Shown one piece after another: positions 1 through 64,000 of a stretch of DNA of 64,000 bases (its first letter is position 1; each line of letters begins with the position of its first letter). This DNA is from a virus (Duplodnaviria; Caudoviricetes). The notes beneath the pieces were generated by a model. The model had not been told where the DNA came from, did not search any database, and saw nothing but the letters and a program-made list of their open reading frames with translations. The DNA is taken from the IMG/VR virus record IMGVR_UViG_3300021256_000066, positions 65,507 through 129,506 of that record. The stretch is one strand, 5' to 3'. The position numbers and the translations under genes were made by a program.

Positions 1-1
1 A

Positions 2-796
2 GTATTGGCAATCGTAAATCAGAAAGGTGGTGTAGGCAAGACCACCACCGTACAAAGTCTGGCTGTAGCCTTGATGCGACACTGCAAGTCGTTGCACATA
101 CTGGTTATTGACCTTGATCCGCAGGGCGACCTGTCGAAGCTGATGCACTGGGACGCCGAGTTTGGTGACAGACCGACTGTGACGGATGCCCTGGCCGACG
201 AGCGTGGCATGCTGCCTATCTACAAGAGTGACCGAGGTGTGTATTACGTCCCGTCATCGAAGGATCTGCAGAACATCGAGCCGAAGATGATGGACCAGAT
301 GAAGTATATCCACCCCTACCTGCTGCTGCGTCAGCGGCTGTTGGGCAAGATTGAAGACTGCACGGGCGAAGGTATCACAAGCATCCCTGAGTGGTTCGAC
401 TACGTGCTGATAGACTGCTCGCCCGCTCTGTCGATGTGTACCTATAATGCGATGGGTGCTGCCAGTGGCTTGCTTATACCCGTCCAGATGGAGGGTTTGT
501 CGGTAGATGGCATTGGCTCTATCGTGGTGGAGATGGCTCAGATGCAGCAGGGACTGAACCCGCAGTTGCAGTTGCGTGGCTTGTTGCCTGTGATGGTCGA
601 TGCCCGTCCAAACATCGTGAAGGGCTTTATCTCCTACCTGCGCACGGCCTACGGTGACAATGTGACGCAGACCACTATCCCCCGTTCGGTGAAGGTGAAC
701 GAGGCACAGACGAAGAAGCAGGACATCTATGAGTATAAGCAATGGAGCCCTGCGGCTTGCGCCTATGAGAGTCTGGTGAAGGAGTTGTTTGATTGA
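2..796 (+). CDS. parA: ParA/Soj family partition ATPase (5'-truncated by window edge)
   Basis: Deviant Walker A NQKGGVGKTT, IDLDPQG, DYVLIDCSP; reading frame open at position 2. Confidence 0.93.
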   Translation, partial: VLAIVNQKGGVGKTTTVQSLAVALMRHCKSLHILVIDLDPQGDLSKLMHWDAEFGDRPTVTDALADERGMLPIYKSDRGVYYVPSSKDLQNIEPKMMDQMKYIHPYLLLRQRLLGKIEDCTGEGITSIPEWFDYVLIDCSPALSMCTYNAMGAASGLLIPVQMEGLSVDGIGSIVVEMAQMQQGLNPQLQLRGLLPVMVDARPNIVKGFISYLRTAYGDNVTQTTIPRSVKVNEAQTKKQDIYEYKQWSPAACAYESLVKELFD

Positions 797-850
797 TCGA
801 CGGGAAAAGCGATGATGAAGTTGATTGCCTGAATGAAAGAAATGCGCTTT

Positions 851-958
851 TCAAGAAAACAACATTTCTTTCAAGCAATATTTCAACATTTCAAGAAAAC
901 AAGAAATCAAGAAACAAAACTATCAATCAAGTATTCAATCAATTTAAATTGTAATCAA
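851..958. repeat. AT-rich array of (T/A)CAA tetramers at ~8-bp period; candidate centromere (parS/parH-like)
   Basis: TCAA/ACAA/GCAA at 851, 859, 875, 883, 891, 899, 907, 923, 939, 955, between parA and the RHH gene. Confidence 0.5.
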
Positions 959-959
959 T

Positions 960-1343
960 ATGGCAAACAAGAATGAAACCAAGAAAGAAAACCAGTGGGA
1001 CTTCCAGAAGATGCAGGAGTCGCTGGTGAGAGACCACGAGAAGAAGATTACTCAGGGTTTTGAGCATATCAAGAGTGGAAAGAGTGGGGCAGAGTTGTCT
1101 GTGGCTTCGGAGCCCGCACCGCAGGCACCTGTGCCGGGAGTGGCAAACCATCAGGCGCAGGAGGCAAGCAGACCCCATGAGAAGGTACAGGAACCGACGA
1201 AGGGTGTGCAGACGTATATCCCGATGTCGCAGTACATCAGACTGAACAACATCCGTGCCGTGCGCGGTGAGACCATCGGCAACCTCGTGGCGCAGTCGAT
1301 CGCCCTCTGGCTCGATGTGCAGGAGGGGAAGAGCAAGCCATAA
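960..1343 (+). CDS. Small ParG-like centromere-binding protein (C-terminal ribbon-helix-helix)
   Basis: Follows parA; low-complexity N-terminus, then KGVQTYIPMSQYIRLNNIRAVRGETIGNLVAQSIALWL (strand-helix-helix pattern). Confidence 0.6.
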   Translation: MANKNETKKENQWDFQKMQESLVRDHEKKITQGFEHIKSGKSGAELSVASEPAPQAPVPGVANHQAQEASRPHEKVQEPTKGVQTYIPMSQYIRLNNIRAVRGETIGNLVAQSIALWLDVQEGKSKP

Positions 1344-1663
1344 CTCTAAATCGGTTACGCTATGACCGCGACGGAAGTGTACCTAAACTCCCAATCGGTT
1401 ACACTAAACACGGCTGAAAGGCCGATGGGCAGGGAGAATCGGGTGCGCTATAAGTCAAGACAAGACACCATCTTTATACGCTTTATAGAAAAAGAGAGAA
1501 AGCAGAGATTTCATTACATGGTATATTGTCTTACGGAAAACAGAAATGCCGACAAACAAAGGGTTTCAAGGGCGAGAAGTGTAACCAATCGGGAGTTGTG
1601 GTACACCTTTGCGGGAGTTTAGCGACACCCGCAAGTGTAACCAATCGGGAGTATAAGTACACA
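1342..1663. repeat. Iteron-type plasmid origin: ~30-bp repeats AGTGTAACCRATYGGGAGT-N3-4-GTACAC
   Basis: Direct copies at 1578-1607 and 1634-1663; inverted copy at 1376-1405; partial copies at 1342-1361 (inverted) and 1612-1629; directly upstream of rep. Confidence 0.75.
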
Positions 1664-1678
1664 TTTTATATATTATAT

Positions 1679-2944
1679 ATGGCACAACAGACAGACAGAC
1701 AGCAGCAGATGGCACTGGCACAGCAGATGGTGAGTCAGCGGGCTTGGGTGAAGACCCCGTGGAAATATACCACGCTGGGCACGGGGCTCTCGCTGGTGCA
1801 GCAACAGGCATTGCTCATGGTCAGCGAACACCTGCAGGGCTATATCCACAAGTTCTTCGACCTAAAGCTCGACAAGGCGCACGGCAAGCCGAAGTCGCTC
1901 TTTACAGACTACGTGCTGGAACAGGGCATCCCGCCGTTCCGCATCTACCTGCAAGACCTCGGCGTGCAGCCGAACCACTACAAGGAGACGCGGCGGGTGA
2001 TTGAGGAAATCAACCTGAAGGTGGAGCACCCGGAGTTTGACGAGGACGGACGGCCTACGGGCAAGACCACGCTGACCAACGTCTTTTCGCAGTTCGGCTT
2101 TGAGGACACGGGCGACTACTACCACTTTACCGACGATGACGGCAAGCGCCAGCCGGTGATGATGAAGCAGCCGTATATCGATGTCAAGATCAATCCCGAC
2201 GTGGCGATGTGGGCGTTCGATATGTCACAGGGCTACGTGAGCCACCTGAAGATGATTGCACTCTATGCCACCAAGCGGCCTACACCGCGTGTCTATCTGC
2301 TGCTGATGCGCGAACTAAAGCGCGACCAGGCGAGAGCCGACATCCGCATACCGCTGTCGGAGCTGAAGGAATATCTGGGCATCGTGCCATATACCGACCG
2401 CAAGACGGGCGAGGTGATTACTCCCTATCCGATGTTCCGCTCGTTCAGGCAGAAGGTGCTCGATGCCGTGCAGCAGGACTTGCAGCGCATGGCACGGGAG
2501 GTGCCGCCGCAGACCGACATCACCTTCACCTACGACCTGTGCTACCCCGGACGGCGCAAAATGGGCGACCCCGACGCGATACTCTTCCACGTGGAGCGCA
2601 CCAGCCTGGGCATGGCCTACGGCATCGTGGTGAGCAAGGCGCGGTTGCCGGTAGAGCCGGATATGTTCGCCACCGACCCGCAGCAGCAGCCGTATCGTGA
2701 CGCTTTCGGACGGATGATGGCCGAACTGCTCGCCGTGGCTAAGACGGAACAGGCTCGCGAGGTGTTCCAGTCGCTGCGCTTCGAGCACTATGACGAAGCA
2801 AGGCATACCGTGCTGGTGAAACTGACCGACAAGCGGCACTACGACTTCCTGGAGAGTGCCGCCGTGCGTCCGCATTACCTCGCTGCCCTGCGACGGCACT
2901 TCAGCGACGATGCCGTGCCGCTGTATCGGTTGCCGAAGGACTGA
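1679..2944 (+). CDS. repA: Plasmid replication initiator, Rep_3/RepA family
   Basis: LSLVQQQALL...DVKINPDVA...RVYLLL...IPLSELKEYLG...YPMFRSFRQKVLD...DITFTY pattern; ATG 1679 follows an AT-rich leader. Confidence 0.82.
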   Translation: MAQQTDRQQQMALAQQMVSQRAWVKTPWKYTTLGTGLSLVQQQALLMVSEHLQGYIHKFFDLKLDKAHGKPKSLFTDYVLEQGIPPFRIYLQDLGVQPNHYKETRRVIEEINLKVEHPEFDEDGRPTGKTTLTNVFSQFGFEDTGDYYHFTDDDGKRQPVMMKQPYIDVKINPDVAMWAFDMSQGYVSHLKMIALYATKRPTPRVYLLLMRELKRDQARADIRIPLSELKEYLGIVPYTDRKTGEVITPYPMFRSFRQKVLDAVQQDLQRMAREVPPQTDITFTYDLCYPGRRKMGDPDAILFHVERTSLGMAYGIVVSKARLPVEPDMFATDPQQQPYRDAFGRMMAELLAVAKTEQAREVFQSLRFEHYDEARHTVLVKLTDKRHYDFLESAAVRPHYLAALRRHFSDDAVPLYRLPKD

Positions 2945-2963
2945 GGCGCATCATTTTGCGGTG

Positions 2964-3001
2964 GTGACGAAAACTATCCCTCACGGGATGACTTTCGTCA
3001 C
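2964..3001. terminator. Stem-loop after rep (terminator or REP-like hairpin)
   Basis: GTGACGAAA..ATCCC/GGGAT..TTTCGTCAC inverted repeat; no clear U-tract. Confidence 0.4.
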
Positions 3002-3053
3002 GACTCGGCAGAGCTGATGCGGGCATCGCTCTGCGCTCGCTGCTCCGAAAGTT

Positions 3054-3087
3054 GTCCCATTTTTTATTTTCTTAATATTACCTTTGC
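3054..3087 (+). promoter_or_regulatory. Putative late promoter GTCCCA-N19-TACCTTTGC
   Basis: Bacteroidetes -7 element TAnnTTTG at 3079-3086; same upstream GTCCCA as at 54195 and 58611. Confidence 0.55.
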
Positions 3088-3100
3088 CAAAGAAAGATTT

Positions 3101-3838
3101 ATGAAACCGATTTTTGATATGAACAAGACAAAGCAACTATTACGCGACATCGCGGCCATCTGGCGTCGGCGATGGGAACACACGAACTGGACGGCGGCGC
3201 TGACATGGGTCGTGGGCGGCATCCTGACGGCGGCTGCCTACGTGCTGGTCGTGTCGGTCATCATGGGCATGCTCAGTTCGTGCGCCACGAAAAAGGAACT
3301 CCACGAGCATCACCAGCACACCGTCAGTGCCGACACGCTGGCCCAGGAGGCCCGTCACGACAGTCACACCAGCCATACGACCGCCAACATCGACTCGCTC
3401 GTAACGGCCTCCGTCTGGGCGGCGATGCAGGAGTTCGTGGCGCAGGAAAAGAGCATGGAGACCACCACTGAGACGATCACGACCTGGGTGGACTCGCTCG
3501 GAAGGGAGATGCGGCAGGAACAGCGCACCACGCAGCGCGAGCTCTCGCGGCAGGAACAGCAGCGCTGGCAGCAGACCGAGGCACGCTGGCAGAACGAGCT
3601 CCACCAGACGCTGCGGCAGATGGACTCAACGTGGAGCGACCGCATCAGCCGCTTCGAGAGCCACCTGCGCGACTCGCTCAACCACGAACTCAGCAAGCAG
3701 ACCGAGACCAGCGGCGCACCCGCCCTCACGTGGTGGCAGCGAATGTGGCAGTGGCTCAAAGGCATCCTCGCGGGTGTCGCCATCTGTGGCGCCCTCTATC
3801 TTACCCGCCGTTTCTGGCAGCCTCTCATCAAACGGTAA
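3101..3838 (+). CDS. Lipoprotein with C-terminal TM helix; candidate unimolecular spanin
   Basis: Hydrophobic segment ending in lipobox-like LSSC, coiled region, C-terminal WWQRMWQWLKGILAGVAICGALYL. Confidence 0.55.
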   Translation: MKPIFDMNKTKQLLRDIAAIWRRRWEHTNWTAALTWVVGGILTAAAYVLVVSVIMGMLSSCATKKELHEHHQHTVSADTLAQEARHDSHTSHTTANIDSLVTASVWAAMQEFVAQEKSMETTTETITTWVDSLGREMRQEQRTTQRELSRQEQQRWQQTEARWQNELHQTLRQMDSTWSDRISRFESHLRDSLNHELSKQTETSGAPALTWWQRMWQWLKGILAGVAICGALYLTRRFWQPLIKR

Positions 3839-3843
3839 CGGCG

Positions 3844-4080
3844 ATGAATAACATGCACGGACACAGGCGCATCCAGTGGACCGACGAGCAGCTGGACTAC
3901 ATGCGCAAGCACTTCCCGACGGAGCCTGCGTGCGACATCGCCGACGTGCTCGGGTGCAGCAGCGCCACGGTGAGCAACCTCGCACGCAGCATGGGACTGA
4001 AGAAGTCGCCCGACTTCAAGGTGAGTAACTACACGAACCGCTACGTGCAGCGCGGCGGGGTCGTCAGAAAGGTGGAATAA
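3844..4080 (+). CDS. Small HTH DNA-binding protein
   Basis: WTDEQLDYMRKHFP...DIADVLGCSSATVSNLARSMGLKK. Confidence 0.7.
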   Translation: MNNMHGHRRIQWTDEQLDYMRKHFPTEPACDIADVLGCSSATVSNLARSMGLKKSPDFKVSNYTNRYVQRGGVVRKVE

Positions 4081-4115
4081 TCTATACACTTCTTTTGAAT
4101 TTTATATAAGGCGAT

Positions 4116-4445
4116 ATGAAACAGACGACGGAAACAAATTACAAGCATTTCTACACCAAGGGCAACACCGACTACTTCATCACGAAGGAGGGCACGGTGC
4201 TGAGCGCAAGCGACCCTGACAGCGACCCGCAGACGTGGCGCGAGATAGCCACCTATAACGGCAAGGGCTACCGCCGCGTCAGGCTGCAGGGTAAGACGTT
4301 CAAGGTACACCGCCTCGTGGCAGAGGCCTTCGTGCCGAACCCCTACAGCCTGCCAAACGTGCTCCACAAGGACGGCGATCGTGAGAACAATCACTACACC
4401 AACCTGGAGTGGAGCTCACGCCAGAGTAATCATCCACGAGCATGA
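4116..4445 (+). CDS. HNH endonuclease (HNH_3 type)
   Basis: VHRLVAEAFVPNP...VLHKDGDRENNHYTNLEW. Confidence 0.85.
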   Translation: MKQTTETNYKHFYTKGNTDYFITKEGTVLSASDPDSDPQTWREIATYNGKGYRRVRLQGKTFKVHRLVAEAFVPNPYSLPNVLHKDGDRENNHYTNLEWSSRQSNHPRA

Positions 4446-4591
4446 CTGACCGACCGATGATACTGGGGCGGTACAGCCCGAGCCAGAACGGCATAGTGGT
4501 AAGTCCATCGGGGATTGCCCTGTGCCTTGCATGGGGGGGTAACGGGCACGACACCGATAAACCGAAAATACTGATAGAGTATGATATTTAG
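4442..4591 (+). CDS. MTase TRD-like cassette 1 (49 aa; G7 tract 4533-4539; in frame)
   Basis: MTDRPMILGRYSPSQNGIVVSPSGIALCLAWGGNGHDTDKPKILIEYDI; ATGA overlap with the HNH stop. Confidence 0.7.
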   Translation: MTDRPMILGRYSPSQNGIVVSPSGIALCLAWGGNGHDTDKPKILIEYDI

Positions 4592-4769
4592 AGTGACCAA
4601 TACTGCGCAGCCGAAGCCGATACGGGGGGGGCAAATCAGAGCAGTCAACACGACGGGCGACCTGTGTGCCGCCACGCTTACCACGAGATACGATGCCGTC
4701 GGCCCTACGAATATAATTACGCTGGCACACTATCCGATGACCGTAATACTGATAGAGTATGAAATGTAG
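4581..4769 (+). CDS. MTase TRD-like cassette 2 (G8 tract 4624-4631; in frame)
   Basis: ...VNTTGDLCAATLTTRYD...TLAHYPMTVILIEYEM. Confidence 0.72.
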   Translation: MIFRVTNTAQPKPIRGGQIRAVNTTGDLCAATLTTRYDAVGPTNIITLAHYPMTVILIEYEM

Positions 4770-4913
4770 TGGAATAATAAGAATAGGCAACCTCTTCTAC
4801 GACAGTTTCCGCAGTGGATTCGACGGAAACGTTCAGGGCTGTATGGGTGTCACTCAGACGGTCTTGGCTGCCAACGGGGGGGGTATATCTTGGTAGAATA
4901 TGACAACCTATAA
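4759..4913 (+). pseudogene. MTase TRD-like cassette 3, frameshifted at G8 (4876-4883); G9 restores ...QTVLAANGGGYILVEYDNL
   Basis: Manual translation: premature TAG at 4894-4896; the conserved VEY end lies in the shifted frame. Confidence 0.68.
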
Positions 4914-5082
4914 GGCAATCGGCTGGACGCGCAGCGGCAACGGCAGGGGCGATGTGGACCGCTACCACCTCCGCGACATCTCCAACACCATCACCTCGTT
5001 CTGTGGGGGGGGTATTGGGAAGGATTCTGCCACCGGCATGTATAACACCACACCGTATATACTCGTAGAATATGAACTATAA
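4900..5082 (+). CDS. MTase TRD-like cassette 4 (G8 tract 5005-5012; in frame)
   Basis: ...DISNTITSFCGGG...NTTPYILVEYEL. Confidence 0.72.
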   Translation: MTTYKAIGWTRSGNGRGDVDRYHLRDISNTITSFCGGGIGKDSATGMYNTTPYILVEYEL

Positions 5083-5267
5083 CAACTCGCGACTGAACGC
5101 GATGATCATGGGGGGGGCAATGGGAGCCGAACTACCACGGCGAGATGCTCGACACCTACAACCAGCAGGCACACCGCCACACGGCGATCACCATACTGGC
5201 AGGCATATCGTCGCGCAACCACTACTTCGTGTGTGAAGAACGTTTACCATCAAAACTTAGAAAATAT
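5072..5267 (+). pseudogene. MTase TRD-like cassette 5, frameshifted at G8 (5110-5117); G7 fuses it in frame to the MTase core
   Basis: MNYNNSRLNAMIMGG / QWEPNYHGEMLDTYNQ...AITILAGISSRNHYFVCEE continues into the core ORF; current frame stops at 5234-5236. Confidence 0.68.
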
Positions 5268-6740
5268 ATGATTGCAAAAATTTATCCTGACGGGCACCCT
5301 GACTTGCAGGGAAAGAAAGACCCTACGCACCCAGTGCGCTATTTCGACATCCGAAAACTCACTCCACGCGAGTGCTATTCACTGATGGGCGTGCCGCCGC
5401 AGCAGATCGACACGCTGATGAAAACCGAAAAGAGACCATATATGGCATGGGTGGGCGTAGATGCCGAACTGGCTGTGTTTGGACTGGAGCCGAGTGCCAC
5501 GCGCCGCGAGGTGGATGAAGCATATCGCGAGGCTATCGAGAGCCTGAATAACCAGGCAGCTGACGATGCAGACGCACAGGAAGAAACCGACGAAGATACC
5601 GCACGGCTGATGGCAGAGAAGCCCGAAGACAATGCCGAGGAAACCGCGCTGATGCGACAGAACTACGAGATGAACTATCAGCGCATCATCGCTGCCAGTC
5701 AGGAGCAGCGTTACGGTGACGTGCAGATTATTGCCAACTCATCGCATTACAAGCTGGCGGGTAACTCCATCGTCTGCGACGTACTGATGTATATCTACGA
5801 GGAATTGCTCTACCCCACGTACCGCCGACTGCCGCAGGAGCAGACCGACCTATTCGCCCAGCCACAGTTCCGCTTGACCCGAGACTGGAAGAAAGAGCCG
5901 CTGAAGTTGGTAACACTTTGCAGCGGTTACGACAGTCAGGCAATCGCTATGGATATGCTGCAACAGCGATATCCGGACTTCCGATGGGAACTGAAGGCAT
6001 GGAGCGAGTTCGACCCCGAGAGCAGCCGACCATTGGAAGAGCAGCCCGCCATAGTGGCCCATAATCTGCTGTTCCCACAATACAAGGATTTGAACCGGGG
6101 CGACATGACCAAGGCTGATTGGAGCGACCTCGCCGATGCAGGTATCGACCTGCTGACATATAGCACTCCGTGTCAGTCCATCTCACAGGCTGGCAAGCGA
6201 GAGGGTATCAAGAAAGGTAGTGGCACTCGCAGTGCCGTACTTTGGAGTACCGAAGAAGCTGTTCGCCAGATGCGACCGAAGGTGCTGCTGCAGGAGAACG
6301 TGCGGGCGCTTATCAACAGCGTGAACATGCCCGACTTCAAGGAGTGGTGCAGTCTGCTGGAGAGCCACGGCTACGTGAACTTCCTCGCGCCCTCGTTCCC
6401 GACGGTCTGGGGCACCGACAAGCGCGACAAGAAGACCGTGCCGGGCATCCTGAACGCCAAGCACTACGGCGTGCCACAGAACCGCGAAAGGGTGTATATG
6501 GTCTCCGTGCGTGCCGACATGCTCGGCGGCACGCAGTACGAGTTTCCACGTCCTTTCCCGCTCGACAAGTGCATCGCCGACGTGCTGGAGGACAATGTGG
6601 ACGAGCGCTTCTTCCTAAAGCCCGACTCGGTGATCAAGTTCCTCACCGTCAACGAACAGACCGACGGCAGCGACATACACTATATGGTAACGGACCACAA
6701 ACTGAGTGATGAGGAAATCAGACGTGCAAGAGGTGAATAG
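5268..6740 (+). CDS. DNA (cytosine-5) methyltransferase catalytic core, circularly permuted (IX-X-I...VIII), no internal TRD
   Basis: IRKLTPRECYSLMG (IX) and KLAGNSIV (X) precede TLCSGYDSQ (I), YSTPCQSISQAG (IV), QENV (VI) and HYGVPQNRERVY (VIII). Confidence 0.92.
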   Translation: MIAKIYPDGHPDLQGKKDPTHPVRYFDIRKLTPRECYSLMGVPPQQIDTLMKTEKRPYMAWVGVDAELAVFGLEPSATRREVDEAYREAIESLNNQAADDADAQEETDEDTARLMAEKPEDNAEETALMRQNYEMNYQRIIAASQEQRYGDVQIIANSSHYKLAGNSIVCDVLMYIYEELLYPTYRRLPQEQTDLFAQPQFRLTRDWKKEPLKLVTLCSGYDSQAIAMDMLQQRYPDFRWELKAWSEFDPESSRPLEEQPAIVAHNLLFPQYKDLNRGDMTKADWSDLADAGIDLLTYSTPCQSISQAGKREGIKKGSGTRSAVLWSTEEAVRQMRPKVLLQENVRALINSVNMPDFKEWCSLLESHGYVNFLAPSFPTVWGTDKRDKKTVPGILNAKHYGVPQNRERVYMVSVRADMLGGTQYEFPRPFPLDKCIADVLEDNVDERFFLKPDSVIKFLTVNEQTDGSDIHYMVTDHKLSDEEIRRARGE

Positions 6741-6872
6741 GGGGGGCAAATCGGCGGTTGCTACTGGAAACAGAAGGACGGCTATGTGCGCCGTCCGCTC
6801 TGGGGACTGTCCCGCACGCTGAAAGGCGATGGCAATCATCCTGCAGGAATAATCATTGAGTATGAATTATGA
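6733..6872 (+). pseudogene. MTase TRD-like cassette 6; G7 tract (6740-6746) out of frame with GTG 6733, but body is in frame with the core across its TAG
   Basis: GGQIGGCYWKQKDGYVRRPLWGLSRTLKGDGNHPAGIIIEYEL. Confidence 0.62.
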
Positions 6873-7003
6873 AACAGACACCGAGAGCGTGCATCTACTA
6901 CAACTTGTCGCTGATGTATAACGACGGCATGAAGTGGGACTTGGTGGCCAAGACGGTCATCGGCGACACGCATCCACAAGCGCTATTGATAGAGTATGAG
7001 TAG
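6869..7003 (+). CDS. MTase TRD-like cassette 7 (44 aa; no homopolymer)
   Basis: MKQTPRACIYYNLSLMYNDGMKWDLVAKTVIGDTHPQALLIEYE. Confidence 0.65.
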   Translation: MKQTPRACIYYNLSLMYNDGMKWDLVAKTVIGDTHPQALLIEYE

Positions 7004-7196
7004 CATTACCCCCCCCATATTGCGGCAAGTCCCTGTTCGGCGAGTGCGGACGGAGTGGGCAAAAGCCGTCAGGCGGCAGACTGGTACCAACCCTTTTCAG
7101 GCCAAGCAACTGGAGGAGTTTGTGTCGGACTACATGCCTACCATCACCGCCAGCGCAAACATCGAGAACTATATCAAAGTAGAATATGAAATATAG
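6996..7196 (+). CDS. MTase TRD-like cassette 8 (C8 tract 7009-7016; in frame)
   Basis: ...RVRTEWAKAVRR...MPTITASANIENYIKVEYEI. Confidence 0.7.
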   Translation: MSSITPPILRQVPVRRVRTEWAKAVRRQTGTNPFQAKQLEEFVSDYMPTITASANIENYIKVEYEI

Positions 7197-7358
7197 AATA
7201 CAGACAACAAGCACCATGCCGATATACGAAGGCCACCTGGTAAAACCCGGATGGCACCACAAGGCTTGTGAGGTGCTGAATGTGGGGGGGTATCGACATG
7301 TATTCACACCCAGAGCAACAATCTGCTTCAAAAAATCATCATAGAGTATGAGTTATGA
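7186..7358 (+). pseudogene. MTase TRD-like cassette 9, frameshifted at G7 (7284-7290); G8 restores ...NVGGVSTCIHTQSNNLLQKIIIEYEL
   Basis: Manual translation; current frame stops at TAG 7342-7344 inside the junction motif. Confidence 0.68.
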
Positions 7359-7518
7359 AACCAATTAGTTATAAACTTGGAGTCCACATCGTAGGTCATC
7401 GCCTGGAGTGGAAAGGTGGGGGGGTATTGAGAGTAATATGTGGAAGAACATCTGCCCTTGCATCCGTATGAACGATTACAAATGTCCAATGAATTGTCTG
7501 ATAGAGTATGACGATTAA
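7355..7518 (+). pseudogene. MTase TRD-like cassette 10, frameshifted at G7 (7418-7424); G8 restores ...ICPCIRMNDYKCPMNCLIEYDD
   Basis: Manual translation. Confidence 0.66.
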
Positions 7519-7656
7519 GACGCGATATATCAACTGCAACTGCGACAATACGGTCAAGTCGATACTGGCCGGATGTTACAAGTTCGGTGCTGCCACTCTG
7601 CTTAGGGGGGGCAAGCCAGTATGACATCGGTATTGTTTGAATATGAATACGATTAA
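7508..7656 (+). pseudogene. MTase TRD-like cassette 11, frameshifted at G7 (7605-7611); G8 restores ...KSILAGCYKFGAATLLRGGQASMTSVLFEYEYD
   Basis: Manual translation; current frame stops at TGA 7622-7624. Confidence 0.66.
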
Positions 7657-7843
7657 ACTGCGACAGACCACATCGGCCACGGCCAAGCCTATACGGGGGG
7701 GGTACTTCCTGCCCGTCAACACAGCATCAGGAGGTGTCGCTTGCACGCTCAACACCCGCTACGACGGCATGCAGCTGCCAGAAGACATCCTCACGCTGGC
7801 CCATTACCCCAAGACCGTCGTGCTCAGAGAGTATCATTTATGA
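7643..7843 (+). CDS. MTase TRD-like cassette 12 (G8 tract 7695-7702; in frame); paralogue of cassette 2
   Basis: KPIRGG...VNTASGGVACTLNTRYD...ILTLAHYPKTVVLREYHL. Confidence 0.72.
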   Translation: MNTIKLRQTTSATAKPIRGGYFLPVNTASGGVACTLNTRYDGMQLPEDILTLAHYPKTVVLREYHL

Positions 7844-7955
7844 AGGACGAATCAACAGCAGTCAGGACGGCATCGTCATCAGCGCCCGAGGCATTGCCCT
7901 CACCCATACCGCTGGTCACGGCAATTGCCCGAAGATATTGATAGAATATGAGTGA
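7833..7955 (+). pseudogene. MTase TRD-like cassette 13; ATC at the position where other cassettes have ATG; paralogue of cassette 1
   Basis: (I)IYEGRINSSQDGIVISARGIALTHTAGHGNCPKILIEYE. Confidence 0.6.
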
Positions 7956-8202
7956 AGCGAAACGATACAGCACAGCAGGTCGCCCGTTCCTTGAAATCGC
8001 CACGAGGGGGGGGCAGACCGTACTGCGAATCCGACAAGCCACCGAACAGGGCTATATCGAGTGCGACCCGCAGGGTGTCTGCGACCTTGCCTACCCGGAG
8101 AGCGAACTGCGCCGTGCCCGTGTCAAGGACCGAGGCCGCGTCTGCGGAACGCTGATGAGCGACAATCAGCAGTTCTGCGTCTTCATCGAACATGACATAT
8201 AG
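7948..8202 (+). CDS. MTase TRD-like cassette 14 (G8 tract 8006-8013; in frame)
   Basis: IRQATEQGYIEC..GVCDLAYPESELRRARV...VCGTL; resembles, from recall, variable-region segments of phage C5-MTases. Confidence 0.75.
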   Translation: MSEAKRYSTAGRPFLEIATRGGQTVLRIRQATEQGYIECDPQGVCDLAYPESELRRARVKDRGRVCGTLMSDNQQFCVFIEHDI

Positions 8203-8246
8203 TACAAAATATATACGAATATCTCAACAAACAAAACAAGAATCTT

Positions 8247-8570
8247 ATGAAACAGACATTTGAATTTGACGAAGAGCAGGTGCTGACGATTGTAACGGCA
8301 CTTGGAGTATTGAAAGACCGCATCGGTCAGAAAGGCAGCTGGTTGCAGCGCAAGCGAATGCCGACACTGCGCGGACGATTGGCCGACTGTATCACCATTG
8401 GTGACGAAACGGAGGCCGACGGGGTGCGCAAGGCTCTGGCTAAGGCGCAGAAGGATCACCAGAGCCGCATTACCCGAGGCGAGAAGATTGCCGAACTGAT
8501 GAACGATATCAAGCAGCAGGCGGGTGTGACCACCGAAAGACTGCGTGACTACGACATCGCGGAGGGCTGA
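8247..8570 (+). CDS. Hypothetical protein
   Basis: 107-aa ORF with AT-rich leader. Confidence 0.7.
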   Translation: MKQTFEFDEEQVLTIVTALGVLKDRIGQKGSWLQRKRMPTLRGRLADCITIGDETEADGVRKALAKAQKDHQSRITRGEKIAELMNDIKQQAGVTTERLRDYDIAEG

Positions 8571-8718
8571 CCGATGGCAGACCTCACTATCACTATCCCG
8601 AGCCAAGACCTCGGTGACTTCTATCGGATGTTGCGGGACTTCAGGCGAAATCGTGGCAACACGTTCGCCTACCTGCAAATCGAACTTGAACAGCGATACC
8701 CCAAACTGAAAGAGCGAT

Positions 8719-9099
8719 ATGGAACTGCATCTGAAGATTAACGACGTGGTGGGCATGGACGACGAGAAGCGCCACATACTGCGAGTGGACGAGGAAAGCC
8801 TGCGCACGGCACTGATGGCTCACCCAGGATGGCTGACGCAGAACGTGGTCAAGGACTGGCTCTTGAAGCACAACACCAGACTGCTGAACGAAATCATCGA
8901 CGACCCCACGCTGCGCAACAACATCTATATGGCCGAGAAAGCCAAGCGCGACGGCAAGGCCGAGCAGCGTGAGCGGCATCGGCTGTTTGAGATTGAGAAA
9001 AAGCGCAGGCACGACCAGTTCATCGCATCGCAGAACTATCGGCAGAGCGTAGATTACATTCACAACGTATTAGGATGGAACAATGACGAAACCGATTAA
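8719..9099 (+). CDS. Hypothetical protein
   Basis: 126-aa ORF. Confidence 0.7.
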   Translation: MELHLKINDVVGMDDEKRHILRVDEESLRTALMAHPGWLTQNVVKDWLLKHNTRLLNEIIDDPTLRNNIYMAEKAKRDGKAEQRERHRLFEIEKKRRHDQFIASQNYRQSVDYIHNVLGWNNDETD

Positions 9100-9125
9100 G
9101 GGGTCTAACCCCGTGACTATATAAT

Positions 9126-9947
9126 ATGCGAAACTACAAGGAACTATCAGAGGAGGAGGTGGAGCAGCTGGAGCGGCTCTACCCCGTGACACCGAACAGG
9201 CGGTTGAGCCAGATGTTTGGCGTGTCGGTGGATGCCATCAACGACCACTTCGCACGACCTCGCGGCTGGCAGAAAGACCAGTCGGCCATCAAGCACGCCA
9301 CGCACGGCACCTACCACGAGTTGACGGAGAAGGAGGAGCAGTGGATCGTGCGCCACTACCACAACACCCGCAACGGCGACATCCTGGCGAAGTACGGCAT
9401 CGGCGAGAGTCAGCTGCACAAGGTGCGCAGGAAGTACGGACTGAAGAAGAGCGACCGATTCATGCAGAAGACGCGGCGCGAGGCGGTGGCGCATAGTGTG
9501 ACGGCCTTCCGCGAGCACGGTGAGAGTGAACGGGCTGCGGAGCGGGCACGGCAGGCGTGGGCCGAGCGCAAGCGCAAGGGCGACTACGGCAACGTGGGCT
9601 TTAAGAAAGGAGAATCAAACAAAGACCGCATGTCGCCAAGGCGATACAAGCAGATGATGGAGAAGGCACGGCAGAAGCGCAACGAGACCATCCGTCGCGA
9701 CCGTGTGCGCATCCACTTCGGACTGGAGCCGAAGACGAAGCTGGTGAAGAACTGGGACGCCAACCGCGACTGGCGCAAGTGCCACTATCGGTATAAGTTC
9801 CGCGAGTTCGGCTACGACGTGGAGAAGGGCGGCAACGATATCTACTACTTCGCCGACACCGTGCGCCACCCCATCATGGAGCGCAACGCACAGCGGCATG
9901 GCATCAGGATTCTGCCTGCGGAGGAAGAGGAACAACGAATTGTCTAA
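9126..9947 (+). CDS. Basic protein with two HTH-like repeats
   Basis: LSEEEVEQLERLYPVTPNRRLSQMFGVS and LTEKEEQWIVRHYHNTRNGDILAKYGIG. Confidence 0.65.
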   Translation: MRNYKELSEEEVEQLERLYPVTPNRRLSQMFGVSVDAINDHFARPRGWQKDQSAIKHATHGTYHELTEKEEQWIVRHYHNTRNGDILAKYGIGESQLHKVRRKYGLKKSDRFMQKTRREAVAHSVTAFREHGESERAAERARQAWAERKRKGDYGNVGFKKGESNKDRMSPRRYKQMMEKARQKRNETIRRDRVRIHFGLEPKTKLVKNWDANRDWRKCHYRYKFREFGYDVEKGGNDIYYFADTVRHPIMERNAQRHGIRILPAEEEEQRIV

Positions 9948-9969
9948 CAATAATAACACTGGAAATCTT

Positions 9970-10734
9970 ATGAAACAGAACGAGAGAGAGGGGCAGACTT
10001 TGCTACCGGAGAACTATCACTACTACAAGGTGCTGGCCGAATCAGCCACGGGCAAACGGCTGATGGCGCTGCTGCACGCCTGCAAGAAGTGCGAACAGGC
10101 CGCCGACGACTGGTGCAAGAAGTTCGGGGCGAAGTATTACTGCGACGATCCGAACTACTTTGCGGGGGGCGTGGCGTGCGTGGCTTTCGACGGCAAGCCC
10201 GACCCGAAGCTGTGGCGGGAATACACGACGGTGGAGGGTGAGCAGTATTACCTGCCGGCCTGCGAGGCGGTGGCCGACAGGGTGGAGATACCTCACAGGG
10301 ACTATGCTCTGCACGACACTTGGGACACGATGTATCTGCGCAACCAGATACGGGAGGTCACGGAGAAGGGCGACGACGGCACGGATGTGAAGCGGCTCTA
10401 CGTGGCACGGCTGTCGTTCCGGCCTGCTGGCAATCAGACAGACTCGCACGGAAGGCCTGTCCAGGCCGGACGGGCACTGCGGCGGGCTATCGGGGCCGAA
10501 CAGAAGCGGCTGCGCCTGCCGGTGGTGACAGTTCAGCAGGTCTATCAGGCCTTCGGGGCCGTGGTGCCCGACGGACGGCTCACTCCGCGCACACCCATCG
10601 TGTTCCTCTGGGGAGCATCCATCTACATCGGCTCTGCCTACCCCTGCGAGGCGAAGGGACTGACGGAGATCACGATGCAGCAGTGCCGCACCGCCGCCTG
10701 CAAGTTCGAGCGAGAGGACGGACGGGGGAGTTAG
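9970..10734 (+). CDS. Hypothetical protein
   Basis: 254-aa ORF converging on the integrase gene. Confidence 0.7.
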   Translation: MKQNEREGQTLLPENYHYYKVLAESATGKRLMALLHACKKCEQAADDWCKKFGAKYYCDDPNYFAGGVACVAFDGKPDPKLWREYTTVEGEQYYLPACEAVADRVEIPHRDYALHDTWDTMYLRNQIREVTEKGDDGTDVKRLYVARLSFRPAGNQTDSHGRPVQAGRALRRAIGAEQKRLRLPVVTVQQVYQAFGAVVPDGRLTPRTPIVFLWGASIYIGSAYPCEAKGLTEITMQQCRTAACKFEREDGRGS

Positions 10735-11927
10735 GTCTTGGCGGCAGCGTCGGTGTCGAACACGCGGTCGAGCAGACGGAAATTATTGTCGTTGATCACC
10801 GAGAAATCTTTCTGAATATAGATATCAGCCACGTCGTAACTGCCGACGTGGTTGAGTGCTTCATCGACATCGCCTTTCGAGAAGTGCATCAGGTTGCGCG
10901 AGAGCGTGGCGAAGGTATGCCGTGCCTGGTAGAACTGCAGGCCGTCGATTCCAACCGCCTCGCCGACGGTTTTCAGTCCGAGGTTCAGTGCCTTGTTGAA
11001 CGTCGATTCGTCGCGGTAGCGCTCGTGGAACGAGAAGACGCGACTGCTGCCCCGATAGCGCTTGATGAGCTTGGCGATGACGGGGTGGATGCGCACCTCG
11101 ATATAGGCATCGTCCTGACGGCGGTCGCGGGTCTTTATGCGGTTATACTTTAACACACCACCCGTCAGCGTCCGTGCCTCGTACATATCCACGGAGTTCA
11201 TACCCATCAGACAGAACGAAAGCACAAAGCAGTCGCGGGCCAGTTGCGGTCGGCTGTGCGCCTTGCCCTTGTAGCGATAGATGGCGAGCAACTGTTCCAG
11301 CGTGAGCGCACGGACACCCTTCTTCATCGGCTGTCGCGGCACACGGAAGCGCAGGAATGGGTCGTTCTGGATAGGCTGGTCGTAGTCGGTATTGTAGCGT
11401 CGCATGGCCTCGCGGTAGAGGTGGCGCATCTGTCCGAGGTAGAGCGACGCGGCACGGGGCTTGTCGTGCATCGTCTGCGCAAAGCTGTCGAGCAGGGGGT
11501 AGGTGATCTGCGCGAACGGCAGCGACCGCCGACCGAGGTGCTCCTCCAGTCGGTTCAGCATCGTGCGGTAGTTCTTGGCGCCCTTGATGTCGTGGCGCCG
11601 CAGCCATTCGTCGGTAAACGTGAAGAAGTCGAGCACCTGCTCTCCCTGTGTCAGTCGGGCGGCAATCTCCTGAGCGTCCATCGTCGCCGTGCCAAGCGAC
11701 TCCAGTTGCAGTGCGTCGAGCCGTTCCTGCAACTCGCGTCGCTTCTGTTCAATCATCTTCGCCTTCTCCGGCTCACGGATGCGCTTGCCGTTGGTAGTCA
11801 GTTCCGAGTCGGTGGCGGTGACACCCGTCGGGATGCGCTTCTTCGTCCGGCCTTCGCACACCAGGAACGACACCGGGTGCAGCCGTTTCTTATTCTTCTT
11901 GCCAATCTCAATCGTAATTGTTGCCAT
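10731..11927 (-). CDS. int: Tyrosine integrase (Bacteroidales type; arm-binding, SAM-like and catalytic domains)
   Basis: FCLMGMNSVD, YNRIKT, FYQARHTFATL, ALNH...ADIYI. Confidence 0.92.
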   Translation of the reverse strand: MATITIEIGKKNKKRLHPVSFLVCEGRTKKRIPTGVTATDSELTTNGKRIREPEKAKMIEQKRRELQERLDALQLESLGTATMDAQEIAARLTQGEQVLDFFTFTDEWLRRHDIKGAKNYRTMLNRLEEHLGRRSLPFAQITYPLLDSFAQTMHDKPRAASLYLGQMRHLYREAMRRYNTDYDQPIQNDPFLRFRVPRQPMKKGVRALTLEQLLAIYRYKGKAHSRPQLARDCFVLSFCLMGMNSVDMYEARTLTGGVLKYNRIKTRDRRQDDAYIEVRIHPVIAKLIKRYRGSSRVFSFHERYRDESTFNKALNLGLKTVGEAVGIDGLQFYQARHTFATLSRNLMHFSKGDVDEALNHVGSYDVADIYIQKDFSVINDNNFRLLDRVFDTDAAAKT

Positions 11928-11968
11928 ACCTTTATATATATTATAGGTCCTGCGCCCGACGTCGAAAG

Positions 11969-12255
11969 CTCCCCGTAACTCCCCGTAACTCCCCGTTACT
12001 TTTGACGGAAATCTGACGGAAATTTATCGGCCTGAAAGTGGAGATTCCATCCAAAAACGACCTCTCCAATTTTTGCCGAAAATCCACGCAAACCTTTATT
12101 TGCAGGGATTCCACGGCTGTGATCCCGTTGGGATTCAAACCCAAGACCTTCAGAACCGGAATCTATGCCGCAGAAACCCGCATGGAGCCTTTGCCCGTCG
12201 GTGTTTCGTTGTTTTTTGTTTGCTCGTTTGACGGAAATACAGCGGAAATCCGTCA
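11969..12255. mobile_element. attP region with putative arm-type sites
   Basis: TGACGGAAAT at 12003, 12014 and 12229; CAGCGGAAAT at 12240; three CTCCCCGTWA at 11969-11998; all flank the tRNA-like core. Confidence 0.75.
12119..12164 (-). other. att core: 3' half of tRNA-Arg(CCG), not a complete tRNA
   Basis: Minus strand AGATTCCGGTTCTGAAGGTCTTGGGTTTGAATCCCAACGGGATCAC = anticodon loop, T arm and acceptor 3' strand; 5' half absent. Confidence 0.82.
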
Positions 12256-12765
12256 CTACTCTCCCGCCGACGGGAGGTCTCCCTCACCCGTCGTTCCGAG
12301 TTTGAACGGCAGGTCGCCCATCAGTTCTTTCGAGCGGTAGGCCGCCAACTGCCGTCGCAGGTCGGCCACCTGTTCCTGCAGGTTGTCGATCAGTGCCTGC
12401 TTGTCGGCAATCCGTCCGTCTTTGTCGGCCAGCAGTGCGTCTTTGTCCTTCAACTGAGCCTTCAGTGTAGCGATGGTCTCGTTCTTTGCCGCGAGGGTGC
12501 CCTTCGCGTCGCCCTGTTCGGTCGGCTCATCCACAACAAGCATCTCCCCCTCACCGTGCATCAGCCAGTTGGCCGAGATACAGCCGTAGGAGCGCTGCAC
12601 TCTCACGCAGATATTGTCGGTCAGCACTTTCGGGTCGCCTTTCAGCATCCGAGATACGTTTGGCGCCGTCGAACCGATGGCGTCCGCCATGTCTTTTTGG
12701 GTATGCAGATACCCGTGGTCACGCAGATAGTTGAACGCTGCGTTCATCCGTTCCTTCTTATCCAT
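12256..12765 (-). CDS. CI-like repressor (XRE HTH plus coiled-coil C-terminus)
   Basis: TQKDMADAIGSTAPNVSRMLKG...ISANWLMHGEGEM; divergent from the early operon. Confidence 0.85.
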   Translation of the reverse strand: MDKKERMNAAFNYLRDHGYLHTQKDMADAIGSTAPNVSRMLKGDPKVLTDNICVRVQRSYGCISANWLMHGEGEMLVVDEPTEQGDAKGTLAAKNETIATLKAQLKDKDALLADKDGRIADKQALIDNLQEQVADLRRQLAAYRSKELMGDLPFKLGTTGEGDLPSAGE

Positions 12766-12823
12766 AATAACTAAAATAAGTTAAATAATAACCTAAGTTG
12801 CGATGGATAATAATATTAATTCT

Positions 12824-12954
12824 TATCTTTGCAATCCGTAAGCAAGTAGTAAACTACGAACTAATCGGGCAAAAGAATAGCCGTTGACGCATAAAGTTCT
12901 AATCCACAAGACATTTGCGCCACTTTGCAATACCAAAATCCAAGCGCAAAGATA
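12824..12954. promoter_or_regulatory. Face-to-face Bacteroidetes -7 elements of the lysis/lysogeny switch
   Basis: TATCTTTG on + at 12824-12831 and on - at 12947-12954. Confidence 0.6.
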
Positions 12955-13005
12955 CGGCTTTCTTCCCGATTATTGTAAGATAGGTGTAAACTTTTTAATT
13001 AATTT

Positions 13006-13251
13006 ATGATTTGCGAAAAGGTAGGAAGAGCCGAATGGCAGAGTATGAAAGTGGGTGATGTCCGTATCTATACATTACCTGACGAGAAGGCAAAGGAAGC
13101 CGCACGGGTGGCCGCTCAGGCCGTGCAGAAGAACGACCGGTACGACTTCCAGCGTTTCTTCGAGCAGGATTTGCGACAGTTGTTGGGTGGTGATTTCGAT
13201 GCCGTGGTGCCGAACATGGACACGACCATCGCATTCAAACGTATCAGGTAG
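13006..13251 (+). CDS. Small early protein at the Cro position
   Basis: First rightward ORF after the switch. Confidence 0.6.
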   Translation: MICEKVGRAEWQSMKVGDVRIYTLPDEKAKEAARVAAQAVQKNDRYDFQRFFEQDLRQLLGGDFDAVVPNMDTTIAFKRIR

Positions 13252-13255
13252 GCGT

Positions 13256-13567
13256 ATGAACATCGAACTGAAAGACTTGTTGTCGCTGATGACCGATGCG
13301 GTGGATGCAGGCGTACAGAAGTACGTGCGCTCTTGTGACCCGCAGGCCGACTATATCAAGCAGGCCGAGGCAAAGCGCTACCTGCAGAAGCTGGGCTTCA
13401 AGGCGGCGATGCTGCAACGGTGGGTCGATGGCGGACTGCTCACCCCCGTGAAGACGAGTGACGCGCAGAATGCGTCGGTCATTTATTCGATGGCGGACAT
13501 CAAGGCGCTGGTCAGTTCGGTACGTCTGAAGACCCTTACCAACAAGTCGGACCACGACTATATATAA
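13256..13567 (+). CDS. Excisionase/MerR-like winged-helix protein
   Basis: YIKQAEAKRYL...MLQRWVDGGLLTPVK...VIYSMADI. Confidence 0.55.
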   Translation: MNIELKDLLSLMTDAVDAGVQKYVRSCDPQADYIKQAEAKRYLQKLGFKAAMLQRWVDGGLLTPVKTSDAQNASVIYSMADIKALVSSVRLKTLTNKSDHDYI

Positions 13568-13749
13568 AGGTAGGTATGATTGCCGATGGTCCTATCATCC
13601 ACTTTTCGCCCGCCGACGCGCCCGACCTGCCTGAGCTCCACAATCCGAAGGAGCTTCAGCCGAAGAAACGCGAGACACCAGGGCCGAAGGACTGGCAACC
13701 GATAGGCGACATCTGGTGAAAACAGAGAAACAATAATTCATCAATCGAT

Positions 13750-15441
13750 ATGGGAATAACAGTGTTAATTGTATTCGTACTTGCAATAGCAGGGGCAATC
13801 GTGTGGTTCTTCATCAAAAACAAGAAAGAGCCGAGTGTTCAACCGGAGAAGCCATCAGAGGCTGCCTCACAGCCTTCAGCGCCACCTGTGGATGACACAT
13901 CAGCGCAACAAGAACAGCCGAAGGAAGAACCGAAGGAAGAGGTAAAGGAAGAGCAGAAGCCAGTGGAGGAAGAGAAACCAGTGGTCTCCAAGCCAAAGCC
14001 TGATGACAAACCCAAGCCCATTCCCTTTGATGACAAACCAAAGTATGACGAGGAGTTTGAAGGCTACCTTGACAAGTATAGCCAATTTGCTAAGATAGAG
14101 AGGGATTCTTATACATATAGATACTTCTATGAGCTGTTCATAGAGGCAAAATCACAGTTGCGGATAGACACTTCTCATGGGTTGCCTATCCTTCTGAAAC
14201 AAGAAAACTTTCCCACTCTCTACGAATGGGGAGACGAAGGCGATCCAAAGAAAGCACAAGACTCTCTTATTGGCTGGCTATTCGCTCTGCAACTTGCAGA
14301 ACTGAAGCCCTATTACAGGGCAGACATCTTCAAGGTAGGCTATGAGATGGGTGGCTATGATAAGTATTCTAATATCTACGGCTATAAGTTTGAACTTGAC
14401 CCGAATGTTATGCGTATATTGGCTGGTGCGATCTACCCCGCAATGAAGGGTTTTTGCAAGCCAGTGACGGAGACTCTGAGAAGAGAGGTGGAAGGCTCAA
14501 AGTATAGCAAGACATTAGGTCAGCTATACACAGATGAGAAACGTGATAACGTGGCACCGAGTGGATTCTTTACTGACTTCCGTGTGTTCATGCCTACAGC
14601 ACCGGCTCCATACCTCTCCACATACAGCAAGAGAAGCGACAGGACTTATCCCAATGAGCCGAGGGATGAGTATGACAATCTCAAGATTGACCGCCAGATT
14701 CACGAAATGATAGTAGAGGCATACAACCTCAATCAGCCAGAGCACTACCAGGAGGTAGTGCAAGCCATAGCCGACAAGGAGGCTAAGAAAGAGCACCTGT
14801 TTGGTAAAAACGTTAATACAAAGCATTATCACTTCCACCCTGTATTCGGTGAGGACACGATTGGTGTTGAACTACCCTATGATGGTGTACTTGGTGACTT
14901 TGCATACCTATGCCTGCAGACCGGCAGCGCATCAAGGGGAATACTACAGAGTGCCACGATTACACCTCCGCAGTATGGCAGATTAAGACCTGGGTGTAGT
15001 TGGAGTCAAGAGGCAAAGAAAAACTCTAAAACTGACGACAGGAGGAATATCCTCACTAACTTTGAGATTGAGGATGGTGATGGATCACCAACAGGCTACT
15101 ATGACAAGAATGGTAACTGGGTATATATGAACGGGATTCATAATCCCGCAGAGTTTGAAGAGTACCAGAAGACACATCTATATGCCAACTCATATCCAAG
15201 TGGTCATTCAAGTGGTATGTTCTGCTGTTCAATGGTATTGATGGAACTGATGCCCAACAAGGCAGACCTTATTCTGAAAGCTGCCAACCAATATGCAGTG
15301 AATCGCACGATTGCCCGTTACCACTGGACATCGGACACTATCAACGGAAGGGTGCTTGGAAGTGCCACCAATGCAATATGCCATGCGGCGAGCGACTATT
15401 ACAAGATGCTGAAAACCATCGAGAAAGAGTTGTCGTGTTAA
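13750..15441 (+). CDS. Membrane-anchored PAP2/class A acid phosphatase-haloperoxidase superfamily protein
   Basis: N-terminal TM, P/E/K-rich linker, motifs YGRLRP, SYPSGH and RTIARYHWTSD. Confidence 0.82.
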   Translation: MGITVLIVFVLAIAGAIVWFFIKNKKEPSVQPEKPSEAASQPSAPPVDDTSAQQEQPKEEPKEEVKEEQKPVEEEKPVVSKPKPDDKPKPIPFDDKPKYDEEFEGYLDKYSQFAKIERDSYTYRYFYELFIEAKSQLRIDTSHGLPILLKQENFPTLYEWGDEGDPKKAQDSLIGWLFALQLAELKPYYRADIFKVGYEMGGYDKYSNIYGYKFELDPNVMRILAGAIYPAMKGFCKPVTETLRREVEGSKYSKTLGQLYTDEKRDNVAPSGFFTDFRVFMPTAPAPYLSTYSKRSDRTYPNEPRDEYDNLKIDRQIHEMIVEAYNLNQPEHYQEVVQAIADKEAKKEHLFGKNVNTKHYHFHPVFGEDTIGVELPYDGVLGDFAYLCLQTGSASRGILQSATITPPQYGRLRPGCSWSQEAKKNSKTDDRRNILTNFEIEDGDGSPTGYYDKNGNWVYMNGIHNPAEFEEYQKTHLYANSYPSGHSSGMFCCSMVLMELMPNKADLILKAANQYAVNRTIARYHWTSDTINGRVLGSATNAICHAASDYYKMLKTIEKELSC

Positions 15442-15821
15442 AACGAGGTGATGATGACGGAGCGCATGGTAATGATAGCGATAGAACTGTTTGCCATGCT
15501 GGCAGCAGTGTCGCTCTTTTGGAACAAACCCGACAAACAATAATGAAACCCCGTTGCAGACCAGCCGCCGACGCTGCGGGGAATAATGTATAAAACTATA
15601 AAACTTATGAAACCGATTATGAACAAAGAGACAAAGACAACGGAGCCAGACCGAAGGGGACCGTCGATGACCGACGAGTCGCCGACACCGAGTATCTGGT
15701 ACAGCTGAGTCGCGTCCGACCAACGATTCTGACTCCAGCCCCGCCGTCATCCCATTCTTGATGCTACGGCAGCCTACCACAGACGGCGGGGCATTTTCAA
15801 ACATTCAAAAGAAAAGGCGAT

Positions 15822-18104
15822 ATGCGAACTATTTTGCTATCACACAACAAGACAGCCTACGAGAAGGTGATGCGGGCATTCGAGACGAGCCGCATGACCT
15901 GCGTGTGCCACCCGACGGGTACGGGCAAGTCGTACATCGTAGCAGCCGTGGCGGAGTCGTTCGACAAGGTGCTGATACTGGCACCCAACAACTTCATACT
16001 CCAGCAGCAGAAGAGCATCCTCGACTGGCACGGTGGCATCGACTACCGCAACTATTCTTGGCTGATTAAGAACGTATGGAATGTCACTGAGAAGTACGAC
16101 CTGATAGTGCTCGACGAGTTCCACCGCGCCGGTGCCCAAGAGTGGGGTGCTGCCGTCTCCCTGTTGTTGGAGAGTCAGCCGCAGGCGAAGATATTCGGTA
16201 CGTCGGCAACCCCCATCCGCTATTCCGAGGATGAGCGCGACATGAGTGACGAGCTGTTCGACGGCCATGTGGCCAGCTATATCACCATTGCCGAGGCATG
16301 GACGGTTTACAACATCCTACCAATACCTCGCTATGTCAGTGGACTGTTCCGATGGGACAAGACTATCAGCGAGGCACAGGAGCGCATTGAGCGCAGCCGT
16401 AGTCTGAGTGACAAGGAGAAGCGCGAGCGCATCTTCCGACTGAGCAATAAGCGACTCGACTGGGATTTGTCGTATGGGATGCCGACTATTCTGAAGAAGC
16501 ACATGGATAAGGATGCCCGTCGCGTCATCGTGTTCTGTGCCCATATCGAGGACTTGGAGCAGATGCGTCAGCAGGTTTGCCGTTGGTTCCGCGAGGCGGG
16601 CTTTACTATTGCCAGCATCAGCATCCTGCACAGCAAACTAAAGGATAGTGAACAGCACGAGCAGATGAACAGATTCGAGGACGATAGCACTGATGGCGTT
16701 AAACTGATGTTTGCTATTGACATGCTGAACGAGGGCATCCATGTGCCCAATGTCAGTGCGGTCATCATGCTCCGTACAACCGAGAGCCGTATCATCTATA
16801 TGCAACAGATGGGGCGTTGTCTGACCGCTGCCAACACAGAGAATCCGCTGGTATTGGATATGGTGGACAACATCACCACAACGACGGCCATCAAAGACTT
16901 GCAGATTGAGTTTGACCGCTTGGAGCATATACAGGCCGAGCGCGAGGGACGCGAGCCCCGCAAGTTTGAGGTAATAGATTATACGCTGGGGGTTCGTGAC
17001 CTTATCAGTAAGCTGGTTCCTCAACGGGTCGTGATGACCGCCGATGAACGTCTGGCACTGGTCAAGCAGTTTATCGCAGACAACGACCGCCAACCCGTTC
17101 AAGGTAAGGATAAGGAGATGTTTGTTCATTGGCGGTGGCTCTGTATGTATGCCGCCGATAACGAAGAGGTTAAAGCACTCCGCCGCAAGTATGGTTATAT
17201 ACCTGTGACGATAGACGAGGCAGTAGCCGAATTAGAGGCTTATCATCAGCGCACAGGACTGTTTCTGTCGTTTCCCAACCAAAGAGAAAACAAGGAGGTT
17301 GAACGGCTGAGCGGAATATGGCAGCGGCTGCGCAGGAATCATCCGAATCACCCCGTAGTGTCTGCGTGGCTGAAACGGCTGGAAGAGCAGAAGGCCGCGA
17401 AGTTCACAGAGACGATGCAGAAGGTCAGGCAGATGGCTGAACGTGGCGAGAAGTTCATGAAGACCAACGAATATCTGTTTCTGCACCGCAACTATGCTGA
17501 CCACCCAGAGTTTGTGGCTTTCTACAAGCAGTATTGTAAGCAGAATGTCATCATGACCGTTGACGAACATCTGGATGTGCTTGATGCGTTCTGTCATCAT
17601 ACTGACCGGCTACCAACCCATGAGACCGACGGACAGGCATACAACTCGTATAACTATCTGCGGCGGCATTGTGCTGATCATCCACGACTGAAAGCCATCG
17701 TTGAGTGCTACCATAAAGACAACAAACTGGCACGTCGCAGGGCAGAAGACCTGAAAGCCATCGAGCAGTTTTATTGCGAGAACGGCTACCTGCCGCTGAC
17801 ACGCACATCACTCGGTCTGAGATGGTCGAGACTAAAGCGGTCATACCCCGATGACCCTGACGTGCAGCGCATCGAACAGAACTGCCGCTATAAGCAGACC
17901 CGTACAGCCTATGTGAAGGAGGATGTTCGGATATACTGTGAGATGAACGGCGAACTGCCGACGAAAACAAAGAACCGCCAGCTTTACAATCAATGGCGCG
18001 GTCTGCGTATGCGACATCCACACGACCCAGACGTACTGGACCTGATTGCCAAATACGGTAATCCAAGACAACAGCCAAGGAAGAATAAACAAAAGCAAAA
18101 ATAA
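15822..18104 (+). CDS. SF2 (ResIII/DEAD-like) helicase with C-terminal helicase-associated-like repeats
   Basis: PTGTGKS, LDEFH, SATP, DMLNEGIHVP, QQMGR; repeated ..LP...W..LR..HP.DP.V units. Confidence 0.88.
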   Translation: MRTILLSHNKTAYEKVMRAFETSRMTCVCHPTGTGKSYIVAAVAESFDKVLILAPNNFILQQQKSILDWHGGIDYRNYSWLIKNVWNVTEKYDLIVLDEFHRAGAQEWGAAVSLLLESQPQAKIFGTSATPIRYSEDERDMSDELFDGHVASYITIAEAWTVYNILPIPRYVSGLFRWDKTISEAQERIERSRSLSDKEKRERIFRLSNKRLDWDLSYGMPTILKKHMDKDARRVIVFCAHIEDLEQMRQQVCRWFREAGFTIASISILHSKLKDSEQHEQMNRFEDDSTDGVKLMFAIDMLNEGIHVPNVSAVIMLRTTESRIIYMQQMGRCLTAANTENPLVLDMVDNITTTTAIKDLQIEFDRLEHIQAEREGREPRKFEVIDYTLGVRDLISKLVPQRVVMTADERLALVKQFIADNDRQPVQGKDKEMFVHWRWLCMYAADNEEVKALRRKYGYIPVTIDEAVAELEAYHQRTGLFLSFPNQRENKEVERLSGIWQRLRRNHPNHPVVSAWLKRLEEQKAAKFTETMQKVRQMAERGEKFMKTNEYLFLHRNYADHPEFVAFYKQYCKQNVIMTVDEHLDVLDAFCHHTDRLPTHETDGQAYNSYNYLRRHCADHPRLKAIVECYHKDNKLARRRAEDLKAIEQFYCENGYLPLTRTSLGLRWSRLKRSYPDDPDVQRIEQNCRYKQTRTAYVKEDVRIYCEMNGELPTKTKNRQLYNQWRGLRMRHPHDPDVLDLIAKYGNPRQQPRKNKQKQK

Positions 18105-18246
18105 TGATTATGGAACAGAAGAAAAAGGATGAAATGACCGATGCCACCCGTGCCGCATTTCGCGATGTGCTCGATATCTATTATGCGCAAGGTTTTGAAG
18201 CAATGCTCGACAAGGTGAAGGAACTAAGCGGAGTGGAGAGGTGATT

Positions 18247-19209
18247 ATGAGCAAGACATTAAAGATACTTTCCCGACCAAAGGGGAATGCCGAGGAATAC
18301 GGACGATGGAGCGTGAACCCGTACATCGGATGCAGTCACGGCTGCCTGTACTGCTATCTGAAGAAAGGCCCGTCCGGGGCCTATCTCGGGCAGGACAAGC
18401 CCGTGCTGAAAAAGGGTGTGGTGAGCCAGGGACATGCCTACCATCTGGCGATGGCGGAGATTATCGAGAATCGCGAGGAAATCGTGAAAGACGGCGGGCT
18501 GTTTATGACGTTCACAAGTGATCCGTATCTGCCGGAAACACGCAAGTTGACATCATGTATCGTTAAAGAGTGCATACAAACATACAAGGTGCCAGTAACC
18601 CTTCTGACCAAGCGTGCAGACTTCTTGCCGCTTGTGAAAAATCCAAGATTTGAAGATGTCGAACGCTGCAAGGAGTGGGCAACATCAGTCGGGTGTTTTG
18701 TAAAAGAGTTGGAAACGCTGAACAAATTACTCGCTACGGGATTTACCTTGACTGGTCACGACGAACTGGAGCCTAATGCTTCGCCAAACGCAGACCGCAT
18801 TAAGGCAATGCGCTTCCTGAACGAACTGAAATTGAACGTCTGGGCATCCATCGAGCCGGTGATCGACTTCCCTTCTTCGCTCGACATGATATACCAGGCA
18901 CTGAACGCTGGATGCCAGCACTTCAAGATCGGACTGCTGACGAACAACACTCGTGTGGTGCGCAAGGACTTCCAGATAGGCGAGCATCAGTTCAAGGCTT
19001 ACGATTTGCGCGGCCTCCTGCACTTCGTCGATGACGTGATGCGGATGACCGACGGCAAGGCGACGGTGTATTGGAAGCAATCGGTCGTTGACTTCTGTAC
19101 GACGGGAGCTGCGCATTACAGATTCTCCGAGAGAGAAGTCAGGAAGGCGATTATGGATTACCCGCACTCCGTCGGCAAGGACTGGAGTATGTTCAAGAAG
19201 GAGGACTGA
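18247..19209 (+). CDS. Radical SAM protein (SplB-like phage family)
   Basis: NPYIGCSHGCLYCY (CxxxCxxC), FTSDPY, LLTK, WASIEP. Confidence 0.82.
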   Translation: MSKTLKILSRPKGNAEEYGRWSVNPYIGCSHGCLYCYLKKGPSGAYLGQDKPVLKKGVVSQGHAYHLAMAEIIENREEIVKDGGLFMTFTSDPYLPETRKLTSCIVKECIQTYKVPVTLLTKRADFLPLVKNPRFEDVERCKEWATSVGCFVKELETLNKLLATGFTLTGHDELEPNASPNADRIKAMRFLNELKLNVWASIEPVIDFPSSLDMIYQALNAGCQHFKIGLLTNNTRVVRKDFQIGEHQFKAYDLRGLLHFVDDVMRMTDGKATVYWKQSVVDFCTTGAAHYRFSEREVRKAIMDYPHSVGKDWSMFKKED

Positions 19210-19212
19210 CCT

Positions 19213-19617
19213 ATGGCAAAGAAAAAGAACCAGAAGACATCGACAGAGATGCTGCAGGAGATGGCCGACGACTTCGGCAGGATGGCGGAAGACATGAAAG
19301 CGCTGATGGAGGGCTATATCGGACCGACACAGCAGGAGTACATCGACAAGATCAATGCCGACTGGAACGGCTATAACTTCATCGTCGTCTTCGGTCACGT
19401 GTACCGTCTGACCAACGAGAAGAAATACAAGGAGAACGGCTCGCTGCGCTGCCCCTGCGAGGTGTGCGAACTGAACGGCAGTTGCTGTCAGGACTCCGAC
19501 AAGACGCTCTGCGGCATCCTTCGTGCTGATACCGACGAGTATTTCTACGATGCAGGCGAGCTGGTCATCGACAAGCGCGGCAAGATGAAGGTTAAAAAAT
19601 GGTATGGTGATAAATAA
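19213..19617 (+). CDS. Hypothetical Cys-rich protein
   Basis: 134-aa ORF. Confidence 0.65.
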   Translation: MAKKKNQKTSTEMLQEMADDFGRMAEDMKALMEGYIGPTQQEYIDKINADWNGYNFIVVFGHVYRLTNEKKYKENGSLRCPCEVCELNGSCCQDSDKTLCGILRADTDEYFYDAGELVIDKRGKMKVKKWYGDK

Positions 19618-19629
19618 AGACTAAGATAT

Positions 19630-19840
19630 ATGGCAAAGAAAGTATTTCTCGGAAATGGACTAAGCCGCACGGCGATGGTGTTCAAGATTGCGACGCTGGC
19701 AGGACATAAGCTGACAGTGCCTGAAATGAACCGCATCAAAGATATCAACCCCCGCGCCCTGGAGCGAGTCTATGACTCCGTATTGGGGGGGGGTAAGTAA
19801 GGGCGACGCGCTGTTTGCACTCAGACTTGTATTGAAATAA
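19630..19840 (+). CDS. Small protein with G9 tract; stops at 19800 as written, G8 would extend it to 19840
   Basis: MAKKVFLGNG...YDSVLGGGK* versus ...VLGGVSKGDALFALRLVLK*. Confidence 0.5.
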
Positions 19841-19861
19841 TATAAAGGTATATAGACGATT

Positions 19862-20449
19862 ATGGAAGAAGACATAAGACCGGAAGATTATGGCTACGAT
19901 AGTGAGGCCATTGCTGAACAGGCACGGGAGATTCTGAAGCACAACAGGCCCTATCAGAAAATCTACGAGCAACTGGAGCGACTCGATCCACGAACTGACT
20001 TCGTGAAGCGCAACTACCTGTTGACACAGGCTCGGCTGATGGAAGAAAATGAAATCAAGCGGCTGATGGATCTCACTAACAAGCGCCGTCAGGACGTGCG
20101 TCGCATCGGTGACTATCTGGAGCAACACAACCCCGAGGACAGCGAGAAATATGAGACGTTGATGGCTGGCTTTGCCTTCCTGCTCGACATGATAGATTTC
20201 ACGCTCCACGACATCAACGAAATCCTCTTCCGCAACAAGACCGACATCAAGATGGAGAACTTTCCCGAAATCGTGAAGTGCCGCAAGTTGGCAGAGGAAA
20301 TGGCAGGTAATGACATCCAGAAGATGCCCGAATGGCAGCGCAATATGTGGATGTATGAGAGCGACCGTCTGTTCAATTACCTCAAGACGCGTTCTGCAGA
20401 TTATCTCCGACGGGCCGAGCGGGAAGAGAAGAAACGTATCAAAAAGTAG
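19862..20449 (+). CDS. Hypothetical protein
   Basis: 195-aa ORF. Confidence 0.7.
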   Translation: MEEDIRPEDYGYDSEAIAEQAREILKHNRPYQKIYEQLERLDPRTDFVKRNYLLTQARLMEENEIKRLMDLTNKRRQDVRRIGDYLEQHNPEDSEKYETLMAGFAFLLDMIDFTLHDINEILFRNKTDIKMENFPEIVKCRKLAEEMAGNDIQKMPEWQRNMWMYESDRLFNYLKTRSADYLRRAEREEKKRIKK

Positions 20450-20459
20450 CCGACTGACC

Positions 20460-21713
20460 ATGCCGAAACCGAAGGGAGTGATGAGAACGGCGCTGCCCGT
20501 CAGGCCACGAAGGAACGTGGCACTTGCGATGGACTGGCAGGGCGATGGCGACGGAGAACTGGCCGTCATCACGGCGGGTGCCGACGTGGAGTGGCTAAAG
20601 GAGATATTCACAAGTCTGTGCAGTTCCATGAACGGCGTGGCCAGAGGCTTCCGTATCGAGAGCCAGCGACCGCCGATGTGCCGCAACGGTTTCGTGAACG
20701 AGCGGCTGGCCGTGGTGCTGGAGGGCTACGATAGCAACCTGCTGATGCCAGACGGAGTACTTACGGTCGTGCAACTTATGTTGGAGCGCTACGTGAACGG
20801 AGGCTATGTGGACTGCTACCGGCTCGATGACCTGCTGAACCTGTCCGGGCGCGATGAATGGAAGATTATTGTGCCGCAGGCTATATCCGTGCCGAAGACC
20901 AGGCGTAAGCCGCAAAAGAGAAAGACCGGCGGGCTGTCGGCACGACCTGACAATGAAACAAAAGAGAAAATGGCAAACATATATTTGAGAGTACCTTGGT
21001 ATGTGGCTGCGTACTATCGTGGCCGAGAGGAGAACAACCAGCTGACCGAATGGCAGCCGGTGGAGTTCGCCGAATATACGCATGAGTATATGATCCTTCA
21101 GAACAACCTGCGCTATATGCCGGAGCAGGTGCAGTCGCGTAACTGCTACTCGCAGCGGGCATGGAACAACATCCTGAAAGGCAAGAGCCCAGACGGCAGT
21201 CAGACCATCCTGCGCCGCGACCCTGGCGAGTGGCCGTCAATACAGGAGGTATCGACGCTCATCGGTGCCGCCTGCCACGGCAAGCAGTCTGGCTCGGAGT
21301 ACCTCTGTATCAGGATGCCCCGCGAGGTGTACTACAACAAGCATGTGTACCGCACCACTGCCGACTACTGCCTGTCCTACGACATCGGCATCCACCTGTC
21401 GGCGGTGCTCATGCAGAAGTTCTGCTATGAGTACCTTGAGTGGACCGAATACCGCAAGGAGTTCTGTCGCCGTCAGGGGTTCAGGGCGAAGACCATAGAC
21501 ATCGTGGAGATGTTCTTTACCCAGTTCAATTTCCCTGCGGCCATCCTGCCGACGGAGCGCGAGTCGCTCAGACGCTACCACACCCGCTGGCTCTCGAACG
21601 CCCGGCGACGAGCCGCCTACCACTACCAGTTCGAGGACACTTCTTTCCTTGAACACATCAGTGACGATGACCAGCGCCGTCTCGAACGCGAAAAGAAGAA
21701 AAAGGATTCATAA
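20460..21713 (+). CDS. Hypothetical protein; probable second in-frame start at 20970 (MANIYLRVPWY...)
   Basis: Long ORF with an internal A-rich leader before ATG 20970. Confidence 0.6.
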   Translation: MPKPKGVMRTALPVRPRRNVALAMDWQGDGDGELAVITAGADVEWLKEIFTSLCSSMNGVARGFRIESQRPPMCRNGFVNERLAVVLEGYDSNLLMPDGVLTVVQLMLERYVNGGYVDCYRLDDLLNLSGRDEWKIIVPQAISVPKTRRKPQKRKTGGLSARPDNETKEKMANIYLRVPWYVAAYYRGREENNQLTEWQPVEFAEYTHEYMILQNNLRYMPEQVQSRNCYSQRAWNNILKGKSPDGSQTILRRDPGEWPSIQEVSTLIGAACHGKQSGSEYLCIRMPREVYYNKHVYRTTADYCLSYDIGIHLSAVLMQKFCYEYLEWTEYRKEFCRRQGFRAKTIDIVEMFFTQFNFPAAILPTERESLRRYHTRWLSNARRRAAYHYQFEDTSFLEHISDDDQRRLEREKKKKDS

Positions 21714-21746
21714 ACATAAACATGACAGAATAAAAATAAGGAAATT

Positions 21747-22217
21747 ATGAAACAAGAAGAGTATTTGTCTGGCATCAAGAAGCAGCAGAGTTTGATTAGG
21801 AAGTTGTTTGCCAACCGCAAGCGCCGCTCAGAGGTGATTGACGAAATAACCCGTGAGCGCTACGGACACCTGAGAGGAAAGTTCTTTAAGGCAGGGGGTG
21901 AGTACTTTAAGAGGCAAGACGGCGTGACCTATTATATTGCTGCCGTGCATGGTGACAGCAAGGACACCGTTACAGACGAAGTGTCCGTCAGACTTGAATG
22001 TCGGTTTATCATGCCGTCGGCTGTTATTCCTGGCTTTCACATCGAGTGCGACGAAACCAACGACAACATCGGTTTCTATACAGAAACATTCCGATTTGCC
22101 GTCACCGACAACCTCGACGACATCCTGGCACCACTCTATATCACAGAGGAAAAAGCTGCCAATGAGCTCAGGGTGATGTACGACAAGTTTGTCAGGAAAT
22201 TCCTGAAGAAAGGCTGA
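21747..22217 (+). CDS. Hypothetical protein
   Basis: 156-aa ORF. Confidence 0.65.
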   Translation: MKQEEYLSGIKKQQSLIRKLFANRKRRSEVIDEITRERYGHLRGKFFKAGGEYFKRQDGVTYYIAAVHGDSKDTVTDEVSVRLECRFIMPSAVIPGFHIECDETNDNIGFYTETFRFAVTDNLDDILAPLYITEEKAANELRVMYDKFVRKFLKKG

Positions 22218-22249
22218 AGGACAAATCATAACATATAATCAAAGGCGAT

Positions 22250-22912
22250 ATGAACGAAAGAAAAATGACCATCGGCGAGGTCAAACAGCTTGTCGAGAAT
22301 GTATTGAGTGAGAACAGCAACGTGACCGTGGAAAGTATTGAACCGAACAGCGACGGCGACTATTGCACCGTGGTTCTGAATGGCGACGTGTGGCTGAATG
22401 TATTGAATGCCATCGCTAAGGCTGTCGGCGATGAACTTATTATCAGTGGCGAGGACTATAATCAGATCAACCTGTTCTTCCGCATGCCTGAAGCTGGTAA
22501 GGCTGGTGTTGGCTACGACAATCATGAAAAGAAAGCTGCACCAGCCATCCCTGCCGACATGAGGCACAAGAAAGAGTTCTACGACTCCGAAGAAATTATA
22601 ATCCCCGGTACGGATGTGAAACGCAGTCGTACCGAGGAAAACGAACAGGTGGTGGCGTGGATGAAAGAGACAGGGCATTATCCCATCGTGTATCTCCGCC
22701 TTGACGACGTTGTGCATGTGGAGGTGAGCGACATCTATGACCAGAAGGTGCGCGACATCCTGGAGCGCGGCGCGGCGGTAGGCGGCGACGGTCGCAAATA
22801 TAAGATCGAGAATCCCGACAACATCTTCCCCATCGGCGACAGCATCTGCGTCCGTGCCACCTGCGTCGATACGGGTCGCAGCGATGTCTATGGACTGGAT
22901 TTCTTGGTGTAA
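22250..22912 (+). CDS. Hypothetical protein
   Basis: 220-aa ORF. Confidence 0.65.
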   Translation: MNERKMTIGEVKQLVENVLSENSNVTVESIEPNSDGDYCTVVLNGDVWLNVLNAIAKAVGDELIISGEDYNQINLFFRMPEAGKAGVGYDNHEKKAAPAIPADMRHKKEFYDSEEIIIPGTDVKRSRTEENEQVVAWMKETGHYPIVYLRLDDVVHVEVSDIYDQKVRDILERGAAVGGDGRKYKIENPDNIFPIGDSICVRATCVDTGRSDVYGLDFLV

Positions 22913-22927
22913 GGATGGACTGACAGT

Positions 22928-23698
22928 ATGATCACAAAGGTGGTAATCAACAACAACGTGGACACGCCCATCGAGTATCTGAGCGGACTCGGGGCGTTCA
23001 AGAACGGCAAGACGTATGAGTTCAAGCCCGGCGTGAACATCATCGTCGGCAAGAACGGCTGCGGCAAGACCACGCTGATGAACCTGATAAGGAAGTATCT
23101 GCTGGTGGACCTGTCGGAGTGCTCAGCGGGTGCGCTCAACCACAACATCAATGCCATCTGCTTCGGCCTTGGCGACGACAAGCACATGTATGCAGGTGCC
23201 GACGTGTATGCCGACTACCGGCGCAACACGTTCCGCCTGTGCCATGCGGGGGAGAGGCAGCACAACGACGAGATATTCGAGAACGATCACTCCATCAGCG
23301 AGTTCTTCGGGCAGCGGGAGTCGTCAACGGGCGAGGGCGTTATCGTGGCACTGAACGCGCTCTTCACCAGGATGTTCAGCAAGGGCGCGAACCTGACGTT
23401 CGACTACACGCGGTTCAAGGACAACTACAAGCCCTATACGGATTACGTTGCCGACCACATCGTCGATGGCGACGAGTGGACCATCCTGATGGACGAGCCC
23501 GACAGGAACCTCGACATCGAGAACATCGGGCATATCAAGTCCGTGCTCGACTTCCACAAGCCGCACACGCAGATTATCGCCGTGGTGCATAACCCGCTGC
23601 TCATCTGCGCCCTCTCGAAGAACCCGGAGGTCAACTTCATCGAAATGACGCGAGGGTATGTGAAGAATATCAGGAAAATGGTAAAGGAGCTGGTGTGA
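22928..23698 (+). CDS. ABC/AAA-type ATPase
   Basis: GVNIIVGKNGCGKTT, SSTGEG, ILMDEPD, H-switch VVHNP. Confidence 0.85.
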   Translation: MITKVVINNNVDTPIEYLSGLGAFKNGKTYEFKPGVNIIVGKNGCGKTTLMNLIRKYLLVDLSECSAGALNHNINAICFGLGDDKHMYAGADVYADYRRNTFRLCHAGERQHNDEIFENDHSISEFFGQRESSTGEGVIVALNALFTRMFSKGANLTFDYTRFKDNYKPYTDYVADHIVDGDEWTILMDEPDRNLDIENIGHIKSVLDFHKPHTQIIAVVHNPLLICALSKNPEVNFIEMTRGYVKNIRKMVKELV

Positions 23699-23704
23699 GT
23701 GGCA

Positions 23705-24217
23705 ATGATTGACAAGAAAGAACTGCAAGACAGTGGGGAGACGATGCGCTGGAACGAGGACGTGGAGCGCAGGCGCAGGGAGTACCACGAGCAGCGGTGC
23801 GCCGAGAATGCACTGTACCGCCGTGCATACGAGCGGCAGCAGGAAATGCGGCGGCGCATGCAGAGACAGGTCAGCGAAGCCCTGACACAGTTGGCCGACG
23901 CGATGCACACGGACTGTATGCAGCGTGTGAACAGCATAACGGAGGATGCCTGTTGTCAGCCGGTAAAGACGCATGAGGAAGTGATGCGCGAGCAGGCCCT
24001 GATGGACAGCATGAGTAGGAACCCGACCGAGTGGTTTGCGCATAGCACGGGCTTCGGACTTGGCTTTGCCGTGGCAGCGATGATGTTTGCCGACGGCGAG
24101 AAGATGAAACGCCAGATGCAGGAGATAGAAGAAGAACGTCCGTACCTCGAAGAAATCAACCGCATCGACGCGCAGTTTGACAGAGAAATCATTCGCATGA
24201 GCGGGTTTGAATGGTAA
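23705..24217 (+). CDS. Hypothetical protein
   Basis: Coiled-coil ORF with one hydrophobic segment. Confidence 0.55.
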   Translation: MIDKKELQDSGETMRWNEDVERRRREYHEQRCAENALYRRAYERQQEMRRRMQRQVSEALTQLADAMHTDCMQRVNSITEDACCQPVKTHEEVMREQALMDSMSRNPTEWFAHSTGFGLGFAVAAMMFADGEKMKRQMQEIEEERPYLEEINRIDAQFDREIIRMSGFEW

Positions 24218-24231
24218 AAACAATAGAATGT

Positions 24232-26124
24232 ATGAGCAACATTATTAAACATTCGGATGTGGTATTGGCCACGAAGCAGCCGCACGAGGGATTCCGCATC
24301 GGCGACTACATCACCGACAGCAGGTTTGAAGCGTTCTATCTGATAGAGTCGGTTGAGACAAGACAGTGGGACGGACGAGACCATGAGGTGTACGTCTGCA
24401 AGGGGGTGAACCCTATTACGCTGGAAATGGACGGCAACGACCGAAACTTGAGCATCGACGAACTGACGAGGTACTATCAGGTGGTGGATGCCGACGTGGT
24501 TAAGCTGCGCGATATTGCCCACCGCGTACTGAACGAGGGTGCAAGCATTGAGGACATGCAGGAGTCGAGCGACACGTCACTGATGGCACTCGGCAACAAG
24601 CAGTCGCTCATTGCTTTGAGACAGAAGATAGATGAGACACAGCGGTCGGTGACGCTGGTGAAGAACTACTGCCACATGATGCAGACACAGGTGATGAACG
24701 AGCTTAAAAAGAAGATTAGTCAGGTGAACGGTATCGTTGAGAAGATGGGACGCGAAATAAAGAGGTTGGACTACGTGATTCAGACCATCGAGACCTACGC
24801 AGGCATCAAGGAGGAGATTATCACCTTGCAGTGCGGCGAACCCGCTCCAGAGACGGAACCGATAGTCATCCGGCAGGCCGTGCTGTTCATGGACGAGGAG
24901 TTTGCCTTAATAGACGATGATTTCGATTGGGAAAAGATAGAGTCGTTTGATAAGTGGCTGACCGAGGACGGGAACTTCAAGATACTGCTGCCCGATGCCA
25001 AGAGCGTGGTGGCCATCAAGCCGCGCCGCACGGACAAGAAATATAGCGACGACTGGTGGGAGAATAAGATTATGAACCGTCCGAACCATGTCACGCTCTT
25101 CCTGATTCGCAACGGCGAGAACCTATATCGTCTCGACAGCGAGCACATCTATCTCGAAGACCGCATGTTCCCTAATCTTGACGAGTATCAGCAGACGCTG
25201 GAGAAGGAGCAGAAGAATGGATGGTATGAGATTAACAAGGAGAAGGACAATCTGGCATCCGACAGAATGCGCCGCCGCTTCACCAAGGTAGCTTTCCTAC
25301 TGCAAGGCTTGTTGGATCGTAGTGACGTGTTCACACCACACAATGTCAAATGTTCGTTCCTGAAGATGGAGGGGTTGAACGAACAGGTGAAGATGGACTA
25401 TGAGCTCGACACGTCGCATCTGCTGATGGACGGTCGCCCCAGTGTCACCGAATGGATCAAGCAGACCAATGCTGGAATCAAGGAGGGCAGTCGCATCCTG
25501 CTCGTTAGTTGCAGCGATATGAACAGCGAAATGTTCCTGCGCTATTACAGCGACCGCTACAGCGTGCCCGGCTACCCCTCGTTAGGTGTATATACCGTCA
25601 AGAAAAATCCAAAATATACTACAGACAAAGACCACCAGTGGCGTGAAGCATATCGTCGTCCGTTCTATATATCCTATATGCCTAAGCAGGATGCCTATTC
25701 GTGGACGGACGGGCCGCACGACCGCAAAATCAAGTCGGGTATATGTTTCAATGAGAACGGCTACGATATCTTGAACTATGATAATCTGAATATCGACGAA
25801 CTTGACTATTACCTGAACAGCCGACTATATCGGTCGCAGTATTATCTCTACGTGCGATTGCTGAAGACGGCGCGGTCACTGGTCGAGAGGGAGTATCGCC
25901 AAGAAACTGACTTCATCAACATGCTATGCGGTGAACTCATTGCCGAAAGCCTTTGGCCCAAGGACGGCTACACCCACGACGGCATCGCTCGCATCGCCCT
26001 GCAGACCGTCAAAGACCGCCTGAAATGGAAACGCCCTATCTCGTCGAAGGAGCGCGAGACCTACTATCTTGTCCGCCGCACCTTATTTTCGGAAGCATTC
26101 AGGAAGAAGTATTTTAAGGCATAG
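24232..26124 (+). CDS. Large hypothetical protein with coiled coil
   Basis: ~630-aa ORF. Confidence 0.75.
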   Translation: MSNIIKHSDVVLATKQPHEGFRIGDYITDSRFEAFYLIESVETRQWDGRDHEVYVCKGVNPITLEMDGNDRNLSIDELTRYYQVVDADVVKLRDIAHRVLNEGASIEDMQESSDTSLMALGNKQSLIALRQKIDETQRSVTLVKNYCHMMQTQVMNELKKKISQVNGIVEKMGREIKRLDYVIQTIETYAGIKEEIITLQCGEPAPETEPIVIRQAVLFMDEEFALIDDDFDWEKIESFDKWLTEDGNFKILLPDAKSVVAIKPRRTDKKYSDDWWENKIMNRPNHVTLFLIRNGENLYRLDSEHIYLEDRMFPNLDEYQQTLEKEQKNGWYEINKEKDNLASDRMRRRFTKVAFLLQGLLDRSDVFTPHNVKCSFLKMEGLNEQVKMDYELDTSHLLMDGRPSVTEWIKQTNAGIKEGSRILLVSCSDMNSEMFLRYYSDRYSVPGYPSLGVYTVKKNPKYTTDKDHQWREAYRRPFYISYMPKQDAYSWTDGPHDRKIKSGICFNENGYDILNYDNLNIDELDYYLNSRLYRSQYYLYVRLLKTARSLVEREYRQETDFINMLCGELIAESLWPKDGYTHDGIARIALQTVKDRLKWKRPISSKERETYYLVRRTLFSEAFRKKYFKA

Positions 26125-26161
26125 GATTGACACAAAATCTTTAGTATAAAGATAAAAGATT

Positions 26162-26548
26162 ATGAAATGTAAACAATGCGGAGAAGAGAACGGTGATGCA
26201 AAGAGGACTTGCAGCCGTTGCGGAGCCTTCCTGGAGGGCTACACGCTGAACAATGTGACGGGCGAATACGGCTACCGTGGTGCTGACGGCGGGTGGTATA
26301 AGTCCGAAGAAGAGTACCGCGCTCACTGTCCGGGTGCGACGCACAGCGATGCCATCGACACAGCAAAGTTAGCGATGCGTCTGGCGATGACCGAGCGTGT
26401 CAAGACGGTAACGCAGACGGCAATGCGCGAGAAAATCAGTCCGATAGTCAGTCAGATGACCGCCCTAATAGCCGAAGCCTTCCAAGTTGGTTTCGACGCA
26501 GGAATGGAGTGCGGCAGATATACGGACTATAGCACAAAGGAAGGCTGA
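26162..26548 (+). CDS. Zinc-ribbon protein
   Basis: CKQC...CSRC. Confidence 0.65.
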   Translation: MKCKQCGEENGDAKRTCSRCGAFLEGYTLNNVTGEYGYRGADGGWYKSEEEYRAHCPGATHSDAIDTAKLAMRLAMTERVKTVTQTAMREKISPIVSQMTALIAEAFQVGFDAGMECGRYTDYSTKEG

Positions 26549-26552
26549 CACG

Positions 26553-27170
26553 ATGCAGAAACTATTCAAGCGATTACTCGATCTGCTGAATATCCACCCC
26601 GACGAGAACCAGCTGTGGACGCTATCTACATTGTTCATCGTCGGGCTGCTGGATGCCTATGTCGGCCCGGCCATCTCGAAGGCGTGGGTGACCGAACTGC
26701 CTGCCGAATGGCTCGCGTTCCAGTCACTCGTCTATTCCGTGGTCGGACTGTTCATCGGTATGATATGGAAAGGTTGGGTGCGCCGCAAGGCTATCCAATG
26801 GTTCACAGTGCTCTGCATCATCGAGTCGGCAGCAGGCTTCTGCGTCGGCATGTGGCTCTGCTTCGTGGAGTACAACGTGTGGGTGCTGGCCATCGCCTGC
26901 CTGCTCTACGGCACGCTGGTGTCTGAGTTCATCGGCAAGTGTCTGATGACGTTCCGTCCGAAGCTATGGAACGAGCACGAACGCGAGGTATATGACAACA
27001 ACAACGACGTGGTGTGCGGCATCTACTGCATCGCCGGCTACGTCTGCGCCCTGCTGTTCATGCCCTCTCTAAAGGTGGCCATGTTCATCTGGGGCCTGTG
27101 CTGCGCCATCGACAACATCGGCTGGCTGGTAGTGTATCACAGAAACAAGGATAAATTTACGGAGGACTGA
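26553..27170 (+). CDS. Multi-pass membrane protein (about 6 TM)
   Basis: Repeated hydrophobic segments; ATG follows a GGAAGGCTGA junction. Confidence 0.7.
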   Translation: MQKLFKRLLDLLNIHPDENQLWTLSTLFIVGLLDAYVGPAISKAWVTELPAEWLAFQSLVYSVVGLFIGMIWKGWVRRKAIQWFTVLCIIESAAGFCVGMWLCFVEYNVWVLAIACLLYGTLVSEFIGKCLMTFRPKLWNEHEREVYDNNNDVVCGIYCIAGYVCALLFMPSLKVAMFIWGLCCAIDNIGWLVVYHRNKDKFTED

Positions 27171-27237
27171 CGTATGCGACAAATAAGATTTAGAGCAAAG
27201 CCCAGCATATGGGCGGTAATCAAACGACATTAAGCGT

Positions 27238-27570
27238 ATGGCACAGCATCAGTATTATTGCGAAGAGTGCGGCATGCACCTCTTCGACAGCGAGAAGGAT
27301 GGCGGCGCGGCTGGCGCAGAGGCGCAGCGGAAGGGCTTTGTGTTCAAGATGCCGATTCTCTTTGGTATCGAGGGCTGTCACTTCTTCTGTTCAAAGGACT
27401 GCTGGAACAAGTGGCTCAACAGCCGCACCACTGAGCAGGAGCGTGCCGACGGCAACCGCTCCGCCCGTGAGATAAGGCAGCGTATAGAGGCCGACAAACC
27501 GAAACTCATAGAGGGGCTGCAGCGAATACAGCGAGCCTTTGAGATAGCGAGAATTCGCCGAAAGAAGTAA
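27238..27570 (+). CDS. Zinc-finger-like protein
   Basis: CEEC...FFCSKDC. Confidence 0.6.
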   Translation: MAQHQYYCEECGMHLFDSEKDGGAAGAEAQRKGFVFKMPILFGIEGCHFFCSKDCWNKWLNSRTTEQERADGNRSAREIRQRIEADKPKLIEGLQRIQRAFEIARIRRKK

Positions 27571-27592
27571 ATAACTTAAAAGAAATACGATT

Positions 27593-28318
27593 ATGGAAGA
27601 ACAAAACAAAAAGAACCAGCGTCCTGATGCGGTACCTGCATCTTTATCGGTGGACGCAGTAGAGCCAAAATATAAGAAGGGCGACCACGTGTGGGCCAAG
27701 CAGCCGAAAGAGTTGGCAGGGCGCACAGGCTATGTGATGGCGGTTGACACCTATCGCATGGTATATGAAGTGAGGTTCGGAACAGAGTTGTGGAAGATGT
27801 TGGAGGATGACCTCGAACTTGTTGACCCAGCGACGGAAGAAGTCCGTCAGGCCGTCTTTAAGCGCGAGGATGATGCCGACCAACCACTTACAGAACAGGC
27901 GGCTTACGACGAGTATCAGGAGCGCAGTAAGGTGTCTGCCGACCAACCACTCACAGAGCAGGCGGCCTACGACGAATATCAGGAGCGCAGCAAGACGTCT
28001 GGCGACCGTGCCGAGCAGCTGGCATGGGCGATGATTGTCCTGCTGGCGGGTCAGCTCATCGGCGGCTCGAAGTATGCGGAGTTCTACGTGCTGGGCGGTG
28101 CAGCATTGCTCTACTTGTTGCTGTCAACCATGCAGTATGTGTGGCAGTCGGTGACTATCTGGCTTGTCAAGCGCCGCATCAAGCGCACGGGCATCAAGCT
28201 CAACGACTATCCCGACTGGGTAGGTTTCGGCGCATGGGTGTTCTATTGGCTGAAGATGATCATCATCGCCCTCGGAGCCATCTACGGCGCAAGCCACTTC
28301 ATTTCGTTTGCAATGTAA
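27593..28318 (+). CDS. Membrane protein with SH3/KOW-like N-terminus and an internal 63-bp duplication
   Basis: KYKKGDHV...GRTGYV; two ADQPLTEQAAYDEYQERSK; C-terminal TMs. Confidence 0.65.
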   Translation: MEEQNKKNQRPDAVPASLSVDAVEPKYKKGDHVWAKQPKELAGRTGYVMAVDTYRMVYEVRFGTELWKMLEDDLELVDPATEEVRQAVFKREDDADQPLTEQAAYDEYQERSKVSADQPLTEQAAYDEYQERSKTSGDRAEQLAWAMIVLLAGQLIGGSKYAEFYVLGGAALLYLLLSTMQYVWQSVTIWLVKRRIKRTGIKLNDYPDWVGFGAWVFYWLKMIIIALGAIYGASHFISFAM

Positions 28319-28332
28319 AGGGGGACTGAGCG

Positions 28333-28845
28333 ATGAATTTATCAGAAGATATCAGGAAAGATATCTGGCAAATGGCTTCCGGCCCTGAAAGTGTATGCTA
28401 TATAGAGAAGCACGACGGCGAGGGATTCAAGGTGGAAGAGATTGACGGCGACTACTGTCATCTCTGTGCCACCGAGAAAGCGAGGGAGCTCGACAAAGAG
28501 GATGGCGGCAAGTATTATCATCAGGTATGTGAAGAGACATCGCCGGAGAGCGACCATTTCAGCCATTGCGCGGAGTGCGGCTGCCTGCTCAATGCCGCGC
28601 TAATCGTCAGCAGCTGGAATGAAGATGACATCAACTGCATTGTTGAAGATTTGAAGCAGGTGAAATCTTTTGAGGACATCAAAGGCGACCTTGCGTGGAA
28701 AATCGACCAGGTACTCGACAGCGAGGATGAAGCCTGCGAGTTATTCCCCAAACAGATGAAGTACATTGCGAGGAGACTGACTAACCTTTATAAGAAACAG
28801 AATCACACGGGGTCTGTCCCCCTTGTGAGTACGGCGCAAGAATAA
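28333..28845 (+). CDS. Hypothetical protein (CxxC x2)
   Basis: 170-aa ORF. Confidence 0.65.
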   Translation: MNLSEDIRKDIWQMASGPESVCYIEKHDGEGFKVEEIDGDYCHLCATEKARELDKEDGGKYYHQVCEETSPESDHFSHCAECGCLLNAALIVSSWNEDDINCIVEDLKQVKSFEDIKGDLAWKIDQVLDSEDEACELFPKQMKYIARRLTNLYKKQNHTGSVPLVSTAQE

Positions 28846-28861
28846 ATAAAATAAAGGAATT

Positions 28862-29443
28862 ATGGCAGAAAAGAAACAAATAGAGTTAAAGGTTCTGAAG
28901 AAAGACCAGTACGGGTACAGATGGATATTGGAGCCCAAGGAGCGCATCAAGTTCCGCGAGAAGTGCAAGCACAACAAGCTGGGCACGCTCTGCGATAAAG
29001 GCTACGAGTGCTACGTTGACGGTGGCGTACTGTTGGGCTGCACACCAGACGTGTCATGTCCGCGACTGAGGATGTGGGATAAGAAACACGGACTGGAGAG
29101 ACCTTTTACGATGGTCGAGAACAAATACCCAGACATGAAGCCGACCTCATTCACATGGCAGCCTGCCACCGAGAGTCCCGGAAAGCGACGGGTGCTGATG
29201 GCGCTTACGAGAAAAGACTTGGAAAAAGGTCAGTACGTGTTTGAATCCGTGCGGTTTCTCTCTCCCAATGTGCGGCCAGCCGAGTGTGAATTTCACGACA
29301 GCGAGGGGCGTAAGCAGTTGCCTGTTGCGTGGGCATACTACGACGAGATTATCAAAGGTATCGAACCTTGGATGATCAGCCGCGCCGAGAGTGCAGCGTG
29401 GGCTTGGTGGCCCGACAAGGAAGAAAACAAGCAGGAGGACTGA
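28862..29443 (+). CDS. Hypothetical protein
   Basis: 193-aa ORF ending QED. Confidence 0.65.
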   Translation: MAEKKQIELKVLKKDQYGYRWILEPKERIKFREKCKHNKLGTLCDKGYECYVDGGVLLGCTPDVSCPRLRMWDKKHGLERPFTMVENKYPDMKPTSFTWQPATESPGKRRVLMALTRKDLEKGQYVFESVRFLSPNVRPAECEFHDSEGRKQLPVAWAYYDEIIKGIEPWMISRAESAAWAWWPDKEENKQED

Positions 29444-29446
29444 CGT

Positions 29447-30154
29447 ATGAACGAACCGATTTGTGCCGACTGCAAGAAATGGGAGATGGGCGAGACGTGG
29501 GGAACGGGACGCGGCAAGACCATCGTGGAGTGCCGTGGGTGGTGCTGCAAGACACCGTGGCGCAAACCCCGATGGAACTACCAGTCTGTTTGTGGCAGCT
29601 TCGATCCCCGCGAGCAAACGAGCCTGATACTGCACGGGCAGGGCTACCCGACCGAAGAGCAGTTGCAGGAGATTGACGAAGAGATTATGAACTTCTTAAA
29701 CAAAGATGGTATGGAACAACAGGAACCACCCAAGCGGGACAAGGCGGCTGAGTATGCCCAGGTCGCAGGCCGACGCTTCCGACCGACGTTCGACTCGCCG
29801 ATTGACTATTTCGAGATTCGCGGCTACGATGCCGAGCGCGACATGGTGCTGACCACGGCGCACCCCAAAGGCGGCAGTGCTTTCGACGACGAGATTGAGG
29901 AGCGCTACCTCGTGGGAGCCTTCGAGACGGGCGATTACGTGGCGCTGCCGATGGCGGCTCAGCCGGGCGAGACCGTCTATGTGCTGCACACCTACCACAT
30001 GCCTGAGACCACCCGCGCCGTGCGCCAACAGAAGTTCTGTGGCCCCTCGTGCGCCCGCTGCCACCACCGTTTCGGCACGACGAGCAACGCCGCGTGGTGC
30101 GAGACCCACTGGCAGCAATCCCGCTGCTATCGGTTTAAGTTAGAAAAACGATAA
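29447..30154 (+). CDS. Hypothetical Cys-rich protein
   Basis: 235-aa ORF. Confidence 0.6.
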   Translation: MNEPICADCKKWEMGETWGTGRGKTIVECRGWCCKTPWRKPRWNYQSVCGSFDPREQTSLILHGQGYPTEEQLQEIDEEIMNFLNKDGMEQQEPPKRDKAAEYAQVAGRRFRPTFDSPIDYFEIRGYDAERDMVLTTAHPKGGSAFDDEIEERYLVGAFETGDYVALPMAAQPGETVYVLHTYHMPETTRAVRQQKFCGPSCARCHHRFGTTSNAAWCETHWQQSRCYRFKLEKR

Positions 30155-30174
30155 TTATTAAAAGATATAGGATT

Positions 30175-30489
30175 ATGGCAAGACGAAAGAAGAAATCACG
30201 GGGGCTGTACGACGAGTTCATCAGCGAGTACAACCGCCTGAAACTGACGAAACTGGAGCCGTATGTGCTGGCCGACATCATCGTGCAGGCTAACCGCCGA
30301 CGCAAGCGGGAGGTTGCGAAGTGGAAGCACGAGACCACGGCATACCGCAGGCAGTTCATTCGCGAGAGGGATGCGCATGTCAGGACGCAGAACAACTTCC
30401 GCAAGTACCTCGATGAATGCGAGCGCCGCGAACAGGACGGTAGTCATCTGCCCGAAGAGTGGAGCGACTTAAAGGAGAAGGAGGATTGA
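30175..30489 (+). CDS. Hypothetical protein
   Basis: 104-aa ORF. Confidence 0.6.
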   Translation: MARRKKKSRGLYDEFISEYNRLKLTKLEPYVLADIIVQANRRRKREVAKWKHETTAYRRQFIRERDAHVRTQNNFRKYLDECERREQDGSHLPEEWSDLKEKED

Positions 30490-30493
30490 GCGT

Positions 30494-30748
30494 ATGAAAG
30501 TTGAAAACAATCAAATTATTATTGAAGAGAACGACCTTGCTTCTATTTTGCCTTTTAATGAAAAGATGTCTAAGACCGATTGTTACAACAAAGGCATGTT
30601 TGATTTTGCAAAAACAGTAAAGGTTAAGATTGATAATGCGAGACAAGCAAAAGAGCAGAATAGCTACATATACTGGGGTTCCATTCTTGATTCCCTGCTT
30701 GATGACCTTGAGCATTTGACGCATAGTGTAATTTCTTTTAAGAGATAA
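30494..30748 (+). CDS. Hypothetical protein
   Basis: AT-rich 84-aa ORF. Confidence 0.6.
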   Translation: MKVENNQIIIEENDLASILPFNEKMSKTDCYNKGMFDFAKTVKVKIDNARQAKEQNSYIYWGSILDSLLDDLEHLTHSVISFKR

Positions 30749-30761
30749 GGAGGACTGAGCG

Positions 30762-31196
30762 ATGAAGATACCAGCAGTTGATTTACAGGTGGTCGGGTGT
30801 TTCGACAGCCGCGACGAAATGGAACTGAAGGCTCCGCGAGACTGCGGCAGCATAGTCCAGACACCGCACGTCACATGGTGCTTTGACGGCAAGGACTGGA
30901 TCATCCTCCGCATGGAGCAGTACATCACGTTCAAGGTTGTGAAGCGGCTCTATATTGCGGGGCGCGGCTACATCACGTTGATCCACAATCCTGACCGCCT
31001 GCCGATAGACCGCGACAGGTCGGCTGTCTGCAAGGGCCAGTTCCGTCTGCCCATCCACGGAATTGAACTCATGATGACGCTGATGATCACCCCGAAGCCA
31101 GGCAAAGACTGGGGGCTGATTACGTCGGAAGAGACCATCGGCGACTACGTGACCATCCGCATGTACCCAGACGAAGATAATGATATAAATGTATAA
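30762..31196 (+). CDS. Hypothetical protein
   Basis: 144-aa ORF. Confidence 0.6.
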   Translation: MKIPAVDLQVVGCFDSRDEMELKAPRDCGSIVQTPHVTWCFDGKDWIILRMEQYITFKVVKRLYIAGRGYITLIHNPDRLPIDRDRSAVCKGQFRLPIHGIELMMTLMITPKPGKDWGLITSEETIGDYVTIRMYPDEDNDINV

Positions 31197-31305
31197 AATG
31201 CCCGAAAACGCTAGAGTAACTTTAGCATAATGGTTTACCCACTAAACCATCATGGTTTACCCACTAAAGCGAAATGGGCAGGTTTTAAATAAGGAGGATT
31301 GAGCA

Positions 31306-31824
31306 ATGATAGTTGACAGACAATTCCATAACATCAAGTGCGACGCTTGCTGGCGGCTGATTGATGACGAGACGTGGTATGACGACAAGAATGCGCTCAC
31401 GACGCAGATACTCGACGAATGCAACTGGATAGAGTGCGAGGGACGGCACTACTGCGACGAGTGCTGGGAACACGACGATGACGACAATATCGTGACCAAG
31501 GACGGGCGCAAGTGGACGGACTACGACCATAAGGAAATCAGGCAGCACCGTATGAACTACCTCAGTCTGAGCGATGATATGACGCTGACGCAGTTCCGCA
31601 TGGAGCTGGTGAAAGGCGGGTGTCTTTTCCGTTCAATGGTTGGCTCGCTTTACAAGAGTATGCTGTTCGACGACCTGACGGAAGGTGAGGAATGGTTTAT
31701 GAAATTGCTTGCCAACCGAAAGGGAACGCCGGAGTCTGACTGCTATTACACGTTTGTGTCGCACGGCATTTTCCGTCTGGCACAGAACGATGCTTACGAA
31801 AGAATGTATAACCACAACAAATAA
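31306..31824 (+). CDS. Hypothetical protein (CxxC x2)
   Basis: 172-aa ORF. Confidence 0.65.
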   Translation: MIVDRQFHNIKCDACWRLIDDETWYDDKNALTTQILDECNWIECEGRHYCDECWEHDDDDNIVTKDGRKWTDYDHKEIRQHRMNYLSLSDDMTLTQFRMELVKGGCLFRSMVGSLYKSMLFDDLTEGEEWFMKLLANRKGTPESDCYYTFVSHGIFRLAQNDAYERMYNHNK

Positions 31825-31831
31825 TGGCGAT

Positions 31832-32347
31832 ATGAAAATTATAGCAAAACCAGGCACTGCACTTGAACAGACTATCAAGGCGATGCACGACAAGATTAAG
31901 AAGAGTTTCGACGAAGCAAACGACATGGTGGAGCAAATGACAGGCTCACGTCCTGTCAGCCCCGCCGGCATCTACCACTGGGGTACGATTATGAAGTTCG
32001 TGCCAGAGTTTACCTTCAAGCCCGAGGACGAGGACAAGATTGACAAGAAGGTGCTGCGCCCGATGCCGAAGGTCAGGAACGGTTGGAAGTCAAACCTCCG
32101 TACCAAGGAGGGCAAAGATTTCAGGGCAGCTTTCAACGCGAAGGCCGAAGAGTGGAAGGTGACGGAAGATGCGCTGCACGAGTTCGGCATCCACATGGCC
32201 GATTTCAATCGCGGTGTTTCCCACTACATCAGACCGATGTACGACTCCGAGCGCAATCGGTATTTCCTGCTTTGTAGCGACTCCATTCCGCGAGCCTTCG
32301 ACAAGAAGAAGTTGGCAAAGGATCAGTTTGATATTGAATACGAATAA
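31832..32347 (+). CDS. Hypothetical protein
   Basis: ORF after a GGCGAT leader. Confidence 0.65.
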   Translation: MKIIAKPGTALEQTIKAMHDKIKKSFDEANDMVEQMTGSRPVSPAGIYHWGTIMKFVPEFTFKPEDEDKIDKKVLRPMPKVRNGWKSNLRTKEGKDFRAAFNAKAEEWKVTEDALHEFGIHMADFNRGVSHYIRPMYDSERNRYFLLCSDSIPRAFDKKKLAKDQFDIEYE

Positions 32348-32361
32348 AGGAGGACTGAGGT

Positions 32362-32691
32362 ATGAAAGCGAAATGGAAAATAAGGGTAGGTCTGCGGGGG
32401 TGCAAGACATTCTATGAGCAGATGGAGGAGGAACAGATGCTGCCGTTCCTGCCAAGAAAGGGCGACGTGTTCTGGATGTCGGAGGATTGTCAGGACAGGC
32501 TGGAAAAGAGGGTGCTGAAGTGCATGAAGCAACATTGCGATTGCGGCGAAGGATGTCCGTTCATCAGCGTTGGAGAGCCAGACCTCAATAACCAAGTAAT
32601 AGTCCACGAGATTTATTTCAATGTCGAGCACCACGAGGTGAGAATTATACTAAGAGACGATTCTAATGTACTTTGGAATCAGCACGAATAA
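32362..32691 (+). CDS. Hypothetical protein
   Basis: 109-aa ORF. Confidence 0.6.
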   Translation: MKAKWKIRVGLRGCKTFYEQMEEEQMLPFLPRKGDVFWMSEDCQDRLEKRVLKCMKQHCDCGEGCPFISVGEPDLNNQVIVHEIYFNVEHHEVRIILRDDSNVLWNQHE

Positions 32692-32720
32692 CGAATATAC
32701 AATTAAAAAGGAATACGATA

Positions 32721-32921
32721 ATGCCAAAGGAATTTGACCAATCGACGGAAAGCCGCTTCTGGCAGGCGAAAGCACTGGATGTGGCGGAGGAAATAGACGA
32801 GCAGTGGCAACTTGTTATGAGTACGTTACGCAGTAAGCCTAACACCTACCTGATCCACGAGGGCTATTACCACATGGTTCTGGAAATGAAACAGGTAATG
32901 GAGAAATACAAGATGATATGA
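32721..32921 (+). CDS. Hypothetical protein
   Basis: 66-aa ORF. Confidence 0.55.
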   Translation: MPKEFDQSTESRFWQAKALDVAEEIDEQWQLVMSTLRSKPNTYLIHEGYYHMVLEMKQVMEKYKMI

Positions 32922-33181
32922 CCCAGAACCAGTTCGCCAACTACCACTACCGTCACTCTGAGGTGATGTTGTGGCACACGAAACACCCCGACTGCGACGT
33001 GGAGTGTATGCTCATCGGTGTGGACTTTGAGGGCGAGATGTTCCACCTTGTGCCGATCGACCAGGAGTTGTACGAGGACAAGGAATACTGGGTACACTAC
33101 AAGTTCGTTGACAAGCCGCGCCGCAAGCCTAAGATGAAGGTGGTCTATGGCGGCGAGGCAGAAATAGCAAAGAGTAAATAA
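32918..33181 (+). CDS. Hypothetical protein
   Basis: 87-aa ORF with ATGA overlap. Confidence 0.6.
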   Translation: MTQNQFANYHYRHSEVMLWHTKHPDCDVECMLIGVDFEGEMFHLVPIDQELYEDKEYWVHYKFVDKPRRKPKMKVVYGGEAEIAKSK

Positions 33182-33227
33182 AAAGGAATATGGCACATAT
33201 TGAATGGATTAAAAAGGAATTGGGAAT

Positions 33228-33617
33228 ATGATAGACTTCAAGCAAAATACAGATGACGGCTACGCTGCAGGCAAGGCTTGCCGCGAGTGGGAGGAAGAAC
33301 AGAATTGTGCGGTGATAGACCTCGAAAAGAAAATCTTCATCGAGGCTTTCAAGCGAGGACTGCAACATGAGCGCAAGAAGTGGCAGAAGTTCAAGTGGCG
33401 CAACCGACTGGAGAAACCAGAACCAGACTCATACATCATTGCCGCCGAAGACCTCGGCGACGGTCAGTATGAGTATATGGCTGGCACGTTCATCAACGAT
33501 AGTGAGCCGTGGATAAGCAACGGGCAGAGCTGCCGCATGTGGCACTGCATCGACCGCTGGTGCTATGCAGAGGATATGAACAAGACAATTCCTAAAGTCA
33601 AAAAGCAGGAGAACTGA
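33228..33617 (+). CDS. Hypothetical protein (DUF551-like C-terminus)
   Basis: KWRNRLEKPE...IDRWCY. Confidence 0.55.
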   Translation: MIDFKQNTDDGYAAGKACREWEEEQNCAVIDLEKKIFIEAFKRGLQHERKKWQKFKWRNRLEKPEPDSYIIAAEDLGDGQYEYMAGTFINDSEPWISNGQSCRMWHCIDRWCYAEDMNKTIPKVKKQEN

Positions 33618-33620
33618 CTC

Positions 33621-33971
33621 ATGATGACCACCGACGAAATTTCACGCTTCTTCAGCGAGGAAGAAGTAAAGAGGGCGTTCCAGTTTCCCGATTGGCCTGC
33701 TGGTACGGAGGTGGTGTGCTACTGCCGCTCTACCGACAGCCGCGATGCCATTGAGCAGATAACCCAGCAGAGACAGTTGAAGATTGTAGAATACGTCCAC
33801 ATCGACGAACTGCCGATAGCCAAGCTCTACAAGCCAGGGCAGGTGGTGCTCGCCAAGCGCGAGGCGTTGGAGTGGAAGAGCGATTCAACGATGCCGAGCT
33901 ACGAAGAATGGCGCAATCAGACGCCTGGCGGCCTGTGCCCGTCGGACTGGGATAGATTCATAGTAAGATAA
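33621..33971 (+). CDS. Hypothetical protein
   Basis: 116-aa ORF. Confidence 0.6.
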   Translation: MMTTDEISRFFSEEEVKRAFQFPDWPAGTEVVCYCRSTDSRDAIEQITQQRQLKIVEYVHIDELPIAKLYKPGQVVLAKREALEWKSDSTMPSYEEWRNQTPGGLCPSDWDRFIVR

Positions 33972-33989
33972 ATTAAAAGGAATACGATT

Positions 33990-34427
33990 ATGACAGAGAA
34001 GAAATTAAAGTATGCCTTCGGTACGAATGATACGCATTGCGAGGCTGACCTCTTCGACACGATCGAAGAACTGATTGAGTATGCACAAGCGTCATGGGAC
34101 GATAAGGACGGCAACCCATTCGATGAGGACTGCGACTACACTGGCTGCATCTACGTTGGCACGGCTGAGACTTACGAACCTGCCGACTTCGCGCCATCGT
34201 TGGACGATATAGCCGACCATATGACAGACAGGTTTTACAGCGACCACAACATTGACGATGACCAGGACGTGACCTACAGCAAGCAAGAAGAGGCGCAGAA
34301 GGAGTGGCGCGAGTTCATCAACAAGTATTTCGACATCCCCTGCACCATCATTGCCGACTGGAACGTCGGCATCTACGACCTGAAGGAGCACAAGTGGGTG
34401 GAGCGATATGATAAGAAGGAGGACTGA
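33990..34427 (+). CDS. Acidic hypothetical protein
   Basis: D/E-rich 145-aa ORF. Confidence 0.65.
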   Translation: MTEKKLKYAFGTNDTHCEADLFDTIEELIEYAQASWDDKDGNPFDEDCDYTGCIYVGTAETYEPADFAPSLDDIADHMTDRFYSDHNIDDDQDVTYSKQEEAQKEWREFINKYFDIPCTIIADWNVGIYDLKEHKWVERYDKKED

Positions 34428-34430
34428 CGT

Positions 34431-34865
34431 ATGCAACCACACAGACAATACACGACTGCCGACTTCGCGCACATCGCAGCGACGGAGTTTGCGGACTACG
34501 GGTTTCACCTGACGCAGAAGTGGCAGCACTGCAAGCGCATCACCGAGCGGCACTACCGCAATGCCTATATCCTTTGGGCGATGCGGAGGTTCGGCGATGT
34601 GGACGTTGCACGGGAGTTCCTTGAATATGCCATGCCCGACATGTTCGACCCCGTTTGCGACATCAACGGACTGCGCATGAGCCAGCTCAAAGCGATGGAC
34701 AAGGAGCAGATGACCGAGCGTGTCCGTACCGACGTGCGCAACCTTGCCATTGCTGCAAACATCGGCATCGAAAAGGCTTGGGATAAGTTGGAACTCATTA
34801 TGCCAGACCTGCACGACTACAGGCCAGTGACCGACGAAGATAAACAAAAATGGTATAACATATAA
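34431..34865 (+). CDS. Hypothetical protein
   Basis: 144-aa ORF. Confidence 0.65.
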   Translation: MQPHRQYTTADFAHIAATEFADYGFHLTQKWQHCKRITERHYRNAYILWAMRRFGDVDVAREFLEYAMPDMFDPVCDINGLRMSQLKAMDKEQMTERVRTDVRNLAIAANIGIEKAWDKLELIMPDLHDYRPVTDEDKQKWYNI

Positions 34866-34876
34866 TCAAAGACGAT

Positions 34877-35428
34877 ATGGAAAATCAGGTTGAGAAGTTC
34901 GATCCATCGAAACTGATGGACGGAGTAAAGGACAGAATCAAGGCTACGTTTGTGAGCCTTATTCCAGACGATGCTTGGAACAGCATGGTAGAAAAAGAAT
35001 TATACGTCTTCACGACGGGGAAGATTATTCCGCACCACGAGTATAAAGGCACCGACGGTAATGGACATGCTTATTACAGCGATTGGGAGGAACGCATTCC
35101 TTATGACCAGAAGCCTATCACCGACAATTACGGCAAAGTGGTGAAAGGAGCAGGTGACAATATTTCGCCATTACAGAAGATGATACGCGAAATGTTAGAG
35201 GAGAAGTTTCGTGCCGACCTCAAAGCATACTTGGAGACTGAAGAATATCAAGGTTTGTGGGACGGTTACGGATTGCCAAACATTAGCAAGGCTCTCGAAG
35301 AAATCCTGATAAAGAACAGCGGTATCATCTTCCAGAACATGATAGCTGGTATGATACAGTCGGGCTTTAACTTTATGAGGGCTAATATTATGCATAGCCT
35401 TCAAGGTGAAGGCTATAGTCAATATTAA
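34877..35428 (+). CDS. Hypothetical protein
   Basis: 183-aa ORF. Confidence 0.65.
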   Translation: MENQVEKFDPSKLMDGVKDRIKATFVSLIPDDAWNSMVEKELYVFTTGKIIPHHEYKGTDGNGHAYYSDWEERIPYDQKPITDNYGKVVKGAGDNISPLQKMIREMLEEKFRADLKAYLETEEYQGLWDGYGLPNISKALEEILIKNSGIIFQNMIAGMIQSGFNFMRANIMHSLQGEGYSQY

Positions 35429-35442
35429 GGAGGACTGACACG

Positions 35443-35859
35443 ATGACAGAAAAAGAATTAACGGACATGGAAGCTGCGATGACGAAAGAGATGATCATCG
35501 AGCGGGCAAAGACGCTGTGCCCCGTAGCGGATTTCCAGAAGCTCGGCGGCATGCGCTACTGGTTGGACGGCAATGAGATCCATTCGACATCGTACAACTG
35601 GGATAAAAAGAGACTAAAGCCGACGGGCTATCTGTGTGAGTTGGGTCGTGTCAAGACCTATCACACCGGCACAAGGTTCTTCTTTAAGCCGTCCGTGGAG
35701 GAAATGGTGGTACAATGCCCGTACCCAGAGGCAACGGCTTTCATGTATGTCGAAGGCACCTGCGACTACGACTACGAGCAGGATATATGGACGGCGGAGA
35801 CTATTTACTACACTGGCGACATGCCAGCGGAAATCAGGAATATGAAAATAAAATGGTAG
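35443..35859 (+). CDS. Hypothetical protein
   Basis: 138-aa ORF. Confidence 0.65.
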   Translation: MTEKELTDMEAAMTKEMIIERAKTLCPVADFQKLGGMRYWLDGNEIHSTSYNWDKKRLKPTGYLCELGRVKTYHTGTRFFFKPSVEEMVVQCPYPEATAFMYVEGTCDYDYEQDIWTAETIYYTGDMPAEIRNMKIKW

Positions 35860-35865
35860 GCGATT

Positions 35866-36282
35866 ATGGAAAAAGAACTTAGAAACGACCGCATGGCGGT
35901 TGAGAGATGGAAGCAGGCTTGCAAGGCAGGCTGCAAACAGAGTAATTACAGACGTGAGCGTGGGCTGACCGATACCCGCGACGACTTCTTTGTCGATGGC
36001 GTGCAGTGGGCAGACGAGCATCCTGCCGAAACCCAATGGCGCTCCGTGGATGAGTGGCCGAAAGACAAGGAGCCGATTCTGATGAAGCTCGACAACGGCA
36101 AGTATCAGTACAGCGAGTGGGAGTCCGACGGCAAGGGATTCAACGAGGGCTTTGCTGAAATCAACTTCGGCAACGGTGCGATGATGCGCCTGCCGATTAA
36201 TTTCCGCGTCGTGGCATGGCGACCGCTGGCCGACGTGATCAACGAGTTGAACGACCACGGCATTATCAAAAAGGAGGACTAA
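35866..36282 (+). CDS. DUF551-like phage protein
   Basis: FVDGVQWADEHP...WRSVDEWP...VVAWRPL. Confidence 0.6.
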   Translation: MEKELRNDRMAVERWKQACKAGCKQSNYRRERGLTDTRDDFFVDGVQWADEHPAETQWRSVDEWPKDKEPILMKLDNGKYQYSEWESDGKGFNEGFAEINFGNGAMMRLPINFRVVAWRPLADVINELNDHGIIKKED

Positions 36283-36285
36283 CCG

Positions 36286-36615
36286 ATGAACGAACAGATA
36301 GATATCGTAAACCTGCTGAAGGACAAGACGGCGCTTATCAAGTACCTCGTCGGGATGATACAGTCGAGCGAGAAGTTCGCCGTGAACCTGCCGCAGCTGC
36401 GCGAGAAGGGCTGGAGCGATCAGGGCATGCTCGACAAGGTGATTGAGATAACGGCCATCCAGTCGCAGCAGATAAAGCACCTGGCACTCGTCGCCCTGCT
36501 GGTGGTGCAGTCGAGCGACTTCAACGGCCACGTGGCTGACATGATGATCAAGATGGGACGCGGCGAGGAAGCCCTCAAGGCGATGTTCGACGCAAAGATT
36601 AAAGGGAAGCAGTGA
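36286..36615 (+). CDS. Hypothetical protein
   Basis: 109-aa ORF. Confidence 0.65.
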   Translation: MNEQIDIVNLLKDKTALIKYLVGMIQSSEKFAVNLPQLREKGWSDQGMLDKVIEITAIQSQQIKHLALVALLVVQSSDFNGHVADMMIKMGRGEEALKAMFDAKIKGKQ

Positions 36616-36652
36616 CCGATAAGATTAAGGAACTATTAAAGTAAACACGATT

Positions 36653-36874
36653 ATGAATGGTGTAACGTATCACAATCTGACAATCCATCAGCGCATTAAC
36701 GTCAAGAGCTGGATTAGACACGATATCCCTGTAGTCTGCGTCTATCATAGCGCATTGCTTTACGAAACGGAACTCCCCCGCCAGCTTGCCGACAATATTA
36801 ACACGCAGTGTGACAGGGAGTCGCTACTATTTCGCAGGAACTGGGAGTGCATGCGTTTCCCAAGAGTCTATTAA
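36653..36874 (+). CDS. Hypothetical protein
   Basis: 73-aa ORF. Confidence 0.5.
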   Translation: MNGVTYHNLTIHQRINVKSWIRHDIPVVCVYHSALLYETELPRQLADNINTQCDRESLLFRRNWECMRFPRVY

Positions 36875-36906
36875 TTTTTGAAGATACCGAGAAAAGATTA
36901 ACGATT

Positions 36907-37206
36907 ATGAGTACACAACCGACAAAACAAGAATTGATTGACAAGATTTACAAGGCAATCGTAAAGATGAAGGAGGAAGCTAACAAGGGTGTTATCAAAG
37001 AGCACGTGATTAGCTCCGTAGTTAATTGGAAAACTGGTGAGGAAACGGGTCAAGCTGCTGTACTGACCTGCGGAACCAAGTTTGAATACACAGAGGATGT
37101 TCTGAAGCGTTGGAAGGAACAACTCGGTGCCGACGAGTATCGAATCAAGGTGAATCGTAGCCAGCTGTTTATAACATTTATTGTTCATTACAAGCAGGAG
37201 GACTGA
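36907..37206 (+). CDS. Hypothetical protein (starts MSTQPTK)
   Basis: 99-aa ORF. Confidence 0.6.
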   Translation: MSTQPTKQELIDKIYKAIVKMKEEANKGVIKEHVISSVVNWKTGEETGQAAVLTCGTKFEYTEDVLKRWKEQLGADEYRIKVNRSQLFITFIVHYKQED

Positions 37207-37209
37207 CGC

Positions 37210-37404
37210 ATGGCAAACATTGAATGGACTGACGCTTTCGAGCAGCGGCTGAGAGAAAAGCTCGAAGAGGAGTATAAGCAGGCCGACCGCATGGTGGTGT
37301 GGGCTTCTCATGCCGACAAGCCCTTCAAGAAGGGTGGTATCATTAACGCTAAAGTCTCTGCCGACAGTATGATTAAATGGATCAAAAAGGAATTAGGCGC
37401 ATGA
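37210..37404 (+). CDS. Hypothetical protein
   Basis: 64-aa ORF. Confidence 0.6.
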   Translation: MANIEWTDAFEQRLREKLEEEYKQADRMVVWASHADKPFKKGGIINAKVSADSMIKWIKKELGA

Positions 37405-37607
37405 ACGACTATATCAAGTCCACTGACGAACTGCCGAAAGAGGCGACACCTGTATGGGTACGCATCTGTGGCTGCCGTCCTCGCAAGATGTACCGGCTTG
37501 GGGAGAAGTTCTTCTACTACAACGAAGAACTCTTCCGCAACGGAAACTTTTCAAGCATTAGCGACAATGTGCTGTGGCGATACTGCGAGAAACAGACAAA
37601 TAAATAA
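37401..37607 (+). CDS. Hypothetical protein
   Basis: ATGA-coupled ORF. Confidence 0.55.
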   Translation: MNDYIKSTDELPKEATPVWVRICGCRPRKMYRLGEKFFYYNEELFRNGNFSSISDNVLWRYCEKQTNK

Positions 37608-37621
37608 TTAAAACGAATACG

Positions 37622-38257
37622 ATGATGAAAGAAACAAAAGAAATGATGATCAAGTTGCCGATGATTACGGCACAGACAGCCCACGAGCTGAACAAGGCAA
37701 GAATCTACCCGCAGTCAGGGCGCTATATCGTACAGCTGGCTAACGGAGATATCGTAATTGCAGACGTAGAGCTACGTCCCATCGAACAGGGAGAGGCACG
37801 ATCATACGACGAAGAAGTGCAGTCGTATTGCACCTGCTTTGTCGGTCAGCCCGTAGTGCTCGACCCCGACGAGTGGACATTGGCTATCGACCTGGAGAAT
37901 GCGAAGCTGGCATACGAGGCCGACCGCAAACGAATGGAGGAACAGATGCGGGAAGCCAACGAACGCCACGAGGCTGAAATGGAGGAGCAGAAAGCAAAGT
38001 GCGAGGATGTCTGCCATGAGACAGAGGAAAACTGCGATAAGCTGATTAAAGAGAAGGAGGCGGACCTATCGGCCCACGCCGAGGAAAACGACCGCACACT
38101 GGCCATGCGCCGTATGGAACTGGAACAAGAGTACGAGAAGAAGAAAATGCAACTCGAACTCGACACCCCCAAGCGCTTTGCACAGGGCGAGTGGGTCAGC
38201 GGCAAGACTCTGACGGAAATCATCAGGACGCTGGTGGCCGGAAAGAAGGAGGACTGA
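37622..38257 (+). CDS. Coiled-coil hypothetical protein
   Basis: 211-aa ORF. Confidence 0.65.
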   Translation: MMKETKEMMIKLPMITAQTAHELNKARIYPQSGRYIVQLANGDIVIADVELRPIEQGEARSYDEEVQSYCTCFVGQPVVLDPDEWTLAIDLENAKLAYEADRKRMEEQMREANERHEAEMEEQKAKCEDVCHETEENCDKLIKEKEADLSAHAEENDRTLAMRRMELEQEYEKKKMQLELDTPKRFAQGEWVSGKTLTEIIRTLVAGKKED

Positions 38258-38261
38258 TGCA

Positions 38262-38738
38262 ATGGAAGAGGAAAGAATAGCCATCAACGGGATGAAGTTC
38301 AAAGCCGAAAGGCTGATTCCGAACTATGCGGGGCAATACACCTGCATGTGCGAAGAGTGCATCTTCGACAAGGACTGGGTGGACTTTGGCGATGAAAGTC
38401 CGTGCCGAAAGGTGGCTTGCATCCGTAACAAATGGCACGACGGGAATCGCAATGTATGGGCGGTTGATGGCAGCTTGGACGATTTGAAGAGGAAGCCCGT
38501 GACGTGGTGGGTGGAGTACACCTACAAATACCGCTGGTGGGATTACGACGAACGCTTGTGGCAGGAGGAGGAAGAAAGCAATGCGCAGCGTTTCTTCTGC
38601 CGCGAGGAGGAAATCAATGATAAGGTTAGGACGGATATTTGTGACGAAATAGGCGAGGAAGATGCGGAAGATAGCGATGTCAGACTGATTTCCTTCGATG
38701 TTTACGACCACTATATTACAACGGACTATGAGGTATAA
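38262..38738 (+). CDS. Hypothetical protein
   Basis: 158-aa ORF. Confidence 0.65.
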   Translation: MEEERIAINGMKFKAERLIPNYAGQYTCMCEECIFDKDWVDFGDESPCRKVACIRNKWHDGNRNVWAVDGSLDDLKRKPVTWWVEYTYKYRWWDYDERLWQEEEESNAQRFFCREEEINDKVRTDICDEIGEEDAEDSDVRLISFDVYDHYITTDYEV

Positions 38739-38753
38739 AAACAATAATGAAGT

Positions 38754-39362
38754 ATGAGTACACAACCGACAAAAGAAGAAATGATGCAGAGCATTCTCCT
38801 GCGAGAATACGACAGACAACATCGTCCGATGGTCAGACAGAAACCAACTCTCCACGAGCTGCTGCGGAAGTTTGCGATGCTGAAAGGACTGCCGGTAGAG
38901 AAGAAGCCGAAAGGGCTGGCGTGCAGGATGACAGACAGGACGATCCTGACGCTGTTCTACAGGCCAGTCGTGCACGGACGCTTTACCTTCTACGGCATGA
39001 GCACTGATTTATCCACAAAGTATGCCCGCGATAGATACTATGGCAAAGGTATGGTGGACGATCTGCGCAATAAGCTGGAAGAGAATATCGAAATATTAGA
39101 ATTAAGAAAAAGAATTATGGACCCAGAGAAATTAGATACAGCGGAGCGCATGGCCAAGAAGCGCCGCAAGCTGCAGGAGGTGTACGACCTGCTGAGTAGT
39201 TATCCGACGAAGGCCGAGATCAAGGTCACGGTAAAACTACCATACGCAGAAGGTGACAAAGTGAAGGAGGCCGTCATCAGCGAGGACACCTTCAACGCTA
39301 TCGTCTGCAAGCTCGCCGAGGACGAGATTAACCGCATCAACGAGTTTGTAAAATCATTATGA
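38754..39362 (+). CDS. Hypothetical protein (starts MSTQPTK; possibly two fused genes)
   Basis: 202-aa ORF with an internal A-rich leader near 39117. Confidence 0.55.
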   Translation: MSTQPTKEEMMQSILLREYDRQHRPMVRQKPTLHELLRKFAMLKGLPVEKKPKGLACRMTDRTILTLFYRPVVHGRFTFYGMSTDLSTKYARDRYYGKGMVDDLRNKLEENIEILELRKRIMDPEKLDTAERMAKKRRKLQEVYDLLSSYPTKAEIKVTVKLPYAEGDKVKEAVISEDTFNAIVCKLAEDEINRINEFVKSL

Positions 39363-39683
39363 GGGAGACTGACGTATGAACGAACAGATAGATATACAAG
39401 TCCCAAATCAAAACCGGCAGGGACTTATATTTGCATCAAACAATAAAACCATTTCGAGGCGATATGACAATCAAGGAAATATTAGAGATGCCAATCGTGC
39501 AGGATCACGAACGGCTGAAAAAAGAGTTCTGTAGGATGTGGCAGCAGCAGGAGAAACTGCTGAAAACACACGTTCTGCTCATTGAGAGCTGTCTGAATGT
39601 AACGAACGCATCAAGCAACTGGAGCAGGAGTTGGAAAAGCGTGAATTAGAATAATAAACCCTGTATTGAACCCCTAATAGTGC

Positions 39684-39806
39684 AAATGACGATGCTTGAG
39701 ACGATGCTTCAGGTGATGCACGGCACGGTGCAGAGGCGATGCTTCACACGATGCAGACGCGATGCAAAACACGATGCAAAAAGCACTCACTTTTGCATCG
39801 TCATTT
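39684..39806. repeat. Eight GATGC-core repeats at 11-12 bp period plus an inverted terminal copy; candidate lytic origin or initiator-binding array
   Basis: Cores at 39691, 39703, 39715, 39727 (GGTGC), 39738, 39750, 39761, 39773; TTTTGCATCGTCATTT at 39791-39806. Confidence 0.6.
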
Positions 39807-39845
39807 ACACTCCTTACACCCCCTCAGAGGGGTCACGATAACCGT

Positions 39846-40982
39846 ATGGCGAAGAATAAGAAATACGTCTATCTGCAGCTCTACCCGAAGGACTTGTTGG
39901 CCGACGAGAAGCTGGCGAAATGCGACAAGGCGAGTGCCTGGGGCGCCTACCTTGCACTGCTCAACATCATGTCGATGGAAGAGATAAGAGGGTGTGTCCG
40001 TCTGCGCGACTGGGACTCGCATCCCAACAACGAACGCAAGTCGCTGGTGGCTAATTTCCGTAAGGCTAACTCGTTGAGAACCAAGGCGGCAGCGTTTGCC
40101 CGTGTAGTGTCACAATGTACGCCGCTGAAGGTCGGACCGATGGCAGAAGGCATCGAGCAACTGCTCATTTTCGGTGTGATAGTCATGCACGACGATGCAC
40201 TCATCCAGCCTCGTATGTTCCGTGACAGTCACAGCGTTTTGGAGGGCTATGAGCCCGAACCTGAACCCGCCGAAGAAAAGGCGGAAGATGGGGTTGATAA
40301 GGGTGCGTCAGCACCCCCTAAAAAAGAAAAGAATAAAGAGGGCGTCGCACGCACACGCACACTTCGCGCAAACACGCATACGCGCTTTGAGAGTGAGAGT
40401 GAGTATAATAAGGGTAATAGTATAGGTAATAAGGGGGTGCAGGGGGGTGTTGCGCCAGTTAAATCTAAAACGCAGGAAAAATCCCCGAATGACGAAAACG
40501 GGACTTCTGGGGGTGAAGAAAATTCGGGGACGGGTAATTTATCGTTTGACGCACAAAAACGCGCTGACAGCCCCAAAAATGGCTCTGACGGGCAGAAAAT
40601 ACCCGTTGCTGACCAGCCGCCGACGCTGCGGGAGATACAGGACTACATGCAACAGCGTGGCGAGGGTGGCGACCCCTTCCGGCATATCACCGCCGAACAG
40701 TTCTATGACGAGGGTTGTATGAGCGGGTGGACCATCCGAGGGGGGCAGCCCCTCTACTCATGGCAAGCAAGGCTGCGATCCTTGGAGGGGTATCGCCGCA
40801 AGAACGGTGAGCCGACAGTGACAGAGGAGGGGTATGTGGCCTACCGTGACGGCAGACTGTTGGGTACACTGGCAGTCCGTCAGCAGCCGCAGGGTAGGGG
40901 ACAGCCCGTCACCTCCCCCAAGCCTGGCGATCCCGTCAGTGCCACCCCCACGGCGAAAGGCAAATACAAGAATAAATGGTAA
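39846..40982 (+). CDS. Phage replication initiator (YdaU/DUF1376-like N-terminus)
   Basis: YLQLYPKDLLAD...AWGAYLALL; low-complexity linker; PPTLREIQDY...FYD...GW; directly upstream of a DnaC-like gene. Confidence 0.7.
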   Translation: MAKNKKYVYLQLYPKDLLADEKLAKCDKASAWGAYLALLNIMSMEEIRGCVRLRDWDSHPNNERKSLVANFRKANSLRTKAAAFARVVSQCTPLKVGPMAEGIEQLLIFGVIVMHDDALIQPRMFRDSHSVLEGYEPEPEPAEEKAEDGVDKGASAPPKKEKNKEGVARTRTLRANTHTRFESESEYNKGNSIGNKGVQGGVAPVKSKTQEKSPNDENGTSGGEENSGTGNLSFDAQKRADSPKNGSDGQKIPVADQPPTLREIQDYMQQRGEGGDPFRHITAEQFYDEGCMSGWTIRGGQPLYSWQARLRSLEGYRRKNGEPTVTEEGYVAYRDGRLLGTLAVRQQPQGRGQPVTSPKPGDPVSATPTAKGKYKNKW

Positions 40983-41013
40983 TACGCATATACGCATATA
41001 AAGAAAAAGGATT

Positions 41014-41823
41014 ATGGACTTATCCCCAGAGCAGGAACAGCTGTTGCGCGAGGCGGCGGCGGACAATGAGCGCAAGCGGGCTGAGATAGAGGCCGCCAAG
41101 GCGAAGCGCGACCGCACGGCACGGATGGCCGACGTGATCCGTCAGTACCGCCGCAGTGGTGGCTTCAAGGGCGACGCGAAGGTGCGATGGCGGCTCTGCG
41201 ACGACCCCGCGACGGCGGTGGAGAAGGCTGCCGACCTGCTGATGCGCGGACTGGCCTATACCATCGGTCCTACGGCGCAGTGGTTGCCGGAGTACGATGC
41301 GGTGGCCGACTGGCTCAGCGACAACCAGGGCAAGGGACTGATGTGTATCGGCGACTGCGGACGTGGCAAGACCGTCATCACCCGCGATATCCTCTCGGTG
41401 CTGTTCGCCAAGACCATCCGCGTGCGCTTCCAGGACGGTACGACGGGGCACCCCGTCTATAACTACTTCCTCGCCAAGGAGCTGAAGAGCCGCTGGGCGG
41501 AGGTGGAGCGCTGCAAGATTATCTGCGTCGATGACGTAGGCACCGAGGCCATCGCGAAGGTCTATGGCGAGACCCATAACTACTTCTCGGAGCTCGTCGA
41601 TCTCTGCAACGACCGCGACAAACTGCTGATATGCTCCACCAACCTCTCGCAAGAGCAGCTCTTCGGCGGCGTGGTCGATGAGCCAGACGACCCAGCCCGA
41701 CCCGACGGACCGACGCACCGCGTGGTCTATCCCCAGCGATACGACCAGCGCATCCTCTCGCGGCTGACGGGAAACACCGTGCGCGTGTGGTTCGAGGGCG
41801 AAGATTTGAGAATGAAACGATAA
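41014..41823 (+). CDS. DnaC/IstB-like helicase-loader ATPase
   Basis: GLMCIGDCGRGKT, ICVDDVGTE, STNLS, RYDQRILSRL. Confidence 0.82.
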   Translation: MDLSPEQEQLLREAAADNERKRAEIEAAKAKRDRTARMADVIRQYRRSGGFKGDAKVRWRLCDDPATAVEKAADLLMRGLAYTIGPTAQWLPEYDAVADWLSDNQGKGLMCIGDCGRGKTVITRDILSVLFAKTIRVRFQDGTTGHPVYNYFLAKELKSRWAEVERCKIICVDDVGTEAIAKVYGETHNYFSELVDLCNDRDKLLICSTNLSQEQLFGGVVDEPDDPARPDGPTHRVVYPQRYDQRILSRLTGNTVRVWFEGEDLRMKR

Positions 41824-41856
41824 TTCACATCAATAACATTTTAACATTCAACGATT

Positions 41857-42051
41857 ATGGACTACAAAATTTCAAAGGAACTGAGGAACCAGATTCTGCG
41901 ATGCTGGCAGAACGGCTGGCAGGTGTCAAATATCATGGCGATTTGCCGCTGCAACAAGCAGGCCGTGCGAGATGCGTTGCGCTCGAAGGGCATCACCCTG
42001 AAGGACGGTGACGATGGGCTGCGACAGAGTATCAACGACCTGGAGGACTGA
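41857..42051 (+). CDS. Small HTH protein
   Basis: WQVSNIMAICRCNKQAVRDAL. Confidence 0.55.
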   Translation: MDYKISKELRNQILRCWQNGWQVSNIMAICRCNKQAVRDALRSKGITLKDGDDGLRQSINDLED

Positions 42052-42057
42052 CGCGCT

Positions 42058-42285
42058 ATGGTACACTACGGTAAGAATCCCGAGGGCGAGCTGCTGATAA
42101 GGGTGTCGCCCGACGATGTTGGTGAGGTTTATGAGACATTGCAGTCTGCCGGGCTGCTGCAGCGTCGCACGTTCGACGGGCTGAAGCGCTACGTGGCGGA
42201 GCAGTTCGCCGACGAGATGGAGGCATATCGACGCCGCATGACGGCACAGATACCGCTGGTCGGCAAGGAGGTGCATCATGGGTAA
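42058..42285 (+). CDS. Hypothetical protein
   Basis: 75-aa ORF. Confidence 0.55.
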   Translation: MVHYGKNPEGELLIRVSPDDVGEVYETLQSAGLLQRRTFDGLKRYVAEQFADEMEAYRRRMTAQIPLVGKEVHHG

Positions 42286-42546
42286 GGCGAGTAACTTGTG
42301 CCGTGGCGAGCACTGTCCCAACCGCGCACAGTGCGTCCACTACCTGTGGTATATCACCTGCTTCGAGGCAGAACCATCGATAGCCCACTGCACCGACGGC
42401 AAGCTGTTTGAGCGTGACCCGGATAATGTGCATCCGCAACATCGCCGTTAAGCGAGGGCAGAACCAAACTCGTTTGAGATTTGCCGAGCGTAGGCGATGT
42501 CAACGAAGTTAGCATCAACATTAAGCGAATAAGAATTAAACGAATT

Positions 42547-42852
42547 ATGAGCAAGACACAAGACCAAGTGATTGACGACCTCAATCAGGAGAAGGAGAAG
42601 ATGTCCAATCAGGAGGCCATCGACCGCTGGGCAGAGTACATCATCCCAGCCGTGTTCAAGGCCGAGGACGCGCTGAGGAAGGCGAAGCCCGAATGGGATG
42701 CACGACTGCGTGCGCTGGGACAGCCCGGCGGCGAAGACCCGCACAAGGTGGCAGAGGAATACTGCCGTGAGATAGCAACCATCATCGTCCGCCTCGGCAG
42801 CGACTATGATCCTAACGACTACTCCGACCACCAGCCGGAGGATGACCTTTAA
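42547..42852 (+). CDS. Hypothetical protein
   Basis: ORF after an AT-rich leader. Confidence 0.6.
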   Translation: MSKTQDQVIDDLNQEKEKMSNQEAIDRWAEYIIPAVFKAEDALRKAKPEWDARLRALGQPGGEDPHKVAEEYCREIATIIVRLGSDYDPNDYSDHQPEDDL

Positions 42853-42867
42853 AACGATAAGACGATT

Positions 42868-43479
42868 ATGATTACACTTATCTTGGACTGGCGCGAGGTG
42901 CTGTGGTGGATGCAGGGCGGTATGGCGGGGAGTCATCTGCGCTGGAGCGTGTATGAGGATATGGTGAATAAGGTTTGGTCGCAGTGCTCGGAGCAGGAGC
43001 GAAGGAACCTGTGGCTCATCATGCGGCGCGACCTGGGCAGCTGGTGGCGACCCAACGGGTGGAGCGGCTTCGACCTTGCCAATGCGCACGGCGATGGCGA
43101 GTGGAAACCGCTGAAAACTTACGTCATCGACCGCGAGGATCCCGACGGCAAACCCGTGGCGTACATCATGGACGAGACACCGTGGAGGTACTTCCGTCAG
43201 GTGCTGGCCCGCTTCGACCCAGAGAACCAGTATGCCGTGACGATGGCAGTGCATAATCAGAAGGAACTCGATGGTATTTTGAGAGACCGCCACATGGGGC
43301 ATCTGATTGACTGGCCGAAGTTGTCGCACGTGAGAGGCGTAGATTGGGAGAGCGCCACCGTCACTGTCCGCGCCTACAAGTGGCAGGATGAGTACCGCAT
43401 CGACTGGAGCCGCCGCTGCGACGAGCTGCGCATCACGAAGGCGGAGCGGCTGACTATCCCAGACGACGGCACGATGTGA
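42868..43479 (+). CDS. Hypothetical Trp-rich protein
   Basis: 203-aa ORF. Confidence 0.65.
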   Translation: MITLILDWREVLWWMQGGMAGSHLRWSVYEDMVNKVWSQCSEQERRNLWLIMRRDLGSWWRPNGWSGFDLANAHGDGEWKPLKTYVIDREDPDGKPVAYIMDETPWRYFRQVLARFDPENQYAVTMAVHNQKELDGILRDRHMGHLIDWPKLSHVRGVDWESATVTVRAYKWQDEYRIDWSRRCDELRITKAERLTIPDDGTM

Positions 43480-43576
43480 GCCGCCGCGCCGACAGCCGCG
43501 AAGTCACCATCGAGCCGAACAAGGGGTAAATATAAAGGAACAACCCAAATATTCACTTTTTAAACAAAACATCAAA

Positions 43577-44776
43577 ATGGAAAAAGCAATTAAGTTTTCA
43601 ATCGAGAACAAGCATTTCGTCAAGGCGCTGAAGACCGCGACGAAAGTGATTAACCGCAAGAACGCACTGCCGATACTGAGCAGCGTGAAACTGACGATGC
43701 AGGACGGGCGCCTGACGATGACCAGCGGCAACTCGGAGGCGTTCATCACCCAGCCGCTCGCCGACTTCGCCCTGCTCGACGGACCGAAGGAGTGGGCCGT
43801 GTGCTGCGACCCCGCCACGCTCATCAGCGCACTGGGCGAGATCGGCGACCACCGGCTCATCATCGATATCTCGTTGCTGAACGTCATGCTGGTGCAGTAC
43901 ACGCTCTCGGAGCAGACCGCCGGTAAGTTCTCGCTGCCCGTCGATGAAGCCGTGGAATATCCCACGCCGCAGGAGGTGAAGGCCGTGGGCGACGAGCAGC
44001 CGACGGAGTTCCGTCTGCCTGCAGACTGGCTGTTGCGCGAGGTACAGAACGCCCGTCAGTCGGTGGCCAGCGACGAGTTGCGTCCCGTGATGAACAGCGT
44101 ATGTCTCGATGCCGACCAGGGTGGACTATGCCTTGTGGCAAGCGACGGCCACACGCTCTACACGACCCGCTACGAGTGGGGTTTGGGTAATCCCGACGGG
44201 CCGTTCATCCGCAGCGGTCAACCCCGTCAGGTGCTCATGGACAAGCAGATGCTCTCTGCCCTGCAGGACTGTTTCGGCCAGACCGAGCAGGTGATTATCC
44301 GCAGCAACGGCCATCGCGTCGAGGTGACTGCCGACGGCGGTGCCTGTATCAGCTGTGCGTGCTGCGAGGCCCGCTATCCCAACTGGCGCAGCGTCATCCC
44401 GCAGAACATGCCCTATGCCGTGACTGTCGAGATGCGTGCCCTGCTGTCGGCCCTGCGCCGCGTCAATCCGTTCAGCAGCGACTCGTCGAACCTCGTCAAG
44501 CTCTCCTTCGAGGGCAACGTGCTCACCGTCACTGCCGAGGACATCGACTACAACCGCGCCGCCTCGGAGAACGTCACACTGCAGGACACCAACCTGCCCG
44601 CCCAGTTCGCCATCGGTCTGAAGAACTCGTCGCTGATGGCCATGCTCCAGGTGGCCGCCAAGACCGAGAACGTCATCATCTCGCTGGCCGACGCCGCCCA
44701 TGCCATCCTCATCCGTCCAGAGGACTGCAAGGACAGCACAACGGCGCTCTGTATGCCGATGCTTTTAAATCAATAA
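43577..44776 (+). CDS. dnaN: DNA polymerase III beta sliding clamp
   Basis: KNALPILSSV, DELRPVMNSV, VASDGHTL, YPNWRSVIP, LCMPM. Confidence 0.92.
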   Translation: MEKAIKFSIENKHFVKALKTATKVINRKNALPILSSVKLTMQDGRLTMTSGNSEAFITQPLADFALLDGPKEWAVCCDPATLISALGEIGDHRLIIDISLLNVMLVQYTLSEQTAGKFSLPVDEAVEYPTPQEVKAVGDEQPTEFRLPADWLLREVQNARQSVASDELRPVMNSVCLDADQGGLCLVASDGHTLYTTRYEWGLGNPDGPFIRSGQPRQVLMDKQMLSALQDCFGQTEQVIIRSNGHRVEVTADGGACISCACCEARYPNWRSVIPQNMPYAVTVEMRALLSALRRVNPFSSDSSNLVKLSFEGNVLTVTAEDIDYNRAASENVTLQDTNLPAQFAIGLKNSSLMAMLQVAAKTENVIISLADAAHAILIRPEDCKDSTTALCMPMLLNQ

Positions 44777-44816
44777 AGGACTATTTACTATAAAATGTGA
44801 AAAAGATGCGCGAAAG

Positions 44817-44848
44817 TTTGGTCAATATGGAAAATAGTCGTACCTTTG
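44817..44848 (+). promoter_or_regulatory. Canonical Bacteroidetes promoter TTTG-N20-TACCTTTG
   Basis: TTTG at 44817-44820; TACCTTTG at 44841-44848. Confidence 0.75.
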
Positions 44849-44853
44849 CCGAC

Positions 44854-45026
44854 GCTACAAAGACAGTGGTAAGCCACTCCGTAAGAGCGAACGGTAATCG
44901 CTCACGACATCAGGTAGTGAGCCTTTTTTATAGGCCAAGCGTTTCGCGTACCCTTGTGGTATGTCCCCAAACGGCTGCCGTCCAGAAAGATTCATGTGCT
45001 CTTCGGGGTACTGCTGTCTTTGTAGC
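44854..45026 (+). ncRNA. Candidate structured leader/attenuator RNA
   Basis: 18-bp closing stem 44854-44871 with 45009-45026; competing hairpins and a T6 terminator at 44885-44929. Confidence 0.45.
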
Positions 45027-45276
45027 AACTGGACGTGCAGCCGTTCCTTTGTTAAATCGGCTGGTAAAAAAGGCTACTATGCAGCAAGAAGATATTTGGA
45101 AAGACAAGACATATCACACGGGGTCTGTCACCCTGTGTGGCACGACCACGAATTATTTATCAATTAAACATTCCACGTGTCGGGCTGCGGTGTGGGAGTA
45201 CGTGGAGCCCAGGGATTCTTTTCAGCCCTGCCAGCGTCGCAGCCCATTTTTTTAAGTTAAGAGTTAAGAGTTAAGA

Positions 45277-45717
45277 ATGAAACGCGATAAGATTTACATT
45301 TCCGGTCCCGTGAGCAGCCGACCGCTGGGCGTGGCTATCAACCACTTCATGCTGGCGGAAGCCAAGTTGCAGGCGCAGGGCTACCGCACTTGTAATCCGT
45401 TGAATATGCGCCTTTGCGTATGGCTGGCTCAGCACGGTCACTACCGCCTCTGCCTGCTGCTGCAACTGTTGTGGATGTGGTGGACGTGCAGCTGTATCTA
45501 TCTGCTGACCGACTGGCACACAAGCGACGGTGCCAGACTGGAGCGATCCTTCGCCCGCTGCCTCGGTCTGACTGCCCTCTATGAGCAGACTAAGCGCAAG
45601 CCGTCGCCCGTCAGCATGACCGCCGAAGCCTTTGCCGAACTGGGCAAGGCCGTCGCTGCCTGCGGAGTGAATGATAAGACTATCAAACCGAAAAGTAAGA
45701 AACATAAAAAGAAATAA
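45277..45717 (+). CDS. DUF4406 family protein
   Basis: KIYISGP...F..AEAKL...GY...NP...IYLLTDWHTSDGARLE. Confidence 0.75.
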   Translation: MKRDKIYISGPVSSRPLGVAINHFMLAEAKLQAQGYRTCNPLNMRLCVWLAQHGHYRLCLLLQLLWMWWTCSCIYLLTDWHTSDGARLERSFARCLGLTALYEQTKRKPSPVSMTAEAFAELGKAVAACGVNDKTIKPKSKKHKKK

Positions 45718-45723
45718 GGCGAT

Positions 45724-45996
45724 ATGACACATCTGAAAATGACGGGCGATTTCTATGACGACGTGAAGAAGGTCAACGAGGCCATCGGTTATCTGAAAGG
45801 CATGATTGACTTTCTCGAAAAGGAGTGCATGGAACGCGACAAAGGGAAACCGGCAACAGAACTGTTCGTCCGCATCAACGACCTGAAGCGGGCGACGGAG
45901 AAGATGGTTGCCGAGAGTGAGCGGCTTGTGCGTGCTGCCGACATCGAGCACTACGGGCCGCTGAGCAAGTACGCAAGACCATATTTAGCATATTAG
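45724..45996 (+). CDS. Hypothetical protein
   Basis: 90-aa ORF. Confidence 0.6.
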   Translation: MTHLKMTGDFYDDVKKVNEAIGYLKGMIDFLEKECMERDKGKPATELFVRINDLKRATEKMVAESERLVRAADIEHYGPLSKYARPYLAY

Positions 45997-46001
45997 GAAC
46001 G

Positions 46002-46604
46002 ATGAAGACATCAAACTATTTAGACCCCGAGCGGCTGACGAAATTGCAGCAGCGTATATGGGAGATTGCCACTGCGCACGGATGGCACGAGCAGCCGATA
46101 CCGACGGCGCAGTATTGCGGACTGGTAATGACCGAAATGGCAGAGGCGATAGAAGCCGACCGCAACGGCAAGCGTGCCAACACCGAGGCGATGGCAGAAC
46201 TGATGCGGGTGCAGTCCGAGGGCGAGGAAGGACTGTCGGACCACTGGTACGACATGTGGTACGGCGAGTATTACAAGATGTACGTCAAAGGCAGTATCGA
46301 GGAGGAGTTTGCCGACGTGGTGATCCGCGTGCTCGATATGGCGCAGGAGGTACACGGCGACAAGATGCGCTGGCTGGGCTACTATCCTTGGGGGCAAGTG
46401 TACCACGAGGACAAGAGTTTCATCGAGAATGCCTGGTACTTCATTCGCGAGGTGCTGAACTGGGGCACGATGAACATCAGCGACTCTGTGTCGTTCATGT
46501 TTGACTGGGCGCAAGACCTCGGCATCGACCTCTGGCAGCACATCGAGTGGAAGATGAAGTACAACGAACTCCGTCCGTATAAGCACGGCGGAAAGAAATA
46601 TTGA
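46002..46604 (+). CDS. MazG-like NTP pyrophosphohydrolase
   Basis: AHGWHE, TEMAEAIEADR, EEEFADVVIRVLD, KMKYNELRPYKHG. Confidence 0.8.
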   Translation: MKTSNYLDPERLTKLQQRIWEIATAHGWHEQPIPTAQYCGLVMTEMAEAIEADRNGKRANTEAMAELMRVQSEGEEGLSDHWYDMWYGEYYKMYVKGSIEEEFADVVIRVLDMAQEVHGDKMRWLGYYPWGQVYHEDKSFIENAWYFIREVLNWGTMNISDSVSFMFDWAQDLGIDLWQHIEWKMKYNELRPYKHGGKKY

Positions 46605-46634
46605 ACAATAGTAACCAACAAAATTGAAACATTT

Positions 46635-47141
46635 ATGATTATGAGAAGAAACAGTAGTAGTTTGCCATCGGCGATTCTGCTGATGCTGGTCGGGGCTTTC
46701 GTGCCCGTAGTATGTTGGATTATGAGCATTCAGTTTGACCAGAACTGCGGCGGCTATCTGAAGCAGGCTGCCGATGCCAACACGGTAGAGCTGGCCAAGC
46801 AGCGCATTGACATTGCCGTGAAGTACATGGAGGACAATCACCTGACCGATGGCTACACGTCGGTACTGTGGCGCACGGAGAGCGACAATGTGGGTTATTG
46901 GTATAACAATGTCAAGGCTTGCCAGAAGGAGCTGGCCGAGTGTCAGGACGGTTCTCAGTTGGAGAAGTCGAACATGCTGATGAAAGTGCGCGAGTCGCTG
47001 ACCGACGACGGCGAGAAAGGTACGGAGCTGACATTGCCAAATGGTATCAGCCGCTATCCCAACAACGCTCTCTTCGGGGTATTGTTCTGGATTAGTGCTC
47101 TGATTTTCTGCTGTGGTTTCCGGAAGATTGCAACGTGGTAA
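46635..47141 (+). CDS. Membrane protein with N- and C-terminal TMs
   Basis: Hydrophobic termini. Confidence 0.65.
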   Translation: MIMRRNSSSLPSAILLMLVGAFVPVVCWIMSIQFDQNCGGYLKQAADANTVELAKQRIDIAVKYMEDNHLTDGYTSVLWRTESDNVGYWYNNVKACQKELAECQDGSQLEKSNMLMKVRESLTDDGEKGTELTLPNGISRYPNNALFGVLFWISALIFCCGFRKIATW

Positions 47142-47178
47142 GAGTATTATTTCTAAAAGTAAAAAGGACTAAGGCGAT

Positions 47179-47832
47179 ATGAAGAAAATCATGTTTAGCG
47201 AGCGGTTCGGACTGGAGCAGGCCGTGCTCGCAGGGACGAAGACCATGACGCGGCGCATCATCAATGGCAATTTTGAGAACGTAAAAGTGTATTATGCGAG
47301 TGGCGGTTGGCGGCACTTCGTCGCTGGCACCGATAAAGGAGGTTCAGTCGAATTGAAACCGCAATACGAGATAGATGAAATGGTGGCTATTGCACAGCCA
47401 TATAAGAACGATGACGTGCTGACTTACAATGCTTACAACGAGGACGGCACGGCCAGAGAGGACGGGCTTCAGCGGCATAAGGAAATGCTGGACTCGAAGG
47501 GTTATCGCAACAAGATGTTCGTCAAGGCTGAATACATGCCCCACCGCATACGCATCACCGGCATCAAGGTGGAACGGTTGCAGGACATCAGCAACGAGGA
47601 TTGTCTGCGTGAGGGCGTTTACAAGCACAACGCGGCGCCCGACGCTTTGGGCATGGATAGATACAAGTTTATTGCCTACGCATACAACGCAACGCCAGGG
47701 GAAAATATCAAGCGCTGGTGGTTTCAAACTCCCCGTGAAGCATTCGCCGCACTCATCGACCGCATCAGCGGACGTGGCACATGGCAGCGCAATCCGTGGG
47801 TGTATGCCTATACATTTGAATTGATAAAGTAA
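47179..47832 (+). CDS. ASCH-like phage protein
   Basis: AVLAGTKTMTRR...RIRITGIKVERLQDIS...NPWVYAYTFE. Confidence 0.7.
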   Translation: MKKIMFSERFGLEQAVLAGTKTMTRRIINGNFENVKVYYASGGWRHFVAGTDKGGSVELKPQYEIDEMVAIAQPYKNDDVLTYNAYNEDGTAREDGLQRHKEMLDSKGYRNKMFVKAEYMPHRIRITGIKVERLQDISNEDCLREGVYKHNAAPDALGMDRYKFIAYAYNATPGENIKRWWFQTPREAFAALIDRISGRGTWQRNPWVYAYTFELIK

Positions 47833-47857
47833 CAACCCAATTAAAACATTTACGATT

Positions 47858-48580
47858 ATGAGATCAAGAACAGCACAATGGTTTGAGTGCAAAGTGAAGT
47901 ACGAGAAGGTGATGGAGGACGGGCTGCAGAAGCAGGTCGTGGAGCAGTATGTTGTCGATGCCCTGTCGTTCGCCGAGGCAGAACAGCGTATCACCGAGGA
48001 GATGTCACAGTACATCAGCGGCGAGTTTGAGGTGGCCGAAGTGAAGAAGGCGGCCTACAAGGAGGTGTTCTTCATGCAGGACGGCGAGAAGATCCTGTCG
48101 CACGAGACGGAGAAGCTGAGCCGTGCCATGAACAAGGGCAGGGAGGCCGCTATGGAGCAGTACGACAAGCCGATGGACTGGAACCCGAACAATGCCGACA
48201 CCCGCTGGTACAAGGCGAAGCTCCAGTTTATCACCATCGACGAAAAGACGGAGAAGGAGAAGCGTACCAACGTGACCTATCTGGTGCAGGCTTGTTCGCT
48301 GCACAATGCGCTCGACAACATCGACACGGTGATGAAGGGCACGATGATTGACTACGTGCAGGCCAACGTCGGCGAGACGCAGTTGGTGGACGTGTTTGAG
48401 CATACTGCCGATGACAAGGCGGCTGAACTGATAGCTCTCATGGCGGAGGACGTGAAGGACGCATCGCTGAAGGTGGAGGACATCGTTGACCGCTACGTGA
48501 AGTCTTCCACACCCGAATTGCGCCAGCAGCTCATTGACAAGCTGACCGAGATACGCAAGAAGAAGTTCGGGATAGAGTAA
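47858..48580 (+). CDS. DUF4494 family protein
   Basis: WFECKVKYEKVMEDG...YVVDALSFAEAEQRI...WYKAKLQFITIDEK. Confidence 0.8.
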   Translation: MRSRTAQWFECKVKYEKVMEDGLQKQVVEQYVVDALSFAEAEQRITEEMSQYISGEFEVAEVKKAAYKEVFFMQDGEKILSHETEKLSRAMNKGREAAMEQYDKPMDWNPNNADTRWYKAKLQFITIDEKTEKEKRTNVTYLVQACSLHNALDNIDTVMKGTMIDYVQANVGETQLVDVFEHTADDKAAELIALMAEDVKDASLKVEDIVDRYVKSSTPELRQQLIDKLTEIRKKKFGIE

Positions 48581-48592
48581 CGAACACGGATT

Positions 48593-48811
48593 ATGAAAGT
48601 ATTTGCGATTGAACTGAACGGATGCGACGGAATATACGATGTTGTTTACGTCGCTGCTAACGACCGAGAAGGCGCGGTCGATGTATTAAAAGCATCACGC
48701 CAGAACCTGACTTGGTACGACGTAGTATGGCTTGAAGGTGCAAGCTATGAGACCGACAAGCCGTGTGAAATCCAATCAAGGCTCTGTACTGAGGATGGCG
48801 AGATAATATAA
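48593..48811 (+). CDS. Hypothetical protein
   Basis: 72-aa ORF. Confidence 0.55.
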   Translation: MKVFAIELNGCDGIYDVVYVAANDREGAVDVLKASRQNLTWYDVVWLEGASYETDKPCEIQSRLCTEDGEII

Positions 48812-48875
48812 TCCGTTAAATCCGCTAAATCCGTGGTCAAGAAAAAATAATTAGTAATTAACAAGCAACAGAGAT

Positions 48876-49253
48876 ATGACACGACAAGAATTAGAACGAT
48901 TACGCCAGCCGTGGCCGCCGGTAATGGAGATGGCCATGAGAGCTGGAGGGTGCGACCTGGAGCCGACGTATATTGAGGATGAGCATGGCTGCTACTCCAC
49001 GGGATTCTTCTGCTGGAAGGGGAAACATATCGCCATAACCATCGACGCAGGGCTGTGGCACCTGTCTGTCTCATGTAACCACACGCTTGGCTACTACGAA
49101 CTGAAGGAGATACGTTACACGTTCCTGCCAAACGCTATGTTCGTGGCGCAGGTGTTTCCACCCCGCGAGGACTTCGTGAACGTGCATGAGAACTGTTTCC
49201 ACTTGTGGCAGCTGGCACCAGGCGGCTACGCGGAATATCAAAAGGAGGACTGA
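48876..49253 (+). CDS. Conserved phage protein
   Basis: WHLSVS...QVFPPREDFVNVHENCFHLW motif. Confidence 0.65.
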   Translation: MTRQELERLRQPWPPVMEMAMRAGGCDLEPTYIEDEHGCYSTGFFCWKGKHIAITIDAGLWHLSVSCNHTLGYYELKEIRYTFLPNAMFVAQVFPPREDFVNVHENCFHLWQLAPGGYAEYQKED

Positions 49254-49276
49254 ATAAATTAAAAACAAAAGGCGAT

Positions 49277-50068
49277 ATGTTGATAAAACTTACAAGTAAA
49301 TGTTCGATGATGTGTCCGCATTGCATGGAGGACGCAAGGGAAACGGGGCTGATGATGACGCTTGACACGTTCAAGCAGGCCGTGAAATTCGGCACGTATA
49401 TAGGCAACAGTCATTTCGTGCTGTCTGGCGGCGAGCCGACGGAGAACGAGCATATCACTGAGATGTGCGAATGGACGCAGTTGGCTACCGGCTGCAGTTT
49501 CTCCATCGTGTCAAACGGAATGTGGCTGAAGGACGAGCGTAAACGTCAGCGCATCGAGTGGATAAGCCGGCTGAGTTGTTATCTCGGTATGCAGGTATAT
49601 ACCAACAAGCAATGGTACAAGGAATACGACTATGTGGTGAGCCATAAGCACGAATACGAGAAGTACGACAAAGTGATTGTCGATATAGACTCTCACATCT
49701 TCATGCAGGATCTCGGACGTGCCAGGACAAACCCAGAGGCGCAAAAGGAGGTAGATCAGAACCCGTACTTCATGTCGTGCCTAAACACAACGCTTGCTGC
49801 TATTCAGAAAGCAGATCCGCAGGAGTTTGGCATCACGATGATGCTGCACCGCCAGTTCTGCAAGCCGTCGGTAGATTGCGAGGGCAACGTCCACATGTCA
49901 GAGAGCCGCCTGTGCCCGTCGGTCGGCAATGTCAATACCGACAACTTTGCCGACATCTGGCAGCGTATGCGTGCTTTTCGCCCGTGCGGTCATTGCAGGC
50001 AGTATCGGAAATTCATGGAAAGCCAGCGCCCCGACATTGCAGCAGCGAGAGCCGTGATGGGGTTGTAG
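49277..50068 (+). CDS. Radical SAM protein with SPASM/twitch-like C-terminus
   Basis: CSMMCPHC, LSGGEPT, IVSNG, C-terminal Cys cluster with VGNV. Confidence 0.85.
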   Translation: MLIKLTSKCSMMCPHCMEDARETGLMMTLDTFKQAVKFGTYIGNSHFVLSGGEPTENEHITEMCEWTQLATGCSFSIVSNGMWLKDERKRQRIEWISRLSCYLGMQVYTNKQWYKEYDYVVSHKHEYEKYDKVIVDIDSHIFMQDLGRARTNPEAQKEVDQNPYFMSCLNTTLAAIQKADPQEFGITMMLHRQFCKPSVDCEGNVHMSESRLCPSVGNVNTDNFADIWQRMRAFRPCGHCRQYRKFMESQRPDIAAARAVMGL

Positions 50069-50101
50069 ATAAAAGGTAAATAACTTAAAAAGAATGTGAT
50101 T

Positions 50102-50506
50102 ATGACTATCAATTACGACAACATTCATCAGGCCATCGCGGCACTTAACCAGTGTGCGAAGGAGAACGAGAACCGTCAGACGGACACGGGAGCCGTCAGA
50201 GTGAGCGATCTATGCACAGACGTGGCACACTTTCTGTGCAAGGTGCATCAGGATCACAAGCAGTGGCAGGAAACGAAGGACGGCAAGATGCACGTCTATT
50301 TGTTCCACGACAATGATGACAAAGGGCAGATTGCCGACCTGTGGACGACAAGCGTGCCTGACATCGGCGAGCAGATAATACTCTGGGATAAAGGCGAACA
50401 CCACCACTACGAGGTGACGCGGCGCATCTACGGTGCCAATGTTGAAGAGAAAGTGGGCGTGTGGAATCTCTACGTGAAGCCAAAGCGAAAAGGATTTATC
50501 GACTAA
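50102..50506 (+). CDS. Hypothetical protein
   Basis: 134-aa ORF. Confidence 0.6.
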   Translation: MTINYDNIHQAIAALNQCAKENENRQTDTGAVRVSDLCTDVAHFLCKVHQDHKQWQETKDGKMHVYLFHDNDDKGQIADLWTTSVPDIGEQIILWDKGEHHHYEVTRRIYGANVEEKVGVWNLYVKPKRKGFID

Positions 50507-50558
50507 GTAATAACAACCGCCGCAAGGCATAGTATTAACAATCAAAATTCAAACGACA

Positions 50559-51032
50559 ATGCAAAACTTTGATGAATTGGCTGAGGGGTATCTCGGCCTG
50601 GTAGAGAAACAGAAAGAGAGTGAGGGCAAGGCCGTGGACAGCTTTACCCGTGGTGACATGGAGACGTGCTACGTCAGCGGGGCACAGTCGATGGAGCAGT
50701 TGCAGGAGGGCTGCGAGGGCACCTTCGGACAGGCCATCGGCTCGCTGAAGCACGGATTCCTGGTGCGTCGCAAGGGCTGGAACGGCTGGGGCGTGTTCCT
50801 CTTCATGCGTCCTTTCGACTCGCTGAAGGACGAGTTTATCATCGACACGGTGAAGTCGCTGCCCTACAACTTCAAGGAGTGGGTCAAGGCGCACCCCAAC
50901 GCCGAGGGCGAGCGGTTCTTCACCCAGTACATCTGCATGAAGGCCGCCGACGGCTCGATAGTGAACGGCTGGAACGCCACGCAGGTGGACATGCTCTCCG
51001 AGGACTGGGTGCTGGTGGACACCAACGAGTAA
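50559..51032 (+). CDS. DUF2829 / Tad2-like protein
   Basis: TFGQAI..LKHG..VRRKGWNG...YICMKAADG...GWNATQVDMLSEDW. Confidence 0.78.
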   Translation: MQNFDELAEGYLGLVEKQKESEGKAVDSFTRGDMETCYVSGAQSMEQLQEGCEGTFGQAIGSLKHGFLVRRKGWNGWGVFLFMRPFDSLKDEFIIDTVKSLPYNFKEWVKAHPNAEGERFFTQYICMKAADGSIVNGWNATQVDMLSEDWVLVDTNE

Positions 51033-51132
51033 GCCCGCACACCGCCACCGACCACGCAGGGCGACCGCCCCTGCGTGGGATTGGGAAACGACCACTAATT
51101 TCACGAATTACACGGATAAAATACAGAGAACT

Positions 51133-51759
51133 ATGAACAAAGAGATATTAGCAAGAGCGAAGGAGCTCGAAAAAGACATCAGGCAGATGGAGTCGGCTCT
51201 GTCTTACCACAAGCGAGGACGGTGGAGTCATTGGGACATCAACGACTATGCAAGCTCGTTCCACTTTGAGTTTTGCAAGAACTGGAGTCACAGGGATGCA
51301 GATATGCAAGACCTGCCGACATGGCTCAACAAGCCGTTGATGGAAGTGGTGGAGCGTGAGTTGGAACGATGCAAGCATGAACTCGAAACACTTACTGACG
51401 ATTCGGCTAAAATTATAACCGACGTTCCGGAGGCGGGGCAAGGCGAATGGCAGCCAACTGAAGTTTACAAAAATGGCGACAGAGTGAATTGTAATGGTGT
51501 CCATTACGAATGCCAGGGAGAATTTAAGCCTACAGACATATCGGGAAAGGTATCGTGGAAAGACTGTGCCGTCAGGACAATAGACCGACTGATAAGTTGG
51601 ATGCTATACTCCATGACGTTCTGCTTCCTTTTTGTTGTGGCAGGATTAGAACTGTCGGCACGGGAGATTATCGCCTACTCGCTGATGCTCGGACTGGTGG
51701 TTGGCTCCATCAACAATATCGAGCGGGTAATGATGGAATTGTTCAAAAAGGAGGACTGA
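51133..51759 (+). CDS. Hypothetical protein with C-terminal TMs
   Basis: 208-aa ORF. Confidence 0.6.
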   Translation: MNKEILARAKELEKDIRQMESALSYHKRGRWSHWDINDYASSFHFEFCKNWSHRDADMQDLPTWLNKPLMEVVERELERCKHELETLTDDSAKIITDVPEAGQGEWQPTEVYKNGDRVNCNGVHYECQGEFKPTDISGKVSWKDCAVRTIDRLISWMLYSMTFCFLFVVAGLELSAREIIAYSLMLGLVVGSINNIERVMMELFKKED

Positions 51760-52075
51760 CTATGGGCTATTGCAAGAAGAAAGGCATCGAACCGACGGTA
51801 TGTTACTGTCTGGCTTGTGAGTATTGTCTGCCACCAGCCGAACGCATCGGTGGGCGAATGTGTGATCACGAAATAATGGATAAGCAGGAGGACTGAGCGA
51901 TGACCAATGGAAAGAGACCGAGCAAGGCTGAAACGCATCGAGAGAAAGGCTGAAAGCTTTCAAAGGGGGTGCGTCAAAGCTTTCAATGGGGGTGTGCGAA
52001 AGCTTTGAACGGTTTTTAACACATCATTAACAATCGGAAATAATTAAAAGGAATACGAATTAAACAAACGGAATT

Positions 52076-52507
52076 ATGGCAATTATCAATGTAACGCAGA
52101 AGAACTTTACGAAATTGATGGCAGAGAAATTAGACGACATGGGTGGAATGGGCCTTCTGGCTGCTTCGTTCATGGGTGGTAGGGACAAGATGAAAGAGAC
52201 GATAACCAGTGTGCCAGACGAGAACCTGCTCTGGGTGAACACCGACCACGTGGTAGCGGCATCGGCCCCGATCGAGGCGGCCGAAACGGGCGAGGTGGTA
52301 TTCCGCATCTACTTCGACCACCCCGACAGAAACCACAACCCGATATGGATCAAGGGCGATGACTACAAGCGGTTCATTCTTGCATGGGCTGGGGAGATAA
52401 AGACTATCAACGAGGGCGAGTATGAGGTGCCGAGCGGCTACAGAGCCATCAGCAGCGATGATGGAAGCAAGGTGACTGTCGAAAAGATTGAAGCGAAGGA
52501 GGACTGA
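52076..52507 (+). CDS. Hypothetical protein
   Basis: 143-aa ORF. Confidence 0.65.
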   Translation: MAIINVTQKNFTKLMAEKLDDMGGMGLLAASFMGGRDKMKETITSVPDENLLWVNTDHVVAASAPIEAAETGEVVFRIYFDHPDRNHNPIWIKGDDYKRFILAWAGEIKTINEGEYEVPSGYRAISSDDGSKVTVEKIEAKED

Positions 52508-52510
52508 CCT

Positions 52511-52954
52511 ATGCGAGAAATCTTATTCAGAGCAAAGACCGTCAAGAACGTCCACTGGATATGGGGCGACCTGTTCCGTGCCGGCACCGAGCCGAGCGAC
52601 GGAGAGTTTGCCATCAGCTATTATGACGATGAAGACGGATGGATGAACGAGAACGTGCAGCCTGCTACCATCGGGCAGTTTACAGGACTGCTCGACAAGC
52701 ACGGCAAGCGCATCTTCGAGGGCGACATCGTGGAGTGTGTCAGCTGGAACGAATACTTCAGCAAGGACGGCAAGCCGATGGAACCATTTAGACGGAAGAT
52801 GTTTGTCGATTATCGCAAGGGAGGCTTCAAGATGGTGGAGCCGATGCCCGAGCCGATGAAGGACAACGAGTGGGACATCATCTGCAATGGCGACATTGAG
52901 ATCATCGGCAACATCCACGACAATCCCGAACTAATCCACGACAAAAAGTTATAG
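52511..52954 (+). CDS. YopX family protein
   Basis: MREILFRAK...TIGQFTGLLDKHGKRIFEGDIV...EIIGNIHDNPEL. Confidence 0.9.
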   Translation: MREILFRAKTVKNVHWIWGDLFRAGTEPSDGEFAISYYDDEDGWMNENVQPATIGQFTGLLDKHGKRIFEGDIVECVSWNEYFSKDGKPMEPFRRKMFVDYRKGGFKMVEPMPEPMKDNEWDIICNGDIEIIGNIHDNPELIHDKKL

Positions 52955-52957
52955 ACT

Positions 52958-53461
52958 ATGGGCGAAGAACCAATGAACATCGGCAAACTGTACGTCGGAC
53001 TGAAAAGCGACATCGAGCGGGGCGTTGAACTGCAGCCGCTGAACACCGACACGCTGAAACTGCGCGACTACCTGAACACGGAGCCGCTGGATATAGCACG
53101 GCTCGGTGACGCTACCATTGAGATAAGCGATGAAAATCCGCTCTTCGGTGGCGAGACGTGGAAGCCGCTCACGATAGATATGAGCTTCGAGGGTCATGCC
53201 ACAACGCTGCTGCCCGTCCGTCGCAAGGATCGTCTGCCCCGCAAGTTGAAGAAGGCGTCGAAGCGGGTGGCCTTTCAGATAAGCTGCGAGGGAGAGCCGT
53301 ACAAGGAGCAGGATGGCAACGTGCTCAACGTGACAAGTATGAGGGTGTCGGACGTGATAGTCACAGGCCGTCGCACCAAGTGGGTCAACCGCTTCATCGA
53401 CGGCACGCTGCTTTTCGGCATCGACCTAGGCAGTCCCGTCCGCATGGTTATTGAGCAATAA
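52958..53461 (+). CDS. Hypothetical protein
   Basis: 167-aa ORF. Confidence 0.6.
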   Translation: MGEEPMNIGKLYVGLKSDIERGVELQPLNTDTLKLRDYLNTEPLDIARLGDATIEISDENPLFGGETWKPLTIDMSFEGHATTLLPVRRKDRLPRKLKKASKRVAFQISCEGEPYKEQDGNVLNVTSMRVSDVIVTGRRTKWVNRFIDGTLLFGIDLGSPVRMVIEQ

Positions 53462-53518
53462 TCCGCCTAATCCGTGTAATCCGTGGTCAAAAAACAAAAC
53501 CTCAAAAAACAAGGAAAT

Positions 53519-53959
53519 ATGAACAAATTCAAAAAGGGCGATATGCTGGTAGTCCTTCAATCCAGCGACAGAAACAACGTCGGCAGGGTCGGCGCAGTGA
53601 TTGACATAACCGACGGCGACTACTACACACTCGACGTGATGCCTAACTATGCTTTCAAGGAGAACTGCTTGAAGAGGGCTCGGGGCGTGGACCTGATACG
53701 TGAGGAACGCCGACGGCAGATTGAGGTGGAAGGCTACGACACGATGCACGACCGCCACCATACACCGCAAGTGCTCTGCCGTGCCGCCGTGGGCTATGCG
53801 CTGCACGATGACCCGTCGAAGCTCGTGGCCGAGGACGCCGCAAACCTGTGGCCATGGGCGCAGGACTTCTGGAAACCGAAAGACCAACTGCGTAACCTCG
53901 TCCGTGCCGGCGCACTGATTGCGGCAGCGATAGACAGACTGCAATATGAGCGAGAGTAA
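53519..53959 (+). CDS. Conserved phage protein with KOW-like N-terminus
   Basis: LIREERRRQIEVEG..WPW...WKP..RNLVRAGALIAAAIDRL. Confidence 0.7.
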   Translation: MNKFKKGDMLVVLQSSDRNNVGRVGAVIDITDGDYYTLDVMPNYAFKENCLKRARGVDLIREERRRQIEVEGYDTMHDRHHTPQVLCRAAVGYALHDDPSKLVAEDAANLWPWAQDFWKPKDQLRNLVRAGALIAAAIDRLQYERE

Positions 53960-54143
53960 GAAGATGTGCTGCGAGTGCATCAACTTGGAGATGGGGACAG
54001 CTCCGTTCCTGAAAACCGTTCATGCGCATCAACCACCCCCTTTGATGCGCATCACGCACCCCTCTTGATGCGCATCAGTCCAAAATCCCATTGGCTCTGT
54101 GCACAGACCCCACCGGCCTTTTAGCACAGACCCCTAATTGACC

Positions 54144-54179
54144 AGCCCCGCTGACGGATTGCCGTTGGCGGGGCTTTTT
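54144..54179 (+). terminator. Rho-independent terminator ending the early/middle region
   Basis: AGCCCCGCTGACGG-ATTG-CCGTTGGCGGGGCT followed by TTTT. Confidence 0.8.
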
Positions 54180-54194
54180 CGTGGCATCGGCTTA

Positions 54195-54229
54195 GTCCCA
54201 AAATGGGAAACCGACTTTAGTAATTTAGC
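54195..54229 (+). promoter_or_regulatory. Putative late promoter GTCCCA-N20-TAATTTAGC
   Basis: Immediately after the terminator, before the tail module. Confidence 0.5.
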
Positions 54230-54248
54230 ACCAAGAAAACGAAACAAT

Positions 54249-54770
54249 ATGGAGACATTCGATGAGATGAAGGAGATATGCCGACGGGCGTGCCACGAGC
54301 GGAATGCCTGCAAGGAGGGCTTCGAGGCGATGCTGCTGGCTGAGAACACGGCTGAGCTGATGCACGTGTGGCGACGCTGGTGGGAGGACGTCTGGGAGAG
54401 CAAGTATGCCGACATCATGACCGAGCGCATCGCCACGGCGCGTGGCAGGCTCAGAAGGGAGATGCGTCAGAGCGACGTGTTCGTGAACGAGTCGAGTGAG
54501 CGCGGACTGGTGATCGTATGTCGGCCAGACCGTCCGATCCGTGTGGGCGGCAGGGCGAAGTGCTACGTGTTCGGCACCGCTGCCGATGTGACGGCCACCG
54601 ACCATGCGCAGGTGTATTGCCGCGAGAGTGGGGTCAGGCTGACGCTGCGGGGTTACGCCACGGGGCGGGTGAAGGCCGGCGACTGCCGCTGCTACGACCG
54701 CACGCTGCTGCAGGGCACGCCCGACAGCGTGGAGCTGCACGACCAGGCGAAGTTTGAGCCGAGTGAATAG
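54249..54770 (+). CDS. Hypothetical protein heading the tail module
   Basis: 173-aa ORF; C-terminal repeats resemble a beta-helix. Confidence 0.65.
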   Translation: METFDEMKEICRRACHERNACKEGFEAMLLAENTAELMHVWRRWWEDVWESKYADIMTERIATARGRLRREMRQSDVFVNESSERGLVIVCRPDRPIRVGGRAKCYVFGTAADVTATDHAQVYCRESGVRLTLRGYATGRVKAGDCRCYDRTLLQGTPDSVELHDQAKFEPSE

Positions 54771-54827
54771 TGAAAAGTGAATAGTGAATAGTGAAAAATT
54801 TGCTACCGCAACAGAAATAAGCAAGAT

Positions 54828-57539
54828 ATGAGAAGCCATTTGGAACTGAAGATTGACGGGCAGTGGCAGGCGCTGAAGCCCGACCAGAAACTGAGCATCG
54901 AGGAACCGTCGCCGCTGTGGAACGACACGCCGATGTTCTCGCAGCCGTTCACGCTGCCCTTCCGCTCGAACAGGGCGCTGCTGGGCAATGCCGACGACCC
55001 GAACAGCGACCTGCGGGCAACGGACTTCGACCGCAAGCAGGCACTGATATATGCCGAGGGCATCCCCTTCCGCTCGGCGGTGACGCAGGTGCAGGAGGGA
55101 GAGGTGATGGCCGACGAGCTGGCTATCAACCTCGACGCATCGACGCGCTCGTTCGACGACCTGATAGGCGACCTGAAGTGCCAGGACATCCCGATGAAAG
55201 ACCGCATACAGGTGGGAGAGAAGATCGGCAACGTGCATGTGGAGGTGAAGTACGACTACAGGATTACCGTCACCTATGAGGGCAAAAAGGGCGACGAGGA
55301 ATACTCCTACGACAAGGACGAGGCGAAGGCCGACTTCGAGCCTAACGTGACGGGATTCAGCTATCCGGGCCTGTGCCAGGTGACGGGCACGAAGCAGGTG
55401 GCGGTGATGAAGACCGAGAAGGTATATCCCAAGGGCGAGAAGGTAAAGGTGCCCAAGGAGAAGTACGGCTACCAGAACTCGACCTTTATCAACGTGACCG
55501 ATGCCTACGGCGAGAACAGCGACCACTGGGGCGAGGGCGGTGCGAAATACTGCAATGCCCGCGTAGCCTACTTGCATAAAGGACTGAACGAGGACGGCAC
55601 ATCGTCTGACGACGTGATCAGTCTGAAGGAATACAACCAGCAGGTGGGCGACCAGTACGAGAGCGTCTATCCCTACTGGGTGCTCGATGCCGACCGCCCC
55701 GCCAGCGGACTCTGCTTCTACGTGCTCTACTTCCTCGACTGCCTGTTCGCCTACCTCGACGTGGAGTTCGACAAGACGGCTTTGCTGGCCGTAGAGGACC
55801 TGAAGCACCTCTGCTTCTTCACCACCCACGTGCGCTATGACACCGAGGAGGTGGCGGGCTATCCGACGCTCACCACGATAGACGATGTGAACAAATGGCT
55901 GGAGAGCCGTGGCTGCGACGGCAGGCTGAAGATGGACGATCCCGAGCCGAAGTCGATACAGGAGTTCAAATATGACGTGAACCACAGCGGTCACTTACAG
56001 ACGGTGAAAGTCGGACAGAACGAGGTGGCCAGCATCAAGACCGAGGTGACGTCGATGCGCATCAAGGCGTTCAGTGCGAAGATCCTGGCGATGATAGCCA
56101 ACTCAGACAACTTCCCCGACGAGAGTGTGAAGACCATCCTCGACTCGCTGGAGGCATCGTTCGGCATCCGCTTCGACTACGACTACGAGCGCCACAAGGT
56201 GACGGCCTATCTGCTGCGAGACGTGCTGCGGAGCCAGGAAGAACCCGTCACGTTCAACGGCAAGGTGCGCCGCATGGAGAAGGTGGCCGAGAAGATTACG
56301 GGCTTCCGCATGAAGTATTCCGCCGAGAGTACGCCCAAGGAGCAGGAGCAGTATATCCGCCGTCAGAAGCGCGACTACGACACCGACTTCGACTACCGCG
56401 AATACCCCGAGGGCCGCGTCGTCATCGACAAGACCTACGAGGACATAGCTACCACCACGGGTGCCAATAATACGAATGTATATGTCGATCTGACCACGGG
56501 CGACGCCTTCAGGTTCAAGGTGAACAAGGAGACGGGCAACGACCCGCGCCTGTTCGAGGTCGGTCAGTTCAAGGGCGTAGAGGTGGGCGACTGTTCGGTG
56601 GAAGCCGAGGAGGACGATACCATCCGCGAGTACGTCTCGGACTTCCAGCCGATGTCGTTCAACGACGTGAACGCCTACAACCGCATCTCGGCCAACTCGA
56701 AGAAGCAGGTGGATGTGGAGAAAGGCGGCAAGGTATATACCTTCTCAAACTTCAAGAGCGGCGACCAGCCGATGCTCGTGGCCTATATCGACGAGGACAT
56801 GGAGCATGAGTTCGTGGAGCATAAGATCAACAACCCGCTGTCGGCGATACTGACCGACATCTACTGCAGCGAGGTGATGAGTGGCATCGAGAGCTACGAC
56901 CCGAGCGACACCGACGAGGGCGAGTCGCCCCTGCAGACCTACGACTGGGGCCTGGCGGTGGCGATGATGCGCGGCGGCGGCACCGATATGGAGATACAGC
57001 GCTACGACCCCGGCTACGACGGCTGCGGCAACGACAAGTGGCGCACCGTGGCAGGCGAGTATGCGCTGACCACCGACACGATGGACGCGATGGGCAACGT
57101 GTTCGATTATAACGGAACCCACGAGGGCATCGGCGATGGCGAGCGGTTCTCGCTGAAGATCACGGGCTACCGCCCCTTCCGCTACAAGTATGTCGGCGGT
57201 CAGCTCAGAATCAGCACCAACCCGAAGGAGTGGGGCGACCCGTCGTGGCTCGTGCCCTGCGACAGCGACGTGGAAGACCCGCAGCACCGCATTCAGGAGA
57301 AGATACGCTCGCGCGGACTCTATGACTCGTTCATGAGCGAGCTCGCCCATTTCCTCTTGAACCGCAAGCCCTACAAGGTGTATGTCGATTGCACCGTGGC
57401 CGAGCTGATGGACATCCCGAACCACTGGAAGCGTCGCTGGCGCTTCGGCGACAAGGTGGGCTACATCAACAAGGTGAACTACGATCTCTCGGTGGAGGAA
57501 GCCCTCACCGAGGCCGTCATCGAGTTCTACGCATTGTAA
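54828..57539 (+). CDS. Putative tail/baseplate protein (903 aa)
   Basis: LSIEEPSPLWN...FSQPFTLP N-terminus, acidic composition, gene position. Confidence 0.65.
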   Translation: MRSHLELKIDGQWQALKPDQKLSIEEPSPLWNDTPMFSQPFTLPFRSNRALLGNADDPNSDLRATDFDRKQALIYAEGIPFRSAVTQVQEGEVMADELAINLDASTRSFDDLIGDLKCQDIPMKDRIQVGEKIGNVHVEVKYDYRITVTYEGKKGDEEYSYDKDEAKADFEPNVTGFSYPGLCQVTGTKQVAVMKTEKVYPKGEKVKVPKEKYGYQNSTFINVTDAYGENSDHWGEGGAKYCNARVAYLHKGLNEDGTSSDDVISLKEYNQQVGDQYESVYPYWVLDADRPASGLCFYVLYFLDCLFAYLDVEFDKTALLAVEDLKHLCFFTTHVRYDTEEVAGYPTLTTIDDVNKWLESRGCDGRLKMDDPEPKSIQEFKYDVNHSGHLQTVKVGQNEVASIKTEVTSMRIKAFSAKILAMIANSDNFPDESVKTILDSLEASFGIRFDYDYERHKVTAYLLRDVLRSQEEPVTFNGKVRRMEKVAEKITGFRMKYSAESTPKEQEQYIRRQKRDYDTDFDYREYPEGRVVIDKTYEDIATTTGANNTNVYVDLTTGDAFRFKVNKETGNDPRLFEVGQFKGVEVGDCSVEAEEDDTIREYVSDFQPMSFNDVNAYNRISANSKKQVDVEKGGKVYTFSNFKSGDQPMLVAYIDEDMEHEFVEHKINNPLSAILTDIYCSEVMSGIESYDPSDTDEGESPLQTYDWGLAVAMMRGGGTDMEIQRYDPGYDGCGNDKWRTVAGEYALTTDTMDAMGNVFDYNGTHEGIGDGERFSLKITGYRPFRYKYVGGQLRISTNPKEWGDPSWLVPCDSDVEDPQHRIQEKIRSRGLYDSFMSELAHFLLNRKPYKVYVDCTVAELMDIPNHWKRRWRFGDKVGYINKVNYDLSVEEALTEAVIEFYAL

Positions 57540-57561
57540 CACACAAAAACATCAAGATATC

Positions 57562-58605
57562 ATGGCATCGAACTTACAACTTATCAGCGGTTCGCCGCTT
57601 ATCGGTTCGCCGATAGTCTATCAGGTGAAGGCAGGCTCGCCCGTGGGCGACGTCACCTTCCAGCGCGTGAAGCTCTACGTGTCGGCAGGACTGTCCACCG
57701 ACGGTGTGATGCGCCGCTACCCGCTGTCGCAGCCTGCCCAGAAGGGTGAGACGGTCAGGATCGACATCTCGTCGGCACTGCAGGCCGCCGCCGACAGGTA
57801 TGAATATTCAGCCGAGCCGCCCACCTATTACCCCTATGTCGAGTTCACGCTTGAAGCCTGCGACGAGTACATGCAGAACGGTCAGAACTCGGGCGACGTG
57901 GGTATCGTGACCAACCCCGGGGGCCGTGCGCTGATGGGCAGCTTCTCAGACTTGGAGCGGTTGCGGGCGCAGCAGGCAGGTCGCAATACCACGAAGTTCT
58001 CGCGTAAGCCCAACGGACAGGCATCGGTGGAGATAGTGACAGTGGGAGAGACCTACCTGCGGGCAGAGCCGATGAGCATGGGCATCGCCACCATCCAGAA
58101 CGGCCCGCGCATGAGTCAGTTCGCCATCGCTGGTGAGGGGCTGCACACGCTGTCGGTAGGCAGCGAGAGCATCAAGGTGTATGCCGTGCCCGATTCGCCC
58201 GACCGCTACTGGCTGCGGTTCGTCAACGGCCTGGGCGTGGTCGAGTCCGTCAGCGTCGCATCGCTCGTCAGCGAGGAAGTCAATTATAAAGTGTCGGAAT
58301 ACGTCGTGGCGCGTCAGGAGCTGTTCAATCAGGTGAGCCGTGGTGCGGTCATCAAGCAGAACGACCAGGAGCGGCTGAAACTCTCCAGCGGTCCGATAGA
58401 CCGCCTGTGGCAGCAGTGGTATCTCCATGAGCTGCTGCCGACCCCAGCGGCATGGATATGGATCGACGGGCTGTGGATTCCCTGCCACATCGTGCCCGAG
58501 GAGACCGTGAGCGGCATCAGCCGTGCCGACGGCAAGCTGCTGGAGGTGCAGTTCACCGTGCGTCTCGACATCAGCGGCTCGCCCTATGCGGCACTCGCCA
58601 TCTGA
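57562..58605 (+). CDS. Putative tail-associated structural protein
   Basis: LRFVNGLGVVESV...LSSG...WYLHELL; lies between tail genes. Confidence 0.6.
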   Translation: MASNLQLISGSPLIGSPIVYQVKAGSPVGDVTFQRVKLYVSAGLSTDGVMRRYPLSQPAQKGETVRIDISSALQAAADRYEYSAEPPTYYPYVEFTLEACDEYMQNGQNSGDVGIVTNPGGRALMGSFSDLERLRAQQAGRNTTKFSRKPNGQASVEIVTVGETYLRAEPMSMGIATIQNGPRMSQFAIAGEGLHTLSVGSESIKVYAVPDSPDRYWLRFVNGLGVVESVSVASLVSEEVNYKVSEYVVARQELFNQVSRGAVIKQNDQERLKLSSGPIDRLWQQWYLHELLPTPAAWIWIDGLWIPCHIVPEETVSGISRADGKLLEVQFTVRLDISGSPYAALAI

Positions 58606-58610
58606 GGTTA

Positions 58611-58644
58611 GTCCCAAAACGAAGCGGCGAAACGCTAACTTTGC
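58611..58644 (+). promoter_or_regulatory. Putative late promoter GTCCCA-N19-TAACTTTGC
   Basis: TAnnTTTG at 58636-58643. Confidence 0.55.
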
Positions 58645-58662
58645 CGAAAAACAGAAAAGACA

Positions 58663-61600
58663 ATGACGGAAGCCAAGCCACAGAACTACTGGATCAGTCC
58701 GACCGCACTGAAGATTACGCTCAATGCGCTGTCGGATGCCGACTATATGCAGGCCAGTGCTGCCAGCGGGGCGATGATTATGTGCTATATGCGCGGCATC
58801 GACGGACTGGAGTACGACCACGGCCACAACTACAAGCGCTGGCCGCTGAAGATATCGCCGACCTACTTCACCACGACCACGAGGAAGTATGTGTATATCC
58901 GCATACCGAAGCCCGCCGCCGACTTGGCCGATGTGGACGCCGACACGGCACTGGTGGTCTATCCCTCTGAGCGCGTCGATATCTACGGCATGACCGAGGA
59001 CGGACGGCAGCTGCTCGACGCATCCTTTTATTATATATACACGCAAGGTATCATCTCCGCGTCGGAGCCCACCGCCGAGGGACTGCGCCGCCGATGGGAA
59101 CAGGACATCGTGACCGGCACGCTGGCCAGCGACGAGGCCACCGAGGGGGGCGGCACGGGCGAGTGGTGGCGCTACGACCCCATCACCGACATGGTGACGT
59201 TCCTGAAGACCATCGCCTCGGCTACCTTCGAGTATCTGAAGGCCGCACAGGCCGAGATACACCACCTGAATGTGACGGGTATCTTCGATGCCGTAAAGGG
59301 CTATATCGACGACCTCAGAAGCCACAACTACCAGTCGGGACTGCTCGACGGCAGTGGTTTCCGTCTGACCAACGACAACGGCGAGGGCGCCTCGGAGCTG
59401 GAGGTGGACTTGCTGAAGGTGAGGAAGAAGGCCACGTTCATGGAGCTTGAGATCCGCGAGGAGACGTTCGTCGGCGGCAACCAGCACTACTCGCCTGCCG
59501 GTTCGACCATCTACCGCGTGGAGTATATGGATGAGAACGATCAAGCCATCGGCTATACCGTGATGAAGGTGCCCTTCCTGCTGAAGCGGTTCGCCTTCCT
59601 TGGCAGGATGTTTAACTATGCCGCCCGCAAGCGCATCCGTCGCCAGCTGTCATCCGAAGAGTGGCGGCAGGTACACCATTTCCGCTGCTACCTGCTCGCC
59701 GACGATGGCACCACAGCCACCCGCAACTGGTGGAAGGTGGGCGACCAGCCGCGCTGTCAGACCTTCAACAAGGCGGTATCGGCACAGAACAAGCGCGACA
59801 ACCTGTATAACTGGAAGCGCGACCATACGGGCGACGACCCTTCGACGCCGATGCCCGACTACACCACCATCGAGGGACCGTTTGAGACCGCATACTACTG
59901 GCGCCTGTGCTCGAATGTCGGCAGCGAGAAGCTCGACGATGGGCATGCCTACGACTTCATCGACATGCCATACGAGGGGTGGCCGGGCTACTCGGAGACC
60001 GACAAGCGCTCTTTCCGTGATGCAGGCTCCGGCATTCCCGTGGCGGGCGACACCATCGTCTGCATGGGCAACCGCACCGACCCGGAGCGTATGAACATGA
60101 TTTCGCTCTATACCAGCGGCAACGACAACAACCCGCCTGCCATCAAGGGCTACCGGGGCATTCACACGTTCAAGATTAATCCCGAGAACAAGGTGTTCGA
60201 GATCTCGCCAAACGAGTTTCTCGTCCGTTCTCGCATGTTCAAGCTGCTCGATGACTCAGACTATGAGTTCCCCGTGCCTCTCGAACGTGGCGAGTGGCAG
60301 CAGGGTGTGCGCTACCACTGGTATGACCGCGTGTCGTGGAAAGGCTCTATCTGGCTCTGTCAAGTACTCGATGACTATCTGTGGGAGGATGCCGCCGGCA
60401 ACAACTACGAGGGAAGCAGCGTCACGGACATCGAATACGGTGAGGGCGAGTTTGAGTATGCCACTGGCAAGACCGACCACTACTACCGCACAGGCCGCGT
60501 GAACGGCACTCAGGTGTATTACATCAGATATTATACCACCTCGGAGCCCGACCGCAACAACGAGCTGTGGCTGCGCGAGGTCAGCAAGGGCACCGAGATC
60601 GTGAGCAGCGAGATACACTATGCTGCCTCGCTCGACGGCGTGAACCATCCAGATGACGAGGACACGGGCGGCATCGACCCGTCAACGGTCGTCGTGCCCG
60701 ACGCGATGAAGTCGCAGACCACGGCGCTGTTGTCATCGTTTGCCCAGGCACTGGCTCCGACGGCGGTGCCAGTCGCGGGTTCGGCCACCCACGAGTACCT
60801 GTCGAAGCTCTACTACGAGGCACGGAGCCAGTATTACGACGGCACGTCTCCCTACGGACTGCCGCTGCTGTTCAGAAAAGAACTCTTCCCGTCGCTGACG
60901 GACTACTACGGTACGGACAGCAACCCCGACGGTGCCTTCAGCGCACTGGCAGGCGTACTCTTCGCGATGGTGCTCTGTGAGCTCCGTCCCGACCTGCACA
61001 ATGCCGTATGGAAGGCCGGCTACAACCTCGGCGGCGACAAGACGACGTTCATCTACAAGTATCGGTTTGAGAGCGACCAGAATATCGCCCGCATGGTGGG
61101 CTCAGTCCTGTGGGCTGCGATGCGTGGCATCATACAACCAGACACCAAGACCATGCAGCGCGAACTTGGCGGCAGCGACCTCGGAATCACCATCCGTGAG
61201 GTCTCTGACCGTCCGTTCGCCGATTACAAGGACACTTATTACATCGACCTGACGCAGTTCATGCCAACGGCACCAGGCCCGTACCTGACAGGCTACACCG
61301 ACCGCAGCAGCATCGGCGGTGTGCCCTACGACGCCTACGACCTGGCCGACCACAACCTTCAGCAGGACCTCGACATCTACAATCTCGTGGTGAGCGACTA
61401 CAACCTCGGTGGCTCGCACCATCAGGAGGTCGTGCAGGCGATTGCCGACAAGGAGATGGCGATGGCCCACCTCTTCGGCAGGAACCGCAGCCAGAACGGC
61501 TACTCGTTCCACCCTGTCTTCGGCACCGACACCATCGGCAAGGAGATTTCCGACAGCGGTGCGACGGCCTCGTTCGTGTCCGACATCGCCAGCATCGGTC

Positions 61601-64000
61601 GCGGCCTGCGCCGCCCGCTTCAGCTCGGTGCCTACTACGGTCGTCGCCGCCCGGGACAGTCGGAGACCGACGGCGTGTCGAAGAGCGGCGCGGCGGGCGT
61701 GCTGATGGACATGACCATCGACAACATCGACGGCAGTCCGTCTGGTTACGGCCGCGAGGGCGACTACAATACCCATGAGGCCAACAGCGTCCCTGCCAAC
61801 TCCTATCCGAGCGGTCACTCAAGTGGCATCTGGGCCGTAGCGCTGATGCTCATAGAGGCGATGCCGCAGAAGGCCGCACTCATCATGAAGGCCGCCAACA
61901 CCTACGCCATGAACCGTCAGATAACGCGCTATCACTGGAACTCCGACACCATTCTCGGACGTGTGGCCGGTGCTACCATCGCCCCGATGATGCGTGCGTC
62001 GTCAGACTGGCCCGTGCTCTTCGCCGCCGCCAAGGCCGAACTCGCCCAGGGCAGCGGCAGTGCGTGGAAGACCACCATTGAAGAGACGGGTATCTCGATG
62101 GGTAAGTATCTCTGGACGCGCACCACCATCCACTACGACGATCCGAACGACCCCGACCGTGAGCCGACACGCGAGTACAGTGTCGCCCGTTGGGGAATCG
62201 ACGGCGACGGCATTGCCGAGATCGACTCGCTCTATCTGGCCACGTCGAACGCGGCGCTGGTCATCGACACGCAGGCCGACACCTATCCGAAGCCGGGCGA
62301 CGCAGGCTGGGAACAGGCTGGAAGCCAAGCCAAGTGGTATGCCACCTTCGGCGATGCGGCTGCTGCCAACGGCGGCGTCGGCGCAATGCAAGGCTGGAAC
62401 GTATGGGAGAAGACCATCATCAAATACGATGCCTACAACACGGACGGCACCAAGAAGACCGTGCCCGACCTCGTAAACTACCGCTGCTCGCGCATCGGGC
62501 AGGACGGACAGATCGGCGAGGAGGAATACTATATGCTGGCCGAGAGCGACGACTTTGCCACCGTGTTCGGCTCGCTGACGCCCGCCTACAGCAGGATAGG
62601 CATCCGCTGGTATAATCAGTCGAACCCTGCCGCAGAGCGCTGGCGTCTCAGCGACACCACGCCGAACATTAACACCCAGATGTGGAGTGCCGTCATGCCT
62701 ACCTATAATAAAGACGTACATGGCAAGAAAGTCTATCTCTGGAACTTCGAGCAGTGTGTCGATGGCACGGGCACGGAGTATGCCACGCGGCCCGTCTGTA
62801 TCGGCAACCATGCCCGTGGCATCAAGGGAGTCATCGAGCTCTATGCCCTGTCGGCAAGCCAGACACCCGTCAGCGCCGAGCGCCCCATCCCTGCCGACAT
62901 CAACGCGAAGAACCAGTGGGGCGTCATCCCGACCAGCGGTTTCAGCGACCCGCAGGTGTGGGGCGACGAGAAGTACGACCGTGCCCCGACCGAGGCGCTG
63001 CCCTATCAGTGGAACTGGACGCGCACGCTCTACTCGTCGAAGGATGCAGAGGGCAAGGACTACGAGGACCACTACCACGTCAGTGCCGTGCGCGGCACCC
63101 GTGGCGAGGACGGTGCAGGCATCGAGTTCATCTACTGCCGTCCGCAGTCGCACAATGCCGACGGCACGCCTATCGCCGTGACCGTGCCAGACCCGAACGT
63201 GAAGAAGGACGCTGGCGGCACCGCCCGCACAGCGGAATACATCAAGACCCACGACGACTTCGTGCCATACCAGTGGACCGACAACCCCGTCGGCATCGAC
63301 TTCCTGCACCAAGTGGAGTACCGTGCCGAGCGCAAGTCGTCGGCAGTCAGTGGCACGGGCGGATTCACCGGTGGTCACGAGTGGGGACTTTTCTCTGCTG
63401 CTGCCGTACACTCGAAGTGGGGCAAGAACGGTCAGGACGGCGACGGCGTGGAGTATGTCTATATCCGCACGGCCACGAAGAGCGCCCCGACCATCACCAA
63501 TTCGAGCGACACCTACGGCGGCAAGACCTACCTCGACGACGACTACCTGCCGCTCAGCAGCGCAGGCCGATGCACCGACGATCCTGTCGGCACCAGCCAC
63601 GACCTGCCCTATGAGTGGGTCTGCAAGCGCACCAAGGCCGCCCCGAATGCCGAGACGGGTGCCCGTCAGTGGGAGAAATATTCTGGCGCAATGGCGCTGT
63701 GGGCGAATTTTTCCGAGAGCATCACGAAGAAGAGCGAGAGCTACCGCTATGCGACGAACAACACCGGCACAAGGCCTGCGGCATCGTCATCCGACTGGAA
63801 GACCACGAAGCCGACGCTGCAGAAAGGCTACTGGCTCTACACCGAGACTACCATCACCTGGAGCGACAACTCGACCACCGTGCTTTACACCGACGAGCGC
63901 AACCCGAACGACGGTGTGGCCGGTCAGGATATCATCGTTGATGGCTCGACAGAGATGAAGTACTACGTGGGCGACTCGAACACGTCGCACCCTGCCGAGT
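58663..64000 (+). CDS. Giant tail fibre/host-specificity protein (>1779 aa, 3'-truncated) with an embedded PAP2 phosphatase domain
   Basis: No stop seen from ATG 58663 to the window end, hence absent from the ORF track; ELEVDLLKVRKKATFMELEI, GKYLWTRTTIHY / GYWLYTETTITW repeats, GxDG collagen-like joints; PAP2 motifs at ~61636-61947. Confidence 0.85.
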   Translation, partial: MTEAKPQNYWISPTALKITLNALSDADYMQASAASGAMIMCYMRGIDGLEYDHGHNYKRWPLKISPTYFTTTTRKYVYIRIPKPAADLADVDADTALVVYPSERVDIYGMTEDGRQLLDASFYYIYTQGIISASEPTAEGLRRRWEQDIVTGTLASDEATEGGGTGEWWRYDPITDMVTFLKTIASATFEYLKAAQAEIHHLNVTGIFDAVKGYIDDLRSHNYQSGLLDGSGFRLTNDNGEGASELEVDLLKVRKKATFMELEIREETFVGGNQHYSPAGSTIYRVEYMDENDQAIGYTVMKVPFLLKRFAFLGRMFNYAARKRIRRQLSSEEWRQVHHFRCYLLADDGTTATRNWWKVGDQPRCQTFNKAVSAQNKRDNLYNWKRDHTGDDPSTPMPDYTTIEGPFETAYYWRLCSNVGSEKLDDGHAYDFIDMPYEGWPGYSETDKRSFRDAGSGIPVAGDTIVCMGNRTDPERMNMISLYTSGNDNNPPAIKGYRGIHTFKINPENKVFEISPNEFLVRSRMFKLLDDSDYEFPVPLERGEWQQGVRYHWYDRVSWKGSIWLCQVLDDYLWEDAAGNNYEGSSVTDIEYGEGEFEYATGKTDHYYRTGRVNGTQVYYIRYYTTSEPDRNNELWLREVSKGTEIVSSEIHYAASLDGVNHPDDEDTGGIDPSTVVVPDAMKSQTTALLSSFAQALAPTAVPVAGSATHEYLSKLYYEARSQYYDGTSPYGLPLLFRKELFPSLTDYYGTDSNPDGAFSALAGVLFAMVLCELRPDLHNAVWKAGYNLGGDKTTFIYKYRFESDQNIARMVGSVLWAAMRGIIQPDTKTMQRELGGSDLGITIREVSDRPFADYKDTYYIDLTQFMPTAPGPYLTGYTDRSSIGGVPYDAYDLADHNLQQDLDIYNLVVSDYNLGGSHHQEVVQAIADKEMAMAHLFGRNRSQNGYSFHPVFGTDTIGKEISDSGATASFVSDIASIGRGLRRPLQLGAYYGRRRPGQSETDGVSKSGAAGVLMDMTIDNIDGSPSGYGREGDYNTHEANSVPANSYPSGHSSGIWAVALMLIEAMPQKAALIMKAANTYAMNRQITRYHWNSDTILGRVAGATIAPMMRASSDWPVLFAAAKAELAQGSGSAWKTTIEETGISMGKYLWTRTTIHYDDPNDPDREPTREYSVARWGIDGDGIAEIDSLYLATSNAALVIDTQADTYPKPGDAGWEQAGSQAKWYATFGDAAAANGGVGAMQGWNVWEKTIIKYDAYNTDGTKKTVPDLVNYRCSRIGQDGQIGEEEYYMLAESDDFATVFGSLTPAYSRIGIRWYNQSNPAAERWRLSDTTPNINTQMWSAVMPTYNKDVHGKKVYLWNFEQCVDGTGTEYATRPVCIGNHARGIKGVIELYALSASQTPVSAERPIPADINAKNQWGVIPTSGFSDPQVWGDEKYDRAPTEALPYQWNWTRTLYSSKDAEGKDYEDHYHVSAVRGTRGEDGAGIEFIYCRPQSHNADGTPIAVTVPDPNVKKDAGGTARTAEYIKTHDDFVPYQWTDNPVGIDFLHQVEYRAERKSSAVSGTGGFTGGHEWGLFSAAAVHSKWGKNGQDGDGVEYVYIRTATKSAPTITNSSDTYGGKTYLDDDYLPLSSAGRCTDDPVGTSHDLPYEWVCKRTKAAPNAETGARQWEKYSGAMALWANFSESITKKSESYRYATNNTGTRPAASSSDWKTTKPTLQKGYWLYTETTITWSDNSTTVLYTDERNPNDGVAGQDIIVDGSTEMKYYVGDSNTSHPAE

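Follow-up and report, generated by a model that had tools for sequence, protein, structure and literature searches.

The locus studied here raises the question of how a phage could make use of a C5-cytosine methyltransferase (C5-MTase) that is flanked by a series of very short open reading frames, many of which are interrupted at runs of G. It occupies positions 4442-8202 of the window (the whole 64-kb stretch that was analysed) of a rumen phage, IMG/VR record IMGVR_UViG_3300021256_000066, and comprises one circularly permuted C5-MTase together with 14 mini-ORF cassettes, five ahead of core motifs IX-X and nine behind motif VIII. An earlier note on this sequence had proposed that the cassettes are TRDs supplied in trans to a common core, each being switched by its own homopolymer tract, and this interpretation was largely supported: its sequence-level observations were confirmed, and those of its refuting tests that were carried out did not contradict it. 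In our assessment, the locus probably encodes a multispecific phage C5-MTase assembled from separate parts, namely a permuted core and free, tract-switched TRD mini-genes. The features are as follows.

4116..4445, + strand: HNH endonuclease gene (Pfam HNH_3, E 1.5e-9)
4442..4591, + strand: cassette 1, 49 aa, G7 at 4533-4539, in frame (ON)
4581..4769, + strand: cassette 2, 62 aa, G8 at 4624-4631, in frame (ON)
4759..4913, + strand: cassette 3, G8 at 4876-4883, broken at the tract (OFF)
4900..5082, + strand: cassette 4, 60 aa, NTITSF motif, G8 at 5005-5012, in frame (ON)
5072..5267, + strand: cassette 5, runs into the core without a stop; with G8 at 5110-5117 its ATG (5072) is out of frame
5145..6740, + strand: core C5-cytosine methyltransferase, circularly permuted (Pfam PF00145, E 1.3e-37, two stretches)
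6709..6872, + strand: cassette 6, G7 at 6740-6746, OFF, needs +1 G
6869..7003, + strand: cassette 7, 44 aa, no tract, in frame (always on)
6996..7196, + strand: cassette 8, 66 aa, PTITAS motif, C8 at 7009-7016, in frame (ON)
7186..7358, + strand: cassette 9, G7 at 7284-7290, OFF, needs +1 G
7355..7518, + strand: cassette 10, DYKCP-type TRD, G7 at 7418-7424, OFF, needs +1 G
7508..7656, + strand: cassette 11, G7 at 7605-7611, OFF, needs +1 G
7643..7843, + strand: cassette 12, 66 aa, CTLNTRY motif, G8 at 7695-7702, in frame (ON)
7833..7955, + strand: cassette 13, TRD without a start codon or a tract of its own
7948..8202, + strand: cassette 14, 84 aa, G8 at 8006-8013, in frame (ON), last in the array

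The identity of the core was clear from Pfam and from its motifs, which were read from the sequence and a 12-sequence alignment and occur in the order IX-X before I-VIII. Along the ORF, a conserved Met (MIAKIYPDG) at 5268 is followed by motif IX (RKLTPRE), an acidic insertion and motifs X (GNSIV), I (LCSGYDS), IV (PCQ), VI (ENV) and VIII (QNRER), after which the variable region begins and the ORF ends at a TAG. The same arrangement, with IX-X ahead of I-VIII and both chain ends in the variable region, is found in the natural circularly permuted C5-MTases M.BssHII, M.Alw26I, M2.Eco31I, M.Esp3I and M2.BsaI (PMC5944983). Cassette 5 belongs to the core ORF, of which it forms the N-terminal TRD, and a G7 tract would yield a continuous TRD-IX-X-I..VIII chain, the order of Type H in PMC5944983; in the related contigs L024, L028 and L036 this 555-aa fused chain is in frame. 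Because cassette 5 fuses to the core at G7, the earlier description of a TRD-less core does not strictly hold for this window, but it does apply to L002, L004, L005, L009 and L010. The TRD type that is fused to the core varies with the lineage (the cassette-4 type, for instance, is fused in frame in L011-L014 and L054-L064), and a fused TRD is missing altogether from several lineages. Whereas the permuted enzymes named above have one TRD in cis, many cores among the rumen phage relatives have none, and the alternatives are present as free mini-genes on both sides.

Homology of the cassettes to TRDs was found for the majority of them. Cassette 14 matched 373 representatives in a library of 1.84 billion proteins, its long matches being PF00145 enzymes in which the aligned part lies between motifs VIII and IX. 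Cassettes 1, 3, 4, 5, 6, 10, 11 and 13 matched other TRD positions of the same multi-TRD proteins, among them P0052 (cassette 1), the last TRD of P0111 (cassette 6), residues 189-223 of P0111 (cassette 10), residues 108-142 of P0101 (cassette 11; E 3e-9 in a small database) and P0060 (cassette 13; E 4.6e-14). For cassettes 2, 7, 8, 9 and 12 there was no significant match to a TRD of a single-chain enzyme. Two paralogue pairs that had already been noticed were confirmed, cassettes 1 and 13 being 52% identical (E 1.5e-8) and cassettes 2 and 12 being 53% identical (E 9e-19). By sequence comparison, the matching cassettes are thus related to the tandem TRDs that occur in P0031, P0011 and P0111, which are uncharacterised single-chain relatives found in this analysis that carry up to about 8 such domains (P0111). 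Like these proteins, and like the multispecific C5-MTases of Bacillus phages (M.SPRI, M.Phi3TI, M.Rho11sI and M.H2I), the rumen phage system combines several short TRDs, each expected to have one specificity, with one catalytic core. In those enzymes, however, the motif order is canonical, and the TRDs, which have no repeat tracts, follow one another between VIII and IX of a single chain, whereas here they are genes of their own around a permuted core, and most contain a G/C tract.

We then considered how the cassettes are joined. At the sequence level, the five upstream and nine downstream mini-ORFs are indeed chained by overlapping starts and stops, and the (I/V)EY(E/D)-like ends are present in 13 of the 14, whose last residues are hydrophobic-(I/V/F)-E-(Y/H)-(E/D/H), with a stop 0-2 codons further on. 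The next ATG overlaps the end of the preceding cassette, and at 12 junctions it is supplied by GA(G/A)TATGA or GAACATGA. In the related contigs, the junction Tyr/His codon ends in T, which creates the ATG, at 208 of 211 junctions that are followed by a cassette (TAT makes up 45% of Tyr codons genome-wide), and TAC or CAC was found at array ends. Stops in both other frames are present at 146 of 199 junctions, and ATA accounts for 65% of junction Ile codons versus 25% genome-wide. The start codon is under selection at every junction. This selection on synonymous sites bears on the idea that the cassettes are silent donors, of which only the TRD fused in cis is active after recombination at a junction has moved it there. 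That idea would account for the lineage-specific fused TRD types, for the direct repeat of 11-26 nt at every cassette junction and for the presence of an integrase gene 2.5 kb downstream, but it does not explain why each cassette keeps its own ATG or why several lineages lack a fused TRD. Moreover, all cassettes are in direct orientation and no inverted repeats were found in the array, so that recombination would delete rather than exchange cassettes, and cassette exchange was seen in no contig pair at high identity. We therefore regard this explanation as improbable.

The tracts themselves are concentrated in the array to a degree that is hard to attribute to chance. Twelve of the 14 cassettes contain a G7-8 or C8 run, as had been reported, and the array holds 11 of the 12 G≥7 runs of the 64-kb window as well as its sole C8; outside the array, the window has only one such G run, a G9 at 19785, and C≥7 is not reached again. 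Assuming an even spread of runs, the chance of finding 11 of 12 in 5.9% of the window is ~1e-13. In the long ORFs of the phage, GGG represents 12% of Gly codons and GGG-GGG only 2 of 123 Gly-Gly pairs, so that composition does not account for the tracts. The frame status given earlier was correct for every tract-bearing cassette: 1, 2, 4, 8, 12 and 14 are in frame, as is the tract-less cassette 7. In six others the frame is lost precisely at the run, cassettes 3, 6, 9, 10 and 11 needing +1 G and cassette 5 needing -1 G. In cassette 3, one additional G restores the YILVEYDNL end, and of its orthologues the one in L008 (G9) is in frame, whereas that in L007 (G8) is broken; likewise, cassette 11 is in frame with G8 in L006. 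The orthologue of cassette 8 in L002 has no C tract. The out-of-frame reading of cassette 9 ends at a TAG within the junction motif, and cassette 6 begins at an ATG (6709) that is still within the 3' end of the core but belongs to a different frame, an arrangement also present in L014. The frame of cassette 13 is open back to the cassette 12 tract, with the same layout in 7 of 7 distinct loci that carry this type, so that it would be translated from the cassette 12 ATG at G7. Because cassettes 12 and 13 share one tract, the suggested number of up to 2^12 independent states is too simple.

The overall layout is common to about 70 related rumen or gut phage contigs, down to 55% core identity. 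A cassette type that lies upstream in one lineage may lie downstream in a different one, and an AT-rich clade is almost devoid of tracts and has intact mini-ORFs. The evidence for switching consists of differences between these consensus contigs. Among G/C runs with identical 12-nt flanks, 56 of 65 runs of ≥8 differed between contigs, compared with 2 of 239 runs of ≤6, and lengths at single sites ranged from 6 to 12. Two contig pairs had zero substitutions, L028/L029 over 2.9 kb and L007/L050 over 4.7 kb, and differed only by 1-2 G at two and three tracts, respectively. The tracts are thus hypervariable between related contigs. If this variation, and the frameshifts with it, merely reflected homopolymer errors in sequencing or assembly, the cassettes would always be on, and the methylase would be constitutive, multispecific and made up of several subunits. 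Errors are common in homopolymers, length differences between contigs were seen for A/T runs of 7-9 as well (6 of 14), and the broken tracts tend to be one base short. However, the tract lengths were identical in three assemblies (probably of the same sample), one of which was a SPAdes-style contig at 98x coverage, which makes the long-read error considered in the earlier note unlikely as the cause. With 124 of 195 tract-bearing cassettes broken, breakage is much too frequent for errors in a short-read consensus; the lengths found at a single site can be as much as 6 bases apart, and errors would leave the strong tract-making codon bias to be explained. We consider this explanation very unlikely.

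Across the contigs, 61 tract-bearing cassettes were in frame and 124 were broken exactly at the tract, while 11 tract-less cassettes were intact and 4 were classified as other. The ON share of 33% equals the random-frame value and, taken alone, gives no sign of selection for switching. Nevertheless, dN/dS was 0.18 for ON-ON, 0.15 for ON-OFF and 0.16 for OFF-OFF pairs; broken cassettes evolve like intact ones and are thus not pseudogenes. This makes it most implausible that the mini-ORFs are decaying, mostly non-functional remnants of a former single-chain multispecific methylase, as might be supposed from single-chain relatives such as P0111 and from the two thirds of tract-bearing cassettes that are out of frame. 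The cassettes are, furthermore, broken at tracts only, junction stops and starts are kept down to 55% core identity, and the mini-ORFs of the AT-rich clade are intact. Of the broken tracts, 95 need +1 G and 29 need -1, a bias that fits contraction bias, although systematic under-calling or slippage decoding would fit too. The latter could mean that the tracts are expression dials, with RNA polymerase or ribosome slippage on G runs giving some in-frame product and DNA length variation being minor. The 95 of 124 broken cassettes that are exactly one G below the in-frame length and the equal purifying selection on broken and intact cassettes are in line with this reading, but a programmed slippage site would be expected to have a constant length, whereas the tracts differ between otherwise identical genomes. 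Nor are G runs known to be efficient -1 frameshift heptamers. As the main function of the tracts we find this rather unlikely, if the least unlikely of the alternatives, and slippage decoding and heritable switching can coexist.

Whether a free TRD could associate with the core was addressed by complex prediction for the core (from Met 5268) and cassette 14, with three controls. The ipSAE values were 0.85, 0.82 and 0.85, and the best of the controls reached 0.00; of the solved complexes, 58 of 80 attain the mark applied, compared with 2 of 110 mismatched pairs, counts that are only approximate here because the analysis's own alignments were used. At least 84% of contacts were common to the runs, with a partner pLDDT of at least 78. 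In the model, core residues 24-31 (RYFDIRKL) contact cassette residues 77-80 (CVFI), and core residues 403-407 (PQNRE) contact residues 65-68, adjoining T68-L69. This outcome may reflect likeness to solved single-chain C5-MTases. Together with the TRD-less cores, the cassettes that change sides and the selected start codons, the model supports the proposal that TRDs would be supplied in trans. Active C5-MTases from non-covalent pieces cut in the variable region are represented by the two-chain enzymes M.AquI (alpha/beta) and M.EcoHK31I and by artificial fragment complementation of M.SssI (PMC3404938; PMC5944983), and a similar assembly is proposed here. In these known cases both pieces have catalytic motifs and the TRD is attached to IX-X, whereas in the rumen phage the cuts flank the TRD on both sides and the TRD would be a specificity-only subunit, for which our literature searches found no experimental precedent among C5-MTases.

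These data are consistent with the following mechanism. Both ends of the permuted core (IX-X-I..VIII) lie in the variable region, and each TRD has a separate mini-gene of 40-85 aa. The mini-genes would be translated in series, by termination and re-initiation at the junction that encodes the C-terminal strand (I/V)EY(E/D); the junction contains the next ATG and usually stops in the two other frames, so that the ribosome would end there whatever its frame. A free TRD would then dock on the core in such a way that its C-terminal strand pairs with the one immediately preceding motif IX, while the T-L loop rests on motif VIII and the N-terminal part of the TRD on the C-terminal tail of the core, and each TRD-core pair would methylate its own motif. 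From the comparison of contigs, we infer that slippage in replication alters the length of the G7-G10 or C8-C10 runs, which lie at Gly-Gly or Pro-Pro codons, and so switches single TRDs ON or OFF, heritably and reversibly. One tract would fuse or free cassette 5, another would select cassette 12, cassette 13 or neither, and in relatives a C tract in motif IX would switch the entire enzyme.

If this is true, a single enzyme could write many switchable methylation patterns, since most cassettes have an ON/OFF run. The likely benefit would be that a population hedges protection from host restriction enzymes against exposure to methylation-dependent restriction, and in a lysogen the system could make the methylome of the host variable. 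Phase-variable methyltransferases with simple-sequence repeats, such as Type III mod and Type I hsdM/hsdS (phasevarions), and the Type I hsdS shufflons similarly switch methylation by repeat-tract slippage or let alternative specificity modules serve one catalytic unit. These, however, are bacterial systems for N6-adenine that have a single switch for each enzyme or switch by recombination, whereas the rumen phage appears to gate separate m5C specificity modules through as many as a dozen independent tracts; a literature search found no published description of such a system. Hypermutable homopolymers that serve bet-hedging in phage genes are exemplified by the poly-G tracts of Campylobacter Fletchervirus receptor-binding proteins (Sorensen et al. 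2021, cited in PMC12823448) and by the T2/T4 repeats, described in a preprint that also mentions a poly-G tract in the BPP-1 methylase gene (bioRxiv 10.1101/2025.10.21.683753). Such loci have single tracts in tail or other genes, and none is an array of tract-gated methylase specificity modules. Beside the array, the stop of the HNH gene overlaps the cassette 1 ATG, and L010 has an HNH homologue between two cassettes; we treat this gene as genomic context of the methylase system.

The array lies at positions 4442-8202, entirely on the + strand of the window, which itself is the final 64 kb of an IMG/VR record of 129.5 kb, and comprises 14 mini-ORF cassettes (c1-c14) on either side of a methyltransferase core ORF (5145-6740, 531 codons). 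The core matched the Pfam profile DNA_methylase (PF00145) with an E value of 1.3e-37 and 130 bits, against a cut-off of 22. C5-cytosine DNA methyltransferases (C5-MTases) were recognized by a significant profile match together with motifs I (FxGxG-like), IV (PCQ), VI (ENV), VIII (QxRxR), IX and X (GNS), and the core carries these as LCSGYDS, TPCQ, ENV, QNRER, RKLTPRE and GNSIV. The catalytic motifs were invariant across 12 relatives (alignment A1). The elements of the core are arranged as follows.

Before the conserved Met: TRD-like (target-recognition-domain-like) start of the core ORF (TAITIL ... HYFVCEE)
5268, + strand: conserved Met of the core (MIAKIYPDG)
After the conserved Met and before an acidic insertion: motif IX (RKLTPRE)
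After the acidic insertion, in this order: motifs X (GNSIV), I (LCSGYDS), IV (PCQ), VI (ENV) and VIII (QNRER)
3' end of the core: usual start of the variable region, then stop

The order IX, X, I, IV, VI, VIII is that of the circularly permuted (M.BssHII) type, defined by motifs IX and X lying N-terminal to motif I and by chain ends within the variable region. PF00145 matched the core in two stretches, with residues 313-515 corresponding to profile positions 42-230. The acidic insertion between motifs IX and X measures ∼110 aa (window ∼5420-5720, core residues ∼95-200) and holds a conserved FGLEPSAT..EV.EAY stretch; it is missing from an AT-rich clade of related loci (L011-L014). The earlier note had described the core as lacking a TRD altogether. 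This description stands for five related loci (L002, L004, L005, L009 and L010), in which the core starts right at MIAKIY, whereas in the lineage of the window a c5-type TRD is fused to the core, and L024, L028 and L036 have this fusion in frame. A c4-type TRD takes that place in the AT-rich clade, and L022 fuses yet another type.

We next consider the cassettes themselves, which the earlier note had read as TRDs. When c14 (84 aa) was compared with all 1.84 billion representatives of the protein library, 373 matches were found at E <= 1e-3, and E values reached 1e-12 against the TRD positions of PF00145 proteins. Of the best matches, about half were stand-alone proteins of 70-117 aa resembling c14 in kind, and the rest were 200-860 aa long; nine of the ten long matches that were scanned proved to be PF00145 enzymes. 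In full-length enzymes the c14 match sits between motifs VIII and IX (for example, residues 295-347 of 472 in P0031, and 220-274 of 333 in P0028), and the long matches are single-chain multi-TRD enzymes with three (P0031), five (P0011) or about eight (P0111) tandem TRDs. The homology of several cassettes to TRDs of such enzymes is what characterizes a multispecific C5-MTase. In a local search of a small database, other cassettes matched different TRD positions of the same multi-TRD proteins, with E values of 4.6e-14 for c13, 3e-9 for c11, 6e-5 for c10 (at residues 189-223 of P0111), and 1e-4 to 5e-3 for c1, c3, c4, c5 and c6; because this database was small, only c13 and c14 would remain significant at library scale. 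The TRD reading was thereby upheld for c14 at the TRD position of PF00145 enzymes and, in the small database, for c13 and c11 and more weakly for c10, c1 and c3-c6. The same local search gave no significant match to TRDs of multi-TRD proteins for c2, c7, c8, c9 and c12; these are putative TRDs by virtue of their position, their paralogy and the ends that they share. The paralogue pairs proposed earlier, c1/c13 and c2/c12, were borne out. A PDB sequence search with c1, c2 and c4 returned nothing significant, and a word-indexed search found no longer proteins containing c12. P0111 (541 aa) starts inside motif VIII and carries its tandem TRDs in one chain, followed by motifs IX and X; it represents a fragment or, alternatively, a beta-type subunit of a C5-MTase that is split and highly multispecific.

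Is it then plausible that such a cassette binds the core? A complex prediction was made for the core from Met 5268 (alignment A1) with c14 (alignment A2), which gave ipSAE values of 0.85, 0.82 and 0.85, with 0.00 for the best of three controls. In calibration, 58 of 80 solved complexes and 2 of 110 mismatched pairs attain the mark for this score, counts that are only rough here as our own alignments were used. The runs had at least 84% of contacts in common, with a partner pLDDT of at least 78, and the modeled contacts reproduce the canonical C5-MTase geometry: the C-terminal strand of c14 (CVFI, 77-80) pairs with RYFDIRKL directly before motif IX, residues 65-68, adjoining T68-L69, rest on PQNRE of motif VIII, and the N-terminal part, including the tract-encoded RGG, rests on the C-terminal tail of the core. 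Single-chain C5-MTase structures have been solved, so the pass may reflect likeness to these; with this reservation, the model supports a putative binding of c14 to the core. An AlphaFold2 model of a natural fused form (L028, alignment A3) had a mean pLDDT of 60.7, with TRD residues 1-94 below 50, and was too poor to use.

The layout of the array was conserved. In the window, 13 of 14 mini-ORFs share the ending hydrophobic-(I/V)EY(E/D), which is followed within 0-2 codons by a stop, and the ATG of the following cassette lies within the TATGA of this ending. Searching with the core retrieved 16 IMG/VR loci, 55 metagenome contigs, most of them from rumen, and a single contig that had been binned with a Prevotellaceae MAG from the rumen, and mini-ORF arrays with the same endings were present in all of them; a blastn search of the locus against the phage GenBank collection gave no match. 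In the lower-G+C, AT-rich clade (L011-L014, L054-L064) the arrays are nearly tract-free and the mini-ORFs intact. Judged by these comparisons, the array layout is a conserved design and not debris. At 208 of 211 junctions with a cassette following, the junction Tyr or His codon ends in T, creating the ATG, while TAT makes up 45% of Tyr codons genome-wide; TAC or CAC without ATG was seen at array ends and directly before TRD-free cores. This pattern indicates that the cassette start codons are under selection. Moreover, cassettes of the c3 and c4 types precede the core in the window and follow it in L007, and one of the c2 type follows it in L006, which suggests that the side of the core on which a TRD type resides does not matter. 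Taken together, start-codon selection, fusion and splitting of cassette and core, and changes of side speak for cassettes that are individually translated and would act in trans. Separate translation, as in multi-subunit (M.AquI-like) enzymes, is backed by the start-codon selection and by the TRD-free cores.

Other ways of expressing or rearranging the array were weighed. A polyprotein made by +1 frameshifting at the junctions would involve a TAT-to-ATG shift without tRNA re-pairing, and the junction ATGs act as start codons; this possibility was rejected. Readthrough or recoding of TAG joining the core to c6 was likewise discarded, as the window holds no tRNA genes, stops are a mixture of TAA, TAG and TGA, and c6 starts from a conserved upstream ATG of its own. 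An inversion shufflon was excluded by the lack of inverted repeats at the locus. At 146 of 199 junctions there are stops in all three frames, one being the stop of the cassette itself and the others TAG (from ATA-GAG) and TGA (from TATGA), and ATA accounts for 65% of junction Ile codons versus 25% genome-wide. With stops in every frame, a ribosome in the wrong frame can still terminate beside the next ATG, as for c3 and c9, and these junctions would thus limit polar effects. Gene callers miss or fragment the cassettes, and three assemblies of the same phage received differing gene calls.

Eleven of the 12 G runs of at least 7 in the window, and its only C8, fall in the 3.8-kb array. Elsewhere in the phage GGG makes up 12% of Gly codons and GGG-GGG occurs in 2 of 123 Gly-Gly pairs, so the tracts are not a by-product of composition. 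Reading-frame analysis agreed with the frame status assigned earlier: c1, c2, c4, c8, c12 and c14 are in frame, as is c7, which has no tract; one G more is needed by c3, c6, c9, c10 and c11, and one G less by c5, so that six cassettes in the window can each be repaired exactly at the tract. Across the loci as a whole, 61 tract-bearing cassettes were in frame, 124 were broken and repairable at the tract, and 10 were otherwise broken; tract-less cassettes were intact in 11 cases and otherwise in 4. An in-frame simple-sequence repeat thus sets the reading frame, as in phase-variable genes, with 124 of 134 broken tract-bearing cassettes repairable exactly there. We then compared homopolymer lengths at sites whose 12-nt flanks are the same in two or more contigs.

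Table. Homopolymer sites with identical 12-nt flanks at which run length varies between contigs.
G/C runs, longest 6 or less: 2 of 239 sites
G/C runs, longest 7: 1 of 10 sites
G/C runs, longest 8: 35 of 43 sites
G/C runs, longest 9 or more: 21 of 22 sites
A/T runs, longest 4-6: 5 of 772 sites
A/T runs, longest 7-9: 6 of 14 sites

Tract lengths in relatives, which the earlier note had proposed to compare, are therefore not invariant: 56 of 65 G/C runs of 8 or more vary, with lengths from 6 to 12 at single sites. Tract length also differs between otherwise near-identical genomes. The contigs L028 and L029, from different metagenomes, have no substitutions in 2,882 bp, their sole differences being one G in two of eight tracts, and L007 and L050, again from different metagenomes, have none in 4,651 bp and differ only at three of eight tracts. 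Seven of nine indels between L032 and L037 (different metagenomes) lie in tracts, as do seven of 12 between L007 and L008 (also from different metagenomes, 96.6% identity), where three orthologous cassettes switch between in frame and broken. A search of IMG/VR for the c2 tract by exact-flank pattern found no other contig. Pooled Nei-Gojobori dN/dS values, from pairs that are not independent, were 0.18 for in-frame (ON-ON) pairs, 0.15 for ON-OFF pairs and 0.16 for broken (OFF-OFF) pairs; broken cassettes thus resemble intact ones and are not pseudogenes.

The earlier note had also raised long-read homopolymer error as a source of the frameshifts. This is unlikely, since three assemblies of the phage, one of them a SPAdes-style contig at 98x coverage, agree in all tract lengths, although they probably represent one sample. 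In the two other assemblies (L018 and L019) the core is identical to that of the window, at 100% over 9.6 kb; being probably from the same sample, they provide no independent evidence on tract stability. Broken states were one G short in 95 cases and one G over in 29, an excess that fits a contraction bias and leaves room for some decoding by slippage.

Some tracts may do more than switch one cassette. In none of the seven distinct loci carrying the c13 type does c13 have a start codon, and in these loci its frame is open for 86-129 codons without Met, back to the G tract of c12, so that a single tract appears to choose among three states: G8, as in the window, would yield c12, G7 would yield c13, and G9 neither. 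Depending on its length, the c5 tract would leave the core free or join it to a TRD in one chain. Many relatives have a C7-C10 tract in motif IX of the core (RKLTPPE; for example L007 5218, L008 4048 and L006 5250), the length of which differs (8, 9 or 10) among contigs with identical flanks; the window has no such tract. In these relatives it may be a master on/off switch of the whole enzyme.

Multispecific phage C5-MTases, repeat-driven phase variation of methylases, and permuted C5-MTases with chain ends in the variable region are each already known. To our knowledge, how one core serves several TRDs in multispecific C5-MTases has never been structurally resolved, and a natural system with detachable TRD peptides would make this question directly testable. 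Two-chain C5-MTases and fragment complementation across the variable region have been described (PMC5944983, PMC3404938), as have phage contingency loci made of poly-G (Sorensen 2021, cited in PMC12823448; bioRxiv 10.1101/2025.10.21.683753). Our literature search turned up no description of subunits consisting of a TRD only, nor of TRD genes that are arrayed and gated by tracts, in agreement with the earlier remark that no described system of this layout was known; what appears new here is the combination, each ingredient being separately known. Type I enzymes use HsdS specificity subunits, and the proposed free TRD peptides would serve a C5-MTase similarly. We consider it quite probable that the full mechanism consists of free TRD subunits with heritable tract switching. 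For the more detailed proposal we see somewhat better than even chances, namely that free, exchangeable peptides of 40-85 aa are C5-MTase specificity subunits, each gated in this phage lineage by its own hypermutable tract, which with the three-way c12/c13 switch and the three-frame-stop junction would give a virus a combinatorial methylation 'phasotype' with thousands of states. The earlier observation is confirmed, and the overall interpretation offered with it is supported in its main lines, with corrections. If true, no contingency-locus system yet seen in a virus would be as elaborate as this one, in which about a dozen switches, each independent of the others, would act on DNA modification and not on host recognition; it would point to an arms race, in rumen and gut Bacteroidota, with restriction of both the methylation-sensitive and the methylation-dependent kind, and would offer a plug-in route to cytosine methylases of chosen specificity.

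Other modification genes of the phage seem to carry the same kind of switch. Outside the window, at G000:C1:22613-24196 (1114-2697 in the locus L076), two tandem N6/N4 DNA methylase genes (PF01555) are both cut at profile position ∼181 of 221, exactly at G7 (23422) and G10 (24187) in the GG-VLD-GSGTT region, and a C11 tract (22613) disrupts, close to its 3' end, a radical-SAM-like ORF that directly precedes the pair. Apart from the array, the window has a single long G run, a G9 at positions 19785-19793; it falls between the ORFs 19213-19617 and 19862-20449 and may be a tract of a promoter or leader. Downstream of the array, at a distance of 2.5 kb, is a tyrosine integrase gene (10731-11927, - strand; PHROG 1, E 2e-20); this phage could be temperate, a lifestyle that, if true, would permit methylation of the lysogen's genome. 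Finally, an HNH endonuclease gene (4116-4445) is translationally coupled to c1, and its homologue in L010 (3997-4284) lies between two cassettes; homing, packaging or a part in the system are candidate roles.

Follow-up and report, generated by a model that had tools for sequence, protein, structure and literature searches.

The locus considered here raises the question of why one 11-mer, RTAGARTATGA, should recur along an array of about 14 overlapping mini-ORFs that lie on both sides of a circularly permuted C5 cytosine methyltransferase core. The window, a 64,000-nt stretch of a 129,506-bp virus record, contains the whole array, and an initial annotation of it had read the motif as a device that keeps the switching of each cassette non-polar. 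The reading that we prefer, with a probability of about 0.6, is that the 11-mer is a composite gene joint and no free-standing signal, combining a docking strand, the start of the next gene and the initiation region of that gene.

The motif itself is not in doubt. The array holds nine matches, all on the + strand (Table 1), against 0.02 expected from shuffles, and none of 100 shuffles reached nine; no further copy was found on either strand of the entire record. All nine coordinates and the four variants were recovered as annotated, and the readings claimed for the three frames proved correct on translation: in frame, the 11-mer encodes I/V-E-Y-E/D, the +1 frame reads TAG-nnn-ATG, and the +2 frame yields a TGA that overlaps the ATG. 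Every module ends in a stop 0 to 3 codons past this tail, and the next module lies in another frame. It also holds that OFF cassettes 3 and 9 (U3 and D4) stop on the motif TAG, and that cassettes 7 and 10 (D2 and D5) use a second ATG 7 nt on, the first ATGs opening frames of just 19 and 6 aa. The ATG of TTTATGA after joint D7/D8 (7840-7842 in the ORF scan) does not share the frame of the D8 module. The GAR position of the joint is freely variable (54% A, 46% G). At least 11 related arrays, from rumen viromes or Prevotella genomes, have the same joints; all of the related arrays compared showed them (L002-L010, L018 and L019, with a looser form in L011-L017). An HNH_3 gene, conserved upstream of the array, overlaps the start of the first cassette (ATGA); in L010, the HNH_3 gene starts from a joint ATG within the array.

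Table 1. Features of the cassette array, in window coordinates.
Feature	Position	Strand	Sequence or remarks
Whole array	4442..8202	+	4 upstream cassettes, 1 core-fusable cassette, methyltransferase core, 9 downstream cassettes; from ORF list and three-frame translation
Joint U1/U2	4574..4584	+	ATAGAGTATGA; U2 start ATG 4581; double stop in +1 (TGA at -9, TAG at -6)
Joint U2/U3	4752..4762	+	ATAGAGTATGA; U3 start ATG 4759
Joint U3/U4	4893..4903	+	GTAGAATATGA; OFF U3 ends on motif TAG (4894-4896); U4 start ATG 4900
Joint U4/U5	5065..5075	+	GTAGAATATGA; U5 start ATG 5072; a G7 tract would fuse U5 to the core
Methyltransferase core (permuted C5)	5268..6740	+	start at conserved MIAKIYPDG; motifs IX, X, then I-VIII; PF00145
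Core strand R-Y-F-D-I-R-K-L	5337..5360	+	just before motif IX; predicted partner of the cassette I/V-E-Y-E tail
Variant joint D1/D2	6855..6865	+	ATTGAGTATGA, without TAG; D2 start is second ATG, 6869
Joint D2/D3	6989..6999	+	ATAGAGTATGA; D3 start ATG 6996; cassette before joint without tract
Joint D3/D4	7179..7189	+	GTAGAATATGA; D4 start ATG 7186
Joint D4/D5	7341..7351	+	ATAGAGTATGA; OFF D4 ends on motif TAG (7342-7344); D5 start is second ATG, 7355
Joint D5/D6	7501..7511	+	ATAGAGTATGA; D6 start ATG 7508
Variant joint D6/D7	7636..7646	+	TTTGAATATGA, without TAG; D7 start ATG 7643
Degenerate joint D7/D8	7826..7843	+	AGAGAGTATCA, then TTTATGA; R-E-Y-H-L-stop; TATCA replaces TATGA
Joint D8/D9	7941..7951	+	ATAGAATATGA; D9 start ATG 7948
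D9 terminal tail	8185..8195	+	ATCGAACATGA, I-E-H-D; genome-preferred ATC; no cassette after

What the tail might dock to is suggested by the enzyme between the two halves of the array. The core matches PF00145 (E=1.3e-37), the translation of 5145-6740 contains TPCQS, QENV, QNRER, LCSGYDS, RKLTPREC and AGNS (motifs IV, VI, VIII, I, IX and X), and the protein aligns to M.HhaI in two pieces that reveal the permutation; in the relative L011, residues 80-133 correspond to HhaI 271-319 and residues 225-379 to HhaI 52-201, the same order as in the phage core. The MIAK start is conserved in 8 relatives. The strand RYFDIRKL is invariant in 8 cores of 66-90% overall identity and immediately precedes the IRKLTP segment, which corresponds to M.HhaI 271-276 in the alignment. 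We propose that each cassette would give rise to a 45-85-aa free-standing target-recognition (TRD) mini-protein with hydrophobic-hydrophobic-E-Y-D/E as its last beta-strand, and that this tail and RYFDIRKL, which opens motif IX, would rebuild in trans the strand pair that the canonical enzyme forms in cis. A common docking strand would account for the same ending on all cassettes, whatever their specificity. The idea that the IEYE tail is a docking element had already been raised, and it draws support from a complex model of the core with the 60-aa cassette 4900-5079, which scored 0.62, 0.62 and 0.70 where all three controls scored 0.00, although the model joins two parts of a well-known fold and its pass may mirror likeness to solved methyltransferases instead of binding in trans. 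The predicted pairing is antiparallel, with the lowest-error contacts between core residues 24-31 and cassette residues 53-60; the runs share at least 61% of contacts, with a partner pLDDT of 43-54, below 50 in two of the three, which leaves the fold of the partner itself uncertain.

The architecture has partial precedents. As in permuted C5 methyltransferases of the M.BssHII type, core motifs IX-X precede I-VIII in one polypeptide; unlike the type H permutants (M.BssHII, M.Alw26I and others, with the order TRD-IX-X-I..VIII), the TRD is not in that polypeptide here. It is in L011-L014 and L017, in which a TRD of the same type as here is fused in cis to MIAKIYPDG and lacks the E-Y-E tail. The only fusable TRD of this phage (ATG 5072) is out of frame at G8, and in L002, L004, L005, L009 and L010 the core begins at MIAKIYPDG with no TRD. 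Among known split (M.AquI alpha/beta) and permuted C5 methyltransferases, bisected fragments complement each other (PMC5944983). In this array the genes are separate and the complex model predicts binding (0.62 versus 0.00); the detached piece would be the TRD alone and not a half-enzyme, and there are about 14 alternative pieces per core, with a common putative docking strand at the end of each. In the multispecific C5 methyltransferases of Bacillus phages (SPR, phi3T and rho11s; Trautner and co-workers), the tandem TRDs follow one another within a single polypeptide and are not known to be phase-variable. Like them, the array is a phage-borne C5 methyltransferase system with several short tandem TRD modules that presumably protects against many host restriction systems; unlike them, its TRDs do not share a single ORF but are separate overlapping genes, each with its own G-tract switch.

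The second component of the joint is the start of the next gene, and the codon choices bear out the proposal that the motif ATG serves as one. The Tyr/His codon is TAT or CAT at all 67 internal joints where the ATG is retained (TAT makes up 47-61% in the background), and TAC or CAC at 6 of the 10 joints that lack it, most of them array-terminal or directly before the core; the fifth residue is N or H in 5 of these 10. The next ATG sits inside the codons for Tyr and D/E (T-ATG-A), fixing TAT (or CAT) and the G that follows, and because that G is fixed, the polar residue must be D or E, giving GA. The third component would be the initiation region. ATA occupies 17.2 of 24.3 ortholog-weighted Ile joints, against 15-21% in the background (P=2e-7), and ATC is depleted there (P=2e-5). 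The frequency of A in the third position is 0.61 at codon -3 and 0.66 at codon -1, falling to 0.30 and 0.40 at joints with no ATG. Leaders of the other 73 ORFs of the phage are A-rich and C-poor, with T at -1 in 56%. The host, Prevotella, does not use Shine-Dalgarno sequences. In Bacteroidetes, initiation is driven by upstream adenines (PMC6847099). The 12 nt before the ATG are biased to A-ending codons (ATA, GTA). Two points count against this part of the preferred reading: ATA makes up about 70% of Ile codons at the joints, more than the roughly 50% predicted at -5 from the general leader profile, and A at -5 is absent from the initiation determinants named in PMC6847099.

The homopolymer tracts are hypermutable. 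The array contains 12 G7, G8 or C8 tracts, and most of the mini-ORFs carry G7 or G8. Between L007 and L008, which are 97% identical, 7 of 12 indels are tract changes of 1-2 nt, and the single indel between L004 and L005 is located in a tract. The ON/OFF state varies among orthologous cassettes. By comparison between genomes, the tracts show what defines phase variation by simple sequence repeats: intragenic homopolymers of at least 7, lengths that vary between close genomes, and frame flips. Phasevarions of the Type III mod and Type I hsd kinds likewise have coding-sequence G/C tracts of at least 7, but in the known cases a single enzyme is turned on or off, or inversion shuffles hsdS. In this array as many as 12 tracts would act on one C5 enzyme, each controlling one of its specificity modules.

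At nearly every joint, each of the three frames has a stop between -9 and +13 nt of the next ATG, with ON-frame stops at +5 to +11, the +1 TAG at -6 and the +2 TGA at +1, so that, judged from the sequence, a ribosome in any frame would stop beside the next start, as had been claimed. After a slip at a G tract, it would terminate within this interval, or earlier, and would almost never read through into the next cassette; each cassette could therefore initiate or re-initiate independently, and non-polar coupling becomes possible. We infer translation of the cassettes and termination-reinitiation from this arrangement, and regard non-polar switching as a plausible candidate role of the joint. 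The array resembles operons coupled through ATGA or TAATG overlaps: the next ATG lies within a few nucleotides of the upstream stop, there is neither an intergenic spacer nor a Shine-Dalgarno sequence, and one of the three frames is the classic ATGA overlap. It differs in that the overlap, known here from sequence, forms part of a conserved protein tail and recurs 12-13 times in succession; with a slippery tract in each upstream gene, the stops of every frame come into play.

Whether such stops were selected as an insulator, so that ribosomes leaving an OFF cassette stop and re-initiate and each switch is non-polar, is another matter, and we consider it doubtful. Beyond the closure of all three frames, the case for selection is that 25 of 26 independent tract-bearing cassettes have a +1 stop ahead of the next ATG, against 20.4 expected from synonymous resampling (P=0.003), a modest excess that a by-product account does not fully absorb. 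The TAG is present in 8 of 9 cassettes where it is the sole +1 stop between tract and ATG, but it is also found at 7 of 10 joints after a tract-less cassette and in 24 of 40 with an earlier +1 stop, and the difference between 8/9 and 24/40 is not significant (Fisher P=0.14; 0.21 at the level of ortholog groups). A single joint has neither a closed +1 frame nor a TAG (L006, 6337); there, reading would continue for 135 nt into the next cassette. About 64% of internal joints in the tract-rich clade have the TAG, versus about 19% where tracts are few or short (L010-L017), a contrast that amounts to roughly one phylogenetic event and is confounded by GC content (0.40 versus 0.50-0.54). Moreover, the TAG ends just 3 of about 22 currently OFF cassettes, at least 13 of which end 12-46 nt upstream. 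The TGA is unavoidable given Tyr (TAT), a polar residue and the ATG, and the TAG follows from A-ending Ile/Val codons; since the A bias is equal at codon -3, where it makes no stop, the claim of selection for the stops was not upheld. On synonymous constraint the outcome was mixed: ATA is favored and ATC, GTC and GTG are avoided, but orthologous cassettes have ATT or GTT about a quarter of the time, close to the free variation that the initial annotation had itself named as fatal. The out-of-frame stops thus look mostly like by-products, a fall-out of the protein, start and initiation layers of a composite joint.

The joints are also boundaries of exchange. Cassettes are shuffled among phages as units and change sides of the core: module 4900-5082 is downstream of it in L002, L006 and L007, and so is module 4581-4769 in L006. 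Of 29 cassette homology blocks, 18 end inside the joint window (17% expected; P=9e-8) and 17 begin at a joint or G tract (26% expected), in agreement with the suggestion that the motif could be a crossover point. From these observations, and from the conserved HNH_3 gene at the array head, whose endonuclease may help, one could argue that the bases are conserved mainly as microhomology (joint plus G tract) for the gain, loss, movement and conversion of cassettes. We find this improbable: under any mechanism, block ends are expected at a universally conserved island whose neighbors differ; a stretch of 11-14 nt is short for homologous recombination; the free GAR position and the variation of the Ile codon within orthologous groups show no sign of homogenization; and the relaxation of ATG and codons at joints with no next ATG points to translation, not DNA pairing. 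More improbable still is a pilS-like arrangement in which cassettes are untranslated on their own and the motif is kept only as flanking sequence for gene conversion at the core-fused expression site (5072). That only one position is fusable to the core in this phage, that relatives have cis-fused TRDs and that roughly one cassette in two is out of frame would all fit silent donors. Yet every internal joint keeps its ATG, with the frame open through the N-terminal part up to the tract, and joints that have lost the ATG are mainly those without a following cassette. Tract changes of 1 nt switch cassettes between ON and OFF in near-identical phages, which would serve no purpose in silent copies, and the complex model favors binding in trans.

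The composite joint may have been elaborated further into an evolved hub, at once docking strand, three-frame-closed re-initiation site and exchange boundary, through which up to 14 specificity mini-proteins acting in trans would be switched independently by G-tract slippage around one shared core; we offer this only tentatively and think it unlikely as a whole. If the stops are only by-products, overlapping coding and initiation constraints alone can yield a striking multi-frame motif. The joints, with natural synonymous variants (ATA, ATT, ATC) behind ON and OFF genes, are a clean test bed for re-initiation in Bacteroidota that lack Shine-Dalgarno sequences. If the cassettes act in trans, one enzyme core could draw on a collection of interchangeable specificity modules, with the docking tail written in the same bases as the next gene's start; this would be a new C5 methyltransferase architecture and, for DNA-recognition parts that are modular and switchable, a compact design found in nature. 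Were the hub real, the Prevotella phage would gain a combinatorial 5mC methylome that varies stochastically, to set against the restriction systems of its host.

The 11-mer RTAGARTATGA occurs nine times on the plus strand of the window, agreeing position for position with the initial annotation, versus 0.02 matches expected from shuffles, and a two-strand search of the complete phage genome, of which the window is the final 64 kb (the IMG/VR virus record has 129,506 bp), gave no further copy. The four variants claimed are also present. At these joints between mini-gene cassettes, the in-frame reading is I/V-E-Y-E/D with a stop 0 to 3 codons later, the +1 frame is TAG-nnn-ATG, and the +2 frame is a TGA overlapping that ATG. 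The TAG ends the OFF cassettes 3 and 9 (U3 upstream of the methyltransferase core and D4 downstream), and cassettes 7 and 10 start at a second ATG, 7 nt downstream of the first. All details of the initial observation hold, and the motif is conserved and confined to this methyltransferase system.

The core of the array is a C5 cytosine methyltransferase (PF00145, E=1e-37) whose motif order is permuted. Alignment of the close relative L011 to M.HhaI pairs its residues 80-133 with HhaI 271-319 (motifs IX-X) and its residues 225-379 with HhaI 52-201 (motifs IV-VIII). Short overlapping ORFs flank the core on either side. Upstream there are four and a fifth that can be fused to the core, downstream there are nine, and twelve of the array's short ORFs carry a G7, G8, or C8 tract. 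A Pfam scan of seven in-frame cassettes and one from the related locus L002 gave nothing meaningful, and when longer relatives of the 49-aa first cassette were sought, the hits were limited to metagenomic calls of 92-160 aa and a single PF01555 protein of 314 aa, with no canonical C5 enzyme carrying that target-recognition domain (TRD) in cis. No record in the "phages" collection spans at least 80% of the core, and a full-text literature search yielded no paper describing a C5 enzyme whose TRD genes are free-standing and tract-switched. Relatives of the core were located in a rumen Prevotellaceae MAG and in a genome of Prevotella sp. MGM1, which places the host in the Bacteroidota.

The array is headed by a conserved HNH_3 endonuclease gene whose stop codon overlaps the ATG of the first cassette (ATGA); in L010, the HNH_3 gene lies within the array, with a joint ATG as its start. 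It may act in homing or in cassette exchange, or be unrelated to the array's function. The core's TAG stop leads into a G7 tract, and the module that follows keeps the frame of the core and ends in the usual tail; its own ATG falls within the core gene, and only a G8 tract would bring it into frame. Relatives differ from this phage in the sequence downstream of the core stop. Cassette D8 resembles the first cassette and has neither a tract nor an in-frame start, the ATG picked by the ORF scan being offset from the module's frame by one base; the joint before D8 is degenerate (R-E-Y-H-L, TATCA), as is an identical joint in L002. Either D8 has decayed or its expression takes some other route. 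Outside the array, the window has only one other G run of at least seven, a G9 tract.

Coordinates of features in the array and in related loci
Feature	Location	Remark
HNH_3 gene, array head	window 4116-4445	
HNH_3 gene within array	L010:3003-3284	
Core methyltransferase	window 5145-6740	
Post-core module	window 6738-6870	ATG at 6709
Cassette D8	window 7840-7955	ORF-scan ATG at 7840
Degenerate joint, as before D8	L002:7464	
G9 tract	window 19785-19793	
Tract-starting homology blocks	window 4624, 7695, 8006	versus L007:3789, L007:7182, L002:6878
In-core C tracts	L003:4215, L004:193, L005:4107, L006:4250, L007:4218, L008:4048, L019:4095	
Cis-fused TRD-core loci	L011:3305-4588, L013:3851-5128; also L012, L014, L017	low-GC clade, about 40% GC
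Bacterial array, Prevotella sp. MGM1 (L018)	NZ_BEWV01000204.1:51327-60460	G7-G11 tracts

Comparison with related loci, sixteen viral and two bacterial, separates arrays of two kinds. L002-L010, L018, and L019 have the same kind of array, sharing its joints and rich in G/C tracts, although in L010 the tracts are G6 only. L011-L017 have fewer cassettes, are almost tract-free, and carry looser tails (IEKDL, RERDL, DYEFD); in L011-L014 and L017, the TRD type of window 4900-5082 is fused in cis to the core N-terminus (MIAKIYPDG), and these fused TRDs are missing the E-Y-E tail. This low-GC clade looks like a non-switching version of the system. L018 comes from a cultured isolate with the same joints, and Prevotella sp. 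MGM1 could be a tractable strain for experiments.

Tract length varies between close relatives. L007 and L008 are 97% identical over 4 kb, and 7 of their 12 indels are 1-2-nt changes in G/C tracts; the single indel between L004 and L005 lies inside a tract. A cassette that is ON in one phage can have an OFF ortholog in the other, and the position of a cassette, even its side of the core, differs between phages. Eighteen of 29 cassette homology blocks finish in the joint window (17% expected), and 17 of 29 start at a joint or tract (26% expected). These alignments fit an exchange of cassettes as units bounded by the joint and do not establish the motif itself as the crossover site. Several inter-phage blocks open precisely at a G tract and extend to the joint, so that the pre-tract and post-tract parts may be exchanged separately. 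In relatives, a C7-C10 tract also lies within the core, at the Pro codons after motif IX (GVPPP), where our phage has none. The frame of the core is broken by this tract in L006 (C10) and L008 (C9), and in phages that carry it, the core is probably phase-variable as well.

The same tail is found on cassettes with unrelated bodies, and a role for it in docking to the core, as suggested initially, finds support in structure prediction. Modelling the core (8 aligned sequences) in complex with the cassette at 4900-5079 (60 aa, 5 aligned sequences) gave scores of 0.62, 0.62, and 0.70, versus 0.00 for all three controls; in calibration, 58 of 80 solved complexes attained that mark, as did 2 of 110 mismatched pairs, counts that hold only roughly here because our own alignments were used. 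The runs share at least 61% of contacts, with a partner pLDDT of 43-54. The contacts of least error place the tail (cassette residues 53-60) antiparallel to core residues 24-31, R-Y-F-D-I-R-K-L, a strand that is invariant in eight cores 66-90% identical overall and lies directly before the IRKLTP segment, which aligns with HhaI 271-276. The other modelled contacts are with motif VIII, the segment following it, and motif X, which is where the TRD sits in a canonical C5 enzyme. Since core and cassette are two parts of a well-studied fold, the score may come from likeness to solved structures. The models support binding but fall short of proving it; the absence of the E-Y-E tail from cis-fused TRDs of the same type lends independent support. 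Fragment complementation is documented for C5 enzymes bisected in this region (PMC5944983). A single-sequence AlphaFold2 prediction of the natural cis-fused enzyme L011:3305-4585 had a mean pLDDT of 34 and was not used.

Background codon usage is 47-61% for TAT, 15-21% of Ile for ATA, and 13-15% of Val for GTA. Among joints of the tract-rich clade, all 67 that retain the ATG have TAT (63) or CAT (4) as the Tyr/His codon, whereas at ATG-less joints, mostly array-terminal or directly before the core, this codon is TAC or CAC in 6 of 10, and the fifth residue is N or H in 5 of 10. The T and G are therefore held by the next cassette's ATG. Given that G, the only polar residues open to the fifth position are D and E, hence GA, and the TGA of the +2 frame is thus automatic. 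The Glu codon is free to vary (GAA 54%, GAG 46%). At the Ile/Val codon (raw counts: ATA 35, ATT 10, ATC 5; GTA 8, GTT 3), ATA makes up 17.2 of 24.3 Ile joints after ortholog-group weighting (P=2e-7 versus background), and ATC is depleted (P=2e-5), so that the synonymous constraint predicted by the initial annotation does exist.

From this constraint it might be supposed that the A of the Ile/Val codon is kept in order to make the TAG. Three-frame closure is a genuine property of the joints, and some evidence for this idea remains: the +1 frame is shut before the next ATG in 25 of 26 independent tract-bearing cassettes, versus 20.4 expected from synonymous resampling (P=0.003); ATA is somewhat commoner at the joint than the general leader profile at -5 predicts; and at the one joint that lacks a TAG and leaves the +1 frame open, translation would go 135 nt into the next cassette. 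However, selection for the stops was not demonstrable in four tests. Third-position A reaches 61% two codons upstream, where it creates no stop in any frame, and 66% at the joint codon (cassette bodies, 7-32%), and both biases fade at ATG-less joints, to 0.30 and 0.40. The TAG is present in 8 of 9 cassettes where it is the sole +1 stop between tract and next ATG and in 24 of 40 where an earlier stop makes it redundant, a difference that is not significant (Fisher P 0.14; 0.21 at ortholog-group level). It is still there in 7 of 10 cases when the upstream cassette is tract-less, and orthologous cassettes in different phages differ, ATA versus ATT or GTA versus GTT. Moreover, only three of the cassettes currently out of frame end on the TAG; four end on a TGA at -9 and one on the ATGA, with the others ending 12-46 nt upstream. 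The A is not demonstrably kept for the stop. Three-frame closure is probably useful for independent expression of the cassettes.

Two further schemes were rejected: a tandem TGA-TAG (a Leu codon ending in G, then ATA) as a double stop by design, because G already ends 50-60% of Leu codons in the background; and ribosomal frameshifting or hopping into a cassette polyprotein, given in-frame stops 0-3 codons past the tail and no mark of a recoding site.

Shine-Dalgarno sequences are not used in Bacteroidota, and upstream adenines are positive determinants of initiation in Bacteroidetes (PMC6847099). The leaders of the phage's other 73 ORFs are A-rich and C-poor, and 56% have T at -1. On the simplest reading, each cassette's last four codons double as the initiation region of the next, and the motif is best explained as three superposed signals: a docking tail common to the cassettes, the start codon of the next gene, and an initiation region rich in A.

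Follow-up and report, generated by a model that had tools for sequence, protein, structure and literature searches.

The gene at positions 13750–15441 of the window (the whole 64,000-nucleotide stretch of phage DNA analysed here) is, judging from its sequence, a genuine gene of a rumen Prevotella phage and encodes an enlarged acid-phosphatase-type enzyme with a predicted membrane tether. The reading that we tentatively prefer, to which we assign a probability of about 40%, is that the product, P0002, acts early in infection as a membrane-tethered phosphatase on a phosphorylated envelope substrate or precursor. The features considered are collected in Table 1.

Table 1. Features of the window that bear on the free phosphatase gene and its tail-fibre counterpart
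Feature	Positions	Strand	Basis
Integrase	10731-11927	-	
Repressor-like gene, product of 169 aa, divergent from the phosphatase operon	12256..12765	-	PHROG transcriptional repressor, E 1.3e-5
Switch region carrying a facing pair of Bacteroidota-type -7 boxes TATCTTTG (12824, +; 12954, -)	12766..13005	.	Motif scan
Three small early genes directly upstream of the P0002 gene: orf81 (13006-13251), orf103 (13256-13567), orf47 (13577-13720)	13006..13720	+	Sequence
Free phosphatase gene (P0002)	13750..15441	+	Open ORF, 563 aa; >240 homologues of like length
TM helix (residues 3-22), then KNKK cluster (23-26)	13756..13827	+	Read from sequence
Pro/Glu/Lys-rich linker (residues 27-99)	13828..14046	+	Read from sequence
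Helical bundle at the N-terminal end of the module (residues 100-254), degenerate PAP2-like, without catalytic residues	14047..14511	+	AF2 pLDDT 95
Catalytic class A acid-phosphatase bundle (residues 255-563)	14512..15438	+	AF2 pLDDT 92.9
Giant tail-fibre-like gene, running past the window end and over the record junction; full product P0135, 2612 aa	58663..63999	+	PHROG virion structural protein, E 8e-7
460-aa module, copy in the tail-fibre protein (residues 683-1128)	60709..62046	+	hmmsearch envelope; BLASTP; Pfam PAP2

Architecture and active site of P0002

P0002 is laid out as a very short uncharged N-tail, one TM helix, a basic KNKK cluster, an extended Pro/Glu/Lys linker of ~75 aa and a 460-aa module. 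This agrees with the preliminary description, which had reported an N-terminal TM segment (here residues 3–22) and a Pro/Glu stalk (here reaching to about residue 100). Linkers of the homologues are of the PE/PK, PT/PD or EAKAK type and range from 40 to 250 aa; that of P0002 resembles the periplasm-spanning spacer of TonB. The module is modelled as a tandem PAP2 unit, in which an inactive N-terminal bundle packs on a class A acid-phosphatase bundle. The best PDB matches of the N-terminal bundle are four class A acid phosphatases (Z 9.7–8.5), and PAP2-superfamily chains account for 11 of its 13 top matches. The catalytic bundle superimposes on PhoN (2a96) with Z 18.3 and an rmsd of 2.4 Å over 208 of 217 residues, followed by further class A folds (8yc1, Z 17.2; 9htz, Z 16.5), with a Foldseek probability of 1.00. 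At the sequence level, Pfam PAP2 scores 39.3 bits on P0002 (cut-off 27.2), and the class A acid phosphatase family profile reaches E 8e-21. No PHROGs family matched P0002, and a comparison with BFVD viral structures gave no significant match.

The predicted catalytic residues are R411 and R413-P414, P483-S-G-H486, R519, H525 (the nucleophile) and D529. Across 69 sequences, the RP of motif 1 (R413-P414) is invariant together with R411, motif 2 (P483-S484-G485-H486) has invariant S, G and H, and motif 3 (N518-R519-TIARY-H525-WTS-D529) has invariant R, H and D, with Asn in place of the first Ser of the class A consensus (S-R-x5-H-x3-D). By contrast, the Lys of motif 1 (K-x6-R-P) has no conserved counterpart nearby, position −7 being occupied by Pro in P0002 and by Gly in the tail-fibre protein, and its absence may imply a chemistry different from that of PhoN-type enzymes. 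Catalysis is nevertheless argued for by the invariance of the nucleophile His, the Asp, both Arg and PSGH in the free, fused and host forms.

Class A acid phosphatases, exemplified by Salmonella PhoN (2a96), the Shigella/Morganella PhoC-type enzymes (8yc1, 9qcj) and the Escherichia blattae enzyme (1d2t), share with P0002 the fold, PSGH, R-x5-H-x3-D and the motif-1 RP. However, they are secreted homo-oligomers of ~25 kDa with a signal peptide, whereas no cleavable signal peptide was detected in P0002. Its module is, at 460 aa, much larger, owing to a degenerate PAP2-like bundle that precedes the catalytic one and to ~100 aa of inserts, and lacks the motif-1 Lys. Furthermore, P0002 carries an N-terminal helix tether with cytoplasm-pointing charges, and the tail copy is built into a fibre. 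Vanadium chloroperoxidase-type proteins (1idq, 4usz and NapH3, 8cxl) likewise consist of tandem bundles with the active site in the C-terminal one and share the PAP2 geometry, but they match more weakly (Z 6.3–9.4). P0002 is without their vanadate-binding, peroxide-activating Lys, and no haloperoxidase-specific evidence was found for it. PgpB, LpxE, LpxF and BcrC belong to the same superfamily, share the catalytic triad and act at a membrane on envelope lipids (Z 9.3–9.4), whereas P0002 presents a soluble-type domain joined to its single helix by a flexible linker.

Relation to the tail-fibre copy and spread among phages

The second copy of the module lies in the giant tail-fibre-like gene, with a head protease and a DGR reverse transcriptase encoded just beyond it in the record. 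A dimeric 65-kb genome was considered as an explanation of the 129.5-kb record and rejected, as overlap is limited to the ends. Pfam PAP2 is detected in P0002 and in the tail-fibre protein alike, both copies keep the full catalytic set, and BLASTP aligns residues 120–562 of P0002 with tail residues 707–1128 at 40% identity over 453 columns (E 1e-93). This alignment includes all five blocks previously listed as shared with the tail domain (FMPTAP.PYL, QEVVQAIADKE..HLFG, FHPVFG.DTIG, ANSYPSGHSSG and KAAN.YA.NR.I.RYHW.SDTI.GRV) and bears out the view that P0002 is a paralogue of that domain. Phylogenetically, the free and tail copies are deep paralogues of different clades. The free copy falls within the clade of anchored forms (SH 90–97) and the tail copy within an all-fused clade (100), so that the copies in one genome are not each other's closest relatives; the free copy shares 92% identity with free forms in other phages versus 40% with its own tail copy. 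A recent within-genome duplication was rejected on the grounds of this low identity, the different clades and GC3 values of 0.50 versus 0.82. Elsewhere, the module is fused into at least 30 long fibre-like proteins, some of them with collar, Big_2 or S74 chaperone domains.

The P0002 gene has a GC content of 0.462 and a GC3 of 0.50, compared with 0.52–0.60 and ~0.65 in the flanking genes and 0.62 and 0.82 in the tail-fibre copy of the module. The AT-richness relative to the neighbours, noticed at the outset, is real, yet moderate: ~11% of gene-sized segments of the whole record are as low in GC. The family comprises 129 clusters at 50% identity (E up to 1e-30) in rumen and gut Prevotella phages of 48 kb to 442 kb, and the module is common in the very large ones (412–442 kb). 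Phages G001 and G002 have only the P0002 gene in common with the window, at ~80% identity, and lack the tail protein and its neighbours. Moreover, the GC content of the gene stays constant at 0.44–0.46 while that of the phage backbones ranges from 0.35 to 0.57. By sequence, the P0002 gene is an accessory cassette that moves between phages. A few genomes of cultured rumen Prevotella encode the module as a lipoprotein in housekeeping gene surroundings, and this host form is probably phage-derived.

The preliminary description had envisaged the free and tail-borne enzymes as a matched pair. Among related phages, however, the two copies occur independently. The anchored copy is found alone in five records that are at least 92% complete (G001, G002, G007, G012 and G018), or six if G005 is included, which is 100% complete but has a second, divergent copy. 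The fibre-fused copy is found alone in one complete record (G009) and one partial record. Two copies per genome are present in G000, G005 and G006, and such pairs recur in two lineages only, that of this phage and that of the 412-kb jumbo phages (G005, G006). In the jumbo phages, whose lineage is unrelated to this phage, the second copy is non-anchored, and in G005 the anchored gene lies among fibre-like genes, away from early genes. Thus, pairing is recurrent but not obligatory, and, given the pair in the unrelated jumbo lineage, there may be a looser functional link between the anchored and fibre deployments.

Membrane topology and timing of expression

Among 106 anchored homologues, 98 have no K/R ahead of the helix, the 15 residues after it contain a mean of 3.9 K/R, and K/R are richer after the helix in 102. 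Two-helix variants have K-rich N-termini, which again leaves the C-terminus inside. No cleavable signal peptide or lipobox was found among ~150 phage forms, and exported neighbours in L011 begin with MKK signal peptides. Under the positive-inside rule, this charge pattern makes it likely that the N-tail is outside and that the linker and the enzyme reside on the cytoplasmic side of the inner membrane, which speaks against the initial suggestion of an enzyme that acts directly on the surface receptor. A distant subgroup (L029, L030 and L033), in which MK-helix-K is followed by an acidic run, shows no charge bias. Furthermore, since the fibre and lipoprotein forms are extracytoplasmic, parsimony favours the periplasm for the anchored form. 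All characterized PAP2 active sites known to us face away from the cytoplasm, and the predicted cytoplasm-facing site would be the first such case. Extra domains in the longer anchored homologues gave no clue to location, Pfam returning only PAP2 and Big_2 in them. Cys content was discarded as a compartment marker, because the anchored forms have a median of 5–6 Cys and the fused forms one of 2, but the exported host lipoproteins likewise contain 5–7.

Two bitopic N-out/C-in proteins that carry a cytoplasmic domain on a linker, ZipA of E. coli and the early protein p16.7 of phi29, offer a comparison; their C-terminal domains are non-enzymatic and bind FtsZ or DNA. Like P0002, they begin with a short N-tail devoid of charges, followed by one helix and a basic cluster, and reach their C-terminal domain through a long linker or coiled coil, although they have no sequence relationship to it. 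Moreover, p16.7 is an early phage protein, as P0002 is predicted to be.

The gene was originally placed beside the lysogeny switch, which is correct for this phage, where the integrase, the repressor and three small rightward genes precede it. The gaps between orf81, orf103, orf47 and the P0002 gene are 4, 9 and 29 nt. Genes for proteins of 81, 103 and 47 aa likewise precede the P0002 homologue in the syntenic relative L003, and in G001 the homologue closes a run of NinB/SSB early genes. As a sigma-70 promoter and terminator scan is uninformative with a Bacteroidota host, the TAnnTTTG box of Bacteroidota was used instead, and this single consensus motif returned 23 boxes on both strands of the 64 kb. 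The 745 nt upstream of P0002, between 13006 and 13750, contain no rightward −7 box, the only rightward one being that in the switch region. No plus-strand terminator was predicted after the P0002 stop, and no tRNA was found at the integrase end. From this layout, we infer that P0002 is encoded by the fourth and last gene of an early rightward operon that diverges from the repressor, without a promoter of its own. Such a position would mean that the product is made at the lytic start, upon infection or induction, and not from a repressed prophage. Hence, of the moron initially proposed, the foreign composition and the single-gene cassette stand, but expression in the lysogen seems less likely for a gene that has no −7 box of its own and lies 29 nt behind early genes.

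Proposed role and alternative explanations

As an early tethered phosphatase, P0002 would strip the terminal phosphate from a membrane-proximal envelope substrate, for which a lipid-linked glycan, a lipid A/LPS precursor or undecaprenyl phosphate species are candidates. The enzyme probably targets a phosphate mark on the envelope of Prevotella, since the same module is found outside the cell in tail fibres and in a few Prevotella lipoproteins. Erasure of this mark at its source during infection would alter the newly made surface, which could hinder late-arriving phages or stop progeny from sticking to debris. A wider scheme, which we consider rather doubtful, is that one module in three deployments, namely, tail fibres, inner-face tether and rare host lipoprotein, reflects a phosphate mark that serves as a contested receptor switch. 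Phages would edit the mark from outside to infect and from inside to cut off further supply, and in some hosts a captured copy of the enzyme would serve to erase it.

A tail enzyme with a cell-borne counterpart is known from T4, which has the gp5 lysozyme and Spackle, and from P22-like phages, in which the tailspike is accompanied by O-antigen-modifying Gtr/Oac genes. By analogy, a phage might target one envelope structure twice, from the virion and from within the cell that it infects. However, the cell-borne partner in those systems is an inhibitor or a different enzyme, whereas here there are two homologous enzymes and their coupling is non-obligatory. To our knowledge, most enzymes reported from phage tails to date belong to the glycan depolymerases, esterases and muralytic enzymes, and a full-text literature search returned no report of a PAP2 acid-phosphatase module in tail fibres or of a membrane-tethered one. 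Should the substrate prove to be a phosphorylated lipid or glycan of the envelope, the family would point to an unrecognized receptor determinant of Prevotella, which is, as far as we know, a dominant rumen and gut genus with very few known phage receptors.

Instead of an envelope target, P0002 could serve soluble phosphate or nucleotide metabolism. A tethered non-specific phosphatase might degrade nucleotides or phosphoesters early, for which the pre-early 5'-deoxynucleotidase of T5 offers a comparison, or, if periplasmic, might scavenge phosphate for the synthesis of a 129-kb genome. Indeed, the solved structures nearest in fold are class A acid phosphatases of broad specificity, co-transcription with early and DNA-metabolism genes is predicted both here and in G001, and the abundance of the family in 412–442 kb phages is consistent with such a role. 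We nonetheless regard it as fairly unlikely, because the tether and long linker, conserved in >100 homologues, point to a membrane-proximal target, and because a tail-fibre module cannot serve metabolism. Scavenging, moreover, seems needless in rumen fluid, which is phosphate-rich.

Still less probable is the original proposal of a lysogen-expressed moron that faces the periplasm or the surface and destroys or masks the receptor engaged by the tail domain, leading to superinfection exclusion or progeny release. The complete catalytic sets of both copies, the foreign composition and cassette behaviour of the gene and the pair in a second, unrelated lineage (G005, G006) agree with it, and the TonB-like linker would suit a periplasm-spanning protein. 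Against this, there are the anchored-only records and the fibre-only G009, the complete absence of the tail protein and its neighbours from G001 and G002, the deep divergence of the two copies, the lack of a detectable promoter specific to the gene and the charge bias, which predicts a cytoplasmic domain.

It is improbable that P0002 is a cell-wall precursor effector that dephosphorylates undecaprenyl (pyro)phosphate or lipid II-type carriers, throttling peptidoglycan and capsule synthesis and aiding takeover or lysis. Membrane tethering would suit such an effector, PgpB and LpxE are among the fold matches (Z 9.3–9.4), and several PAP2 enzymes, namely, PgpB, LpxE and BcrC, act on undecaprenyl pyrophosphate (PMC7413402, PMC6581854). 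However, the fold resembles that of soluble class A enzymes (Z 18) much more than that of integral-membrane lipid phosphatases, a lysis effector made early would be a risk to the phage, the gene is unlinked to lysis genes here, and a fibre-borne copy fits poorly.

Finally, a non-catalytic or altered-chemistry module, be it a decoy or lectin that binds phosphate or an enzyme akin to the vanadate-dependent haloperoxidases, is very improbable: the missing motif-1 Lys, the two-bundle layout reminiscent of vanadium chloroperoxidase (VHPO chains, Z 6–9) and the marking of some viral relatives as VCPO_2nd in the Atlas are in its favour, but the catalytic His, Asp, both Arg and PSGH are invariant, class A phosphatases match far better (Z 18 versus at most 9.4), and the missing Lys is the very one that haloperoxidases require.

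The free phosphatase and its module

The free phosphatase gene is real and, as the preliminary description had observed, encodes a membrane-anchored paralogue of the module in the giant tail-fibre-like protein. Over 453 alignment columns, residues 120–562 of the free protein and residues 707–1128 of the tail ORF are 40% identical (E = 1e-93), and every shared block quoted earlier is present in this alignment, confirming the observation. The N-terminal transmembrane segment and Pro/Glu stalk correspond to a hydrophobic helix at residues 3–22, followed by KNKK and a Pro/Glu/Lys-rich stretch up to about residue 100. The gene is indeed more AT-rich than its neighbours (GC 0.462 and GC3 0.50, against 0.52–0.60 and ~0.65); the tail module has a GC of 0.62 and GC3 of 0.82.

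PAP2 is the sole Pfam match of the module, and a PHROGs search gave no match. In the AlphaFold model of residues 100–563 (pLDDT 92.9, pTM 0.93), positions 156–464 of the model fit the structures of class A non-specific acid phosphatases, including PhoN (2a96; Z 18.3, rmsd 2.4 Å, 208 of 217 residues) and 8yc1 (Z 17.2), with a Foldseek probability of 1.00 for the class A match; vanadium haloperoxidases and integral-membrane PAP2 enzymes rank behind (Z ≤9.4). The first 150 residues of the module, modelled separately (pLDDT 95), have four class A acid phosphatases as top structural matches (Z 9.7–8.5), and PAP2-superfamily chains make up 11 of the top 13. This part is likely rather than certainly a PAP2-like bundle, since its Z values lie within the range that helical bundles can reach by arrangement alone; if so, the module would be a tandem of a degenerate bundle devoid of catalytic residues and an active one. 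Among 69 aligned sequences, Y409, R411, R413, S484-G485-H486, R519, H525 and D529 (free-copy numbering) are invariant and P414 is nearly so. Altered catalysis, or none, is a rival reading of this site, in which the catalytic set is conserved and the KX6RP motif lacks its Lys, with Pro (free copy) or Gly (tail copy) at position −7. The 460-aa module is always intact, C-terminal in short proteins and variably positioned in long ones.

Family, phylogeny and distribution

Relatives of the module comprise more than 240 proteins of 309–986 aa and 39 of 987–2815 aa, named hypothetical and nothing else in every source; when all of 1.84 billion cluster representatives were scanned, 129 clusters matched with E values of 1e-30 or lower. 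Judged by sequence, the module is deployed in three ways, as anchored phage forms, fibre-fused forms and host forms. Tail-collar, Big_2 or S74 chaperone domains are present in some of the long forms, as fits tail fibres. Nearly all short phage forms begin with a few uncharged residues, which are followed by a single helix, a cluster of K/R and a PE/PK-, PT/PD- or EAKAK-type low-complexity linker. The host forms are 505–530-aa proteins containing the whole module (41–45% identity), have an N-terminal lipoprotein signal peptide with acidic residues behind it, and are encoded by cultured rumen Prevotella (sp. ne3005, aff. ruminicola Tc2-24 and sp. khp7) and several MAGs, next to housekeeping genes (DnaK, glutamate symporter, D-Ala-D-Ala carboxypeptidase, lactate permease).

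In module trees built with FastTree and IQ-TREE, one clade unites anchored forms, host lipoproteins and six fused forms (support 90–97), whereas the window's tail module belongs to a separate clade of 11–17 fused forms (support 100). The host clade (support 100) is nested within the former, among phage forms, and host forms are rare, occurring in 2 of 101 genomes sampled from the genus, suggesting that the Prevotella genes were captured from phages. The free gene is mobile. Its closest relative, 92% identical, comes from another phage. Together with the separate clades, this marks the free and tail copies as old paralogues that arrived in the genome separately.

The two copies had been proposed to form a matched pair acting on the same receptor from the tail and the cell. 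We searched 18 module-bearing viral records with the family profile and ran the general PAP2 model on 12 of these as well. Of the records with a completeness of 92% or more, five (G001, G002, G007, G012 and G018) each have one anchored copy alone and one (G009) a fused copy alone; two copies are present in the window's own record, G005 and G006. In G001 and G002, neither the tail protein nor the two genes upstream of it were found, and the free phosphatase is the only gene shared with the window within 6 kb on either side. The copies thus largely occur independently in relatives, which argues against a matched pair. The second copy in G006 is a 548-aa form without anchor, and in G005, a 412-kb jumbo phage, the anchored gene is flanked by two genes that encode a common small N-terminal module, one of them with a divergent PAP2 module as well. 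Paired copies thus turn up in two unrelated lineages, which is suggestive given the rarity of the module, two events being too few for a statistical claim; a looser link between the deployments may exist. The three G005 genes are adjacent and co-directional, the module common to the flanking proteins reads MANWIIDP.. in one and MKWSIEPSDG.. in the other, and a baseplate-like gene lies nearby.

Genome setting and expression

The window is the final 64 kb of a 129,506-bp IMG/VR virus record whose termini overlap with 3 mismatches, and tandem repeats of 888 nt occur in the tail gene; both indicate that the map is circular, the tail gene crossing the junction and resuming at the record start to encode 2612 aa (P0135). 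IMG/VR labels the record linear despite the overlapping ends. Downstream of the tail gene lie a reverse transcriptase (phrog_1423, E = 4e-66) and a head protease gene, placing the tail gene in a host-recognition/structural region; the former, with a pair of 83-nt repeats, probably constitutes a diversity-generating retroelement outside the window. The phage host is rumen Prevotella: a Prevotellaceae MAG holds a copy of the free gene at 91% identity, and all cellular relatives of the module are Prevotella. A Rep-like gene is common to the window and its syntenic relative L003, where it lies with a ParA-family gene upstream of the integrase; this hints at plasmid-like maintenance alongside integration.

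Features of the phosphatase locus and of compared loci (L066, start of the same record; L064, G005; L041, L043 and L049, Prevotella isolates)
Feature	Sequence	Position	Strand	Remark
Rep-like gene	window	1506–2947		shared with L003
Repressor–orf81 gap	window	12766–13005		240 nt
−7 box	window	12824	+	TATCTTTG
−7 box	window	12954	−	identical
orf81	window	13006–13251	+	4-nt gap to orf103
orf103	window	13256–13567	+	9-nt gap to orf47
orf47	window	13577–13720	+	29-nt gap to phosphatase gene
AGGTAGG	window	13016–13022, 13246–13252, 13569–13575		
Free phosphatase ORF	window	13750–15441	+	563 aa
Convergent ORF	window	15438–15626	−	overlaps phosphatase stop
Terminal overlap	record	204–459 = 129251–129506		window 63745–64000 vs L066:1–1015
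Retroelement	L066	6204–9684		candidate
ORF with first repeat	L066	6204–7271		
83-nt repeats	L066	7084–7166, 8231–8313		first at 3' end of ORF
Reverse transcriptase	L066	8611–9684		
Rep-like and ParA-family genes	L003	1–2968		upstream of integrase; faint Rep3_C match of the Rep-like gene
Convergent ORF counterpart	L003	11683–11940	−	85 aa
Three-gene locus	L064	1492–6736		
Host form	L041	4860–6398		
Host form	L043	4887–6398		
Host form	L049			

The gene order upstream of the phosphatase is identical in L003. There are 23 copies of the Bacteroidota −7 box TAnnTTTG in the window. Two identical ones point towards each other in the gap separating the repressor gene from orf81, suggesting that the divergent promoters of a lysis-lysogeny switch overlap there. 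Given the tight gene spacing and the absence of this box from the + strand at 13006–13750, the phosphatase gene looks like the last member of an early rightward operon, which the repressor would silence in the lysogen. In G001, it likewise stands last in a series of early genes, NinB and SSB among them. Operon position, lack of an own −7 box and this early context argue against a lysogen-expressed moron. Neither part of the earlier model, matched pair or lysogenic expression, is supported. The heptamer AGGTAGG stands 1–3 nt ahead of the orf103 and orf47 start codons and once inside the start of orf81; none was found ahead of the phosphatase gene.

Topology and possible role

No Lys/Arg precedes the helix in 98 of 106 anchored homologues, the 15 residues after it contain a mean of 3.9, and 102 of the 106 have more after than before. 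By the positive-inside rule, this bias would turn the enzyme towards the cytoplasm, an orientation to which we assign a probability of about 70–75%. The two-helix variants have K-rich N-termini, which would again place the C-terminus inside. Furthermore, no cleavable signal peptide or lipobox was found in any phage form, and exported proteins encoded beside a homologue begin with classic MKK signal peptides. However, the fibre and lipoprotein deployments are extracytoplasmic, the anchored-form linker is similar to the one in TonB, and the charge bias is missing from a distant subgroup, all of which count against this orientation; so does the outward-facing active site of characterised PAP2 enzymes.

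The model that holds together best is a tethered phosphatase: at the inner membrane, while the phage grows lytically, it would strip the terminal phosphate off an envelope substrate or off the lipid-linked precursor of that substrate. Its fibre-borne relatives would act from outside on the mature structure. Besides the matched pair and altered or absent catalysis, the rival readings are that the enzyme attacks undecaprenyl carriers or serves the metabolism of soluble phosphate or nucleotides. The interest of the gene lies mainly in its possible target, an envelope phosphate, and in the unusual topology predicted for it. Full-text searches yielded no account of a PAP2 module within phage tail fibres or of an anchored phage form; in the literature searched, the family has not been described. 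It has been proposed that phage-encoded intracellular lipid-head-group enzymes might limit superinfection via lipid-linked precursors (PMC12419801); those enzymes belong to another superfamily, making the idea a parallel rather than evidence.

The small convergent ORF at the end of the phosphatase gene contains a hydrophobic stretch and is a candidate gene; its L003 counterpart is called as a gene with an ATG start, a codon not kept in the window.
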